Below are positions 1-64,000 of a stretch of DNA of 64,000 nt, piece by piece. The notes beneath the pieces were generated by a model. That model was given only the letters and a program-made list of their open reading frames with translations, was not told the origin of the DNA and did no database searches. The translations under genes were made by a program, and so were the position numbers. The number at the start of each line of letters is the position of its first letter. Position 1 is the first letter of the stretch. Source of the DNA: Cyanophora paradoxa CCMP329 (taxonomy: Eukaryota > Plantae > Glaucophyta); assembly GCA_004431415.1 (NCBI GenBank), contig QPMI01000017.1:124001-188000 (forward strand). The letters are read 5' to 3'.

Positions 1-146
1 GAAGCGCCCGTGACCACGTCCGCGCCGGGGTCGCCCGTGCAGCACTTGTGTTGCCCGAAGCACCGTGCAGGATGAAGGCGCCAGCGACGCCGCGTTCTCT
101 CTCGCTCTACGAATACGCTCTCCGTTTCTGACGGACTCCGGTTCAA

Positions 147-1171
147 GCTCAAATTCAGTTACGACGAGCTGTCATGCCGGTGAGCAAGTAGCCAGCGCGC
201 TAGCTCGGCGCCACGCGCACATATGCATGCGCGTATGTTGACTCGCGGCCAGCGATCCGTAGCAGATGATGCATATGACGGCTTCGCAAGTATTCGCGCC
301 GCTCTCCAGGACACGCCACGAGCTGACGCGCGCCTCGGCCGCGGCTGTAGATCTGCGTATGCTATGCGCAGCTCCGCTCCGCCGCTCCCCGCCCGCCGCC
401 CCGCCCGCTGCCTCAGCTTCGTCGACTAGTACTCCAGGTACCGGTTCGCCCCGCCGCGGCCGCTGCTGCTGTGCATCTCGCCCGGCCGCCGCCGCTGGTC
501 GCCGCGCCGCTAATGCTGCGCACCTCACCCTGCCGCCACCGCTTGGCCCCGCCACCGCTGTCTGGCGCGAGCTGACGCCTCGGCCCTGCGCAGGCTGTGC
601 GCAGTGCCTGGCCACCTGTCGCTCCGCCGGTTTCCCCGCCGGCTGCCTCAGCTTCGTCGGCTACAGGTTCGCCCCGCCGCTGCCAGGCTGCTGCTGCGCA
701 TCTCGATCACCCGACCGCCGCCGCTGGGCCCCGCCCCCGCACGGCCGCTGTCCGGGGCGAGCTGACGCCTCGGATATTCGTATGTGCAGGCTATGCGCAG
801 GGCCCGGCGCCACCTGTCTGTCCTCCCGCTTCCCCGCCCCCCGCCGCCCTCGCCTGCCCGCCAGCCTGGTGCCGCCGCCCGCCTCGCCACCCCACCGGTA
901 CCCGGCCGCCTCGCCACCCCAACCGTCCGCCTCGCCACCCCACCCGGCCGCCTCGCCACCCCAACCGTCCGCCTCGCCACCCCACCCGGCCGCCTCGCCA
1001 CCCCGGTCGCCTCCCCCGGCCGCCGGCCCTGCCTCTAGATTTCTGCCCCCCCCTCCCCCTCCCCCCCCCCCAAGTACCCTGCAATATGTACAAGCTTAAG
1101 TACCCCCCCTTGCACCTCCGCGCGCGGCCCGCACTTGCCGCACTTGCACAGGCCCGGGCGCGGTCTGCTAG
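147..1171 (+). mobile_element. Non-autonomous ~1-kb interspersed repeat, Helitron-like 3' end (copy A)
   Basis: Homologous in inverted orientation to 32484-33433 (shared ACGACGAGCTGTCATGCCGGTGAGCAA and CAAGTACCCTGCAAT...CGCACTTGCACAGG-CCGGGCGCGGTCTGCTAG). Homology ends at CTAG followed by T, just after a GC-rich hairpin-like stretch. No transposase. Confidence 0.55.
878..1010 (+). repeat. ~21-bp minisatellite (CCGCCTCGCCACCCC core, ~6 units) inside copy A
   Basis: Alternating units CCGCCTCGCCACCCCAACCGT and CCGCCTCGCCACCCCACCCGG read directly. Confidence 0.85.
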
Positions 1172-2065
1172 TAGATCTAGCTTATCTCATGATCATGATC
1201 ATGATCGATATCAGAATTCGAAGCCCTCCGGCGGCGCGCTCCGGCGACACGCCTATATAGCTAGCGCTTTAATTTAGCTAGCTATAGGCCTGAAGCTGAA
1301 ATTGTACGCGATATCGATGCGCGCGACGTCGACGCCTTATAATCTCGCTGACTCTCGCTGGCCCACGGGGGTACCGGTACACGTAACGGAGCGCACAGCT
1401 CGCAAAGCGCGGCCCGCAGCTGCAGCGCACAGCAGAAGCGGCCGCCGCACATGTACAGCGGACGCGTCCTCTGGAAGTTCCCGTGCCGTTCGGCGGCGAG
1501 CGTCGGTCAGGGCAGAGCGCCTTCAGGTGAATTCCTCGAGGTCTGCGCCCGCGTATGACATCGCGCCCGCACCGCGGCTCACCGCACCTCTCATCCCTCC
1601 CGGTCACGTGTTCTGCGCCGCGTTCACGTTCGACTGCGCAGAGCTTGAACACTCCCATCGTATCGCGCGCCCCCGGCTCGTTGGCCCGGCCTGGATAGCG
1701 GATCAGCTCCTTGAAGCCGAAGCCAATGTGCGCTAATGCTTGGTTGCGCTGGCCGCCCTGCAGCTGACTGCGCTGGCCGCAGTGGGACGTTCCGATTCCC
1801 GCGAACTGGGAAAGCTCGCCCTACCTGGGGCTATCGATGCCCCCAGACAGCAAGTGCTCACTTGAAGAGCGTCTTCTCCACTTCGTGCATGGTGCGCTCG
1901 CCCCGCCCGGCAGGTTCACTTAAAGTCTCACGGGTTTCTTCGCACTCACTCGCAGTGCACTCGGTTCGCGTGAATCCGACCGGCTCCGGGTCTACTCTCG
2001 ATCAGAAGTACTGCGAGCCCTGCCTGGAGACTTTCGACAAGGTACCTGGGACGAGGCTCGCGATC

Positions 2066-2562
2066 GTCCGGCGGGCCTCGCTCTTTGTGCCAGGTGAGCC
2101 GGCCGCGCGGCCGGACGGCGCTCGCAACGAAGTCTGAGATATCCGCCCGCAGATGCCCTCTGTAGCGTGCGCTCGCAGTCCGCAGGGCGCCCAAGCTCAT
2201 CGAAAGCTCGGGGCTCGTTCGGCGGGCCTCGCTCTTTAGGTCAGGTGAGCCGGCGGTGCGGCCGGATCGACAGAGCTTGCAACGATCTCTGAGTTATCCA
2301 CCCGCAGTGGGCCCCGCACATGCCCTCTGTAGCGTGCGCTCGCAGTCCGCAGGGCGCCCAAGCGCATCGAAAGCTTGGGGCTCCGTTCGGCGGGCCTCGC
2401 TCTTTTGGTCAGGTGAGCCGGCGGCGCGGCCGGATCGACGGAGCTCGCAACTTGGCAACGAACTCTGAGATATCCGCCCGCAGATGCCCTCTGTAGCGTG
2501 CGCTCGCAGACTCGCAGTCCGCAAAGCGCCCAAGCGCATCGAAAGCTCGGGGCTCGTTCGGT
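2066..2562 (+). repeat. Tandem repeat, ~155-170-bp unit x3
   Basis: Three diverged copies of GGCGGGCCTCGCTCTTT..CAGGTGAGCCGG...ATGCCCTCTGTAGCGTGCGCTCGCAG...ATCGAAAGCT. Confidence 0.85.
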
Positions 2563-2613
2563 ATGAGACTCGCCAGTTTATTTTTGTGAGTCACTCTGAG
2601 TATACGGGTATGA

Positions 2614-3024
2614 GTCTACTATGAGACTACGTTTCGCCTCTCCTACTGTTCTACCGCCTTTGCCTCCTGCGACTACGTCTTCTAGTTCTGCTGTTAGCTC
2701 TGTCTTGTCGTCTTCGTCTAGATCTTCGTCTTCGACTGTAGTTCCTCGTGCTCGTTCTCCTTATTTGCTGCGTCCCCGTGCTCCTCGTCGTTCTAGTGTG
2801 ACTAGTACTTCTGCATCGACGCCCTTGAGCTCTTCTACTCCTTCTCCTCGTGCTCGTTCTCCTTATCTTTTGCGTTCTTCTGATCGTGTCCTTTCTCGTG
2901 ATCCCTCTTGATTCTGTATATATTTTGTGCTAGTTTACTGTATCTTTGATTTGTGATTGCTTTGTTGTCTTTAATATCACTACCTACGGGGGGTTCGCCC
3001 CACCGTAGTCTCTCAAAAAAAAAA
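2614..3024 (+). mobile_element. 5'-truncated non-LTR retroposon 3' end (stem-loop + poly(A))
   Basis: Abrupt T-rich composition. Terminal stem-loop CTACGG-GGGG-TTCG-CCCC-A-CCGTAG followed by A10. GGGTATGA on both flanks (2606-2613, 3027-3034) is a probable TSD. Confidence 0.6.
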
Positions 3025-5837
3025 GAGGGTATGAAAAAGAATTTCCATTAATATTCCGAATTCGAAGTTAATTCGAGGTCCGGAACACGCGTACCCGCGA
3101 TTGACCGTGCCGTCGACGTCAGCGTGCGAGCTCCATCGAAAGGGCCGACGACGAGCGGTCCGAGCGGAGCTCAGCCGCTGCAGCTGGGCGCGCGCGCCTA
3201 ACTGCATCACGCGTTCGGAACGCGCGCGGGATATCGGTCGGAAGAGCGGCCGCGGCCGGGCCTGCACGCTTCCGTGAAGTTCGCTGATCAATTTCCGAAG
3301 TTCCTCCGCCATCTCTCCAACTGACACTGCGGCAATTTCTGGCGGTGAGCGTTGGCCATGGCCACGGGAGCAGCGGCAACGATTGCATCTGCTCGCAGCA
3401 TTGCCGTTGCAATTGCTGAAATGTCGATGATGCAGGTCGGCTGGCGCCGCGCGCCCCCGCCGCAGCGCCTGGCTTAGCTTGGAGCTGCGCTGCAGCTGCA
3501 GGTCTCCATTTGGCTTTGGGTTCGTGCATTTCTCCGAGGCGCACCTTTATTCGAGTTCCCGAACCGTGTCTGATATCGTTTGCAATCGCGATCTTCGGAT
3601 TCTTTCATGATCAGGTCTAGAAGATGCGCAACGTAATTGACGGCGACCTCGCGCGAGAATGATCATGAGCGGGCGCGCCAGATCCAACGTTGACGCGGCT
3701 TCGGCGTCCCTCGTCTTCGGCGCTCCCGTTTTGCTGGAGGCGGCGGTCGCCCGCATCCGCGCAGCAGCGCGAGCGCGAGTGGCCGACGCGTCGCGCGCGG
3801 GACCCGGCGCCGCGGCGACAGAGACGTCGACGCACGATCGCGTCGAGCTCTCGAGCCGCAGGTCCTCCAATGATTCCTTCGACACGTCGGACGCAGGCGA
3901 AGGTGAGCTCCAATCCCTCTCAAGTTACTCGCAATTGCGGCCGCAGTACAATTAGCTGTACATGTGGCAGACTAGCACGGGCCGGCGAGCTCGAGGCGTA
4001 TTTATATATATTATAATGCGTGCCCAGCTCCATGTGGTTTTCGAATTCGCGCTGACAATGCCATGATGAGCAGGCTCGGATGGCTGGCTCTCCATCAACA
4101 GCGACGAGGCGGAGGCCGTCCTCGCCGCCGCCGCTGCCGCCGAGGCCGTCCCCACCGCCCTCGGGCCCCTTACCCTCTGGGAGGTGCGCCGGCGGGCGCC
4201 ATCGCTATAGATCGAGCTCGAGAGCCTGCAAGACTCTAGATCTAGCTAGCGCTATTTCCCTCATTCCCGTGGCCAGGTACCATTAATATTTAAATATTGA
4301 TATTGCTCTAGCTGGCCTTGCATGGGTTCCGAATTTCGAATTTCGAACCCCCTCGAGCTCGCCTGTATATATAGCGCTAGCTCCCGCCGGGCCGATTTCC
4401 GGATCCCCTGCGCTATAGATAGCTCCTCTACATAAGTTAATTAATTTTCTCTCTACGTATACGTATATACGTACGTAATTCTAGCTCGGCCGCGCGCGGC
4501 GCCGGCGCGGGCGCCCCGATTTCGAATTCGCTTCGTCCCCGACGACTGATCGATCACTGCATGGATATCGATGGCGCCGGCTGCCGCGCAGGAGTGCGAG
4601 CTCGACACCTCGCGCGACACGGCGTCAACCGGCGCACCGCAAGCGCTCGAGGCGACATGTACGGCTGCAACTATCGCGATCGATGTCGATTGCGATGCTG
4701 GTGCACGCGTGGAGCCGGGGCGGGAATTGCAGCCGCATCTGCCCGCGCCGTCGGCGTCGACGTCGACGTCGCGCCCAGCCGCAGCTTCAAGTTCGGATGG
4801 CGCGGGTATGCAGAGCTCACGGCCGCCTCTGACCAAATTTGCTCGTCTGACGCTTTTCCGACGCGTACGGCGGTGCGCATGCGCAGCTGCAGCGAGTGCT
4901 GTACATGTGGCGCCGCGCTTTCGCGAAGGCGAGCGCGGCAGGTCCTCTGTTCTGGTGAGTGCAACCGCGACCGGCACGTGCACGCTTCCCACGCGCTGCG
5001 GCGCACAAGCGACAATTTCAAGAGGGGCGCCGCTAGCGCTGATCAAGAATGCGATGCGCGCATAGAATCCCATTCGCATGCGCACGTGTCCTTTTCACAG
5101 TACACGCAGCTTCGTTCAGTTCGAGCTTCGAATTCCGATGGCCGCTAGTCTGATTTGGGGGCTGGGGCGGGCCCCCCCTGCGCAGGCGTACGTGGCGTTC
5201 AAGCAGCACGTGGTCTTCCTCCTTGAGCCGGGGGCCGACCCCGCCGCAGGGCCCGCTGGCGCTCCCGACGGCGCCGCCGCCGCCGGCCGCCGCCGCATCG
5301 CCCACTGCCACGTCCCCGGCCCCGTCCTCAGGGTGCTTTCCCCTCCCCCACCCCGCCCACCGAAATCCCCCCGGTTCCTCAAACTTACATGCGAGGGGAG
5401 CAGATCGACGAGGCGGCGGCGCGGGGCGCCCTCGCCGGCGTCTGCCGCGCCCTCGGCATCCCCGTGGACCCGCCTTCCATCGGCTGGCACCTCCTCCTCC
5501 GCCCCTAGCCACGCCCGCCCGCCCCCGCTTGCACTGCAATTGCAAGTCGCCTTGTCGGTGCATCTTTGCCAGGCACATGCAGCGCTTGCCTGGTTTGATC
5601 CCCTATCTATAGCTATAGCTAGTCCCTTCAACCGCTGAGCCAACTGCAAGTCGATGAGATCGGATCCCGGCCCTATGCGATGATCGGCAGCTGGACCGGA
5701 GCCGGAGGGGGGGCCCCTAGGGGCGGGTGCGCAAGTGCGAGGGGGCGCCCTGGGCCCATTGGATTTGGCTCACGGGCACAAACTTTCTGAGCCCTGGCAT
5801 GGGGGCCTACGAGAGCGGCGGGAGGCAGGGGCGCGGG

Positions 5838-5900
5838 ACGGACTCAGGAGGGGGCGCAGGCCGGGTTAGCCTGTTTTCGCCGCCTCCATCACTGCTCCGC
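5838..5900 (-). promoter_or_regulatory. Eukaryotic type II SECIS element (GUGA core) in the selenoprotein 3' UTR
   Basis: Minus strand reads GCGGA-gca-GUGAU-GGAGGCGGCG-AAAA-CAGGC-uaacccg-GCCUG-CGCCCCCUCC-UGAG-UCCGU. This gives helix I, a UGA/GA core, a 10-bp helix II with one mismatch, unpaired As and an apical mini-stem, ~70 nt after the stop. Confidence 0.85.
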
Positions 5901-5972
5901 GGGGCGGGCGTCGTCCGCGCCCCCGCTGTCGCTGCTCATCGAAGGCCTCGCAGGGCTGAGCGGATCCGGCGC

Positions 5973-6410
5973 TCAGGCGCCGAGCTTGCCGAGCGCCTCC
6001 TCGATCTTGGCGATGAGGATGCTCTCGATCTCGCTCGGGTCGAAGCGACGCGGGTTCCAGCGGCTGGCGGTCGCCGGTGTGAGGGGCGTTCGGGCCTGCT
6101 CGGCGCAAGAGCGCGGGACGATCTCACCTCTGGTTCTCCTTCAGGATTTGGACGTTGACAGATTTATCGCCCACCTGCTCCAGAGTGACGGTAATAATGT
6201 TTGGCCTGTCCAAGCGCGCGTCAGGCGCGGGCCGGCACCGGGCTTGGGATCGAAAGAAATTGCAAGTACTCACCCGAAGTCCCCGCTGTCGACGCATTGT
6301 GCGCTAGGGAAGCGCTTGTTGATCATGCGTCGGCAAGCGGAGAACTCGCTCCACCCGCCTCAGGCGCGGTTGTACGCGATCGTGAATGTCAACGGCAAGT
6401 CCGCGGCCAT
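5973..6410 (-). CDS. Rdx-family (SelW/SelT/SelH-like) selenoprotein, 101 aa, NxxU motif; exons 6410-6274, 6205-6128, 6063-5973
   Basis: GT-AG introns of 68 and 64 bp splice to MAADLPLTFTIAYNRAUGGWSEFSACRRMINKRFPSAQCVDSGDFGPNIITVTLEQVGDKSVNVQILKENQSRWNPRRFDPSEIESILIAKIEEALGKLGA*. TGA at 6362-6360 falls at the Sec position of the SelW pattern (VxYCxxUG...FP), and a SECIS lies downstream. Confidence 0.85.
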
Positions 6411-7075
6411 CGTTCTGTACGAAAGAACGGACATGAAGGCAGGAAAGAACTCAAAGCCCGGCAGGAAAAGGGGGTGGGAAGGCAGTATTTTGGCGTGTGA
6501 CCATGAGCCCGGTCAGGCCTAGTCTGGTGTCAAGCAACGTCATGCCGCGCAGACACCGGGAGCGCGCTAGTGCCCACGAGAATCGCGCATGTGAGAGGAG
6601 GATTTAGGCCAACGTCGGCCGGCGTGCGCGGGTAAGTGACCATGTGCATTCTCGATGAAAACCCCAGAGTGCGCGGCCAGGTCCCTCTATGAACGCTTCC
6701 TGACCACCCAGACGTGGTAGACGCACATGGAACTTGGCTGGAAGACTCGAAGAGGAGGCTGAGGTTGGCAGGTTGGCAGAGGTTGCGAGCTTCGGGGTAC
6801 GCGGGCTGATCAGCCTGTAGGTTGTAGCCCCCGTGAAGCAACTGCGGCGCTTCAACTCCCGGGGATCCGTAGCGAGGGCATCCCTTCTATCACGCGCATC
6901 ACGTCTTTCACAACTCACTGGATGGGAGGCTGGTGGATGGGCCAGGACGGCCGCTTCTTGGGCCAGCGGAGAGCCTGTTTGCGGCAATACGCCTGCTAGC
7001 TATAGCTAAAGTGCAGTACCTTTTTGATAGAAACGCCCCGAGCTGCGGCCTGCTTGCCAGCTTTAGGTCTGGGCC

Positions 7076-8206
7076 ATGGCGGACCCCGCAGTGCCTGCCA
7101 GCCTGGCGGCGATGGGCGAGGAGATGGACGAAGATGACGTTCCGCCGTACGCGCGCTTCGGCATGGACCGCGCGGCGAGCGAGAGCGACTCGGACGAGAG
7201 CTCGACCTCGCCGGCGGCGGGGCCCGAGGAGGAGGCGGCTGCGCCGGCCGCCGCTGCCGCGCAGCCGGTGATGCTCATCGAGCACGACGAGGAGGAGGCG
7301 CCGCTCTTTACCACGGGCGTCGACAAGGAGGCGAGCGAGCGAGCGCCGAGATCGGGGGGTCGGGGCGCGGGGCCGCGTGGCTGAGCGGGCGGAGCGGGCG
7401 GCAGATGGACTCGTTGTCGGAGAGGAGCCCGCGGTCGCGGCGGGACTCGCACATCTCGGCGCGGAGCAGGAGCTCGCGGCGCGGCTCAGACTCCGAGAGC
7501 CGCGGCTCGACCCCCGAGTACATGTCCTACCTCGAGGCGGTCCGCCCGCGCCCCGGAGTCTTCCGCCGGCAGACCGGCCGCCAGGCTTCCGCGGCTCACG
7601 GCCGGCCCCGCGCAGCACGGCCTGCGCAAGTTCGGCGTGGAGAAGGGGGACGAGACGGTGCTGGGGGCGCTCCCCTCGGGCCGCGCCTTCTCGCACCGCC
7701 TCCGCCTCGAGTCGGCGCGCGTCAACCTGGACGACGTCTCCGAGCAGCCGCGCCAGGCCGCCATGTCCTTCGCCATGGTCCGCCCGCTCCCCTCTAGCGC
7801 CGGGTCGGATCTAATCTCTGGATCCCTCCGACCCTGGGGCGCAGGTGACGATGCTGGCGGCGGGGCTGAAGCGGCGGCGGGCGCGGAAGGCGGAGGCACG
7901 GGCGCAGCGGCGGGCGGCGCGGGAGCAGCGCGAGTTCGTCGGCTTCGCCGTCGACCTCGAGCAGCTCGAGCGCGAGGAGCGCGAGGTCCGCCGCCTTCCC
8001 TGACCCGCTTGGGCGGCCCGGCGCCGCGCTCGCCGGCTTGGCTGACTTTGCGTTGCGGGCAGCGGCGCGAGGCGGAGGAGCGGGAGCAGCGGGAGCGGGA
8101 GGAGCAGGAGGGCGCGGCGGCGGCGCCGGCGGGGATCGCCATCCGCCGCATCGACCCGAAGGCCCTCCCCCACAAGGCCCCCGCGGGGGGCGCCACCGAC
8201 CGCAGC

Positions 8207-8237
<31 letters not shown>

Positions 8238-11200
8238 GGGGCCACGGGCGGCGGCGGCGGCGGCACCGGGCGCGGATCGCGGACGGGGAGTTCTCGGACT
8301 CGTCGCTGGACTCGTCGAGCGGGGAGGAGGAGGGCGCCGGGGAGGGCGGGGCGGGGCGCCTCGGGGACCCCTCGGAGGACGTGCTGGCGCGGGCGAGCCG
8401 CATCGCCCGCGCCTACTTCGAGCTCGTCGCGGCCCGCGGCGTCGAGGGCGCCGCCGCCGCCGCCCTGCTCGACCCCGAGATGGAGGAGGCGGCGCGGCTG
8501 CTGGGGCTGGGGAGGGCGGCGGGGGCGGGGGGCGGGGCCGGGAGCGGAGGAAGCCGGGGCGGCGGGTGCGGATCGTGCTGCCCGAGGAGGCCCCCCTCCT
8601 GCTCGCCTCGGTCGCCCTCCAGGAGGCCGCCACCCGCGCCGCCGCCGGCCCCGCGGGCGAGGAGGGCGGAGCCGAGGGGGCGCCCCCGAGGGCGGGGCCG
8701 AGGGGACCCCCGCGCCCCTCGCGTGGCCCGAGGGCGCCGCCTTCTCCGCCGCCGACTTCGTGCAGCAGATGGCCCAGGCGCGCCGGGCCCAGCGCGCGCA
8801 CTTGTCTCGCGCGAGGCCTGAACCTCGCCGGCAGGTGCTGGCGAAGGCGGGGAGCGTGCTGGAGGACCCGACGGCGCTCAAGTCGGGGGCCCTGGACGCC
8901 GGGGCGCTCAAGGGCATCCTCGAGAAGGCCGGCTTCGCCTCGGAGCGCGTCGAGGCGATGGCGGCCCGCGCGCAGGCCGCCGCCGTCGAGGGCCGCCAGC
9001 AGCGCGCCGCCCGCCGCGAGCGCCGCAAGGAGGCCAAGCAGGCCAGGTCCAAGGCCGCCGCGGAGGAGGAGGAGGAGGGCGAGGAGGGGGACGGCTCGCC
9101 GGGCCGGAGCGCCGAGAGGGCGCGGCGGGGCCGCGGGGGCGCGGCCGGCGGGCGGCGGGGCGGGGCGCGCAGGGGCGGCGCCGGGGAGGAGGGCACGGGG
9201 AGCTGCCGCGCACCGAGTCCGGAGTCGGAGTGAAGGGCAGCGCGGGGGCGAGCGGGCGGAAGGGGCGGGGCGCCGCCCACGGCCTCCGATCCTCCTCCAA
9301 GGCGCTGAAGGAGAAGGGCGCCGGGAGACGACGGGCGCCGACAGCCTCGCCCGCTCCGGCACCTTCCAGGTCCGCACCTTGCAGGGGCGGGCGGGTTCGC
9401 GCCGGGCCCGCTGAGGCGCCGCCGCCGGTGCGCAGGCGCGGTTCAAGGCGGCGGCGGCGGGCGTGGCGGCGGCGGCGCAGGAGCTCGCGGCCGGCCCGGG
9501 TCGGGCCGAGGACGCGATCGCGGAGGGCGAGGAGGAGGAGGGCGAGGGCGGGGAGGAGGGCGCGAGCGGGAGCGGCAAGGGCAGCCTCGGCCAGCGGCGG
9601 GGAGCCTCCTCGCGCGGGCCGCCGCGCGCGCCGCCGACGAGGCGGAGCGCGCGCGGCGCGAGGGCGCGCCGCCTCCCTCCCCGAGGGCCACGAGGACGCC
9701 GAGGCCGGGCCGGGGCCGGCGCCAGCGGGCGTTGGCGGGGCGGGGCGTCGCCGGGCCGGCGGCGGAGCGTGGGCGCCGCCCCGCACCCAGCCCCGCACGG
9801 GCACGGGCACGGGGAGGCAGGCACCTCCTCCCCGTCCCATTCCATGAAGATTCGCCCGCGTCGGCCCTCCCTCGGGGGCGGGAGGGCCCCGAGGCGGCGC
9901 CCGCCGCCACGACGCCCCGCCCGACCCCGCCGCCGGATGTGGGGCGCCGGCTTCCTCGACGGCCCCCGCGCCGTCGGCCGCCTCCCCGCCGCCGACCTCT
10001 TCGACCTCGTGCGCGGCCCTTTCCCGCCTCTTTCCTCTTCCTTCGGCCCTCACTCGCCCCTGCCCCGCAGACCGCCTTCTCCGTACCCACCTCCGCCTTG
10101 TGCGCACTCGCCTGCGCCCTTGCCCCCGCCCCGCGTGCCGCGCCGCGCCGGGCGACGGGCGGGGCGGGGCCCCCCGCGAGCAGCTCGCGGTCACTGTGGC
10201 GGACGGGCCCCCCGAGCTCGAGCTCGGCGGCGGGGAGCGCCGGCCTACCCCCCCTCGGCCCCAGCCTCGGCCTCTCCACCCACTCCTCCCTCCCCGTCCG
10301 CCGCCCCCGGCCCGCGCTGTGCCCCTCCCGCTCATCCGCCCCCCGCAGCTCCTCACGCTGGAGTACGAGCGCGTCGTCAACCGCCGCGTGATCACGTACC
10401 CCCTGCGCGCCTCAAGCACCTCCCCGGGTACGCGACCGCGGGGGCGCGCCGCGGCGCCGGGGGTACGGTGCCCCTGACGGCGGCGGGGCAGGCTTCGCGA
10501 GGGAGGACGAAAAGGAGCGGGGGCCGCGCTGGGGCGGCCACGCGCGGCGGCGGCCCGAGGGCGGCGCCGGCGGCGGCGCTGCGGCGGCGCGGACCTGGGG
10601 CGCCTACGAGGTGCCGCAGGAGTCGGAGGCGCGCCTCGCGCGCCGCCGCCGCCGCCGCGAGCGGGACAAGGCGCGGGACCCCTCCCCTTTCCCCCCGCGG
10701 CGCGTCTGAGGCGGGGCGGGCAGGTGCGGGAGCTGGAGGCCCTGCGGCGGCGCGAGCAGGAGGCGCACGGCCTGCGCGCCCGCCCGGGCCCCGGCCGCCT
10801 CCTCCCCTACGGGCCCTCCGCCCGCGCCCCGGACCTCGCCGCCCACCCCGCCGCCCCTCGCCGTCCCCGGGCCCGCCCTCGCCCCGCCGCCTCCCGCTCG
10901 CCCTGCCGCCCCTCCGCCAGACTCCGTCGCCCCTCCGCCCCGCCCCGCCCCGTCCCCGGCCCCGGCCCCGCACCCCGCCGAGCGGCTGCGGCCCCCGCGC
11001 TCCACCCACGCGACTTGCCCGCTCCTCCCACCCTCTCCCTGTCCCCTCCCGCGCCGGCGCCTGCCGCAGCGCCGGCCCGCCCGCCCCGGCCCGGCCCCGG
11101 CGCCGGCCACGCCGCCCCAGCAGCCGGCGCCGGCGCCCGCGACGCCGCCTCACGCGCCCCCGACGCTCCGGCATCCGTCGACGACGCCGCGCAGCCGCTC

Positions 11201-11896
11201 CCCGCCGAGGCGCCCCCCGCCTCGCCCGCAACCAAGGCGGCGGGAGAGCTGCCCCCGATCCCGGAGGGCGTGACGCCGCGGGGGCCCGGCCCCGCCGCCC
11301 TCCACCGCTCCGCGTCGCTGCCGCCGCCGGCCGCCCGGGGCGGCCCCCGCGCGCAGCGGGAGCTGGGCCCCCGGGGCCGGGGCCCCCGCGCCCGCCCCGG
11401 GTCCGACGACTTCCTCGGGCCCTGGAGCGCGGGGGAGGGAGCCCGCGAGCGCACCCCGCTCGCGCCCGCCCGCCCCAGGCACCCCGCCGCGCCGCCCCGG
11501 ATGCGGAGCCGGAGCCGGAGCCGAAGGCGCTGGCGGCTGATGCGGCGGAGCAGGAGCCGCCCGAGGCGCCGCCGCCGCCGCCGCCGCCTCCGGAGCCCTC
11601 ACCGGTGCCGCAGACGCCGACGCGGGCGGCGGGGCGAGCCGGGGGGCGACTCGCGCCTCGGCAGCCGCGCCTCCTCGCGCCGGCTCGACTCGGGCGGGCT
11701 CGACCCGGGGCCCTCCCCGCGCGCGCCCCTTCATGCGCGGCCTGAAGCCCCCGGGCCTGCTCCCCGCCGCCCGCCCCGCGGGGGCCCTCCCCGAGGCCCT
11801 GCCCCCGCCAGGCACGCGGGGCGGCGCCGGGGCCCGGGGCGGGGCCGGCGCCCGGGGCGGGCCCCTTCGAGTTCAGCCCGGCGCTGCTGGCCCTGA
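7076..11896 (+). CDS. Large multi-exon gene, low-complexity/coiled-coil protein of unknown function (end approximate)
   Basis: ATG at 7076, then coding-like exons (MADPAVP..., HGLRKFGVEKGDETV..., QLLTLEYERVVNRRVITYP) separated by short introns with GTCCG/GTGCG donors and GCAG acceptors. No recognisable domain. Confidence 0.6.
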
Positions 11897-12637
11897 GCCC
11901 GGGCAAGGGCAAGGGCGGGGGGCGGGAGCGGGGGGCGCCGCGCCGCGGCCTCGCCCTCTTCGCCCCGCCCTCCCCGGCCCCGGGCCCCGCCCTGGCCTCC
12001 GCCCCGCCCCTGGGCTCTCACCAGGCCGCCTAGCTGCTTCCAAACTCCGATCCACATGTCAATACAGTCTTAAGAATACAAATCAGTCTTACCAGTCTTT
12101 TACAAATAGTCAATATATACGTATACTGATACGGTCGATATCGATGGCTATGGCGCCGGCCAAACAAGCGCACTTGAATATTCCGAAGTTCACGAGAAGA
12201 ACCGCGTACCGTAGTACGGTGCCACGGTGCCGTTCGAATCGGAACTGCCATACCATGCCGTGATCATGATGATGAAAATCTAGCTATAGCTCTATCCGAT
12301 GATCCACACCATGACACACTGTACATGCATATGTGACATCGATCGCGATATATATCCTAATTATTAATTCGAGTTTCGAAACAAAATTGCATCCCGGAGT
12401 CCGATGATCGACACTAATCCGACATGCCATGCTATCGCTGCAGCTGCCTGCCAGCTGCAGGGGCTAGCGCGCGCTGCAGCTGCGAGCACCGGCGCGGAGT
12501 GCTCTGCAGCCGCTGAGCTTCTTTCTGAAACGTTAACCTGTACATGAAACCTGAGAGATGAAGAGAGTTGAAGGATGCGCTGCCCGGGGCCGCTCGCGGG
12601 CCGACGCCGAGGGGAGGGCCACGGGACTCGGGCGGGG

Positions 12638-14209
12638 CTAGGCGACGAAGACGAGGCCGCCCTCTTGAGCCGTGTTCGAGCGCCGCTGCATCGCCCGCCG
12701 CGCGCCCGCCTCCGCCTCCGCCGGCGCCGCAGGCCGCCCCGCCCCGCCCCCGCCGGCGTCCTCGCCCCGGCCCCGCCCCCGCCCCCGCCGCGCTCGCCGG
12801 CGGGTGCTGCAGCAGCCTGCCGCGGCGCGCGGCGCGCCGGGTCAGCCTGCCCTAAAGTATGCCCCGCTGGGAGGCAAGGCGCACCAGGCGGGGAGGTCGG
12901 GGCTCGCGAAGGCGGCGCGGCACGCCTCCGCCCGCCCCGCCTTCACCTCCGTCACCCGCAGCTCCCGCGCCCCGGCCCTGCGCGGCAACGGGCTCGCCGG
13001 GGGCGGGCGGGGGTACAGGAGGGGAGGGGGAGGGGGGGCGCACGCGCGGAGGGCGGCCGCGAGGGGCGCGCTGTCCGCGGCGCTCTGCGGGTCCTGGAAG
13101 ATCCTGCGGGGCGGGGCGGGGGGCGTCGTCGGCGGGGAGGGACGGGGGAGCGGGGGGTACGGCGCGGGCTAGGGCACCAGAGGGGCGTGTCGGCGAGGGC
13201 GGCGGCGGCGCCGGGGAGGGCGGAGGCGGCCCCCACGATCACGGCGGCCGCGAACAGGCCGGGCTGCCTGCGGGGCAATGAGGCCGGCGCGGGGGGGTCG
13301 GCGCCGCGCAGGGCGGGAAAGGCGGCGCACGTGGCGGCGAGCTCGAGGGCGGCGGAGGCGCCGGCGCCCACGCCCGTCAGGTAGAAGCGGGCGGGGTCCA
13401 GCTGCGGGGCGGCGGGGCGGGGCGCAGGTCAGACAGGCGGGCCGGGGGAAGGGGGGCGGGCAGAGGGCGGGGGCGGGGGGGGGGGGGGGGGGGGGATGGG
13501 GGGGGAGGTGGGGGGGGGAAGGGGGGCGCACGGCCTTGCCGCTGTGGCGGAGGTCGCGCTGGAAGGCGGCGAGGAGGGCGGGGAGGCGGGCGGCGGGGTC
13601 CGGGCGGAACCAGGCGTGCACGGGGCTCACCGCCGCCACCTCCAGCAGCGCCGCCTCCACCTCCCTCCTCTGCGCCGGCCCCGGCGCCTCTCAGCCTCGC
13701 AGCAGACAAGGAATTCGAGGAGGGAGGGAGGGGAGCGCCTCGAGGGCCCAGGGGAGGGTCGGCTCGGCCTCGGACGGCTGGGGGATCACCAGGCGGGCCT
13801 CGGGGTCGGCCGGCGCCCCCCGAGCTCGCGGCTCCTCGTCCGCCAGGAAGAGCACCTGCGCACGCCCGGCCCTGAGCTCGAGCTTCGAGATTCGATCCGG
13901 CGCGGGGCGCGGGGCGGCGCACGAGGGGCCAGGGCCCGGGCCCCTCCGGCGTGTACACCTGCGCATGCGCGTACGCGTGCGCGTGCGCGCGTCGGCCGCA
14001 GCTGAGCATGCGCGGGCCGGGCCGGGCGTGGCATGCGCAGCCAGCGCGCGCACGTTCGTGGGGCAGCCTGCGTAGAGGCTGTGCACCCCGAGCAGGAGTG
14101 AGCGAGGAAGGGGCGGCGTGGGCGTGCGGGTCATGGCCCGGCCGCGGGAGCACCTGTGGAAGTGCCTGTGGCCGGATCGGAGGTGCATCGTCTCCACTGG
14201 GGGCGGCAT
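12638..14209 (-). CDS. Alpha/beta-hydrolase-fold protein (predicted peptidase/carboxylesterase-like), multi-exon
   Basis: Spliced motifs VYTPEGPGPWPLVLFL, LDPARFYLTGVGAGASAALELAA, PGLFAAAVIVGA, ALADTPLWIF and AAFASPDLPAW follow the family pattern DxxRIYLTGxSxGG...PxLFAAAV...PIWxFHG. Confidence 0.7.
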
Positions 14210-15035
14210 TTTGAGGTTTAGAGGTTTAGGGTGGACTGATCTAAATGAGAGCCTGCTCGCTGCGCCGACTGCGCTGAAGCTCGAGCTCGCCGGGGATGTG
14301 TTCGGCCGCGGCGCGGCGCCGGCCTGATCGGGGGCGCCGAGGAGCGGGGGGTGCTGTGCGCTCTGCCGCGGCGCAATAGGACTCCGTACGCGCACGGATT
14401 CGATGGGCCGATGAGGCTGCGCCGCGGCGGGCCGGAGCTTCACCTGCGCCGGAGCTTTTGAAGTTGGGTGGGCGCGAGCGCGCTTCTCCGGATCCACAGC
14501 GTAATAGCTAGCTGGCTCCTTTACGAAAACAGCGCAGCACGCCTTCTTCTAGATCTTCAGGCTTCTTGCGCGTCGGCGCGGCGCGGCGAAAGAGCCCTAG
14601 CCCAGAGTCTCGACCCTCGAGGTCGAAGTTGCCTGGGAGCTTGCATGTGTGGGTGATCGCGATGGATCCGGGGACGTCGACCAGGATCAGGCGCCCACAA
14701 TGGCCCCACATGCATGCATGCACGTGCGCAAGCGCATGCGCAGCAGCTGCGATCGTGCGATCTGGCCAGGAACCCAGGACCACGAACGCGCGTTTAAACC
14801 GCCAGGATCCGCACCCACGGCCGGAGCCACAGGAGCCGCGCCCCCCGCCAGCTGCCAGGCCAGGCCAGGCCCACGCAAACGCGGGCGCGGGTGAGCTCTT
14901 CTAAGCGGCAAGACGCCCGGGATCCCCGCCGGCCAGGTCGCGTTGCCACCTCGAGAAAAAGCCGGATCGATTTTCGTTCGCTGCAGCTAGGGGAAAAAGG
15001 TGCGCCTCCTGTATCCTGCTAATGGGGCGCGGCGG

Positions 15036-16297
15036 CTACGCAAGCCGTTCGGCGTAGCGGAAGGGGTCCTCGACCGACTGCGCGGCCGGTCAGGGGGGTA
15101 CGCGGGCAGCGTCCGGCTCGAGGCGGCACCTTGGTGACGCAGACGAGGGCGAGGATGCAGTCCATGACGAGGAGGAGGACGGAGAGGGCGCTCAGCACGC
15201 CCGAGATCCTTGCCCCGGGTGCGCGTCAGGGGGTACGAGGTAGGCGGGGGGGCGGGCGGGCGGACCAGGGGTACTGGCGGATGCCGTCGCGGGTGAAGTT
15301 GTGGAAGGCGACGAAGCCGTCGATGTCGCTCCGTATTTGCGGGATGCCCTTCACGCCTGCCGCGGGGGGCTCGGCGCCGGCGGGAGGGAGGGCGGGGGCC
15401 GGGGTCCGCACTGTACGCGAGGACGCCGGAGAGGGAGAGGACGAGGGCGACTGCCGGCCCCGAGCGTCAGAGAGGGCTGCGGCGCGCTCGCCGCTGCGGC
15501 CGGGCGGCGGGGGCGCACGGAGGGTCATGACCGCGAGGACGATGGCCGGCGGGCGCGGCTTCTCCGCGCGCGCGACGTAGAAGCCCATCCTGCGCGGGCC
15601 CGGTGGGCGCGAGGGATCCCGCGCGCAGGCTCGCTCGCGCCCCGTTCCAGCGCACCCGAAAATGACGACGCAGAGGACGGCGACGATGAGGAGGCTGCGC
15701 GTGCGGCCGGCCGTCGTCGGCGGGCGCTGCAGGCGGGGGCGGGGGGGAGGGGCGGGGCGGCGCACGCGGAGAAGGAGAAGACGCCGACGTCGTACAGGGC
15801 CTTGCAGTCCTTCGCCCCGAGGCCCTCGATGAACCCGTGCCGGCACTCGCTGTAAGAGATCGAGTACTGCGCGGCGCGGCCGCGCGTCAGGCCGGCCGGC
15901 GCGGGCGCCCGCGGATCGCGCGCGGCGGTACCTTGCGGGCCAGCGACACGTTCTGCACCGGCGAGAACGCGACGGTGAAGCGCAGGAAGCCGTAGAACGC
16001 GGTGTAGTCGAACTGCTCTGTGGTTCTGCGCCGCGGGACCGCTGTCAGCCGCGGGAGCGGCGCGAGGCGTCGAACTTCGAGAGCTAAGCGCACGTCGTGT
16101 TGCCCTCCGTGAAAGGCCGCTCCACGTGGCCGACGACCTGCTGCCGCGTCAGGCGGCCGCCCGTATCGGACCCGCGGTCGGAGCCAGCGAACCTTGTACA
16201 CCTTCTGCACGCCGAGCGACGCGCAGACGGCGATGAAGGTGAAGGCCGCGAAGATCGCAACCGCGTGCGCGATGCCGCTGCCGCCGTGCTGGCCCAT
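15036..16297 (-). CDS. Claudin/PMP22-like 4-TM membrane protein (paralogue 1), multi-exon
   Basis: TM1 (IAHAVAIFAAFTFIAVCASLG), an extracellular loop with FYGFLRF and two Cys, further hydrophobic exons, and a C-terminus EDPFRYAERLA*. Confidence 0.7.
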
Positions 16298-16570
16298 CTG
16301 GACGAGGTACTTGCTTTCGGTTTACTCCTCTTTCGCTCCGGCTCTCACAGCTGGCCCGGAAATGCGACCTGTGCTTGCTCAGGCTGCAAACGAAACTGGC
16401 CGGCGGCCGGCGGCGGCTCGGTACGAAGTCGAGGGTCTTTGCTGCGAGGGGGGAAGCCGCGGCAAGGGGGTAGACTCAGTCGGCGCAAGCTGGATCGCTC
16501 CGAACGCAGCCTCGACCTCCGCCGCAGCGGAAGTCTGAATCGGAAGACTTGGTCTGAGCCCGCCTACACA

Positions 16571-17983
16571 ATGCCTGGTTCGAAAGTCCGCCCCCGAGGT
16601 GCGGCCGGTCCGTTAACACGCCTGCGTGGCCCTGCTGCGCAGCCCTCACCACCACCGCCCGCGTTGCGGCTCTTTTCGGGTTCCTGACGGCCCTTCTGTA
16701 CATCATTGCCCTCGGCATCCACGTGCGTTTTTAACCCCGAACCTTCCCGCGCCGACGCCTACGAGCCCGAAATTTTCGCCGCCGCTTCGCCTTCGGCCAT
16801 GTCCTGATTCGCTTTTCGACCACTACAGAACAAGTGGTACACCGTCGAGCTCCCGAACGGCCAGGTTTCCGTCCGTGTCGACAGTGCGCCGATTTGACCG
16901 ACTCACCGGCGGCTGCCGGCCGCTGGCCGCCATAGGAGCGTTTTCGTTCGATCGGAAGCGTTGATTTCGGCTTTCGCAGACCAGATCCAGTACCGCCCGG
17001 GCAAGCTTAACGCGAACTATGGCCTGCTCCGCTACACCGAGACCGTGCGTCACTTCTCGGCTGCCGTGACCTTCGATCTTTTTCGCTAACTCCTATCCTC
17101 AGGTCGAGGCTAAGGACTTCGACCCGGCCACCAAGCCCGTGAACACCGAGTTCTGGTACAAGGACTGCTCTGTGCGTTGCAATCCAGCTCCTTGCGTCCT
17201 GATAGCACGCTGACGCCTCAAGCAGGAGGTTGCCGCTGTTGCCTCGGACTCGCCCTGCTTCTACATCTTCAAGGAGAACCTGACCACGAAGTGCGGTCTG
17301 CGGGGCACCGCGGACAGGGGCGTTTCTGAGCGTTTTCCAGGACCCTGTACCTCGCTGGCGGCGTCACCATGGCGACCACCATCATCGCGATCATCCTCCT
17401 GGTCCTCGCCTTCATCTTCGCCCTGGTGCGCGGGGCGGAGCTCCCGGGTGTCGCTCGCCCTCACCCGCCCGCCCGCCGCAGGTCACCAGCAACTCGCGCG
17501 CCCCCAAGAGCCCGGCCAGCGCTTCTCTCGCCCTTGCCATCCTCTCCTTCGTGCTCGTCATCGTGCGCCGCCCCGCCCCGCATTCGGCGCCTTCTCGCTG
17601 AGCGCCGCACCTGTAGATCGGCGCCATCGCCTTCTTCTACTACTTCATCCGCGAGTACAACTCGGCCCTGATCGTCGGCGACAACACCTCGTGGAACCGC
17701 GGCGGCAAGAACGGCGGCGGCGTCTCGGCCTGGCTCTTCGTTGCTGGTGCGGCCCCGCATCTGAGCTCGAGCTGCCCGCGCCCCCGCTCCCTCCCCTTCT
17801 GACACGGGGCGGCGGCGCAGGCATCCTCTTCAACCTGATCACCGTCGTCGTCGCCGCGGTCACCTACTCCAACGCCAAGGAGATGGGCTCGTCCTACACC
17901 CAGGTCCGCCCCGGCTCCCTTCATTCGCTCCAGCGCTGCTTCTTCAGGGACCTGACGCGCCCTTCCCGCAGCGCCTCCCGTAA
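16571..17983 (+). CDS. Claudin/PMP22-like 4-TM membrane protein (paralogue 2), multi-exon
   Basis: Spliced MPALTTTARVAALFGFLTALLYIIALGIHNKWYTVELPNGQ...NYGLLRY...C...C, three more TM segments, ending MGSSYTQRLP*. The W...GL...C...C loop is typical of the claudin superfamily. Confidence 0.75.
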
Positions 17984-18207
17984 ATGGGCCCAGCGCGGCC
18001 GCGCTCGGCGACTGTGCGGCACCAGTTCGGTGCCTTCGCGCCCCAGCATTGAGCCAGCAATCGATTGCTCGTATCAAACCATCGTGCACTGTTGTACCGA
18101 TTAAGCGCGTGTTGTGAGAATGTCAACATTGCTATGCACTCGCGGATCGGGCGGGGGGCGGGGCGGGGGTCTGGCTGCGTCGCTGGCGCGGAGGCGAGCC
18201 ACCGGTG

Positions 18208-20021
18208 TCACAGGAAGGACGGGGCGGCCTCCTCCTCGGCCGCCGCGGCATCGAGGTCGTCCCAGGCGTGGAGGAGCTCCTCGGGGGCCGCCGCCGCCAG
18301 CGCCCCGCCCTCCTCCTCCCCCGCCTCGGCGGAGAGCAGGGAGGCGAGGGGCTCCTTCAGCAGGGCCTCCCAGAGGCCCCCCGGGGCCTTCTCCGCTTGC
18401 GGCTCCTCCTCCTTCCCCGCCGCCCCCGCCTTGCCCGCCTTGCCCTTGCCCTCCCCTGCCTTCGCCTTGGCAGCCTTGGGCCCCTCCTCCTCCTTTTCCG
18501 CCTCCTCCGCCTCCTTTTCCTTGGCGGCCTTGGCGCGCTCCTCGGCGGCAAGCTCGTCCATGGTCTTGCTGGTCTTCTCCTTGATGCCCTCCTTGATGGT
18601 CACCTCGAGCTCGACGTCGTTCACCCTGCGCATGCGCCCGCCCGCTCGCGCCCGGCTCGCCCGCACTGGGGGGGGCGGCCGCGCGCACTCGACGCCGTAG
18701 GGGACCGTGAGGGTGTGCTTGACGGGCACGCCGGGGACCCGCCCTGCGTGCCGCCCGCGGCGTGAGCACAGACCAGGCCGGCCCGGTCGCCCCGTGGCGC
18801 GCGCACCCGGGGTCTCGAAGGTGACCTTCTCGCCGGGGCGCTTGGAGCCGGCGGGGACGGTGAACGTGTACGTCCTGCCGCGCCGTTGGCCTCAGCTCGG
18901 GCCGGGAGCGGAGGCGAGGAGGGGGCGGGGCGCTCGCACCCGGGCTTGGGGACGGCGGGGCACGGAGCCGGCGAGCACGTCCCGTCCTCTGTTGCCCCGA
19001 AGTGAGCCCCGGGGCCGGAGGCCGGGCGGGGCTGGGGCGCGGACCCTCGAGGAAATTCTGGGCGTACTCGAAGACGCACATGACGCCCATCTCCTTGTGC
19101 GGCCCGCACTCGATCCCGATCGCCTGCCGCCGCCCTCGGGCGCCGCCCCGGGGCCGCGGCGCAGAGCGGAGCGCACGTTGTAGTCCATCTCGAAGACGTT
19201 GAGGCGGTGCCCGCGGTCCGGGATCCCGTCGTCGATGATTAGAAGCTGCACGATCTCTGCGCCGTGCGCGTGGGGCACCGTCGGCCCCCGCCCGCCCTCT
19301 CCCGCAAGCCGCGGCGCGGGGCGCACCCTTCGGCGTGACGGACTCGTCTCCGAAGAAGCTGCGGGGAGAGGGCGAGGCTCAGTGGGGGTGCCGAGGCCGG
19401 GGTGGGCGGGGGGCAGGGGAAGGGCACATGTTCTCGCCCTGCGCTCGCGGGCGGGGGAAGGGGGTCAAATACTGGCCGGGGGGCGTCGGCGGGACCCGCA
19501 GAGGGCGGGGGGCGTACGGCTCTTTGGAGGACGTCCCCGTGGCGCTCCATGCGATCAAATGGGTCGCTGTTGTCGCTGCCGTCATGTCCTTTCAGGCCTG
19601 CGCCGGCGCGCGCAGCGCGAAGGTCAGCCTCGGCGGGGCAGGATCGGCTGCTGCTGGCTCGGCACGCGCGCACCCTTCGGCCCGAGGTCCTTCACGTGGT
19701 CGGCGGCCGCGGCGTCGAGGCCGGGCGAGAGGACCTCGATCGGCGGCACCGCCGGCTGGGACTTCAGGAACTCAATGGCGTCCTCCACCTGCACAGGCGT
19801 CGGCCCGGCGGCGACGCGCGGCTCGAGGTCCCTCCCAGCCGCAGCGACTAGATGCGCACGGCCGCCTTGCCCTCGTGCGTTCTCGCGTAGCTGCCGTCGC
19901 TCCACTTAAAGAGCTTGCCGCTGAACTTCGGGAGCAGCTCCTGCAGAGCCCTCCGCATTCGGCTGGGATGCTCGCGCGCCTCATTCAGTTCGTCGAAAAG
20001 CTTCTGCTCGAGCTTCTCCAT
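18208..20021 (-). CDS. CAP/SCP-domain protein with acidic/Lys-rich C-terminus (additional 5' exons possible up to ~20334)
   Basis: Exons encode LFDELNEARE, DAIEFLKSQ, GLDAAAADHVKDLG, GHDGSDNSDPFDRMERHG, GENM, LIIDDGIPDRGHRLNVF and IGIECGPH, which are characteristic CAP motifs. Confidence 0.85.
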
Positions 20022-20365
20022 CTCGACGTCGTCCCCAGCGGCGCGGGCCGCGCGGGCTGCAGCTGGCTTGGCTTGACCGGTACCGGCCGGCGGCTGTTTG
20101 GATCGGACGAGGTTCCCGGCAGCGCGGCTCGAGGAAACGTGCTATCTACCGTCAGGGGCCGTCGGCAGGACGTCGACGGCGTACGCGTACCGCGCCGTCG
20201 CCCGCCGTCCAACCGCCGAGCCCGTTGTGAGCAAATGATCTAGCTCCGATAAGCGCGGAACGGCCGGCGGGGGTGCTGGCCCGCGAATTGTGGAAACCTT
20301 GGGGTACGCGAGCGTTTATCGGAGTGGGGTACATTGCGAGTTTCGAAGCGGGGTCCCTGTCCAAG

Positions 20366-21543
20366 ATGGCGGGAGGGCCGAGCGCGCCAGCGCTGGCCCG
20401 GATAGCAGGTCTTCTCGCATTCTTCGCGTTCGGAGCCCTGGTCTGCAGCGCGGCTCTCAACGCTTCTCTCTGGAAGACCTCCATCTTCAACGTGCGCAAT
20501 ACAGTCAATCTGCAGCGCTTCAGATGCTCACAGCGGCCCAGGTCAAGTTGGTCGGCACGACCGCCAACGGGACTCTCACAGTGAGGAGGTCGTTCGGATT
20601 CGCGAAGGCGAGAGGCTCGATAACCGAGACGACGGCCGAGGTTTTCGCTCCCGCGGACCCTCTGCCCGCGAACGCGTCGCTGCCGTCGAACGGCACGTCG
20701 GCGAGCACCTTCAAGCTGGCCGAGCCCTCTGCAATCACGCATTCGACGTCGGAGGAAGTGTTTTCAGCGGTGCGCGCCCAGTTCCGCGCATCCTTTCCAC
20801 CGCGTTCAACTTACACTCCTGCAGACGAGCCCATCCAGTCGATTGAAGTTCCTCGCAGGTGCGCTCGCACAAACGCACTGCGCGTCGATGGCATTGCGCT
20901 GTGCAGTCGCCCCTGAGACGTGCGGCAGGCGGCGCGACGGCGCTGGCGGGTATCTTCGCGGCCGTGTCCCTGATCCTCGTAGCTGTGGTACCCACGAGCC
21001 GCGCTCGCCCTTGCGCGCGCCCGTTACTCATCCCGCGCGTAGATTAGCACGGCTGCGGCAGACATGAAGGAGCCGCGCCCCGTGCATGCGGCAGCCGTCG
21101 TTTTCTCCGTGTTCGCGTTCCTCTGTGCCGCCGCCGGCATCGTCTGCTACGGTGCGGCCGCCGCCCGCCCCACGCTTCCTCCGCCCCTCTGATCGACCTC
21201 CCGCGCAGCCGTCTTCTTCCGCCACGTACGACCTGCATCCCCCGTGCGCGCGCTGCAGCTCAGCTGACAATTCTGCAGGACGTGATCAGCAAGGACGTGC
21301 CGAACATGCGCCTGAAGTACTTCAAGGGAGACGCGAAGGTGGAGGAGACGATGTACGTCGGCATCCCCGGCTGGATCGCGTTGAGCGGGTCCGCACCCGC
21401 CCCCGCCCTTGCCGCCCCGCCCCGCCCCGCTTTGCCGCGCGCTGACGGCGGGCAGCTGCCTGCTCACGACGCTCGTGCTTCTGGTTGCGTCGCTGGCACT
21501 CGCCAAGGCGCGGCAACCCAAGTTCATCCAGCGCCTCCCCTAG
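20366..21543 (+). CDS. Claudin/PMP22-like 4-TM membrane protein (paralogue 3), multi-exon
   Basis: MAGGPSAPALARIAGLLAFFAFGALVCSAALNASLW..., loop with SFGF, three more TM exons, ending KFIQRLP*. Confidence 0.7.
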
Positions 21544-22210
21544 CCCCCGCCTTCGAATCCCGCTTCCCTCGCACCCAAATCTACCCCCCGGTTCCAGCTT
21601 GACACCCCTCCCTCCCTCGCGCGCCACGCGGCGACATGCCACCCTGCGCACCATTTCATCCCAGCGACCCTCTTCCGGGCAGCCCCCCGCAGCGCCACAG
21701 CTCGTGGCAGGGCCTTTCACAGACCAGCAGCGTTTTTGATCGATTAGCGAGTTCGGATATTTCAAAGTTTCCATATTGATGCAGCCAGGCATCTGCTTGA
21801 ATGCGATCCACACCGTTTGAGTGCCGAAAGCGCTTCTCCCGATCGCGCGCCGACTACAGGAGCTTTGCGCGCCGGCCACTCGAATCGAATTCGAATTCGG
21901 GCTAGCCTGACAGCTTTCGGCAGCCGGCGCCGGCAACGCTGCCTTCGCCGCAGTCATTGCGCGTGCAGAAGAGCGCATAGCTATATAGCTTATATTAGTA
22001 CGCGGCGCCGGGCCGCATCATCAGGCGGCATGCTGGCGCGTGGCGCACAGGTATACGTACCCCTTTTCGCGGCCAGCCCGGCTAGCTCCACGACAATTTG
22101 AGCTGCGTATGCTGCGGATCGGCTGATCTAATCGCTACAGCCGCTTCTCAGCGGCACGTTGAGCGCCCATCGCCGCGCTGAGGCAAAGCGACCGGGCAAT
22201 TACGAGCGCG

Positions 22211-23478
22211 ATGGCGGGCCACCTGTACATCATCGGCTTCGACGGCGTGCTCTGCGACACACAGGAAGAGTGGCTGCAGAGCGGCTGGCGGGCCGCGAAC
22301 CGTGTGTGGCCCACAGTCTTCGCCGACAAGAAGGTGCGGGCGGCCCTGTCTGCCCGCCCCGCGCCGCCGACGTCCGGCCGCCGCGCACAGATTGAGGACT
22401 ACGCGGACCGCTTCCGGGCGTGCAGGTCGGCCGCTCGCGTCGCTGTCGCCCTCGCTCGAATCGACGTGTGCCGCTGTCAGGCCGATGCTGCAGTTCCCGA
22501 ACGAGTCCATCGTGCTCCTGCGGATGCTCGTCGACGGGCGGGATCCAGAGGAGATCCAGACCAACTTCGGCCTCGCCGTGCGCTCGCTCCGCCCGCCCTC
22601 TTGGCCCGGCCGCCCGGCGCCGCCGTTGAACGCGGGGGCGCAGGTCCTGAAGTGGACGTGGACGCTGAAGGAGAACGACCTGGCGTCGATAGCGGGGCGG
22701 GAGGCGCTCATGTACGTCATGGCCCAGGTCCGCGACGACTGGATCCAGGAGGACCCCGCCGGGTGCGCGCGCGCTCGCGCGCGCCGGCCTCCTCGTCGCC
22801 CCGCTCACGCGGCGGGGCAGGTGGCTCGGGCTCTCGCGGTTCTACCCGGGGGCCCTGGACGCGCTGCGCTTCGCGGAGGCGGAGGTGATCGTCGCGACGG
22901 GCAACGAGCGCCGCTTCGCGCAGCTCCTCCTCCGCTCCCAGGGCCTCGAGCTCCCCGACGGTGCCCTGCCCCTGGCCACGCGTCCAGCCGCTTGCCTCTC
23001 CGGCCCGCTGAACCTGCGGCTGACGCCGGGGGGCGGGCAGAGCGGGTGCTGGAGCTGCAGAGCGGGGAGGACCGGGCGCAGGCGGTGGACCGGATCTGCA
23101 GGGAGCGCGAGGGCCGCGCGGGCTTCGTGGTGCACCTCGTGGACGACCGGCCGGAGACGGTGATGGACGTCGAGGACCGGACGCGGGACCGGCGGGGCGA
23201 CCCCAAGAAGGAGGAGCCCGACTTCATCACGCAGCTCATGGCCCTCTCCGGCGCCAACGACAGTGCGCCGCTGGGCGGGGCGCGCGGGCGGGGCGCGGGC
23301 GCTGAGCCCAGCCTGGCCGCCGGGCGGCGCAGAGCGGAGGGAGGAGGGCTGGGAGGAGTGCACGGAGCTGCTGTGGGCGGAGTGGGGCTACGCGACGCCC
23401 GCCCAGCGGGCCAAGGTCGAGGGCCACCGCCGCGTCAAGGCCCTCTCCCTCCCCGACTTCTCCTCCAAGATGCTCTGA
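22211..23478 (+). CDS. HAD-superfamily hydrolase-like protein of the cyanobacterial/plant type, multi-exon
   Basis: Motifs IGFDGVLCD, RDDWIQEDPAGWLGLSRFYPG, VATGNERRFA, HLVDDRPETV and WAEWGYAT match the LDFDGVxCD...FVEDR...LAxWGYN family. Possible 1-nt indel near 23340. Confidence 0.8.
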
Positions 23479-23570
23479 GGGGCGCGGGGGCGTGGGGGCG
23501 CCCGCTCGCCCGCTTCCATACTAGGCCTCGCCCTCTGTGTTGGGCGAGGCGCATGCAGCTGCGCATGCAG

Positions 23571-23935
23571 TGCAGGAAACCCGCAAGAGCTGCAACGCGG
23601 GCGGTGGTGGGGTAGGCTCCATAGCCGGGTCAGACAGACGTTTTAACGGAACGGCGGGGCATCTCGAGCTCGAGCGTGTTTTCAAGTTTCGAGGCGCCAG
23701 CCCAGGCATCGAAATCCGCTACGGCGGGAGACGTTTGCTGCGTTTGCTGGGAATGAGAAAGCACGCGTTCTGCTGGAGAAAGCTGCGTACGGCGGGAGAC
23801 GTTTGCTGCGTTTGCGGCACCTCGGGGGCGAACTTTCAACAGGCATATGCATCGTGCACGTGTAGGCGGGCACAGACCAAGTCTTCCGGATCCGGTTCAG
23901 ACTTCCGCTGCGGCGGATGTCCAGGCTGCGTTTCT
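23571..23935 (-). pseudogene. Decayed inverted copy of the promoter and first exons of claudin-like paralogue 2
   Basis: Reverse complement matches ~16503-16686 (CCGCCGCAGCGGAAGTCTGAA...GGAAGACTTGGTCTG...CACCACCGCCCGCGTTGC), with several insertions. Confidence 0.8.
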
Positions 23936-24078
23936 GCGTTAGCTGAGAATGAGAAATCACGTGCTATCTCGGAGCGCGATCTAAACAAGCGTGAACATGC
24001 AAGCAATGAGATCAATTTTTGGGGGGGTTCGAGGCCGGCGGGGTACTGGCGCTTCAAGTCTTCCCGCGTCGCTCAAAA

Positions 24079-27000
24079 ATGCCGGCGCCGGAGCCGCCGG
24101 ATTCGTACGAAGCGTACAGGCGGATCGGAAGCCTCAAGAGCCGCCTGGAGACCCTCGGCTATGGCGAAAGGCTCGTTCCTGAGGCCGCGGCGTTGACCGA
24201 GAGATTGCTCGAAGACCTGGTGGCAGTCTCTGGTGACTTCACCCGCTTCAAGTCCGAGAATGCCATGCAGGCGGAGGAGATCGGGAAGCTGCAGCGCCAG
24301 GTGCGCGGGGCGCGTCGTCGCGCCACAACCGCGGTGTTTGAGCGCCGCGCCGCCCAGATCCAGCCGCTGCGGAAGGAGAACGGCCGATTGATACGCGAGA
24401 ACAACCAGCTGCACCTGGAGCTCATCAAACTGGCGGAGGACGCCGACCAGCGGGAGAAGGAGCGGGCCCTGGCGACGCGGCGAATCGAGGGCCAGCTCGC
24501 GGACCTGCAGTTCATGAACGCCCAGCTGAGCGCGGACAAGAAGGCCCTCGAGCACGACCTCGAGCGCGCCCGCCTGCGCCTCCAGGAGCTCTTCAGCAAG
24601 GGCCCGCCTGGTGCGCGCCGCGGCCGCCTCCCCCGCGCCGCACGAGCGACGGGGCCCGCAGACAACTACTCGATCCAGCACCTGATGGACATGTCGAAGC
24701 CCCTCGGTGCTCCCCCGCGCCCGACCGCCGCCCGCCCGCGCTCCTCTGAGCCCCGCGGGCGGCGCAGAGTCGGCGGCGGGATGGAGGCGGCAGTCGGCGC
24801 TGCCGGTGCGGCCGACGCCGGACCCGAACGTGGTGGACGCACTGCGCGCGGCGGAGGCGCAGGCGGCGGCCCTCCAGCAGCGCACGGAGCGCGCCGAGGC
24901 GGCGCGCGAGGCCCTCCAGGAGACGGTCCGCCCGCCCCGGCGCCCGCCGCCTCCCCTCTGAGCGCGCGCAGGCGGCGGAGCTGCAGCGGCGCGTGGCGGC
25001 GCGGGAGGCGGAGATCGCGCGGCTGCAGTCGCTCACGGAGGCCGGCCGGGACCCGCAGACGGTCGCCGACCAGCACGCCCGCGACTCCAACCAGCTCCTC
25101 GTCCAGCAGGTCGCCCCGCACGCCTGCCCTGCGGCTTCTCCCAGCGGCCTCTTCTGAATGCTGGGCGCAGCTGACGGAGCAGATCGGGGTGCTGAACGCG
25201 GAGCTGGCGCGGGCGGAGGCGGAGCGGGCGCGGGCGGGGAGCAACGAGGAGGCGATGCTGCGGGCGAACGAGGAGCGGGAGAAGCTGGCGGCCGGCCTCG
25301 CCGAGGTCCTCCAGCGCAACGAGGCGCTGCTGGAGAGGGTCGCCCGCCTCCAGTCGGAGCTCGCGGGGGCCTCCGCGGGGCGCGATGAGGAGGTCCGCGC
25401 CGCCCGCCGCCGCGCCGAGGAGACCGCCGCCCTCGCCGTCGCCCACGAGACGTGCGCCCCGCCGCTCCGCTCGCTCCGCCCCGGCTCGTTCGCCGCCCGC
25501 CGCACCCCGCTGAGGCGCCGCGCCCCGGCTGCATGCAGGCGGATCGCGGAGCTGCTGCAGGAGCGGGAGGAGGCGCGGCGGGCCCGCGAGCTGCTCATCG
25601 ACGAGCTGGAGCGCGTGCGCGTCTCGCTGAACGCGGCGAGCGCGGACCGGGCGGTGCTGGCGGGCAAGCTCGCCGATGGGGACGCGGAGCGGGAGCGGCT
25701 GGGGCGGGAGGTGGCGCACCTGAAGGGGACGCTCACGGGCGAGGCGCGGGACCTGCAGCGCCGCTACGACGAGGCGGCCGCCGAGCTCGGCCGCGCCCTC
25801 GCCAAGGCGGCGGCGCTGGAGGCGGACCTGCGGCAGGCCCGCCAGCAGCTCGCGCAGGCGACGGCCGAGCGGGAGGCGGAGGCGGCGGTGATGCGCTCGC
25901 TGCGGGCGGACCTGGGCGCCAGCGAGGCGCTCGCGCGGCAGCAGGCGTCGGCGATGACGGCGCTCACGGCGGAGAACGAGAAGCTGGCGGCGGAGCGCTC
26001 GCGGGTCGGCGAGGGGGCGCAGGCGAGCGACCGGGAGCGGGCGCGGCTGGAGACGGAGGTCGCCTCGCAGGCGCGCAAGGTCCGGAGCCTCCAGGCCCTG
26101 CTCTCCCAGGCCGAGGAGGAGCGCGAGGCGCTCCGGGGCGAGGCGGCGCGCCTCGCCGGCACGCTCAAGGGCGAGCGGGAGCGGGCGACGGAGGCGGAGG
26201 CGGAGCTGCGCGGGCGCGCCGACGAGTTGGCGCGCGCCCAGGCGGCCCTTCGCGAGCTCGAGGGCGAGAACGAGCGCCTCGCCTCGCTCCTCGGCTCCAA
26301 CGAGCGGGCGCGCACGCCCCGCCGTCTCTCTTTCGCGCCCGCTGACGCCTGCGCAGGAGCTGCGGCGGACGGAGACGGCGAAGGTGATCGTGGAGCGGGA
26401 GCGCGAGTCGCTGGCGGCCGCCCAGTCCCGCGCGGACTCTCTCGCCGAGCAGCTCCGCCGGTGCACCCGCCCCCGCCCCCGCCGCCGCGCTCGCCGCGGC
26501 CCTCCGCTGAAGGCGCGGCGGCAGGGCGCTGGACGAGGCGGCGGGGCGGGAGGTGGAGGCGGGGCGCCTGCGGCTCGAGCTGCGGCGCCTCGACGGGCAG
26601 CTGGCGCAGGCGGCCGAGGACCGGGCGGCCTCGGCGGCGGCCCTCGCGGCGGCCTCGCGCCAGCGCGACGACCTCGTGGCCGTCAACGCGGAGCTCGAGC
26701 GCGAGCTGGCGGCCGCGCAGGCGGCGGGGCGCGCGGCGGGCGCCGAGCGCTCGCACGCCGACGAGCTGCTGGAGCGGGCGGAGGAGGAGGCGAGGGCGCG
26801 CCGCGAGGCGGAGAAGACGGCCCTCATGCAGGCCGAGCGCCTCTCCACCGCCCTGCGGGTCCGCCCTCCGCCCCCGGTCCTCATCGAGCAGACAGAGCTC
26901 TGAGGGCCGCGCAGCGCGTGGAAGGCGAGCGGGAGGCGGCGGAGGAGGCGGCGCGGCGGGCGGCGGCGGAGCTGGAGGCGGTCTCGCGGCGGGCGGAGGC

Positions 27001-28970
27001 GGCGCGCGAGGAGGCGGCGCGGGCGCGCAGCCGCGCGGACGCGGCGGAGGCGGACCGCGAGCGGCTGCGGGCGGCGCTGCGGGACGCAGAGGAGGGCCGC
27101 GCCGGCGACGCCCTCGCGGCGCGGCGGCGCGATGAGGAGGCGGCGGCGGCGCGGGCGCGGCTGCGGGGCGCGGAGGCGGCGGCGGAGGAGGCGGCGCGGG
27201 AGGCGGAGGAGCTGCGGCAGCAGGTCGAGCAGCTGCGGGCGCTCGTGGCGGCGCTGGAGCGCTCGCGCGGGGACGCCGCGGGGCGCGCGCACGACGCCTC
27301 GGGCCAGACCCGCGAGCTCCAGCAGCGCGTCGCCGCCCTCGAGGAGCAGGCTGCGGCGGCCAAGGCCGAGGCGCGCAAGGCGGCCGGCGAGGCGGGCGAG
27401 CTGCGCGCCGCGCTGGCGGCGCTGGACGGGGAGCGGGACGCGCTGCGGGACGAGCTGGACGCGGCGCAGGAGCGCCTCGCCGCCGCCGAGGCGGAGGGCG
27501 ACAAGGGGCGCGAGGAGCGGCGGCGGCTGGCGGACGCGCTGGAGAAGGCGAATCGGCAGGCGGAGCTGCTGGCGGAGCAGGCGACGCGGCGGGACAACGA
27601 GCTGCGGGCGGCCAAGGCGCAGGCGGCGCGGCTGGCGGAGGAGCGGGAGGCGCTGCAGCGGGAGGCGGCGCTGCGGGCGCAGGACGCGAAGACCCTGGGG
27701 GAGGACCTCAGGAGCCTGGCGCGGGAGAACCAGGCCATGGCGCGCGAGGCCGGGGCGGCCGCCGAGGCGCGGGAGCGGGCGCTGGAGCAGCTGCACGAGG
27801 CGGCGGCGCGGGCGAGCTACCTCGAGCAGGTCGTCCAGGCGGCGGGGCACGAGAAGGGCGACCTGCTGGAGGCGTACCGGGCGCTGGGCGAGGACAACGC
27901 GCGGCTGACGCAGGCCCTCTCCAACGCCGCCGAGGAGGCCGGCGACCTCCGCGCCCGCCTCGCCGCCGCCGAGCGCGAGGGCGCCGCGCTCGCGGAGGCG
28001 CAGCGGGCGGCGGAGGAGGTCATGCGGCGCCAGGCGCTCGACCTCCAGGCCCACGAGCGCCAGGCCGAGCGTGCGCCCGCCCCTCCCACCTTTCCCACCT
28101 GCTCCGCCTTGCTCAGCGCGCGCGCGCAGAGCTCTCGCGGGCGCTGCAGCGCGCGCACGCGCAGCTCGAGATGACCGCCGGCGAGAAGTCGGTGCGCCCC
28201 GGGCCCGCCGGCGCCGCCTCGCCTCCACCCCCCGCGCCTCACACCCCACACAGGCGCTCTTCCAGGACGCGACGGCGGTGCAGGCGGCGATGCGGGGCGT
28301 GGAGGCGACGCGGGAGGGCGCCGTGCGCGAGCTCGCCGCCGCGCAGGCCGACCTCTCCTCCGCCCGCGCCGCCCTCGCCGAGCTCTCCGCCGAGCGCGAC
28401 GCCCTCGCCGCGGCGCTCGCCGCGGAGCGGGCGCGCCTCAACGAGCTCGAGCGGATGATCGCCTCGCTGCGGACGGGAGAGGCCCGGGCGCAGTTCGCCC
28501 TGCAGCGCGCCGAGTCGATGGAGCGGGAGCTGGCGGCGCTGAAGGGCGGCAGGCCCGGCTCCGCGGCCTCGTCCCCCGGGACGCCGCCGGCCTCGGGCGG
28601 GGCCCGCACGGGCAGCGCCGCCGCCTCGCCGGCCTCGCGCCACAGCCCCGGCTCCGCCGCCTCGGCCTCGGCGGCGGGGGCGGCGGCGGCCGGCGACGCG
28701 GCGATGGAGCGCCGCGTGGCGAGCCTCCAGGCGACCGTCGAGCACCAGTTCAAGCGTGCGCCGGGGCGCCCCCGCCCCAGCCCCGCCTCCACAAAGCTCA
28801 GGCTCGCGCCCGCCCCCGCAGTGATCTCGGAGCTGGACGAGGAGCGGCTGCGACTGCAGTCGCGGCTGCGCTCCATGGGGCAGGACCCCTCGGGCCCCCC
28901 CGAGGGCACCCCCGAGGGGGCGCACCACTCCCCGCCCTCCGTCGAGTACACTTCGCTGGGGCCCGCCTAG
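24079..28970 (+). CDS. CEP135: Centrosomal protein 135 / basal body cartwheel protein BLD10, multi-exon
   Basis: N-terminus LKSRLETLGYGERLVPEAAALTERLLEDLV...IQPLRKENGRLIRENNQLHLELIK...ADLQFMN matches the conserved CEP135/Bld10 N-terminus. It is followed by a long coiled coil with EDLRSLARENQ and EKGDLLEAYRAL. Confidence 0.9.
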
Positions 28971-30369
28971 GGTCCCCCCTCCGTTCCCTCAGCCTGTACC
29001 GTACCCCCGCCCGAGGATGTCCCCCGAACTTGAGAAGGGACCGCCTCTCTTTTTGCCGACTTCTGGATTTTGCCGCCGGTGGGAGGGGGGAGGGGGAGAG
29101 AGGGGGGGGGGGGGGGGGGGGGGGGGACTTTTTTGAGAATTCGGGCCTGTCACAGTGTCGGGCGCTTCTCGAGCAGCGCAGCATATATGTGCGTATATGT
29201 GTGTACGTAGTTCAGGCCCGCGGCCGCGGCCGGCGACGGGGACCGTCGGACTTAATTGAAGCAGCGCGAACATATATAAGATGCCCATCAATGATTCAGC
29301 TGCGCAAGTTCGATCATGATCTGGCCGTCCATATGCGCCAGTCAGAACCCGAAATTAGCAACTGATTCAGTCAAGCTTAAGACTGAGCACCAGTTTCCTC
29401 GAAGTCTCAAGACCAAATGCAGGGTGCTCCCTTCTTGGATGCCATATTGAGTCAGCGTGCGGCCATCTTAACTTCGACTTGCCTGCCGGCAAAAATCAAG
29501 CGTTGCTGATCTGATCATGAAGGGCCGTGGATTCATGATCAGAGTTCAGAATTCAAGGGCACACTGAAAAAAAGATATTGATTAATAGCGCAAGCTTACC
29601 AGGGATGGTGCCATCCACTACCCAGATAACCCCTCTCAAATCTTGCACGAGCAATTGAAGGGGCACATTGAACTCCATGGTTTTCCCTGTGGTCATGAAC
29701 AAGCCTTGGCGAATGCAGTCGAATGCGGAAGCCGGCGAAATACGTGTACCTGTTAGAGTTTTGACAAGGATGTATGAGGTTCGGGAGCGATCAGCCTCTT
29801 CTCGCTCAAGCAACACGTCGAGCAGTAGTTCTCCACCCTCCGAGGCTCCCTGCGAATTACAGCATATCAATGAGCGAGAGAGACCATGCCAATCAGCCCT
29901 GCACTCAATGTATGTATACAGCTGCAGCTGCATGCGCAGCTGCACGCACTGAAGCCGGACGACAGGGTTAACGTTGGTGCGGCTGACGTCGATCCAGTTG
30001 CTCGAGTCGGATGTGCGGGCACGGGACGATGCCTTGCCCCTGCAGCTGCAGGAATTTCTTGAAAGAGAACCAAGAATCCAACGGACGGCCGATGCCCGAT
30101 TCGGCCGTGATTGTACTTCGTCCGCAACCCGGGTTGCAATTGGCGAATTCGTAGTTGAAGTCAAAAGAGAAGGCGTATTTGAACGTCGCCCACTCATTAC
30201 GGAAAAAATGTTGCTGAACACCTCGACCGCAGAAGCGACATCCATCAACGAGATTTAGCAAGCAGTCATTCTTTGCAAATTAAACAAAAATGTAAACCTG
30301 TTCCGAGGATGAAGCAGCCGCGACAAGCGCGCGGCGCGCATCCTCCGCAGAGGGCCGCGCTGCTGCTTC

Positions 30370-31350
30370 CGCCGTCCACATGCGCTGCACCAGCGCCTGC
30401 ACCGCTGGTGGCACTCCTGCCGCAACGCGTGAGCCCAAACTTTACGCACACGAAACGTTAACCCATGCATATGCAAATGCACCCTCCGTCGCGAGCTCCG
30501 GTCGCTGGCCCCCCAAAACGCGTTGCATAACCTGTCGCCTGTGCCTAAGAAGGGGCAGACCAGAGTACTAGTGTGCATTTGAATTTGCTGACCTGATAGA
30601 GGTGCACGCCAGCAAATTAAAGGGCACCTTTCTCGACAGCGCCTCATGATCATTCAACACAACCGCCGCCCCATATACATCTGCCGCAAAGTCCGGCCTG
30701 CGCGTGCGCCCCATCACTGAGAAATACCGTTGCTGCACCCCTCTAGATCTAGACCTAGATCTAGAGCTGCAGCTGCCGCCTCGAGCTCGCGATCGCACCG
30801 GCCCTCGCCTCGCAGTGCTTCCGGTGCCGCATAGGCGAAAGTGCCAACAGCCGCCGTCGCTGTCGATGCGGCCCCAGCAAGCTTAAGCGCGATGCCGAAG
30901 TCAGTCAGCTTGAACTGGAGCCGTCCGCCCTCTCCGCGGAAAACCTGCCCAGACCCCGCGACGGCCGTCAGCTCATGTCCATGGCCAAGACTCGACTGAA
31001 CGGCGCGCACTAGGATGTTGCCCGGCTTGACGTCGCGATGAACGATGTTGCGCGAATGCAAATGCGCCAGCGCCGCCAGCACCTGCTCGCCTGCGCATGC
31101 ACGCAGCCACCCGGTGACCGGTGTCACGCAGCAGCAGGTTAGTGAAAGAATGCCCTTCGCATCAAAGACGCGCACCAAGGTCGAGGCACTCGGCGAGGCT
31201 CAGACGCCGATCCGGATCCGCCAGCAGCGTCCGCAGGCTTGTGTCCGCCCGCTCCGTCACTAAAGTCACCCCGCCGTCCGCCTCCCGCACCAGTACTAGT
31301 CCATAGAACTGCACCACGCTGGCCATCGGGTACGTGGGGGTGACGCACCA
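30370..31350 (-). pseudogene. Protein kinase pseudogene
   Basis: Fragments HPHV..VVQFYG, LVTERADTSL, HLHSRNIVHRDVKPGNIL, KLTDFGIA, VGTFAYAAPE and ADVYGAAVVL, disrupted by palindromic insertions and frameshifts. Confidence 0.8.
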
Positions 31351-32483
31351 TGCATATGCTGGCCGCAAATGAAAGTGAGAAAACACAAGAGCTGGGGCGA
31401 ATTACGTACATGTCTCGATTTATTCGCACCTCAAGATCGCTGCTTCCGAAGTTCGCGTCGTAATTATAAGCGCCGCGCGGCTGCCTCGCGTTCCCCTGCC
31501 GAGCCGAGCGCCGCCGCCTCGATGACCTTCAACGCGACCGGCCATGCATATGAGCGGCAGCGATGTTCCATGATCAAATTAAATTAATTATCAAAGTCGG
31601 CAACCTCCTACGTATATATACGTATATATATACACTTTCCCGGTTTGACTGCAGCTGTTCCCGGCATCCCGGCCCGGCAAATTCGTAGGCCAGGGCCTGG
31701 AGGGGGTATACAAAGGCCGGGGCCTTGCAATTGGCCTGCCTGGGACCTAATCCGGATCCCGTACGCGTGGCAGGTCCCGACCTATATATAGCTACCCCCG
31801 TCATACCCGTACTACGGTATCTCCGCCTCCCGTGGCACTATATATGCGACTCCACTTGCAATTGTCTAGAGCACGTTCAATTCAACCCACACGCTTGTCA
31901 CAGTGTGCATGCAGACAGGGAGCTCGAGCCCGGCCCCGCGGCTGGCGCCCTAGGCGGCGTCCGTCGCGCGGGGCCGGGCCGCTTCGTGCCGCCGGGACCC
32001 ATGGCCACGGCCGAGGGGCCAGCGGCCGGCCCCGCGAGGGTGCCCCGGGGCGCCTGCCCCGCGAGGGCGCGCAGCTCGCCCTCGGCGGCGTTGCGCTCCT
32101 TCTCGAGCGCCCGCACTCGCTCCGGATCCTGCACTGCCACCGCCTCCGCCTCGGCGGTAGGCAGCTCCTCGCGCCGCCTCTGCAGCGCCTTGAGCGTTTC
32201 GAGCTGCCTACCCTGATTAAACGTAGTTCATTCTTCTGCTTTCCGTTCTTTAATTCTTAACTATGTATGCTTTCACGGGGACGTCGACCGGAGCAGCATA
32301 TATAGATTTAATTTTGAGTTCTGCTTCGCGACGGTTGAACAACATGAACTTGAACGACGAGCACCGTCGGGCACTAAATTACTGCGGCGTTAATTAACGC
32401 GGTTTCAAAAATGGCGCCGGCCCGGCCCTCCTCTGATCATGAGCTCGAGCAAAATACCGCGGTACCAAATTAACGCGTTTTAA

Positions 32484-33433
32484 CTAGCAGACCGCGCCCG
32501 GTCCTGTGCAAGTGCGGGAAGTGCGGGTTGCGCGTGGAGGTGCAAGCTTAAGGGGGGGGGGGTCCTTATATAATTATACACATTGCAGGGTACTTGGGGA
32601 TGGGGGAGGGGGTTGGGGTGTGAGGCTGGATATGGGGAGGGGGGGGGGGGGGGAGGGAGGGAGGGGGGTGGGATGAGGGGCGGAGGGGCGGGGCGGGGAA
32701 GGGGGGGGGGGGGGGGGGGGGGGCAGAGGTCCATAATTATCATCTTGAATAACAACTATTTCATTATCTAAAAAATAGGGGGGGGGAGGGAGGGGGGGGC
32801 AGAGAGGCAAGCTTAAGGCGGCCGGCCGGGCAGGTGGGGTGGCGACGCGGGCGGCGGCACCAGCGCGCGGGCGCGCGGGCGATCGCGAGGGCGGCGGCGG
32901 GCGGGAAGCCGGAGCGGCAGGTGGCGCCGGGTCCTGCGCATATATAGCCTGCGCATACGCAGAACCGAGGCGTCCGCTTAAGCCTGCCCCGGACAGCGGC
33001 TGTGCGCGGGCGGGGCCCAGCGGGGGCGGCCAGCTGCAGGCCAGATGCGCATGCGCAGCAGCAGCGGCGGGGCGAACCTCAAATCGACGAAGCCAAGGCA
33101 GCCGGCAGGGCGGCGGGCGGGGAAGCGGGCGGAGCGGCATGCGCACGTGGTGCACGTGCCGGGCACTGCGCGCTAGGGCCGAGGCGCCAGCGCGCTCTGG
33201 AGAGCGGCGGCGCGGGGGCGAGGCCCAGCGCGCGGCTAGCTATAGCTCGGCCCAGAGAATGCTGCGGGCGCTGGGGCGCTGTCCGCGGGTCAAGACACGC
33301 GTACGCGCGCGTGGCGTTGAGGCCTAGGCGTGCACGCGTACGCGTAAGAGCTGGCCCGCGGCTGCGCCGTACTACGGTACTCAAAGCTTGCAATTGCTCA
33401 CCGGCATGACAGCTCGTCGTGACTGCGCTTGAG
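32484..33433 (-). mobile_element. Non-autonomous Helitron-like repeat (copy B)
   Basis: Inverted homologue of 147-1171. Its minus-strand 3' end is GACCG-GGCG-CGGTC-TG-CTAG|T. A third degenerate 3' fragment lies at ~33819-33907 (+). Confidence 0.55.
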
Positions 33434-35263
33434 GGTCTAGACATCTCTAAATCGTAGCTGGAGTCTAGATCTGCTTGAACCGGAGTTCGTCAGAAACCGA
33501 GAGCGTAGGCGGAACGCCGCGGCCCGAGCTCGAGGCCGCAGCCGGAAGCGCTAGCGCACCGGAACGCCGCGTCGCGAGCAGAGCTAGCGCTGCGAGCTCG
33601 TGCACAGCTGCTTCGCTTGCTGCTTCGTCCGGTCCAGGTGGAGCTCGAGCGCTGGCCACCCATATGCATATGCATATGCATGTGCATGCTCCATTCCCCC
33701 CTGCTCGAGTCGCGGGTAGGCCTGCTGCTTGACCCCCCCCCGGCTTCTATATAGCTACATGCGCCCCTCGAGCTCCGAGGCTCGGCCCTCTCTTCAGCCC
33801 GCGCGCACTGCCCCACGATACCCCCCCTTGCACATCCGCGCGCGGTCTGCGCATGCCCGCGTCGCACTCGCCCTCGCAACAGGCCGGCCGCGGGCGCGGT
33901 CGCCTAGGGATAGTTGGGGGCATTCATGAACATATTCCGTTGTCAGAGGTGAATTGAAGGAGTAAGATCTAGAAGAGCAGAAACAATCGCGAGATGAGAG
34001 ATAGACCCGACGGAGATGGCGAAAGGCCTCCGGAGCCGGCATGCGCAATTCACCAAAAAAAAAGAGAGATAGACTGCAAGTAAAGATAGCGCTTCATCCC
34101 ATCCCATCAAATGCAAAGGTTTACGCTCATGATCAGGATTAGTTGTGCAATCGATTAGGTATATTCGAGAGAGAGTCCTTCACTGAGTCGGTCACTGAGT
34201 CTAGATCTAGATCTCTAGATCTAGAATTCAGATCATGATCAGGCATCAGCGAAGGCCTCGAGGTCGGCCTCCAAAGACATCTGAGATTGCACCAGCGGAT
34301 CATCATCACGGCATGCGCACAGACCCGGGGCGGGGTGCACACCGCCTGGTCGAGGGCGTCGGCGGCAGCGTCGTACTCGACCGCATCCATCGCGAGCTCC
34401 TCCATGAGCTGCGTGCGCGCTAATTATTAATTATATATAATGCACGGCCGACCAAATATCTTCAAGGCTTATGCAGACTTCGAGCGCGCGGGGCCGGGCA
34501 ATTGCAAACCTGCAGCTGGGAGTCGATGTCCGTTTCTGCATCGTGAACGCTCACGATCTGCGCACGAGGATCGAGCATCAGTTCATTTTGTCTCAAGTAG
34601 AAGTCGCCCTATGCACGCATGTGCATGTGCGCGCCTGCGTCTCTGCGTCCAGCGCGGCGAGGCCGATCGATCTCAATAAGGCTTCGGCTTTGGCTTGATC
34701 TTCTTTCGTCAGGGGTTTGTTTGCGCAATTCCTTGCCACTGTTGATCTGCTCCCGATGGAGAGGCCGCCTTCGGCCCAGCACTTCTCGACGCATGCTTTC
34801 CCCGTGCAAGTCCTGCTATTGGGAGTCTCGCCGCCCGTGCAGTTTCGGCCCTTCCAGCACTCAACTGTGCATACAGCGCCGCGTGAGCCGTGCATATATA
34901 TGCACTGCGCATGCGGCAGATCTCGCACGCACGGTTCCGCGTTCCGAATCGGGACATGATGTTGCTCGTAGGAAAGCAGCAGGCGTATACGTAGGAAAGC
35001 TTAAAAAGCCGGCGCTGACCCGCCGCTGCGGCTAACTTCTGAGCTCCGCTTGATCTAGATCTGATCCCGGGCCTTCGGGAATATGCATGTGCCTTCAAGG
35101 CTTCGCGGACTCCCGGGAGCCGACGGGAGGGCCGGCCCGGGCCGCCCGGCCGGGCCGCCGCCGGCCCGCCGGGCGCCCGGCCCGCTGGGGATCCGGAGGG
35201 CCCCGAAAAGCGTCCAATTTGCGACTCGATCGCGAGACCGTCGGACTGCGAGGTATGGCACCG

Positions 35264-36698
35264 TATGGGTGGGCCGGGGCTCGAGCCCAAATCGCCAGCT
35301 CGAGCCGAGCTCGAGCCGGGACCCCTCGAGCCGCGAGCCGGCTCGAGCCGGCTCGAGGGGGGGCACCGGTTCCCGGATCGGACTTAGGCGCGTGGACAAG
35401 TAGGAGCACATAGTATTCAGCGAACACCGCGGCGCTACCCAGCGTCTGAAGCCTCATGATCACTGACAGAAGACGAATCGAAGGCGAGGGCTGCTTACGC
35501 TTCGCACCACTAGTACTGCTGCTAGCGCTAGCCTGGTCTGCTGCTGCCTTGGCAGCCGTGGCTGCCTTTCAAGTTTAATTTGCGCATGCAGCCTCAGTTG
35601 CGGCCTCCTTAGCCTAGGCCTGCCACATTGCGAATTCGAAGACGTACATGTCTTTCGCTGAAGGAATATAAACATCTGACTTGGAGGGTTGAAAAAATGT
35701 CCACGCCAGAGTGGTGAAGCTCATAGAGAAAAGAGAAAGCCTCTAGATCTACCGTAGTACTGCCTCTGGAGCGAGATTGGTCCGCTTAGGCGAAACGAGC
35801 TCGAGAGTGCCTGAATGCGACCAAACACGCTCGCTAACAGCAGCTGCAGCTGGCTTAGCGCCATAGCGGCGGAAAAGGCTACTCAAAATGGGATAGCTAG
35901 CTGCCCGGCTCCGCCAGAACACAAGACAGGCGGAAAGATCCTCATCTGCAGCTATGCCTGGTTCAGCACACGATGCCGAGCTTCCCTTCACGCCGGCGCA
36001 GCACACGATGCCGAGCTTCCCTTCTGGGCTGCAGCTGCGACCTAAACGAGCGTGTTCCCAAATCCACGAGTCCAGTTGCTTCTCGGATTTCACACGCTTC
36101 CACTCGTCATCGTCGAGCGGCTGCATGCGCAGCCCGGCAGGCGCGGGGGGCGCCGGCTCGTCGCCCAATATATATATATATATATGCCTTCTACCTCGTC
36201 GACGTCGTCTGCATCCGATGATCTGCATCGCTGCGCGCTGATTCGGAAGGGCTCGGCGACGGGCCGCGATCGCTCTCGACCGTACGCGTCGACGTCGGAC
36301 GACCCGGTTGGGCCGCGCCGGTTGCAATTGGCCATGGGCGGCGGTATACGTACGCGCTGGAAGAAACCTGTCAAAGGCTTCGAATTCTCGGTTGCAGGGC
36401 TTGGCGCCCGCGGCGGCTTGGCCGGCTGCTGAGCGCGCGGTCGCGCTCATCGCTGCTCGCGACGAGCCTCACGTAGTATGTACGGCTGCGCCGGGTCGTT
36501 CTAGGGGGGGCTCGAGCCGGGGGGGGGGGGGGGGGGGGGGCGAGCTGGCTCGAGCCGGCACCGGCCGCGCTGTAGCCCTCGAGCGGCTCGGCTCGCCGTG
36601 CACGTGGGCTCGAGCCGACCGAGTCCGGCTCGAGCCGGTCCGCCCCCTCGGCTCGGCTCGGCTCGGCTCGAGCCGGGCCGGCTCGAGCCCCATCTCTA
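35264..36698 (-). mobile_element. Internally deleted hAT DNA transposon (left boundary approximate)
   Basis: Terminus TAGAGATG on the minus strand at 36698, similar to Ac TAGGGATG. Subterminal GGCTCGAGCC/GAGCC arrays at both ends. hAT C-terminal dimerisation remnant FWRSRAASYPILSSLFRRYGAKPAAAAVSERVWSHSG...KRTNLAPE at ~35752-35945. Confidence 0.8.
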
Positions 36699-36787
36699 CT
36701 ACGTATACGTATACGCGTACGGCAGCCGCGCGACTCGGCGACCGTGACCTGACTAGCTAGTAGTCTAGTACTAGTAGTCTAGTACTA

Positions 36788-37040
36788 TCGTATAACAGAA
36801 TATTAGTGCGCGCATAATATTAATGCGCCCCCAATTTAATGCGTTTTCTGCCGTCAAAACGCATTAATTTGGGGGCGCATTAATATTGAAACGCTAAGAA
36901 ACTGCTGTCTGTACCCCCCATATGCAGCCAAAAGGCTTCAAAACGCATTAATTTGGTGCCGCATTAATAGGCATAATAGGCCCCGGGGTCCGGGTCCAAA
37001 AACGCATTAATATTGAGCGCATTAATATTGTGTTATACGG
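36788..37040. mobile_element. Tc1/mariner-type MITE (253 bp)
   Basis: TIRs (T/C)CGTATAACA(G/C)AATATTA..GCGC / GCGCATTAATATTGTGTTATACGG, flanked by TA on both sides. Internal repeats of AAAACGCATTAAT. Confidence 0.85.
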
Positions 37041-37847
37041 TAGCATTGGAAGTGGTCAGAAGTTTTATTTCGAGCCCATTTGGGCGAAGGCACACTCATG
37101 AATTTCCTAGGGCACGCCAGGGGTACGGTGAGGTCTGACCCTTAGCGAAGTGCAGGGTGCTCCTATCGCATCGCATTGCTTATCGCTTACTTAAACTTCA
37201 TTATACATGCAAGAGATAGGTACAGGAAATTACGACGTGTTCTGCACGAGAAAAGGGCCCCCCGAATATTTTCTCGTGCAAAATGTTTTGAGAGTCCAGC
37301 TGCAGCCGAGACCAATTGCAAAACATTTTGCAAAAACTTCTACAAAATATTTTGTTTTATTTTTCAAAAATGTTTCGACCGGAACCCTGTCGACGTCGCC
37401 GAGTCGCTTCCGAAAGTTCGCCCGCCGTAGATCTTTAAAAGAGATATATATATACTAACGATTTTGTGATTTCTCTATAGCTTTGTGAGGACCCCTTTTT
37501 TTCGCGAGCTGTGTCCGGCGCGATACGTATATATATACAAACGCGTCAAAAAAAGTCAGGCGCAAACCGGCTCCCTGGAGGCTGGAGCCCGATCGAGAGG
37601 CGACGAGAGCCCGCGGCTGAAGGTTCCAAACGTTTAGTCGAGCGTCCCTGAGAGCCTGTGAGAGGCTGAGACTAGGGTTGCCGCTTACACTTACAAACAC
37701 AGCTCGTTTTTTTTACCAGTCGACTCAACATATCATAGTATGCCCGTTGTATGGCCGCGCCGCCGCGGCCGCCCGCCCCCCGTCCCCGCGAACACGGTCC
37801 CCATCGCCCCGCGGCCGTGTACCGGCGCGCAGCGGCGCACCCTTGCC

Positions 37848-39508
37848 GCCGCCTCGCGCCAGCGGGCCGGGAAGACCTCGCGGCGGTCAACGCGGAGCTC
37901 GAGCGCGAGCTGGCGGCCGCGCAGGCGGCGGGGCGCGCGGCGGGCGCCGAGCGCTCGCACGCCGACGAGCTGCTGGAGCGTGCGGAGGAGGAGGCGCGGG
38001 CGCGCCGCGAGGCCGAGAATACGGCCCTCATGCAGGCCGAGCGCCTCTCCACCGCGCTCCGCGTCCGCCCGCCGCCCCGGCCCTCGTCGGGTAGGCAGAG
38101 TTCTGAGGGCCGTGCAGCGCGTGGAAGGGGAGCGGGAGGCGGCGGAGGAGGCGGCGCGGCGGGCGGCGGCGGAGCTCGAGGCGGTCTCGCGGCGGGCGGA
38201 GGCGGCGCGCGAGGAGGCGGCGCGGGCGCGCAGCCGCGCCGACGCGGCGGAGGCGGACCGCGAGCGGCTGCGGGCGGCCCTGCGGGACGCGGAGGAGGGC
38301 CGCGCCGGCGACGCCCTCGCGGCGCGGCGGCGCGACGAGGAGGCGGCGGCGGCGCGGGTGCGGCTGCGGGGCGCGGAGGCGGCGGCGGAGGAAACGGCGC
38401 AGGAACTCCGAGGGCGCCGCGCTAGCGGAGGTGGGCGCACGCGCACCTTGAGATGACCGCTGGCGAGAAGTCGGTGTGCCCCGCCGGGCCCGCCGGCGCC
38501 TCGTCTCCCCCCGGCGCCTCGAGGGCGTGGCGCTGGCGGGGCGCAGCGGGCGGCCGAGGAGGTCATGCGGCGCCAGGCGCTCGACCTCCAGGCCCACGAG
38601 CGCCAGGCCGAGCGTGCGCCCGCCCCTCCCACATTCCCCTCCTCTTCCTTCCTTCCTCAGCGCGCGCGCGCACAGCTCTCGCGGGCGCTGCAGCGGGCGC
38701 ACGCGCAGCTCGAGATGACCGCCGGCGAGAAGTCGGTGCGCCCCGGGCCCGCCGGCGCCGCCTCGCCTCCACCCCCGCGCCTCACACCCCACACAGGCGC
38801 TCTTCCAGGACGCGACGGCGGTGCAGGCGGCGATGCGGGGCGTGGAGGCGACGCGGGAGGGCGCCGTGCGGGAGCTCGCCGCCGCGCAGGCCGACCTCTC
38901 CTCCGCCCGCGCCGCCCTCGCCGAGCTCTCCGCGAGCGCGACGCCCTCGCCGCGGCGCTCGCCGCGGAGCGGGCGCGCCTCAACGAGCTCGAGCGGATGA
39001 TCGCCTCGCTGCGGACGGGCGAGGCGCGGGCGCAGTTCGCCCTGCAGCGCGCCGAGTCCATGGAGCGGGAGCTGGCGGCGCTGAAGGGCGGCAGGCCCGG
39101 CTCCTCCGCCTCGTCCCCCGGGACGCCGCCGGCCTCGGGCGGGGCCCGCACGGGCAGCGCCGCCGCCTCGCCGGCCTCGCGCCACAGCCCCGGCTCCGCC
39201 GCCTCGGCCTCGGCGGCGGGGGCGGCGGCGGCCGGGGACGCGGCGATGGAGCGCCGCGTGGCGAGCCTCCAGGCGACCGTCGAGCACCAGTTCAAGCGTG
39301 CGGCCGCGCGCCCCCGCCTAGCCCCGCCTCAAAGCTCAGGCTCGCGCCCGCCCCCGCAGTGATCTTGGAGCTGGACGAGGAGCGGCTGCGGCTGCAGTCG
39401 CGGCTGCGCTCCATGGGGCAGGACCCCTCGGGCCCCCCCGAGGGCACCCCCGAGGGGGCGCACCACTCCCCGCCCTCCGTCGAGTACACCTCATTAGGAC
39501 CCGCCTAG
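37848..39508 (+). pseudogene. Rearranged partial duplicate of the CEP135 3' half (introns retained)
   Basis: Highly similar to ~26650-27190 and ~27975-28970, with an internal deletion and a local back-jump at ~38400-38520. Confidence 0.9.
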
Positions 39509-40056
39509 GACTCCTCCGGATCCGTTCCTTCAGCCCGTACCGTAACCCCGCCCGAGGCTGCCCCCCGGACTTGATCATGAGAAGGGACCGCCTCTCGTTT
39601 TTGTTTTTTGGAAGGAGGGGGGGGGGGGGGGGTTCCGGTCGGGGGTTGGAGGGGGAGGTGGAGGTGGTGGGGAGGGGGGCGAGGTGGAGGTGGCGGTGAG
39701 GGGAAGGGGGGGGGGGGGGGTGCGGGGAGGGGGGGGGTGCGGGGAGGGGGGGGGATTTGAGTTTAATGATTTAATTCTTTATAATTAATTCTCTCTAGAT
39801 CTCGAGCTCATTTTCTCTTCAAGGCTCCAGAAAGTTCTCTCCATTTTCTCTTGCTTCAAGGCTCGAGCTTTATATACTTATAGATACGCTCCCCCCGTAG
39901 AGCTAGAGAGAAGAGCTAGAGATAGAGAGAAGGGAAATATAGGGGGTATATACTTTCTCCTCCGCAGCTCTTCTCTCTAGCTCTTCTCTCCGTAGTGCAG
40001 TCGGCGTAGTCTAGCTCGGCCACGTCACTGGCCCGGGCGCGCCGCGGCGCGATCTC

Positions 40057-41459
40057 ATGTCGACGTCGGAGCTCGACTCGGGCGATGGCAATTGCAAGGT
40101 GCTCTACTTCTGCCCATCTTGTCGGATCTACGCTACGCGCGATGGAGTTGCAAGTGCTTCGATCGCGCGGAACTTCTGCAAAAAATGCGCTGGATATGTC
40201 AGCGATCCCGTCGCGCTCTTCACTGCCCGGAAGGTCGCGCTCCTCGAGGTAAAGAACGCCGAAGCCGCGAAAGCGCTTTCGGCAGTCCAGAAGCCCCTCG
40301 ACGCCCTGAGGAGCGACATCGTCGCGGACTATCGCGACCTCTACGAGCGCTGCTGCCTTGGCGGCGAGGAGGAGGCGCGGGGCATCCGCGCGGACGTGCG
40401 CATCGTCCTTTCCTCGCGACAGGACGGTTCGAGATTTTCATGATCATTCGCGCGATACGGTTTGCTTTAATTTGCGTTTTCCCGCGTCATGATTAATCGA
40501 TATCCCTGTGTGCAGATGACATCGATCATGATCGCGAAGATGGCGGGGATGATCATGATCGACGGGGAAAGGCGAAGGTGCAGAAGGTGATGAAGAGCAT
40601 CCCAGCGCACTCTTTTATTCTGAAGGTGCAAGTGATCATGAATTCGAACATGGTCCGGGTCGCGATTTTTCGCGTTGACGATTGCGCATGCGCAGGCGCG
40701 CTGCGAAGTTTTTCGGGCGATGCTTTGCAGCAAGGTCCGCAGTGCGAATTCAATTTGTTGTCCGTTGATTTAGAGCCCTACGGCCGGCCCCAATTTAATT
40801 TTCTTCGAATTCGGAAAAGATGCGCGAGTCCGAGAGTGGAGAGATCGATGCGGCTAATTTCAAAAAGAGGACTATGTTCGAGCTCTTGCGCTTCGTCTAC
40901 ACGTCGGAGGTGCCAGTTCGAACCTCAAATTCAAATCAGTATTAATATTAATGTCGATCAATATCGGGTTTTATCGATTGCAGATCCAAGGCGGCTTGAC
41001 GGCGCTGGAGCTGGTCGACCTTATCCGGGCGGCCCACTTTTACCAGCTGCCGCGGCTCGCGAACGGCTGCATCGAGCGCCTGGCTCTGTGCGAGAACCTG
41101 TCTGCGGAGGAGGCCTTGAACATTTTCGTCGCTGCTCACGAACTCGGGTCACCCGTTACGAAGACGACGAAGTCAGCAAACACGCCTGCGCCCGCGAGCG
41201 CATCCGCAATCGACGTGGAAATCGATTTCAAAAAGGTTTGTATGCCTTTATACATATATATGTGGGCATGTGTCTAAATCAAATATGGGTCGTGATCCGA
41301 TCATGACCATCGACTTTAAATATGCAGATGTGGAAAGTCGCAATGAAAACCCTGCGGGCCAAGCGGCATGATGTGACGAAGAGCCCTGCATTCGGAGCTT
41401 TGATTGCTGCAGGCGCTGAGGACGTCGTCAAAATCTTGTTCGACTTGCTTCTCAAGTGA
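40057..41459 (+). pseudogene. Zn-ribbon + BTB/POZ(-BACK) domain gene, probably decayed (copy 1)
   Basis: CPSC...CKKC, then ADVRIV, IPAHSFILK, ARCEVF, DLIRAAHFYQLPRLANGCIERL and LSAEEALNIFVAAH. Frame disruptions and palindromic insertions present. Confidence 0.75.
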
Positions 41460-41724
41460 TAATCAATCGACATCGAATCAACCAATTATTGCAATTGCAC
41501 CTGTATTTTGTGCTTTAATATTGCAATTCAGAACCGCTGCTCAAAATGCATTATCATGATCATATCGAGCAGCGTGCACGTGCATAATTAATTTACCGAT
41601 CAGCTTATAATTAATTTACACGCAATCGAACAATCAAACTCGCGAGTCGGAAGTCAGTGGTCGGAGTCACAAGTCCAGATCTAGATCAGGCGGGGCGGGG
41701 GCCGGCTCGCCGAGTCGCCCGGTC

Positions 41725-42057
41725 CCGCCGCCTCGGCCTCGGCCTCGCGATCGGCGGCGGGGGCGGCGGCGGCCGGCGACGCCGCGATGGAGCGCCGCGT
41801 GGCGAGCCTCCAGGCGACCGTCGAGCACCAGTTCAAGCGTGCGCCCGCGTGCCCCGGCCTAGCCCCGCCTCAAAGCTCAGGCTCACGCCTGCTCCCGCAG
41901 TGATCTACGAGGCTCGGAGCTGGACGAGGAGCGGCTGCGGCTGCAGTCGCGGCTGCGCTCCATGGGGCAGGACCCCTCCGGCCCCCCCGAGGGGACCCCC
42001 GAGGGGGCGCACCACTCCCCGCCCTCCGTCGAGTACACTTCGCCGGGGCCCGCCTAG
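41725..42057 (+). pseudogene. Third copy of the CEP135 last exons; its 3' flank resumes after the LTR element at 55722
   Basis: Matches ~28655-28970. The downstream GAACTTGAG-AAGGG-ACCGCCTCTC is split by the LTR element. Confidence 0.9.
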
Positions 42058-42125
42058 GGTCCCCCTCCGTTCCCTCGACCTGTACCGTACCCCCGCCCGA
42101 GGCTGTCCCCCGAACTTGAGAAGGG

Positions 42126-42406
42126 TGTCGCCTGGCTCGATTCCCAGGCCTTGCGGTGACTTAGTGACTAGAGCTAGTTGGTGCCTGACGTAGTCTGAGA
42201 GCCCTGGCATAGTCTCTCTTCCCGTAGGCTTACCTCTCGGTAGCCTACGCTGGCCTGCCTCTACCTGTCTTAGGGGTACAGAGTCAGTAGTCTTCCGGGT
42301 ACACAGTGAATACACCAGCCTGCATCTACAGCTGCTCCAGTACAGGGAGCCGGCCCCGCGCAGTACTGCGCGGTGCCCAATCGGGTGGGAATCCTCTCAT
42401 CCGACA
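42126..42406 (+). repeat. 5' LTR
   Basis: No difference from 55441-55721 found by eye. Contains the perfect palindrome CCGCGCAGTACTGCGCGG (42356-42373). Confidence 0.95.
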
Positions 42407-42859
42407 GGCGCCACTGCTCACGGAACTGGGCCCGTGGGCAGCCTCCGACAGCATCAGCCCGCCATCTTCGGCGACCAGCAGCGATGCGCACGCATCACTA
42501 GTAGCTCTAGAAGATCTTCTCAGTGCCGATCGGCGACCCCCGCGCACCGGCGGGCCCGGATCGGCGTGCGATCGATACGCACACAGCGATCAGCCTCAGC
42601 GAGCCGCCAGGCTCTCCGTCAGCGCACCGAAAACGTAGAACTAGCTCTGGAGAACCGATAAATGCGGTCGGACGCGCCCTCCCGTCGCCCTCGCCGACGG
42701 ACGCCGCAGATCTTGTCCAGATCCCCGAGGGACAACCTCGACGCCCATGCCCGTACGCGCGCCCCGCCGCGCAGCGCCGCGCGTACGGCCTCGCGCAGAT
42801 GAAAGAAGACCTTTACGACGACCGGCGACTGGCGAGCCTCGCCCTGGACCGAGTCGTGC

Positions 42860-44280
42860 ATGAGCATGGCCGATCGGCTGTGCTGGCTCTCGCTAGCCTT
42901 GCACTCCGAGCCCAGCGCTTCGCGCCGGAGTTCTTCACGGCCTGTGCTGGCGCAGCGCACGCGCACGGCCCTCGGGGTGCGCGCCTGGCCCTCGCCCTTG
43001 GGATTTGATCTGCTGGGGTCGGCAGATTTGATCTTGGCACTGGACGCGTACGGGCTCGGACCTCGCCTGCGCCGCGCGCGCCCCACTAAGCGCGGGCGGT
43101 CGCTGGCCACCTATAGAGAGCCAGGCGAGCCGCTCGCCCGCAGATCCTTCAGCGGAGCCGGGAGAGCAACTGCTTCCGGGGTACGCACATGAAACTCGTG
43201 ATGGGTACGGTGGCGACGGCCCTCGTCCGCAAGCGAGACGCGCCCGAGCTCTACAGCGAAGTGAACCCGGCAGGACTCTGTGCGCTCTGCAGCACGCGGG
43301 AAATCGATGGCGAAGGCCGGCCCCGGCTTGTGACTGGGCCCGAGGAGACGCTGGAGCACGTCCTCACCTGCCCCAGCGCGGTGGCGACGGAGGCGCGCAC
43401 CGCTGCGGAAGCACGCATCGCAGCGACGGTCAGCGAGGCCCTCGAAGGCGCGCAGAAGCGATCAGTGCCACACGCGCTCTCCAGATCCCTGAAGGTCACG
43501 AGAGTCAACGACCCGACGCTCACGGCGGCTGAACGGCAGGCGCAGATGTGCGTGCTACGGGGGCTGCCCCCGGCGGGCCTCACCGACATGGTCCGCGAGA
43601 CCGTCCCGGACGCCAAGAAAGCTGCCCAGGTCGTGCGCAAGCTGGCGACGGCCATAGGCGAGCAGGCCCATAAAACGTGGGCCGCCAGATGCCAGGCGTA
43701 CGCGGAGTGGGAGAAGGCGTGCGGGATCACGAAGGTCATGAAAGAACGTCGCGCCAAGGCGAAGCGCACTGGGCGCGCGACCGCGAGGCCGACGCGCCGC
43801 CTGACGATACGGCTGGCAACGCTCGCAGGAAGCGCGCGGATCCGGAGCCCCGGCAGCGGGAACGCTGCAGGGAGTGCGGTGCCCTCGAGTCCCGCCACCA
43901 GGGCGGGGAAACCCTAGCCCTCTCACACCTGAGCTGCCCGCCAGACGACTACGGCTGGGTCCGGGCTTCGGCGGCCATGCAAGTGTACGACCATACGAAC
44001 AGGTATGCTTGGGGCGTGGGCACAAAAAGGGCGCGCCCGCGCTAGAGGGAGACACGGGGGATTGCGGTCTGGGGGCGGGCCGGAGGACGCAACACCAACA
44101 ACTGGAGGCGGCGGAGGCGACGGCAGGAGGCGGCCAGTAGCCCAATCTACTGGGGCTGGCGAGGAGCCTGGCACACGGCGCGGCGAGGCCCTTGGGCAGC
44201 GCTGGCGGCGGACGTACCATGATTGGGAGTCTTTTGTAGAGATAGGACCTCGTAGCCGGGAGTTTAGGTTAGTTTAGAAA
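42860..44280 (+). mobile_element. L1/Tx1-like LINE ORF2 C-terminal fragment nested in the LTR element (bounds approximate)
   Basis: MKLVMGTVATALVRKRDAPELY...CALC...EETLEHVLTCP...LRGL...TWAARCQAYAEWEKACGIT is the CCHC zinc-knuckle/WxxR region at the end of LINE ORF2. Frameshifted upstream. Confidence 0.75.
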
Positions 44281-47200
44281 TCGATACAGCTAGCTTCCAC
44301 ATCATTAGTATTAGGTAGAAACCTCCTTAGCTAGATATCTAGACACGAAACCTTCAAACCTTTCGTTCATTTTGTACTTTCTAAAGCACAGCATACGACG
44401 GTCCTCGATAGTATCTAGTCGGAGAGATTTATTGGGCGATGTGAAACTCATTGTAGTTGTGTTGTGTGCTAATGCAAGAGATCGGGCTGGAGGAGACGTG
44501 GGGGCAGCCGCGTGGCTTAGCCTGGCGCCCACGGCCGCGGGCTGAGGTTCTGGCTCAGCGCGGTTACGACGGCCAGAAGTTAGTCCCGCGGAACCAGGAA
44601 CGCGCGCGAATACCGAGGGATCCCCGTCCCGATCGGATCGTCGCCGTTTCCTGAGCGAGCTGCGTGCGAGCCCGTGGGTGCATTCCCGATCGGTCGCCAG
44701 TCACTCGCCGCGACGCCAGCCCTCTACGGCTGCTGCGATCGTGCTGGACAAGCTCGAGTGGACCGGATCGAGAACTGAGGCCGCGCGCCCGAGTTCCTTC
44801 CGGCGAGTGGACCGGATTGAGAACTGAGGCCGCGCGCCCGAGTTCCTTCCGGGTGCGAGGAAGAGCGATCGGATCGATGGCTGAGGCGTGCGCGCCCGAG
44901 CTGTCTCCAGAATCGCTGCAGCCGAGCTTGCTCGCCGCTGCTGTGGACCACGACGGCCTCGGATCTCGAGTGAGGCACATTCTCTCACGGACTAGCGCGG
45001 CTTTACGCCGACGCTTGACCTGAGAATGCCCTCAAGACCTGGAGCTCAAGTGGCCCGACTGCAGAGCGGACCCACCTGCTGCCTCGCAGGCAGGGCCCTC
45101 TTGCCCCGCCATGGACAAGATCTCGAGCTTGAGAGCATTAGCCTTCCCTCGGCTGATGCTTCTCTCGGCCTCAACTCTTGATCATGAGTGCCTGCCAGGC
45201 TGCGCGCTGGCTATGCATATGGCCTCGGATCCGACGCAACGCCGGCGCCGCAGTGACGGAGATGCACTCGGCGCTAGCGGCACAAACATCGATATCGAAT
45301 ATCTACGCAAGGCTCAAGCTTGATTCAATGATTAAGCTGCAGGCCTCGCCGCGAGACGTGGTCTCATGATCAGGCTCACTTCAAGAGCTTGCAAAATCGA
45401 GACGTGAAGCCCTAGCTATACGCTAGCCGTCTGCCTCGAGCCCGCCGAGTCGGAGCTTAAGCTTGAGCTCGCGGCACGTATACGTGCGCGCTACCGTACG
45501 TAGTACGTGTCCTGCAGCTCAGTTGGCCCTGCAGCTGCACTAGTACTGCGGCAGCTGCAGCTGGCCGGAACCTGGCACATGTACACCGTGACCGTCGGAC
45601 ACCTTCTCTCGTGAAGCACCGCGGACGGTGCTCGCAAGAAGGGGGAGTGACGCCATGATCATGATGGCAAGCCGCGGCAGTACCGTATGCGTATGCACAG
45701 TACGCAAGCTGCTGATCATGATCATGCATATGATCATGCATATGCATATGCAAGATCACGAGCTCGAGCTGCAAAATCGAGTTAAAACGCGCCCCGCAAC
45801 GCCTCCCCCGCGAGCCGCTGAGCTCGCCAAGCTCGCCGCGTCTGCTGGGTTCGCAAAGGTCATGATCAAGGCCCCCGCCATGTGCAAGCAGGCGCGGCCG
45901 CGGGCCGCCCTGCGGCCAGAACGCTTCGTGCCGACGGTGCCTGGGCCAGCCCCGCCGCCTCAAGCTCCGAAGCAACGAGAGCTGGGCCCGGCCCCCGCCG
46001 TTGAGGAGCGCGAAATTCCCTCTGAAGAGGGGATGCCCGACGACCCCGGCCCGGGACGCTCCGGGTGAGGCCGGCGACGAGTCGCCGCCTATTGGGCCCG
46101 CCCCGCCGGACGCCGGTGACACCAACGACTTTCCCCTCGCGCTTGCCGAGGAAGTCCCCAAGCGCTCAGAGACTGGACCTCGTCGGTGGGGCGCTCGAGG
46201 GTTCGCCGAGCCGCGGCCCCTAGGCCTAGGCCTGCACCTCGACGAGATCTTCCCCCGCGGCCCTGCCCTGAGGTGGCAGCCCCGGGACGAGTACAACGCG
46301 CGCCACTGGCGCTCGCCGGTCAATCCCGAGGACCGGCTGTCTCCCGATCCGCATTGGGTGGAAGCCGGAGTTCTGGGGTCGGGCCCGCGGCCTATATAGC
46401 TACACACAACCGGCGAACCCCCTCGCCGCGCGTGATTGCGACTGCCAGCCTCGGAGCTGCCAGGCTGCTCGACGGCAGTCGCGATCGAGAGCCAGGCTGG
46501 GCGTTTAGTTTTTGCAGCAGGCTCCTTCGCGATCGGGGCCTTGACTGCGAAATTGGGAAATTTACCCCGCACGAGCTTCAAGCTCGGATCAGGGCCGCCA
46601 GGCCTCGCAACCGGCCCCTAGGCCTGTCCGACGGTCTTCCCGCAGCACTGCGTGCTGCATTCGGGAGCGCCGGTCGGCATCCTGAGGCCTTGATGCTCGA
46701 ATTCGAGCCGCTACCCGACCAGGCCTGGAGCTAGAGGCCCGGCCTGCACTTCTGAGGCTCGTCGAGCCTCGGAGAGTGGCGCGTTTCGCGCACAGCCGGC
46801 CCATGCGGCCCCCGAGCTCGAGGTTCACCCGGCTACCTAGCCTGGGCCCCATGGTCCTCGAGCTCGAGCCCAGCGCTAGCGCTAGCGCCGACGGCGATAT
46901 CAACTGCGGATTCGAGCTCGAGAGGCGAGCTCCGGCCCGTGGCTCGAACCGTAATCACGCCGTGACGAGCCCCAGGCTCGATCGCGAGAGGGATCCAAGT
47001 TGCTGAGGCCCCTCTCCGCCTACAGCTGTCGCGAAAAGCGCAAGCTGCCCCGCAGCCGGGCCTGGCCCAAGATTGAGGGCGCTGCACGGCTCACCTCTCA
47101 CTGCGAGCCAGCATGCGCACCTGCATGCACAGCTGGCCTGGCCTGCTCAATGCAAGCTCTCAGCTCGTCAGATCCGGATCCGCCGGACCGGACCCTGAAG

Positions 47201-50200
47201 CTCACACTTGCTTTTCGAACGCGACGCTCTGGGCCCCTTTGACTGAGCCTCGGGGCGGGTCGACACTGGCCTGGGCCTGCGTGCCCCGCGCCCGCGAGCT
47301 CGAACGCCCGGCGGACCGCCGGCGCCTCGAGCTCGAGCTCGCTTCCGAGCCCCGGATCCGGTTATGGAAGAAGAAGAAGAGTATGTATAAGACACGCCCA
47401 AGCCAGCTGTACGGTTATGGGTCAATTTCGGCTCTCATGATCAGGACCTGCTGGCACTGCGAGTTCGGCCCCCGCCGTTAACGTATAACGTTGCCGCCGC
47501 GTGCACGTGCCAGCGGGTACAGCTTGAGCTCAGCCGCGAGCTGAGGGCCGGAAGTCACGTGCATGAGCACGTCCACCACGGCTCAGAGCTGCCCAGCCTC
47601 CAAGGCTCCGCGGCTGCTGAGCCCCAGGCCTGCGATCAGACCTGCGACTGGCATTGCCAAACCTCGCCAGGCACAAATTCGATGCCGTCACGGCGTTTCG
47701 GTCTCGGCCGCCGACACCCGCCGGTCCCGGTCTCGGCCGCCGGGCCCCATCGAATTACGATCAGCGACTCGCCCTTGCGGTTGCCCTCGCCTTCGCGGTC
47801 AGGGATCGCGACCGCCGAGCTGCCGTTCGCATCGCCGAGCTGCCGTTCGAGCCGGCCGGCCGCGGGCCCCGGCCCCGTGGTCAGAGGAGCGATTGCGAAG
47901 CTGCGCAGCACGCCCGGACCGAGGGCGCTTATCACAGCGCACGGATCGAGCCCGCGGCCCATGGCTGATCTCGCGACGTCGGGATCCGTCGAGTTCCCGC
48001 ATGCAAAATGCCGCGCCTCACGATCGGCCTGCGGTACCCGGTCCGACGGTCCCCAGACCTCGGCCCTGTATCTCGCGCCGCTACGAGCCCCCAGAGGCCT
48101 GAGAGCGGCGTCTCTCACGCCGCTGCGAGCAAGGAGCACTGCAAAGCCCGGTCACGACGATGCCCTACGCCGACCGATCGCGAAATCGCGGGCCTTGAAT
48201 TCGAACTTCGAATTCCGAAGTTCCAACCCGGCCTCGGCCCAGGCTCGGCCTCCGATCCGTGAACGTGGGATCGCCCTCGGCTCGAGATCGAACCTGGTCA
48301 CGGGTTACGACAGCGCCGTGCACGCGGCACGGCGCCGGCCCGCTGTCGACGTCGACGTCGCGACCGCCTGCCTCGTGACCGTCGGACCTCGAGCTCGAGC
48401 CCCGGAGCCGCTGAGCCCGTTGAGTCTCGCCCTCTCTCAGAGGCGGAGGCACCCGGCCCGGCCCCAGGCATCATGGCATATTGGCTCTGCCCCCCCCACC
48501 CGCACCGCGGCGGCTGGTGGGCGCAGATCGTGATCGCACGGCCATGCGAACGCCTGTGCATATTCAAGCCGATGCGTATACGGCCCTCGCCCCTCGGCCC
48601 GAGGCCCCGCAGTCCACGGCCAGCTTGCCGCTGAGCCCTGGAAGTCCTCCGCAGCTACCCACAGTAGTAGCTGCGGTCCCTGGCCTCGAATCCAGAGGAC
48701 GGGCTTAGCCCGCGATCGGTGCTTGCAATTGCCTGCGAACAGCTGGCGGCTGCGTCCCGGAGGCCCTGCCCTCAGCCTGGCAGGGCCCGAAGCTGACAGC
48801 GGCACCCGCGCCCCGCGCCGAAACGTCCAATGCGCCTGGCGCCCCGATGCGCGGGCGCCTCGCGATCGCCGACATCGTGCCACGGTGGTCTCGTTGCCTA
48901 CCGTTGAACGGTTCAATTAAGCCAATTCCGAGCCCGGCCAGTGAACGAGCCTCGGAGCTCGGGCACTGCGCTTCGAAGTCGTCTCGAGCCGCCTTTGGCC
49001 AAGGCGAGCTCGAGCTCACGATCAAAGTTACGCTAGCTCGCTCGGATTTAAACCCAGAGCCCGCTGCACGTGCTCCAGCCCGCCCGTGGCTGCCGTGCAC
49101 GTGCCTGGCCATGCATATGGGGTCCGATGACCCGCGAGAATCCGATAATCGAGATCCGTCAAGTTTTGCAATCGTTGCCCCGATTCAGGGTGCCGGCCTG
49201 CGAATTTGGATCGCAAGGAACGACTATCCGATGATCGCGAGCCTCGCGATCGGATTTGGAGCAGCTGCGATCGCAGGCGGCCCTCGGCCCTTTTGAGGTC
49301 TGAGGTTGCCCGGGCTCGCAGCTCAGGCTCCCTTCTGCCAGATCTAGACTGTCCCCACCGCCGGGCCGGCACTGCGGAAGCCGTGCCCGTCCGATATCGA
49401 TATCGCGAAAATCCGATAATCGGGACCGGACTCAAAGATTCGCCATCGAATATTCCGAGCCTCGGAGTGCACGTGCCCGGCCAGCCCGTATCTGACGGAC
49501 GGCCCGTCACATTCGAGCCCCGAGCTCGGAGCAGTCGCACTTTCAGGCGACCCTCGGCCCTAGGGCCTTGCCTGGCTCGTCCCCTCGCGAGCCCCTCGCC
49601 CAAGGGCCCTCTCGTAGGCGCCTACGGCGACCCGCATCGGGATTCCAGCCCCGGCCCACCGGGCCGCACCGGCCTGCCCTGCGAAAACCGGCACGGCCAC
49701 AGGCCCAGCGAAATTCGCGGCGAGCCTAGGCACCGCGAATATCCGCGTCGCGAATCCACGATCACGCTCGATCGCTGGACGTCGCAAAGCTGTGAATTAG
49801 GGCCTCGCCCCTACGTATAAGAGAACGCGAATTGGGGCCCCCGGTCCCAACGCGAATCGAAGCTCGCAACGGGCTCGACTCGTCCTCCCGAGTTCCGGTG
49901 AGGCCGAGGCTAATCGCGAGCGTCAAGCTCGCGACTGGAATCGAATGTCGGGCTCCCACGCGTGGGCCAGCGCTACAACGTACAGCGGGCCCCAGAGCCG
50001 CTTGTCGAGCCGCGCACGACGTCCTGGCTTCTCACGGCAGTATGCCCCGTGAAGCCTTTGCACGTGCAATCGCGTGGCCGCGGACACGGACACCGATCGC
50101 GAGCGCCACAAATATTCAAGCCGCAGCCACCATGGCCAGCGGGAATAAAGGCTGCAACCGTTAAACAAAACTAAACGGCTAGCCCTACCTTGCATAAACC

Positions 50201-51058
50201 GCGTGCACGTGCACGTGTGTGTTGCAGGCGCGGGTCTCAGCCCCGGCCAGGCCCACAGCATATGCATCGATATCGCGACCGGATATCGGATGCAGCCGCT
50301 GAGCAGCCGCGCTGAGCGCCGCGAAAAATTCGAAGCCTGAGCACTTATGCAGTAGCTTTCTCAAAGAGGCTGCGCACACGGCCCCGTGGCCCCGGACCGA
50401 CTCGCGAAACGACGTCGACTCGCGATCGCGAACGGACGATCGGCTGCGCTGAACAGCGCCCGGCTCTCTCTGCCAACGCCGGCACGCCGCTCGGCGAGCG
50501 CTGATGAGGCGCTGTAATGGAGCGCCGTGCTACAGAGCGCCGATCCAGCTATCGAATGTACGGTCGCGATTTGCAGCGGCATACATTCGCGCGAGCACTC
50601 CGAGAACGGCGCTGGCGATGCCAGCCCGCCAAGGGCAGCGCTAGCTCGAAAAGAGCATCGCCGCCGCCCTGAGCCGGAACCTGTGCACCACTTCGCCAAA
50701 CCCGGCGATGCTGCAGCTGGTGCTGGCTGCAGGCATTTTTCGCACCGTAGCGCAGCCTTCAGGGCTCGCAGCCTGGCCCGCGAAATTTACACGCGACCGC
50801 ACGGCGGCAGGCCCAGGCCTCGGCACGGCCGCTCACCGCCAAGCCTGCGCACGCGGCCTTCAGCCCCACCCGCCTTGCGGCACGTTCAGGCCTCGACCTC
50901 CCGCCAAAACGCGGTGGGAGGGAGGATGAGGCAGGGAAGACTGCATGAGCTGCAGAAATCGTAATTCGCTACCGAGCGAAGCGAACCTGTCGACCGCACT
51001 GCGGCACCCAAATTCGAAAGCATCGCAATTCGAATTCGGAATTCAATGATTCGGGACC

Positions 51059-54000
51059 GTGGGCGCGGCGCCGGATCCGATGATCCCCAGCCCGTTCTCG
51101 ATCTGCGCGGCAGCGAGCCCTAGTGGCTGGCCCGTGCGCAAGCCGGAAAGCCGTTCCCGCCTAGCTGGTGGAATCTGCCGGCTTCCGGAAGTTCACACTC
51201 CGGAACACCCGCCACGGCCAACGAGAGACAGCGAGCAAAAGCCGCTGAGCTTCATCGTCTGCTCTCTCAAAAGCCGCCACGGCCCACTGCAAGACAGCGA
51301 GCAAGAGCTCTATCGTCAGTTCTCTCGAGAGCACCGGGGCCCGGCCCCCGGTCCGCTAAGGGAACGCTTGCGATCGTGCATGATATCGTCGGCACGATAT
51401 TGACGCTCGTATGCACGAGCACGGCTCCTGCAACCGGCCGCTACCGGTCCCGCTCCTGCAGCTGGGAACCAATCGCGTCGGTTGCACGCCGCGGCGCCCA
51501 CCTGCCGATCCCTGTGGCGCTGCTACACTACGTACGGCGGCTGGCGCCCAGCCATCAATACCACGTGCACGGCATGCACAGCCGCGCCCTGCACACGCAC
51601 TTGTGCCCGGCGGTCGCAGTGCACGCCCGTGGCTGGCTGCCGCGGTGGCGAGGCCGTCACGGCGCATGCCAGCGGACGTGAGGGCGCCCACGTGCACAAT
51701 CTTCGCGCCGGACGTTTCCCGGGCCCTCTAGATCTGTGCATGCGAATCACTTCGCGTCGCCACGAAAATTTTGCAGCACTAGAGTGCGGCAATTTAATTT
51801 CGCGCCCACGTGTGCGTGGCCATGCCCAGTGGACCGGCCCTTGCACGGCCCTTCGGCCAAGCATATGCATCATCCTCAGCCTCAGACCAGCCGCTGAGCC
51901 TGGTTCTGACGCTTACTAAAGCGGTCACGGCTCTTGCGACTCACCCGAGTCCGACGGTTGACCTCGATCTCGCGATTCCGCCCCGACGCCGTGCGCGGCT
52001 CGGAACCGAGATGTAGGCTACGCGTACGCGGCCCGCTCGAGAAGGCCAGACCGTCGGACCGCGCACGCACGGCCGATTTCGTACCTCTCGGCTCGCGAAA
52101 TTTCGCGAGGGCCCAGCATGGCGAAAGTCGTCGATTTTCGCTGGCGACCCGCCGGCCGGGCTCTCGTCCCGAGCAGCGGCGCGGATTTTCTCAAATTCTG
52201 CCCCGCAACCCGGACCATCGGACGTTTGCACATACCAAGTCACGCGGGCCCGGCTGCATGCAGCTGGCGCTCCTGCGAGCGAACGAGTTCGACATAGCTG
52301 TCAAATTCGTTTCGCGCTGGGCGGTGGCGACCCGGGATCTTATTCCCGGCAGTGGCGCACCCACCGTCACCAGCTTCATTCACTGAAGCCGCTCCCATAA
52401 ATCTGGGTGCTGGCATGGCGCCCCGGCGCCTGGCCTAAAAACCGCGAACAGCGGCAACACGGGCCAACAGACACGAGCATACACAGCCGAGCGCTATATA
52501 TGCAAATCGTGTTTCGGAAGCTCGGCCCAAGCCTTGCGCTGATCGACGCCCGCTCGAAAGTCGAAGCTCGATGCCCTCGTGCTCGACACGACTGGCGTCC
52601 GATCGAATCGCGAAATTCGAACGGCGGGCACTGCAGTGCGATTGACTCGCGATCGGCACAATCATGGCCGGCTGACGCAATTGCTCAGTTGCCCACAACT
52701 CAATTCAAATCGAAGCCAGCATCCATTCAACCTCGAATCGAGAGTGGCAGCGGCCCGGAACGCCATGGAATACAACGAATTCTCGAAAGAGAGACGGTTA
52801 CGGTCGTGCACGATCACGCCTCGCCGTTCTTTCTACCCGCACTCGCGAATTTCTCCACCACGGCCACGCTGTCCCGATCCAATTACGGATCCCAGCGGCC
52901 TCATGATCAGCGTGCCACAATTTTCGCGAAAGACGGTGGAGCACCGGGGACGGTGCTTAACCGAAGAGGGAGTGGCATCGGAGGCAGTTTGCCGTGCTAC
53001 GGCTTCCGCTCTTCAGCGGAAGAGGAGTCCGTGCACAAGCGCTCGAGCCGAAGGCTGCCTCTTGGCCCGACGCCTGAGCCCCTCCTCGATCGGCGTATGC
53101 CTGCCACGCCCCGACTTCCCCTCTTCAGCGGAAGAGGAGTCGGGATCATGATCAGACTCGAGCATGTAGTCGACGTCGCGCCTAGACCTGCTGTGGAGCA
53201 GTTCGCCCCAGCGCGCGCTGCCGTCTGCAGGCTGATCGAGCACAAGCAATCGAACCTAGCCAACCGCCTTGAGGTCTCCTCACACGGCGGCTCGCCGGGA
53301 TCCAGGTCTCGCCGTTGGCGAACCACATTCCGCCTCGGAAACCCATCGGTGGCGATGCTACTGGGGCTGATGGCCATCAGGCCCTGTTGTTACGTGCACA
53401 GCCAGTGACCGTGTCCGGAACGGACTGGCAAGTGCTGTTTCGACAGAGCTTGAGAGCCCAGCTACGGCCAGTGCACTCGCTCGCACTACTCACCGATGCG
53501 GCCTCCTAAGGATCGGAATCGGATCTCAGCAGCCGACTGCACGCCGTGTCGCGGTCTGGCTACGCACAGAACACGAATTCGGATCCCCGATCAAGAGATC
53601 TGAGTCTCTGAAGGATTCGCCGTTCGTCAGCTTCGCCTGATCGCCTGGTATTGGGATGCGATCGAAACGAGCCCACGGCGAAGGCTGGCGAATCGGTCGC
53701 AAATCCGAGGGTCTCGGCACCGCGAATATGCAGTCTCGCGGATCGCTGCAGAACCCCTTCCCGTGATCATGACCCGCCAAGCTCGCCAACGAGCCTGGCT
53801 GCGGCCGGATCCCAGGAAGAACAGGCCGAGGGAACGACTGATGGGATTCGCGGCCAGCACGCGCGCCTTCGATTGAAGGCCGCGTCTAGCTGGAGCGTCG
53901 ACACCTGGCTTCATCGCCAGCAGCTGAGCGCTGCGATGTCACGCACGTCGCGAACGTGAGGGCTCGGTCTCGGGTCCTCGCCCCATCTCTCGCCCCAGGC

Positions 54001-54580
54001 CACACACAGCGCCAGTACCAGCGTACACTGATGTACGTCCGCCAAGGGACCCGGACCTCCTCCAGGGAATCCCGCGCCGCGGCTCTACGTACACGCGTAC
54101 GCTGCAGCCCTCATGATCACGCCGTAGCGCGTGCTTGACGGCCTGGCGTATGCTTCACGAGCTCCAACCTTGCACGCTCCCACCGACAGTCGCGAAGGGC
54201 CGCTCGCCCGCGATCAGCTGAGGCGTTGAGCTCGGCAACTCGCACGTCGGCCTCGTGATCCAACCGCGAGGGTGCAGCTGCTGAGCTGTGCACCCTGTGG
54301 TCCCAGCGATCAGAACCGGGAGCCGCGCGGATTGGACCCTGCACTGCAAGCTGCGCGACCTCGACAGGAGCGCCAAAGCAGTCACGGGATCGTCGAAGCA
54401 TTTCTACTCTTCGATGATGTGCGGCTCAAGGGCTCGTACCTTTATCGCGTGCACCTGGTCGCGAGCTCGAGCTCGAGACGCACGTGCAAGTGCATACAAG
54501 GTCGCCGCTCACATCGACGTCGACTGCATGCTTCATGAATCCACTCTGGCCGCACCGACAGCCGTCTGAGCCTGGAATAA
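51059..54580 (+). pseudogene. Heavily decayed Gypsy pol remnants (RNase H, integrase, chromodomain)
   Basis: AAPDPMIPSPFSICAAAS...KPLSF...SEQELY resembles PDxxKPFxxxTDAS...PVAF...EQELL. LPLGPTPEP...HVVD...HGGSP...LLG...YVHSQ resembles the rve core. HPVV and VEAFL..DVRLKGSYLYRVH(W) resemble GPY/F and chromo motifs. All are weak matches made by eye. Confidence 0.5.
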
Positions 54581-55440
54581 AATATTCCGCTCGACGCATT
54601 TGCAAGCCGGCTGTGGATTAGAAGTCGGCAGACGCAAACCCCGCCTTTAAGGCGAACCAGACGGTCAATTGCAACAAGCTTCAGCAGACCCTTCCCCAAC
54701 CAAACAACCCGAACCAATCTATACCTTGCCCCGATGCTGCTCGCGGTCGCTGCGCCGTGGGGCAGATTTCTTTGCTCGCTTTGCCTCAGTCTTGGCCGAG
54801 GAGCGGGTCGCTACTGGTCGGGCCACCGTCTTGTCGGGTGAGACGATCAGTAGCGGGCGCCGTTCAGAGCCTTTCGTTCACTTTTCTGGAGCCTGGGCCC
54901 ACGAGCTTGAAAAAGAGTGGTTGAGCGTGAGCTTTGCTGGCACATCTGGCCCCGAGAAGCAGGTGTTGTCGGGCGGTCCGCTCAAGCCGTGCCCTGCTCT
55001 TTCGTTGGGCCTGATGGGCGGCCCGGATACCTCCTCGCTGGTTTCTTCCCGAGGCGGTGAAACTTCCCATCCGTGCCACTCTCCAGCGGCCCTCGCCGTT
55101 TGGAGTGAGTTTGGGCCAGCGTTTACACCTTTCGAGTTTTTATGCTTTTCTCTTTCGAGCTTTCCCGCATGCACGCCTTTGCCCCACCTGCCATGCCTTG
55201 CATACGACCTGGACGACCTGGACTGGATCGATCTACAGCTACCTGGCCTTCTACCTGGCCTGCAGCTGTCTGCATTCCTGTCCTCGGGCTGTGGCTCAGG
55301 TTCCTCGTCTTGGGGCCTGTCGGTGCCCTCGAGCGGCGCACCCATCGGCGGTGTTGGGGACGCCCTCTTGCGGTTATGCCGACGAGAGTCACGGTTTGGC
55401 TGGCTGCGTCGCGCGGACGCGACGTCAGCGGAAGAGGAGT

Positions 55441-55721
55441 TGTCGCCTGGCTCGATTCCCAGGCCTTGCGGTGACTTAGTGACTAGAGCTAGTTGGTGCC
55501 TGACGTAGTCTGAGAGCCCTGGCATAGTCTCTCTTCCCGTAGGCTTACCTCTCGGTAGCCTACGCTGGCCTGCCTCTACCTGTCTTAGGGGTACAGAGTC
55601 AGTAGTCTTCCGGGTACACAGTGAATACACCAGCCTGCATCTACAGCTGCTCCAGTACAGGGAGCCGGCCCCGCGCAGTACTGCGCGGTGCCCAATCGGG
55701 TGGGAATCCTCTCATCCGACA
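55441..55721 (+). repeat. 3' LTR
   Basis: Direct repeat of 42126-42406. Confidence 0.95.
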
Positions 55722-56184
55722 AAGGGACCGCCTCTCTTTTTGCCGATTTTGATCTTTTGATCTGGATTTTGCCGCCGGGGAGGGGGTGGGGGGGAGTGGG
55801 GGGGGGAGCCCTAGATTTTCTGGATGCGATGCCTCTCTTTTTGTCGACTTAGTGATGAGCCAAGGGGGACTCGGGAGGGCCGGAGGAGGGACGGAGGAGG
55901 GGTGGAGGGGCACACCACTTCCCTCGACCCGCCAAAACCTAGGCCTCTAGATCTAGATCTCTAGATTTCTCTTCAGGTATACGTATATGTAGATCTTCTT
56001 CTCAGCCTTATAAATTAAGCTTCGAATTCCGAAGTTCTCTTCGCTTCTCTCTTCCGCTTCTCTCTATTCGGATCCCCGCTATCGCGATCGTGCGCCGCGG
56101 TGCTATATTCCCGCCGCACGCTGCAACTAAATATATAGATTCCCGCCTAAATATATATACTCATACGCTTAGCTAATTATATAG

Positions 56185-56722
56185 ATGGCGGCATCGCGGC
56201 AATTCTTCTGCTGCACAAGATGTGGCACGTACCTAGACATCGGTCTCTCTGGATCCCCGGTGCCGGTAGAACGCTGCAGAAGATGCAAGAATTCGAACTT
56301 AGACTTCACCGCCGTCACGCTTCACACCGACCGCAAACTCGAGGAGAAGGCTGCTGAAGCTGCAGAAAAGCGGCTGCCGCGGTTCAGAAGCCCCTCGACG
56401 CCCTGAGGAGCGACATCGTCGCGGACTATCGCGCCCTTTATGAGCGCTGCTGCCTTGGCGGCGAGGCGGAGGCGCTTGGCGTCTCCGCGGACGTCTCACT
56501 CTCCTCGCGCGACGACGGTTCGCGATTTAATTTAATTAATATTTGACATTCGAATTCCAGACTGCGCGATTTCCCAATTTTCCGGCTCCGCATGAGCGAT
56601 TTTCCGCACGCGCTTGCGCAGCCGCGGATGACCGCGAAGATGGCGGGGATGGTCGGCGAAAGAAGAAGGCAAAGTTGCAAAAGGCGATAATCCGGATCCT
56701 GGCGCACTCCTTCATTCTAAAG
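56185..56722 (+). pseudogene. Zn-ribbon + BTB gene, truncated and frameshifted (copy 2)
   Basis: CTRC...CRRC N-terminus. 56386-56722 is homologous to ~40289-40626, and homology stops after AHSFILK. Confidence 0.8.
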
Positions 56723-57649
56723 GTCGCGCTAATATTAATTCATTTGCGCCCATATTGCAAGGGGGGAAAGAAGACCGCAGGTCTTCCCCCCTTGCTTCCC
56801 GTTCCCTCGCTTCAGCCAAAATTTCTTCTATGAGGCCGTTTTCGAGGTCCAGTTTGCAACGCGGGAAAAAAATGAGCCGAAATTCGGTTGCAGCGACACG
56901 TGTTTGTCGCTGCGGCCGTCCATGCAAAAAAAGGTTTTCGAGGGCGAAGACCAGTTTTCCTTGACTTGAAGCCTGGAAACCAACTTCTCTCTCATTCCGG
57001 TCTTCGAATTCCTTCCGCGGTTCTGCATGGAACCAGTTCTCCCTATAGCTAGCTGTCTCCTGTAGATTTCGGCTTCCTCGCAGTGCGTTGCGTACGCCTT
57101 GCTCTTCGTTGCGCGGTTCTGCATGGAACCACTTCTCCCTAGCTGTCTTGCTCGATCTCCTCTAGATTTCCACTTTCTCGCACTGCGCCGCGTACGCCGC
57201 ACGGAATTTCTTAAAAATTCTCCCTAGCTGTCAAAAAATGAGAGTACCCCCATCAGGGTGGGCCCGCCCTCTTTGCCACCCTCAACCCCCAAACCCACCC
57301 CTCACTCACCCACTCCAGCGCCTTCCCAGCCCTCATTCTTTCCCACTCTCTCGCTACGTCTACCGCCCTTCTCTCCCTCTGGTCTACCTCCCCTTCCATC
57401 CAGCAACCACTAGGTAGTATCTAGTGTCTAGGTCGATCGATATTGCAAAACGATATAGCAGTGAATTGAGGCGGGAGCGTCAGCCAGAAGGCTTCCTGCT
57501 CTTCGAGCCCCAAACGCGCCGGTCTTTGAATCACCAACGGGTCACCGCAATTGAGGTTTCTCTTATTTTGTCTTAAAGAGATCCCTTTCCAATATTGCTA
57601 TGTGAAGTTGCGTTTGGAACAAGCAAAAAAATTGTGATATATACTTCCA

Positions 57650-60600
57650 ATGGACGTTACCCAAAATAATGCAGCGACTCGGCGCTTCCGGTTGGCCAGA
57701 ATCAAAGACCAGATCGAAGCGCTCGCGATTTCATTGTATAATCGACGCGTCATACATGGAGCTTTCAAAAATAAATTGATTAGAATTTCAGCACAAGGGT
57801 CGAGAACACGGTTTGCAACTTTGGAAAAGTACGCTTCACTTTTGAACGAACTTGCAAGACTTCCTAGGTCAGCGCGTCCTGTGTCAGGTCGTCGACTAGA
57901 GCTAGCGATTGCTGAGGGCCAGGCCGACATTGTTCGAGGGTTCTCAGAATTACCTGAGGTTGACGGTGGAGATGATGTTCAAATCAATGACAGCAATACG
58001 ACTACAGCGCTTGACGGGCGATATGCGGAGTGGAAATACCAATTGCCTCGCGGTTCTGGCCGCGTAACCTCGATGCAAGCCCGATTTGAGAACAACGAAC
58101 TTTTCAAACAGAACGCAATAGCATTCGTTAGCGCCCAGGTAAATCTTGCAGAGGCGGTAAGAATGGGCATTGCACTACAAATCTCTGGATTAGCGGTATA
58201 CAGAAAGCCAGAGACTGATACAACAATTGCAATCATTATTGAGCATCGTCGTTTCGATCGCATCGAGCCAGGGGCAAGCATCGAGACTGCTCTGCGCTCA
58301 CAGCTGGAAGAACTAGACATTCTTGCGACAGAGAAAAGCAGGGATTCCTCAGTTTTCGACACATGGATACATCTGGTCTTTAAAACTGTGCGATACTTCC
58401 GCCGCATGGGTGGTCGTGGACGTAGGTTCATACTCCCGCGGTGGCTTGTGGAGAAGCAGGCACTCATCAATATCGATGCTCCGAACAATGAATGCTTCAA
58501 GTATGCTGTACTTGCAGCTCAGCACGCGCTACGACCGGGCCAGGATTCACGCAGTGCTTGTCATTATCGACCGTATGAGAGCTCTTTAGACTGCACTATG
58601 CTCACATTTCCCACCCGCTAGATTCAAAGGTTTTCAAAAAGTTCGAGCAGGCTAACAACGTAAACCTATGTATTTATACGACAGCATTAGATGAACAGGA
58701 CATTGTACCAATCCATATCAGCGCAGCAAAAGACGCAATACCAATCTTGTATGTACCTGCAGGCAGCGACAATGATGTAGGGCATTATCTCTGGATCAAG
58801 AACATCTCACGTCTGTTTGGAAAACATGATTCTCCCGCCAAACACTATTGTCTTGCGTGTCAAACAGGTTTTAGCTCAGGTGCTGCGTTTGAGAATCATC
58901 TTAAATATGACCGTTGCCTCGATCGAGACGAGCATGCGAGAGATGTTCTGCCTAGAAAAGGAGCCCACATCCAGAAGTTTATTAACTATGAGTACTCAAT
59001 CCGGCAACGTCTGGTCGGATATGCTGATTCAGAGACGATTACAATGCCGATTCCCTGCATTAGTGGAAAGACCGAAAAGAAAGGTGTGCATGTGATTGCT
59101 TCAGTCGGCTGTCTGGTTGTATCTTCGAAAGGTGAACAATTTTGTTTCAAATACATGGGTTCGGAGAGCGAGGACTGCGCTGAGAAGTTCGTGCAATGGT
59201 TGGACGAAATGGAACCACAATTTCGAGAGCTCTTGCGAGAGACTGCACCAATCCAGATGACTCAGGAAGAGGAGCAGCGTTTTCAAACGAGGACCGAGTG
59301 CTACATGTGCACGGACACGTTCAAGGATGCGAAAGACAAGCACCGCGATCACTGCCACGATTCTGGACGATACCTCGGGGCCGCCTGCAGAGCGTGCAAT
59401 CGGCGTCGCGCAAAGGCAGCAGCCGTTCCAATATTCTGGCACAATGGTCGAGGATTTGACTTCCACCTGCTCGTGCGCGCTCTAGCATCTGGCTATAATC
59501 GCCGTTTAGCAGTTTGGAAGGAGTTTCAAGCACATGTCGAAAGCGAGTTTGAAAGCAAGTACGGTGGACGTGAGATGACCCCAGAGCAGAAAAAGAAGGT
59601 GAAGAAGGGGCTCGAACGCCGGCTCCGCCCGCAGAGTCTCCTTTCGATAAAATTCGATCAGTTCTTTCAGAATAGCGAGCGAATTTCGCAGTTCAAGTAT
59701 GGAATTTACGTTCTACGCGACTCGGCTCAGCACTTGAATGCAAGCTTGGACGAACTAGCAAAGGCTCTGCCCGCGGAAAAGAAGAAGATCACGCGCTCGC
59801 TGCATCTGGACGAGACTCAGTTCAAGCTGATGACAGGCAAAGGCATTTACCCTTATGATTACATGACGAGCTGGGCTCGCTTTCAAGAGACTAAACTACC
59901 TGCACGTCGTTATTTCAAAAATCAGCTTAAACAGAAGAAATGCTCGAAAGATGAGTACGCACATGCCAAGGATGTTTGGCGAGAGCTCGGCTGCAGAATG
60001 CTATCAGACTATACAATGGAGTATATGATGACAGATATCACGTTACTAGCGGACGTGTTCGAAAACTATCGCGATACGTGTATTGAAACGTATGGCCTAG
60101 ATCCTAGCTATTTTATGTCATCGCCGGGATTTGCTTGGCAGGCAGCACTTAAGCACACTGGAGTGAAGCTCGAGCTCTTTCACGAGGGACAGCAGGATAT
60201 GCACAGATTTATAGAATCGGGGATCAGGGGCGGAATCTCAATGATCTCAAAACGCTACGCACAAGCTGAGAACAAATATTTGAGCATAAAGTTCAACAAA
60301 TACACCCACGCTGTTGAGCCTACAGTCTCACAGTCTACATGCATGTCTAACTACTACCGAACACACAAGGAATCGTGGCTCATGTACCTCGATGCAAACA
60401 ACTTGTACGGCGTCGCAATGAAGCGCAAGCTACCCACAGGAGATTTCCGCTGGGATAAACTAGATCAAGACGTCGATGTAATGCAATACGTTGCAAGCCT
60501 TGACGCGGATGGAGCTCGTGGCTATGCTCTCGAAGTCGATATGTACATGCCTGAGCATCTCCACGACGAGTTCTCAGACTATCCGCTGGCCCCTGAACGG

Positions 60601-61706
60601 ATGTGTGTGTCCAAGGAACACCTATCAAAGCGACAACAGGATATGATTAACGACGAGAAGCTTACCTCAGTTGAACGAACTCCAAAGCTCGTTCCGAATC
60701 TGCTTCCAAAAAAGAATTATGTTGTTGATGGACGCTTGCTTCAGCTCTATACGTCACTGGGAATGATAGTAACCAACATCCATCGGGTCCTATCGTACGA
60801 ACAAAGCGCATGGCTAGGGCGTTTCATAGATCTCAATACTCAAAAACGTAAAGAATCGCAGTTCACATACCAGAAGGACCTTTACAAGTTGATGAACAAC
60901 AGTGTCTTCGGAAAGACGATGGAGAACGTGAGAAAGCACTGCTTTTCAGAGCTTGTGACTTCGGGAGACCGTCTGGTGAAGATCAACAGCGAACCAAATC
61001 GGTTGAAGCAGGTGGTGATGTACGAAGAGAACCTTGTATTCGTTTCCAAGCGCAAAAGTGAGTACAATCTGAACAAACCTATCTACTGCGGGTTCGTCAT
61101 CCTCGAACTTTCCAAGCTGCACATGTACCGCTTTTACTACCAGGTGCTCAAGCCGCTTTGGGGCCAGCGGCTGACACTATTAGGTACGGATACTGACAGT
61201 CTCATCATCGAGGTTCGCACCAAAGATATCTATGCTGATTTACGCTCAATCAAGCATGAGCTGGATGTTAGCGACTACCCAGAGACACATCGATTCTTCG
61301 ATGGCATGACAGCCGATGAGGTTCGAGCTCTACGATCGATGGGGAAAACTCCGGGATTATTCAAGGATGAGCTCCATGGTCTGCAAATGACAGAGTGGAT
61401 CGCTAACCGGCCGAAATCTTACTATTATTCGCGTGAAGATTGCACGGACAAGCAGGTATGCAAGGGTATTCAAAAGACGTACTACAACAGACTCACAAGG
61501 GATGTATTCCTCCGGTGCGTCTGTCCTAAAGAGGGAGAAAAGCAATCGTATGACATCAAAGGAATTCTCGGTTTCCGCTCGAAACAACATGAGATTTATT
61601 TACAACGAACCTCGCGCCAGGCTCTCCATCCCTTGATACCAAACGCTTCCTCGAGACTGACGGGATCAACACCCGAGCGATTGGCCATTATAAAAATCGC
61701 GCCTGA
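57650..61706 (+). CDS. pPolB: Protein-primed family B DNA polymerase (~1350 aa when two 1-nt frameshifts are repaired)
   Basis: LPRWL..KQALINI..NECFKYAVLA, YADSE, HRDHCH...CRACN, HNGRGFDFH, KGIYPYDY, YLDANNLYG, KLMNNSVFGK, TDTDS, GLFKDE and the true end DTKRFLETDGINTRAIGHY. Frameshifts at ~58615 and ~61633. Confidence 0.92.
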
Positions 61707-61715
61707 TTTACAACG

Positions 61716-62708
61716 ATGTACCAGATTACTGCGCCACCGGGTGCGTGGCAAATTGACGTGCTGTTCATTGGGAGATTTCGCCTGTTCGCAGCGGTCGAGA
61801 TTGCAACCCGTTTCGCTGTGGTACGTAAGCTCGAGACTTTTAAGCAGCTTCCAAAAATGATCGAGCAGCTACCTGGAATATGGGGCTTTTCAGGAGACAA
61901 CGGCTTCAACACAGCGGCAATTCGGGAAATGGCTGAAGAGAACTCGTTGAAAATGCATACTGATGTGGCTAAGGATGATCACATTTCAAAAGGCTCCAAG
62001 CTGGGAATTATCGACAGGTTCGCGAGGACATTGCGAGCACTGATTCAGACTGATACAGAAGCTCGTGGCTCCCCGCATTTCCTCTCACGTTTGCCGGCAA
62101 TTGTCAAGGCGTACAATGAAACAGCCCACAGCTCTTTCGGCGGGGAGCACTCACCGAAGTGGATGCGGGAAAATACACAGGTAGCCGAGCAGCTGCATCA
62201 AGTTAGACAGCGACAGAACGATATTGAACGAGACAATTCGAACATACCGCGCACAGGGACCGAAGTGCAAGTTCTCGAGCCGAAGCCAAGCGTTTTTGCG
62301 AAGGGAACCACAAAGCCAAGCAAGGAGACGTACATAGTTGCTGGCGCTGATAAGAACCGTGTTCGACTCGTTACGAAACAGGGTGTGGAAATTTCTAGAC
62401 GTGTTAAACCATCGGAAATACGTCAACCGCGTGAGCTTGCACCTCAAACACGAATCGAAAAAGAAGAAGTGCAAATGCGACAGCAGAGACGATTGAGACG
62501 TGAGGGTTTGATCGAAACGAAAAAATACAGCGGCCAAAGCCGGCAGTATCGAGAGCTCAAGAAGCTTGAGATTGCAGGGGAGCCAAAGCTACGAGCAGGT
62601 GCTAAAGCTGCATCACCTCGAGCTCTACAGAAGCTCCGCTCTTCGCAAAAAAAATGTAAATTGGGCATACTGCCCCACGAAATTATATATGGTAATAAAA
62701 TCGAATAA
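61716..62708 (+). CDS. Retroviral-like (rve) integrase of Polinton type
   Basis: WQIDV...SGDNG...LGIIDRFARTLR...LPAIVKAYNETAHSS. Starts 9 bp after the repaired pPolB stop. Confidence 0.85.
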   Translation: MYQITAPPGAWQIDVLFIGRFRLFAAVEIATRFAVVRKLETFKQLPKMIEQLPGIWGFSGDNGFNTAAIREMAEENSLKMHTDVAKDDHISKGSKLGIIDRFARTLRALIQTDTEARGSPHFLSRLPAIVKAYNETAHSSFGGEHSPKWMRENTQVAEQLHQVRQRQNDIERDNSNIPRTGTEVQVLEPKPSVFAKGTTKPSKETYIVAGADKNRVRLVTKQGVEISRRVKPSEIRQPRELAPQTRIEKEEVQMRQQRRLRREGLIETKKYSGQSRQYRELKKLEIAGEPKLRAGAKAASPRALQKLRSSQKKCKLGILPHEIIYGNKIE

Positions 62709-63189
62709 ACTTTAAACTTTTCGATATTCCACAAACGTTTCGACAAAACCAAATCAAAAACAAACCATTCACAGTAACCACACAAAACAAAACGTAAAAT
62801 CTCAGTAAGCCTCAGTAACAACTTAAAACCTCTCATTTTTTACTGTATTTTTTGAACGCTTTTTTACTGTATTTTCTACACTAGAAATGACGATAGAAAC
62901 GACAATAAAAACAATAGAATTTAAATTGTTTTTTAATCGTATATATGTCAATATATCAATGTAGTATATATGATATATATCATGCAAAATCGATTTATAG
63001 TCATACCTATAACATATCGATTTGTGTATATGTGATATATATATATATGACGTCATAATGACGATACATATGTATATGATATATATGACATACCACGTGA
63101 CTCGGGAGATCATGACGATCACGGCGATGTGTTCATTATCATATGCATGACTTGGACCAATCAGCTATCGATGACTCTTCTGTGGCTCA

Positions 63190-63300
63190 CAGGTGGCTCA
63201 TCGATAGATCAATGGGTCTTATCACATCATCGGTGGCTCATCGATAGATCAATAGGTCTTATCATATCATAGGTGGCTCATCGATGGATCAATGGGTCAT
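63190..63300 (+). repeat. ~40-bp tandem repeat x3 in an AT-rich intergenic region of the virus
   Basis: GGTGGCTCATCGAT(A/G)GATCAAT(G/A)GGTC repeated three times. GTAGTATA repeats follow at ~63363-63440. Confidence 0.85.
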
Positions 63301-63673
63301 ACAACATTATCGATCTCGGATCGATAGATGAATGGTTCAATATTTATCAATGGTTGAGTTTCGTAGTATATACTCGTAGTATAAACTTGTAGTATAATTC
63401 CATAGTATAAATCCATAGTATATACTCGTAGTTGATACTCGTCGTAGAAACCCGGGAATAACTTGAACCGGGGTATATATTTGTTCGACATTTCGTCGAA
63501 ATTTCGGTAAATCGATTATCGGCATCTTCAAACGCTTGTATCTCACCACCAGATGGTCAACTCGCAACGTTTTGCATAGCGTTTTGAAGCGCTTGTTAAG
63601 CTCTACACAACTACGTAATCATCGTATTATTTCAAGCTACCTTGTCATACAATATTTCTCACAAATCGTCCTT

Positions 63674-64000
63674 TCACACACTGATTGTGGTCATTTCTCG
63701 TTGGATCCGAGCCATCTGACCCCTTTTAATTGCTTTTCTCTTCACAAATTTCTTAAAGCCCTTCATATCATCATCAGTTAGTACTGCTCTATCAGTATAG
63801 GTCTTGATATCATAACCTTGCAGGCTCGCTATGACAGTTTGATAATTATAGCCCCATAGTCTATGCAATTCCTTGTAGGTCTTCTTATCCATTCCACCAT
63901 TGTACTCATCAAAGGCGCAATTGAACTCTTTTTCGTTCCCAAGAATATTGAAAAAGACTACGAACTCAACATTTCGACGAATCGTAGTAGAAATAGAGCA
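63674..64000 (-). CDS. A32/FtsK-like genome-packaging ATPase, C-terminal part (5' end outside the window)
   Basis: Open frame from the window edge: CSISTTIRRNVEFVVFFNILGNEKEFNCAFDEYNGGMDKKTYKEL. It matches the IRxN arginine-finger region and following helices of PLV/virophage ATPases. Walker motifs are not in the window. Confidence 0.65.
   Translation of the reverse strand, partial: CSISTTIRRNVEFVVFFNILGNEKEFNCAFDEYNGGMDKKTYKELHRLWGYNYQTVIASLQGYDIKTYTDRAVLTDDDMKGFKKFVKRKAIKRGQMARIQREMTTISV

Follow-up and report, generated by a model that had tools for sequence, protein, structure and literature searches.

Introduction

In selenoproteins of the Sep15/SelM family (SELENOF and SELENOM; PF08806) a proline stands before strand 3, and the shape of the last helix is a further familiar feature. 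Single-selenocysteine sites of the peroxiredoxin and glutathione-peroxidase type read TxxC/U or SxxU, with the Thr or Ser at -3 holding the thiolate or selenolate. The Sep15/SelM domain has a strand-helix-strand-strand-strand-helix layout with its redox motif in a loop (PMC7687155), and algal SELENOF homologues with altered motifs are known (PMC7539508). The Rdx proteins (SelW, SelT, SelH, SelV and MIEN1/Rdx12; PF10262) are defined by a CxxU or CxxC motif after strand 1 and by the motif tGxFE(I/V) (PMC10650576). SelW binds glutathione (PMC10650576) and its Cys37 has been reported to form mixed disulfides (PMC11818150).

For the glaucophyte Cyanophora paradoxa, selenoproteins with SECIS elements, together with SecS and eEFSec, are reported in PMC6627142, where SBP2 is not found in the 2012 C. 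paradoxa assembly and glaucophyte transcriptomes yield SBP2 matches. Glaucophytes retain the tRNA-Sec (PMC13578239). New selenoprotein families are seldom found in eukaryotes. Here we describe a gene of C. paradoxa CCMP329 that lies in a window of 64,000 nucleotides, the whole stretch of DNA analysed (contig QPMI01000017.1, positions 124,001 to 188,000). The best explanation overall, to which we would give a probability of roughly 60%, is that it encodes an undescribed 101-residue selenoprotein with a thioredoxin-like domain and a lone selenol that is recycled by an outside thiol.

Gene structure and transcripts

The gene is spliced and transcribed in C. paradoxa. It lies on the minus strand and comprises 101 codons after splicing (Table 1), with a single in-frame TGA at codon 17 in the context I-A-Y-N-R-A-TGA-G-G and with cysteines only at positions 26 and 39. 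The initial annotation had proposed three exons giving a 101-residue protein with one in-frame TGA, and the transcript contigs bear this out: both coding introns are removed in contigs from three runs, belonging to three studies, and the main contigs retain the TGA without any difference and reach about position 5740, so that the SECIS element is inside the transcript. Since the GT-AG introns are absent from them, these contigs derive from RNA. The gene is also, as had been noted, missing from the mechanical list of open reading frames.

A third joint, seen in contigs of runs X15 and X19 from two studies, adds a first exon that is entirely 5' UTR and brings the total to four. The spliced 5' UTR is free of ATG, making Met1 the first start. 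The context of Met1 is strong, with A at -3 and G at +4, and that of Met29 is weak, with neither.

Table 1. Features of the selenoprotein gene and its transcript, in coordinates of the window.
Feature	Position	Strand	Basis
First exon, wholly 5' UTR and free of ATG; 5' end approximate	6727..6796	-	Joint 6414-6727 in contigs
5'-UTR intron of 312 nt (GT-AG), left in place in some contigs	6415..6726	-	Contig joints
Exon 2 of the transcript (coding exon 1), ATG at 6410, codons 1-45	6274..6414	-	Contigs, start context
In-frame TGA, codon 17, inferred Sec in N-R-A-U-G	6360..6362	-	Translation, contigs
Intron, 68 nt, phase 2, GT-AG	6206..6273	-	Three studies
Coding exon 2, predicted beta hairpin	6128..6205	-	Contigs, structure model
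Intron, 64 nt, phase 2, GT-AG	6064..6127	-	Three studies
Coding part of exon 3, C-terminal helix, stop TGA 5975-5973	5973..6063	-	Contigs, structure model
3' UTR, contigs end near 5736-5745	5736..5972	-	Contigs
Type II eukaryotic SECIS: GUGAU 5892, UGAG 5846, unpaired AA 5877, apical mini-helix	5832..5901	-	Pattern, Rfam alignment, shuffles

The 5'-UTR intron is retained throughout a long contig of run X17. It holds six ATGs, one of which, at 6434, is in frame and would add eight residues; retention could damp or alter translation. On the plus strand a divergent gene, very GC-rich and of low complexity, begins at 7076, about 280 nt from the first exon, and the two genes may share a promoter region.

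Public annotation and a second copy

A search with the frame of exon 3 retrieved a 73-residue EukProt protein from a cluster of two members, both from C. paradoxa. One, tig00000093_g3484 (P0002), is identical to residues 29-101 of the gene product and the other, tig00021254_g19723 (P0001), differs from them by S61A. The public gene model, being equal to residues 29-101, thus starts at Met29, drops the first 28 residues and omits the selenocysteine.

Run X19 contains a second expressed transcript for which five differences are listed, namely S61A and four synonymous third-position changes, one of which, at codon 25, falls in the stretch from the UGA to Met29. With 22% of sites synonymous, the ratio of 4 synonymous changes to 1 non-synonymous (p 0.009, for the differences listed) shows, as judged from these substitutions, a second expressed copy under coding constraint. 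The UGA of this copy falls at the contig end and its SECIS outside the readable part. The second transcript represents either a paralogue or a second haplotype.

SECIS element and inferred recoding of UGA17

The claim of a well-formed type II SECIS some 70 nt beyond the stop holds: the stem begins 71 nt and the GUGA core 80 nt past the stop codon. The hairpin resembles type II elements with a GUGA_AA core (Rfam RF00031) in its core quartet GUGAU/UGAG, in the 11-nt arm of helix II, the unpaired AA and the apical mini-helix, and in its position in the 3' UTR. It differs in being very GC-rich and in its score. In an alignment with Rfam SECIS_1 all 64 model positions are occupied on the right strand, with the core and the AA in place, giving 20.9 bits (E 0.053 for 4227 families) against a gathering score of 35, and an Rfam scan of 4 kb did not list the element. 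Such an element arose in 3 of 3000 dinucleotide-shuffled 3' UTRs (p 0.001), while the folding energy by itself is unremarkable at such a high GC content (z -0.67). The initial annotation had singled out the GUGA type; the GUGA core is indeed present, though it is no special feature, GUGA_AA being the usual SECIS core in several green algae (PMC3473315). A pattern scan of both strands of the window (128 kb) returned one other, weaker match, at 59599 on the plus strand (-15.5 kcal/mol), which lies inside a long open reading frame and is probably due to chance.

The spliced mRNA thus keeps the UGA and carries a SECIS in its own 3' UTR, as expected of a eukaryotic selenoprotein. The part upstream of the UGA also looks coding, given that 14 of the 15 third positions in codons 2-16 are G or C (p 0.013). 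For codons 29-45 the figure is 14 of 17 (p 0.026), and codons 18-28 alone give no significant bias. Together with the splicing and the Sec machinery reported for the organism, these observations argue strongly for the selenoprotein reading, and UGA17 is almost certainly recoded as selenocysteine through the SECIS, SBP2 and eEFSec, with translation starting at Met1.

Were the UGA instead a true stop, the locus would yield a 16-residue upstream peptide and a 73-residue protein from Met29, or would be a decaying gene, and the hairpin would be incidental. The annotated start at Met29, the fact that most of the changes listed for the second copy fall after Met29, the SECIS score under the Rfam cut-off and the older assembly in which SBP2 was not found (PMC6627142) would all agree with this. 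It is nevertheless very improbable in view of the strong context of Met1 and the coding bias of codons 2-16, of a SECIS that shuffling seldom reproduces in the right place and on the right strand, and of the other selenoproteins reported in C. paradoxa (PMC6627142); moreover, a 73-residue piece would miss strand 1 and the greater part of helix 1. With UGA17 read as selenocysteine, the gene strengthens the case for UGA recoding in glaucophytes, even though SBP2 was once reported missing in C. paradoxa.

Search for relatives

The gene product was searched as separate pieces. The largest search compared residues 29-101 with 1.84 billion representatives and returned no match except the sequences themselves; three weak matches were confined to brief segments of long proteins that were repetitive or unrelated. 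For the pieces searched, a word-based search and a metagenome scan yielded no relatives, and Pfam, NCBIfam, PHROGs, PDB sequences, plasmids and Atlas features were likewise blank. The first 28 residues, which are the likeliest to be conserved, were covered by a weak motif probe of viral contigs for YNRA(U/C)GGW, which found nothing. From the searches with residues 29-101 and the motif probe, no homologue outside the species emerged that would show Sec or Cys at the UGA column.

No paper describing this selenoprotein was found. Its motifs are absent from the available part of the supplement of PMC6627142, a survey based on profiles of known families, and an algal survey (PMC7539508) mentions neither Cyanophora nor NxxU. 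An orphan would be invisible to both, to the first because of its known-family profiles and to the second because Cyanophora is unmentioned. As far as the searches reach, the comparisons support an undescribed selenoprotein with no detectable relatives. The undescribed subfamily suggested at the outset is upheld to that extent, with no homologue of residues 29-101 found.

Predicted fold and comparison with Rdx and Sep15/SelM proteins

A single-sequence model of residues 29-101 (pLDDT 71) contains three strands and a long helix, and upstream of these both a strand at 7-14 and a helix at 20-34 are amphipathic. The combined order of elements is strand-helix-strand-strand-strand-helix. Fold searches made with fragments that omit the central first strand listed no thioredoxin-fold selenoprotein and nothing specific. 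The order of elements fits a minimal thioredoxin-like domain, which the protein quite likely forms, in the layout common to Rdx/SelW and Sep15/SelM, with the selenocysteine in the loop after strand 1. Met1 lies only 16 residues before the Sec, the maximal 11-residue hydropathy is 1.26 and no signal peptide is present, for which reason the selenoprotein is probably cytosolic.

For the comparison with Rdx proteins a profile was made from 38 sequences fetched by motif probes and confirmed as PF10262, many of them Sec-type members. The pieces before and after the UGA, scored apart, both fit Rdx best when the UGA occupies the Sec column. In this anchored register the positive-scoring positions are I11, Y13, A16, G18, I30, F34 and P35, and it ranks 2/624 among TGA sites of the window with a shuffle p of 0.00085, in a test that mostly measures strand and helix periodicity and for which Rdx had been chosen beforehand. 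Without the columns fixed by the search pattern p is 0.009, and with an anchored eukaryote-type SelW profile p < 5e-5. Towards the C-terminus the start of a helix at F79-D-P aligns with the start of the terminal F-P helix of Rdx (p about 0.09). The absolute anchored score is, however, -5 bits against 36-65 for members, and unanchored alignments of the pieces were not significant.

The gene product is like Rdx proteins in its size of about 100 residues, in having the Sec follow an amphipathic strand 1 within a Y-x-x-x-U-G pattern, in an amphipathic helix that ends in F-P at +17/+18, and in the three further strands and last helix without a signal peptide. A cysteine on strand 2 is near the position of SelW Cys37. 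In contrast to Rdx proteins it has no CxxU or CxxC after strand 1, where the sequence reads N-R-A-U with Asn instead of Cys at -3, and it has G-P-N-I-I-T-V with no match to the tGxFE(I/V) consensus. The hairpin of strands 3 and 4 is longer than in Rdx, and no Pfam, profile or structure match was obtained. The PF10262 family-profile score was not significant for the separate pieces, and residues 29-101 gave no Pfam match, which goes against Rdx membership. With the score of -5 bits, the unanchored searches and the two absent motifs, the likeness is one of layout, and on sequence the protein would be described as Rdx-like in layout and not as a shown member of the family. Of the Rdx/SelW-like fold initially proposed, the anchored register is what speaks in favour, and the profile, Pfam and fragment-fold searches and the motifs speak against. 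The proposed replacement of the Cys by Asn is accurate as to the Asn at -3; as a substitution it would presuppose homology, for which no Cys or Sec orthologue confirms the column.

Descent from Sep15/SelM, with loss of the signal peptide and of the partner cysteine, would imply that the protein acts outside the ER by reducing or isomerising disulfides. The shared layout, with the Sec in a loop after strand 1 of a minimal thioredoxin-like domain, is consistent with this, as are the proline that immediately precedes strand 3 (G46-P47), a final helix reminiscent of Sep15, and the absence of a GxFE motif; altered motifs also have a precedent among the algal SELENOF homologues (PMC7539508). The gene product differs in lacking the Cys-rich UGGT-binding domain, the ER retention signal, the CxU/CxxU motif of PF08806 and a signal peptide. 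Residues 29-101 match neither Pfam Sep15_SelM nor PDB sequences, and the register of Y-x-x-x-U-G with F-P at +17/+18 fits SelW without a gap, making this origin unlikely. Slightly less likely still is a selenoprotein of a non-thioredoxin fold or role, in which the likeness to Rdx would reflect a chance periodicity of strands and helices. Such a reading would account for the pieces having no significant sequence or structure match and for the negative absolute Rdx score, but not readily for an anchored register that fits both before and after the UGA with a collinear C-terminal helix, nor for predicted elements that match the minimal thioredoxin fold in order and number.

Several sequences from the Rdx comparison are of interest in their own right. 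The minus strand of a 1535-nt contig (L142, Ga0307382_10056390) has a single frame of 463 codons in which four SelW/Rdx domains follow one another, each with YCGGUGY and its own in-frame TGA (codons 87, 185, 282 and 386). The frame ends in a TAG stop followed about 40 nt on by a SECIS-like hairpin, which makes it a four-Sec poly-SelW. L172 (122-151, plus strand) and L246 are diverged Sec-type relatives of SelW in which a long insertion separates strands 3 and 4, and from these insertions it follows that the strand 3-4 hairpin can lengthen in the family. On a Thermomicrobium roseum plasmid (L248, 151-405) the motif region is matched from 151, and the annotation places the start of the Rdx gene further downstream, at 223; this may be a selenoprotein gene or a Cys-motif gene with a wrongly assigned start.

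Proposed mechanism

If the thioredoxin-like fold is right, Sec17 would sit in an exposed loop after strand 1, and with Asn14 at -3 no local selenenylsulfide would be possible. The target of the selenolate would be a peroxide or a protein disulfide. Glutathione or some other outside thiol would then recycle the oxidised selenium, perhaps via Cys39 on strand 2. The selenolate may be held by Asn14, much as it is by the Thr or Ser at -3 in peroxiredoxin-type sites.

The initial annotation had offered either a mono-selenol mechanism or the use of the distal cysteines C26 and C39. C26, nine residues from the Sec, is on the buried side of helix 1 and in a column that is hydrophobic in Rdx, and is therefore probably structural rather than resolving. 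C39 is on strand 2, 22 residues past the Sec and near the position of SelW Cys37, and may have a part in recycling. With no Cys at -3, C26 buried, C39 so placed and glutathione binding known for SelW, a cycle with a single selenol is the one favoured, and we infer that the protein works like a SelW-type redox protein. Given the fold, we lean somewhat towards the complete scheme of outside-thiol recycling with a role for Asn14. Peroxiredoxin and glutathione-peroxidase sites are similar in that the redox residue is the second of a CxxC-derived motif with a polar residue other than Cys at -3; the gene product is far smaller, has no recognisable catalytic residues of either family and gave no match to them.

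Were the fold indeed Rdx-like, the protein would be a natural test of whether SelW-type function needs the Cys of CxxU, the alternative being that a selenol alone, recycled by glutathione, suffices. As it stands this is an orphan selenoprotein with an unusual site, known from one species. It is a tentative suggestion, with the odds somewhat against it, that it is the first representative of a new eukaryotic selenoprotein family, with an Asn-x-x-Sec site and a single-selenol minimal thioredoxin fold without a partner cysteine, present in other glaucophytes or protists and missed by all homology-based surveys.

Other features of the window

A long coiled-coil-like gene has its 3' part, at 26664-28971, duplicated at 37868-39509 with 94-99% identity, about 10.5-11.2 kb downstream, and a third, partial copy is present at 41737-42058. 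An element of about 1 kb occurs twice in inverted orientation, at 148-1172 and 32483-33433, the two being 75-92% alike in pieces. At the AT-richer end of the window, 58747-61860 on the plus strand is a 1037-codon open reading frame with an Endonuclease_7 domain (PF02945, E 9e-07), which hints at an insert of mobile or viral origin.
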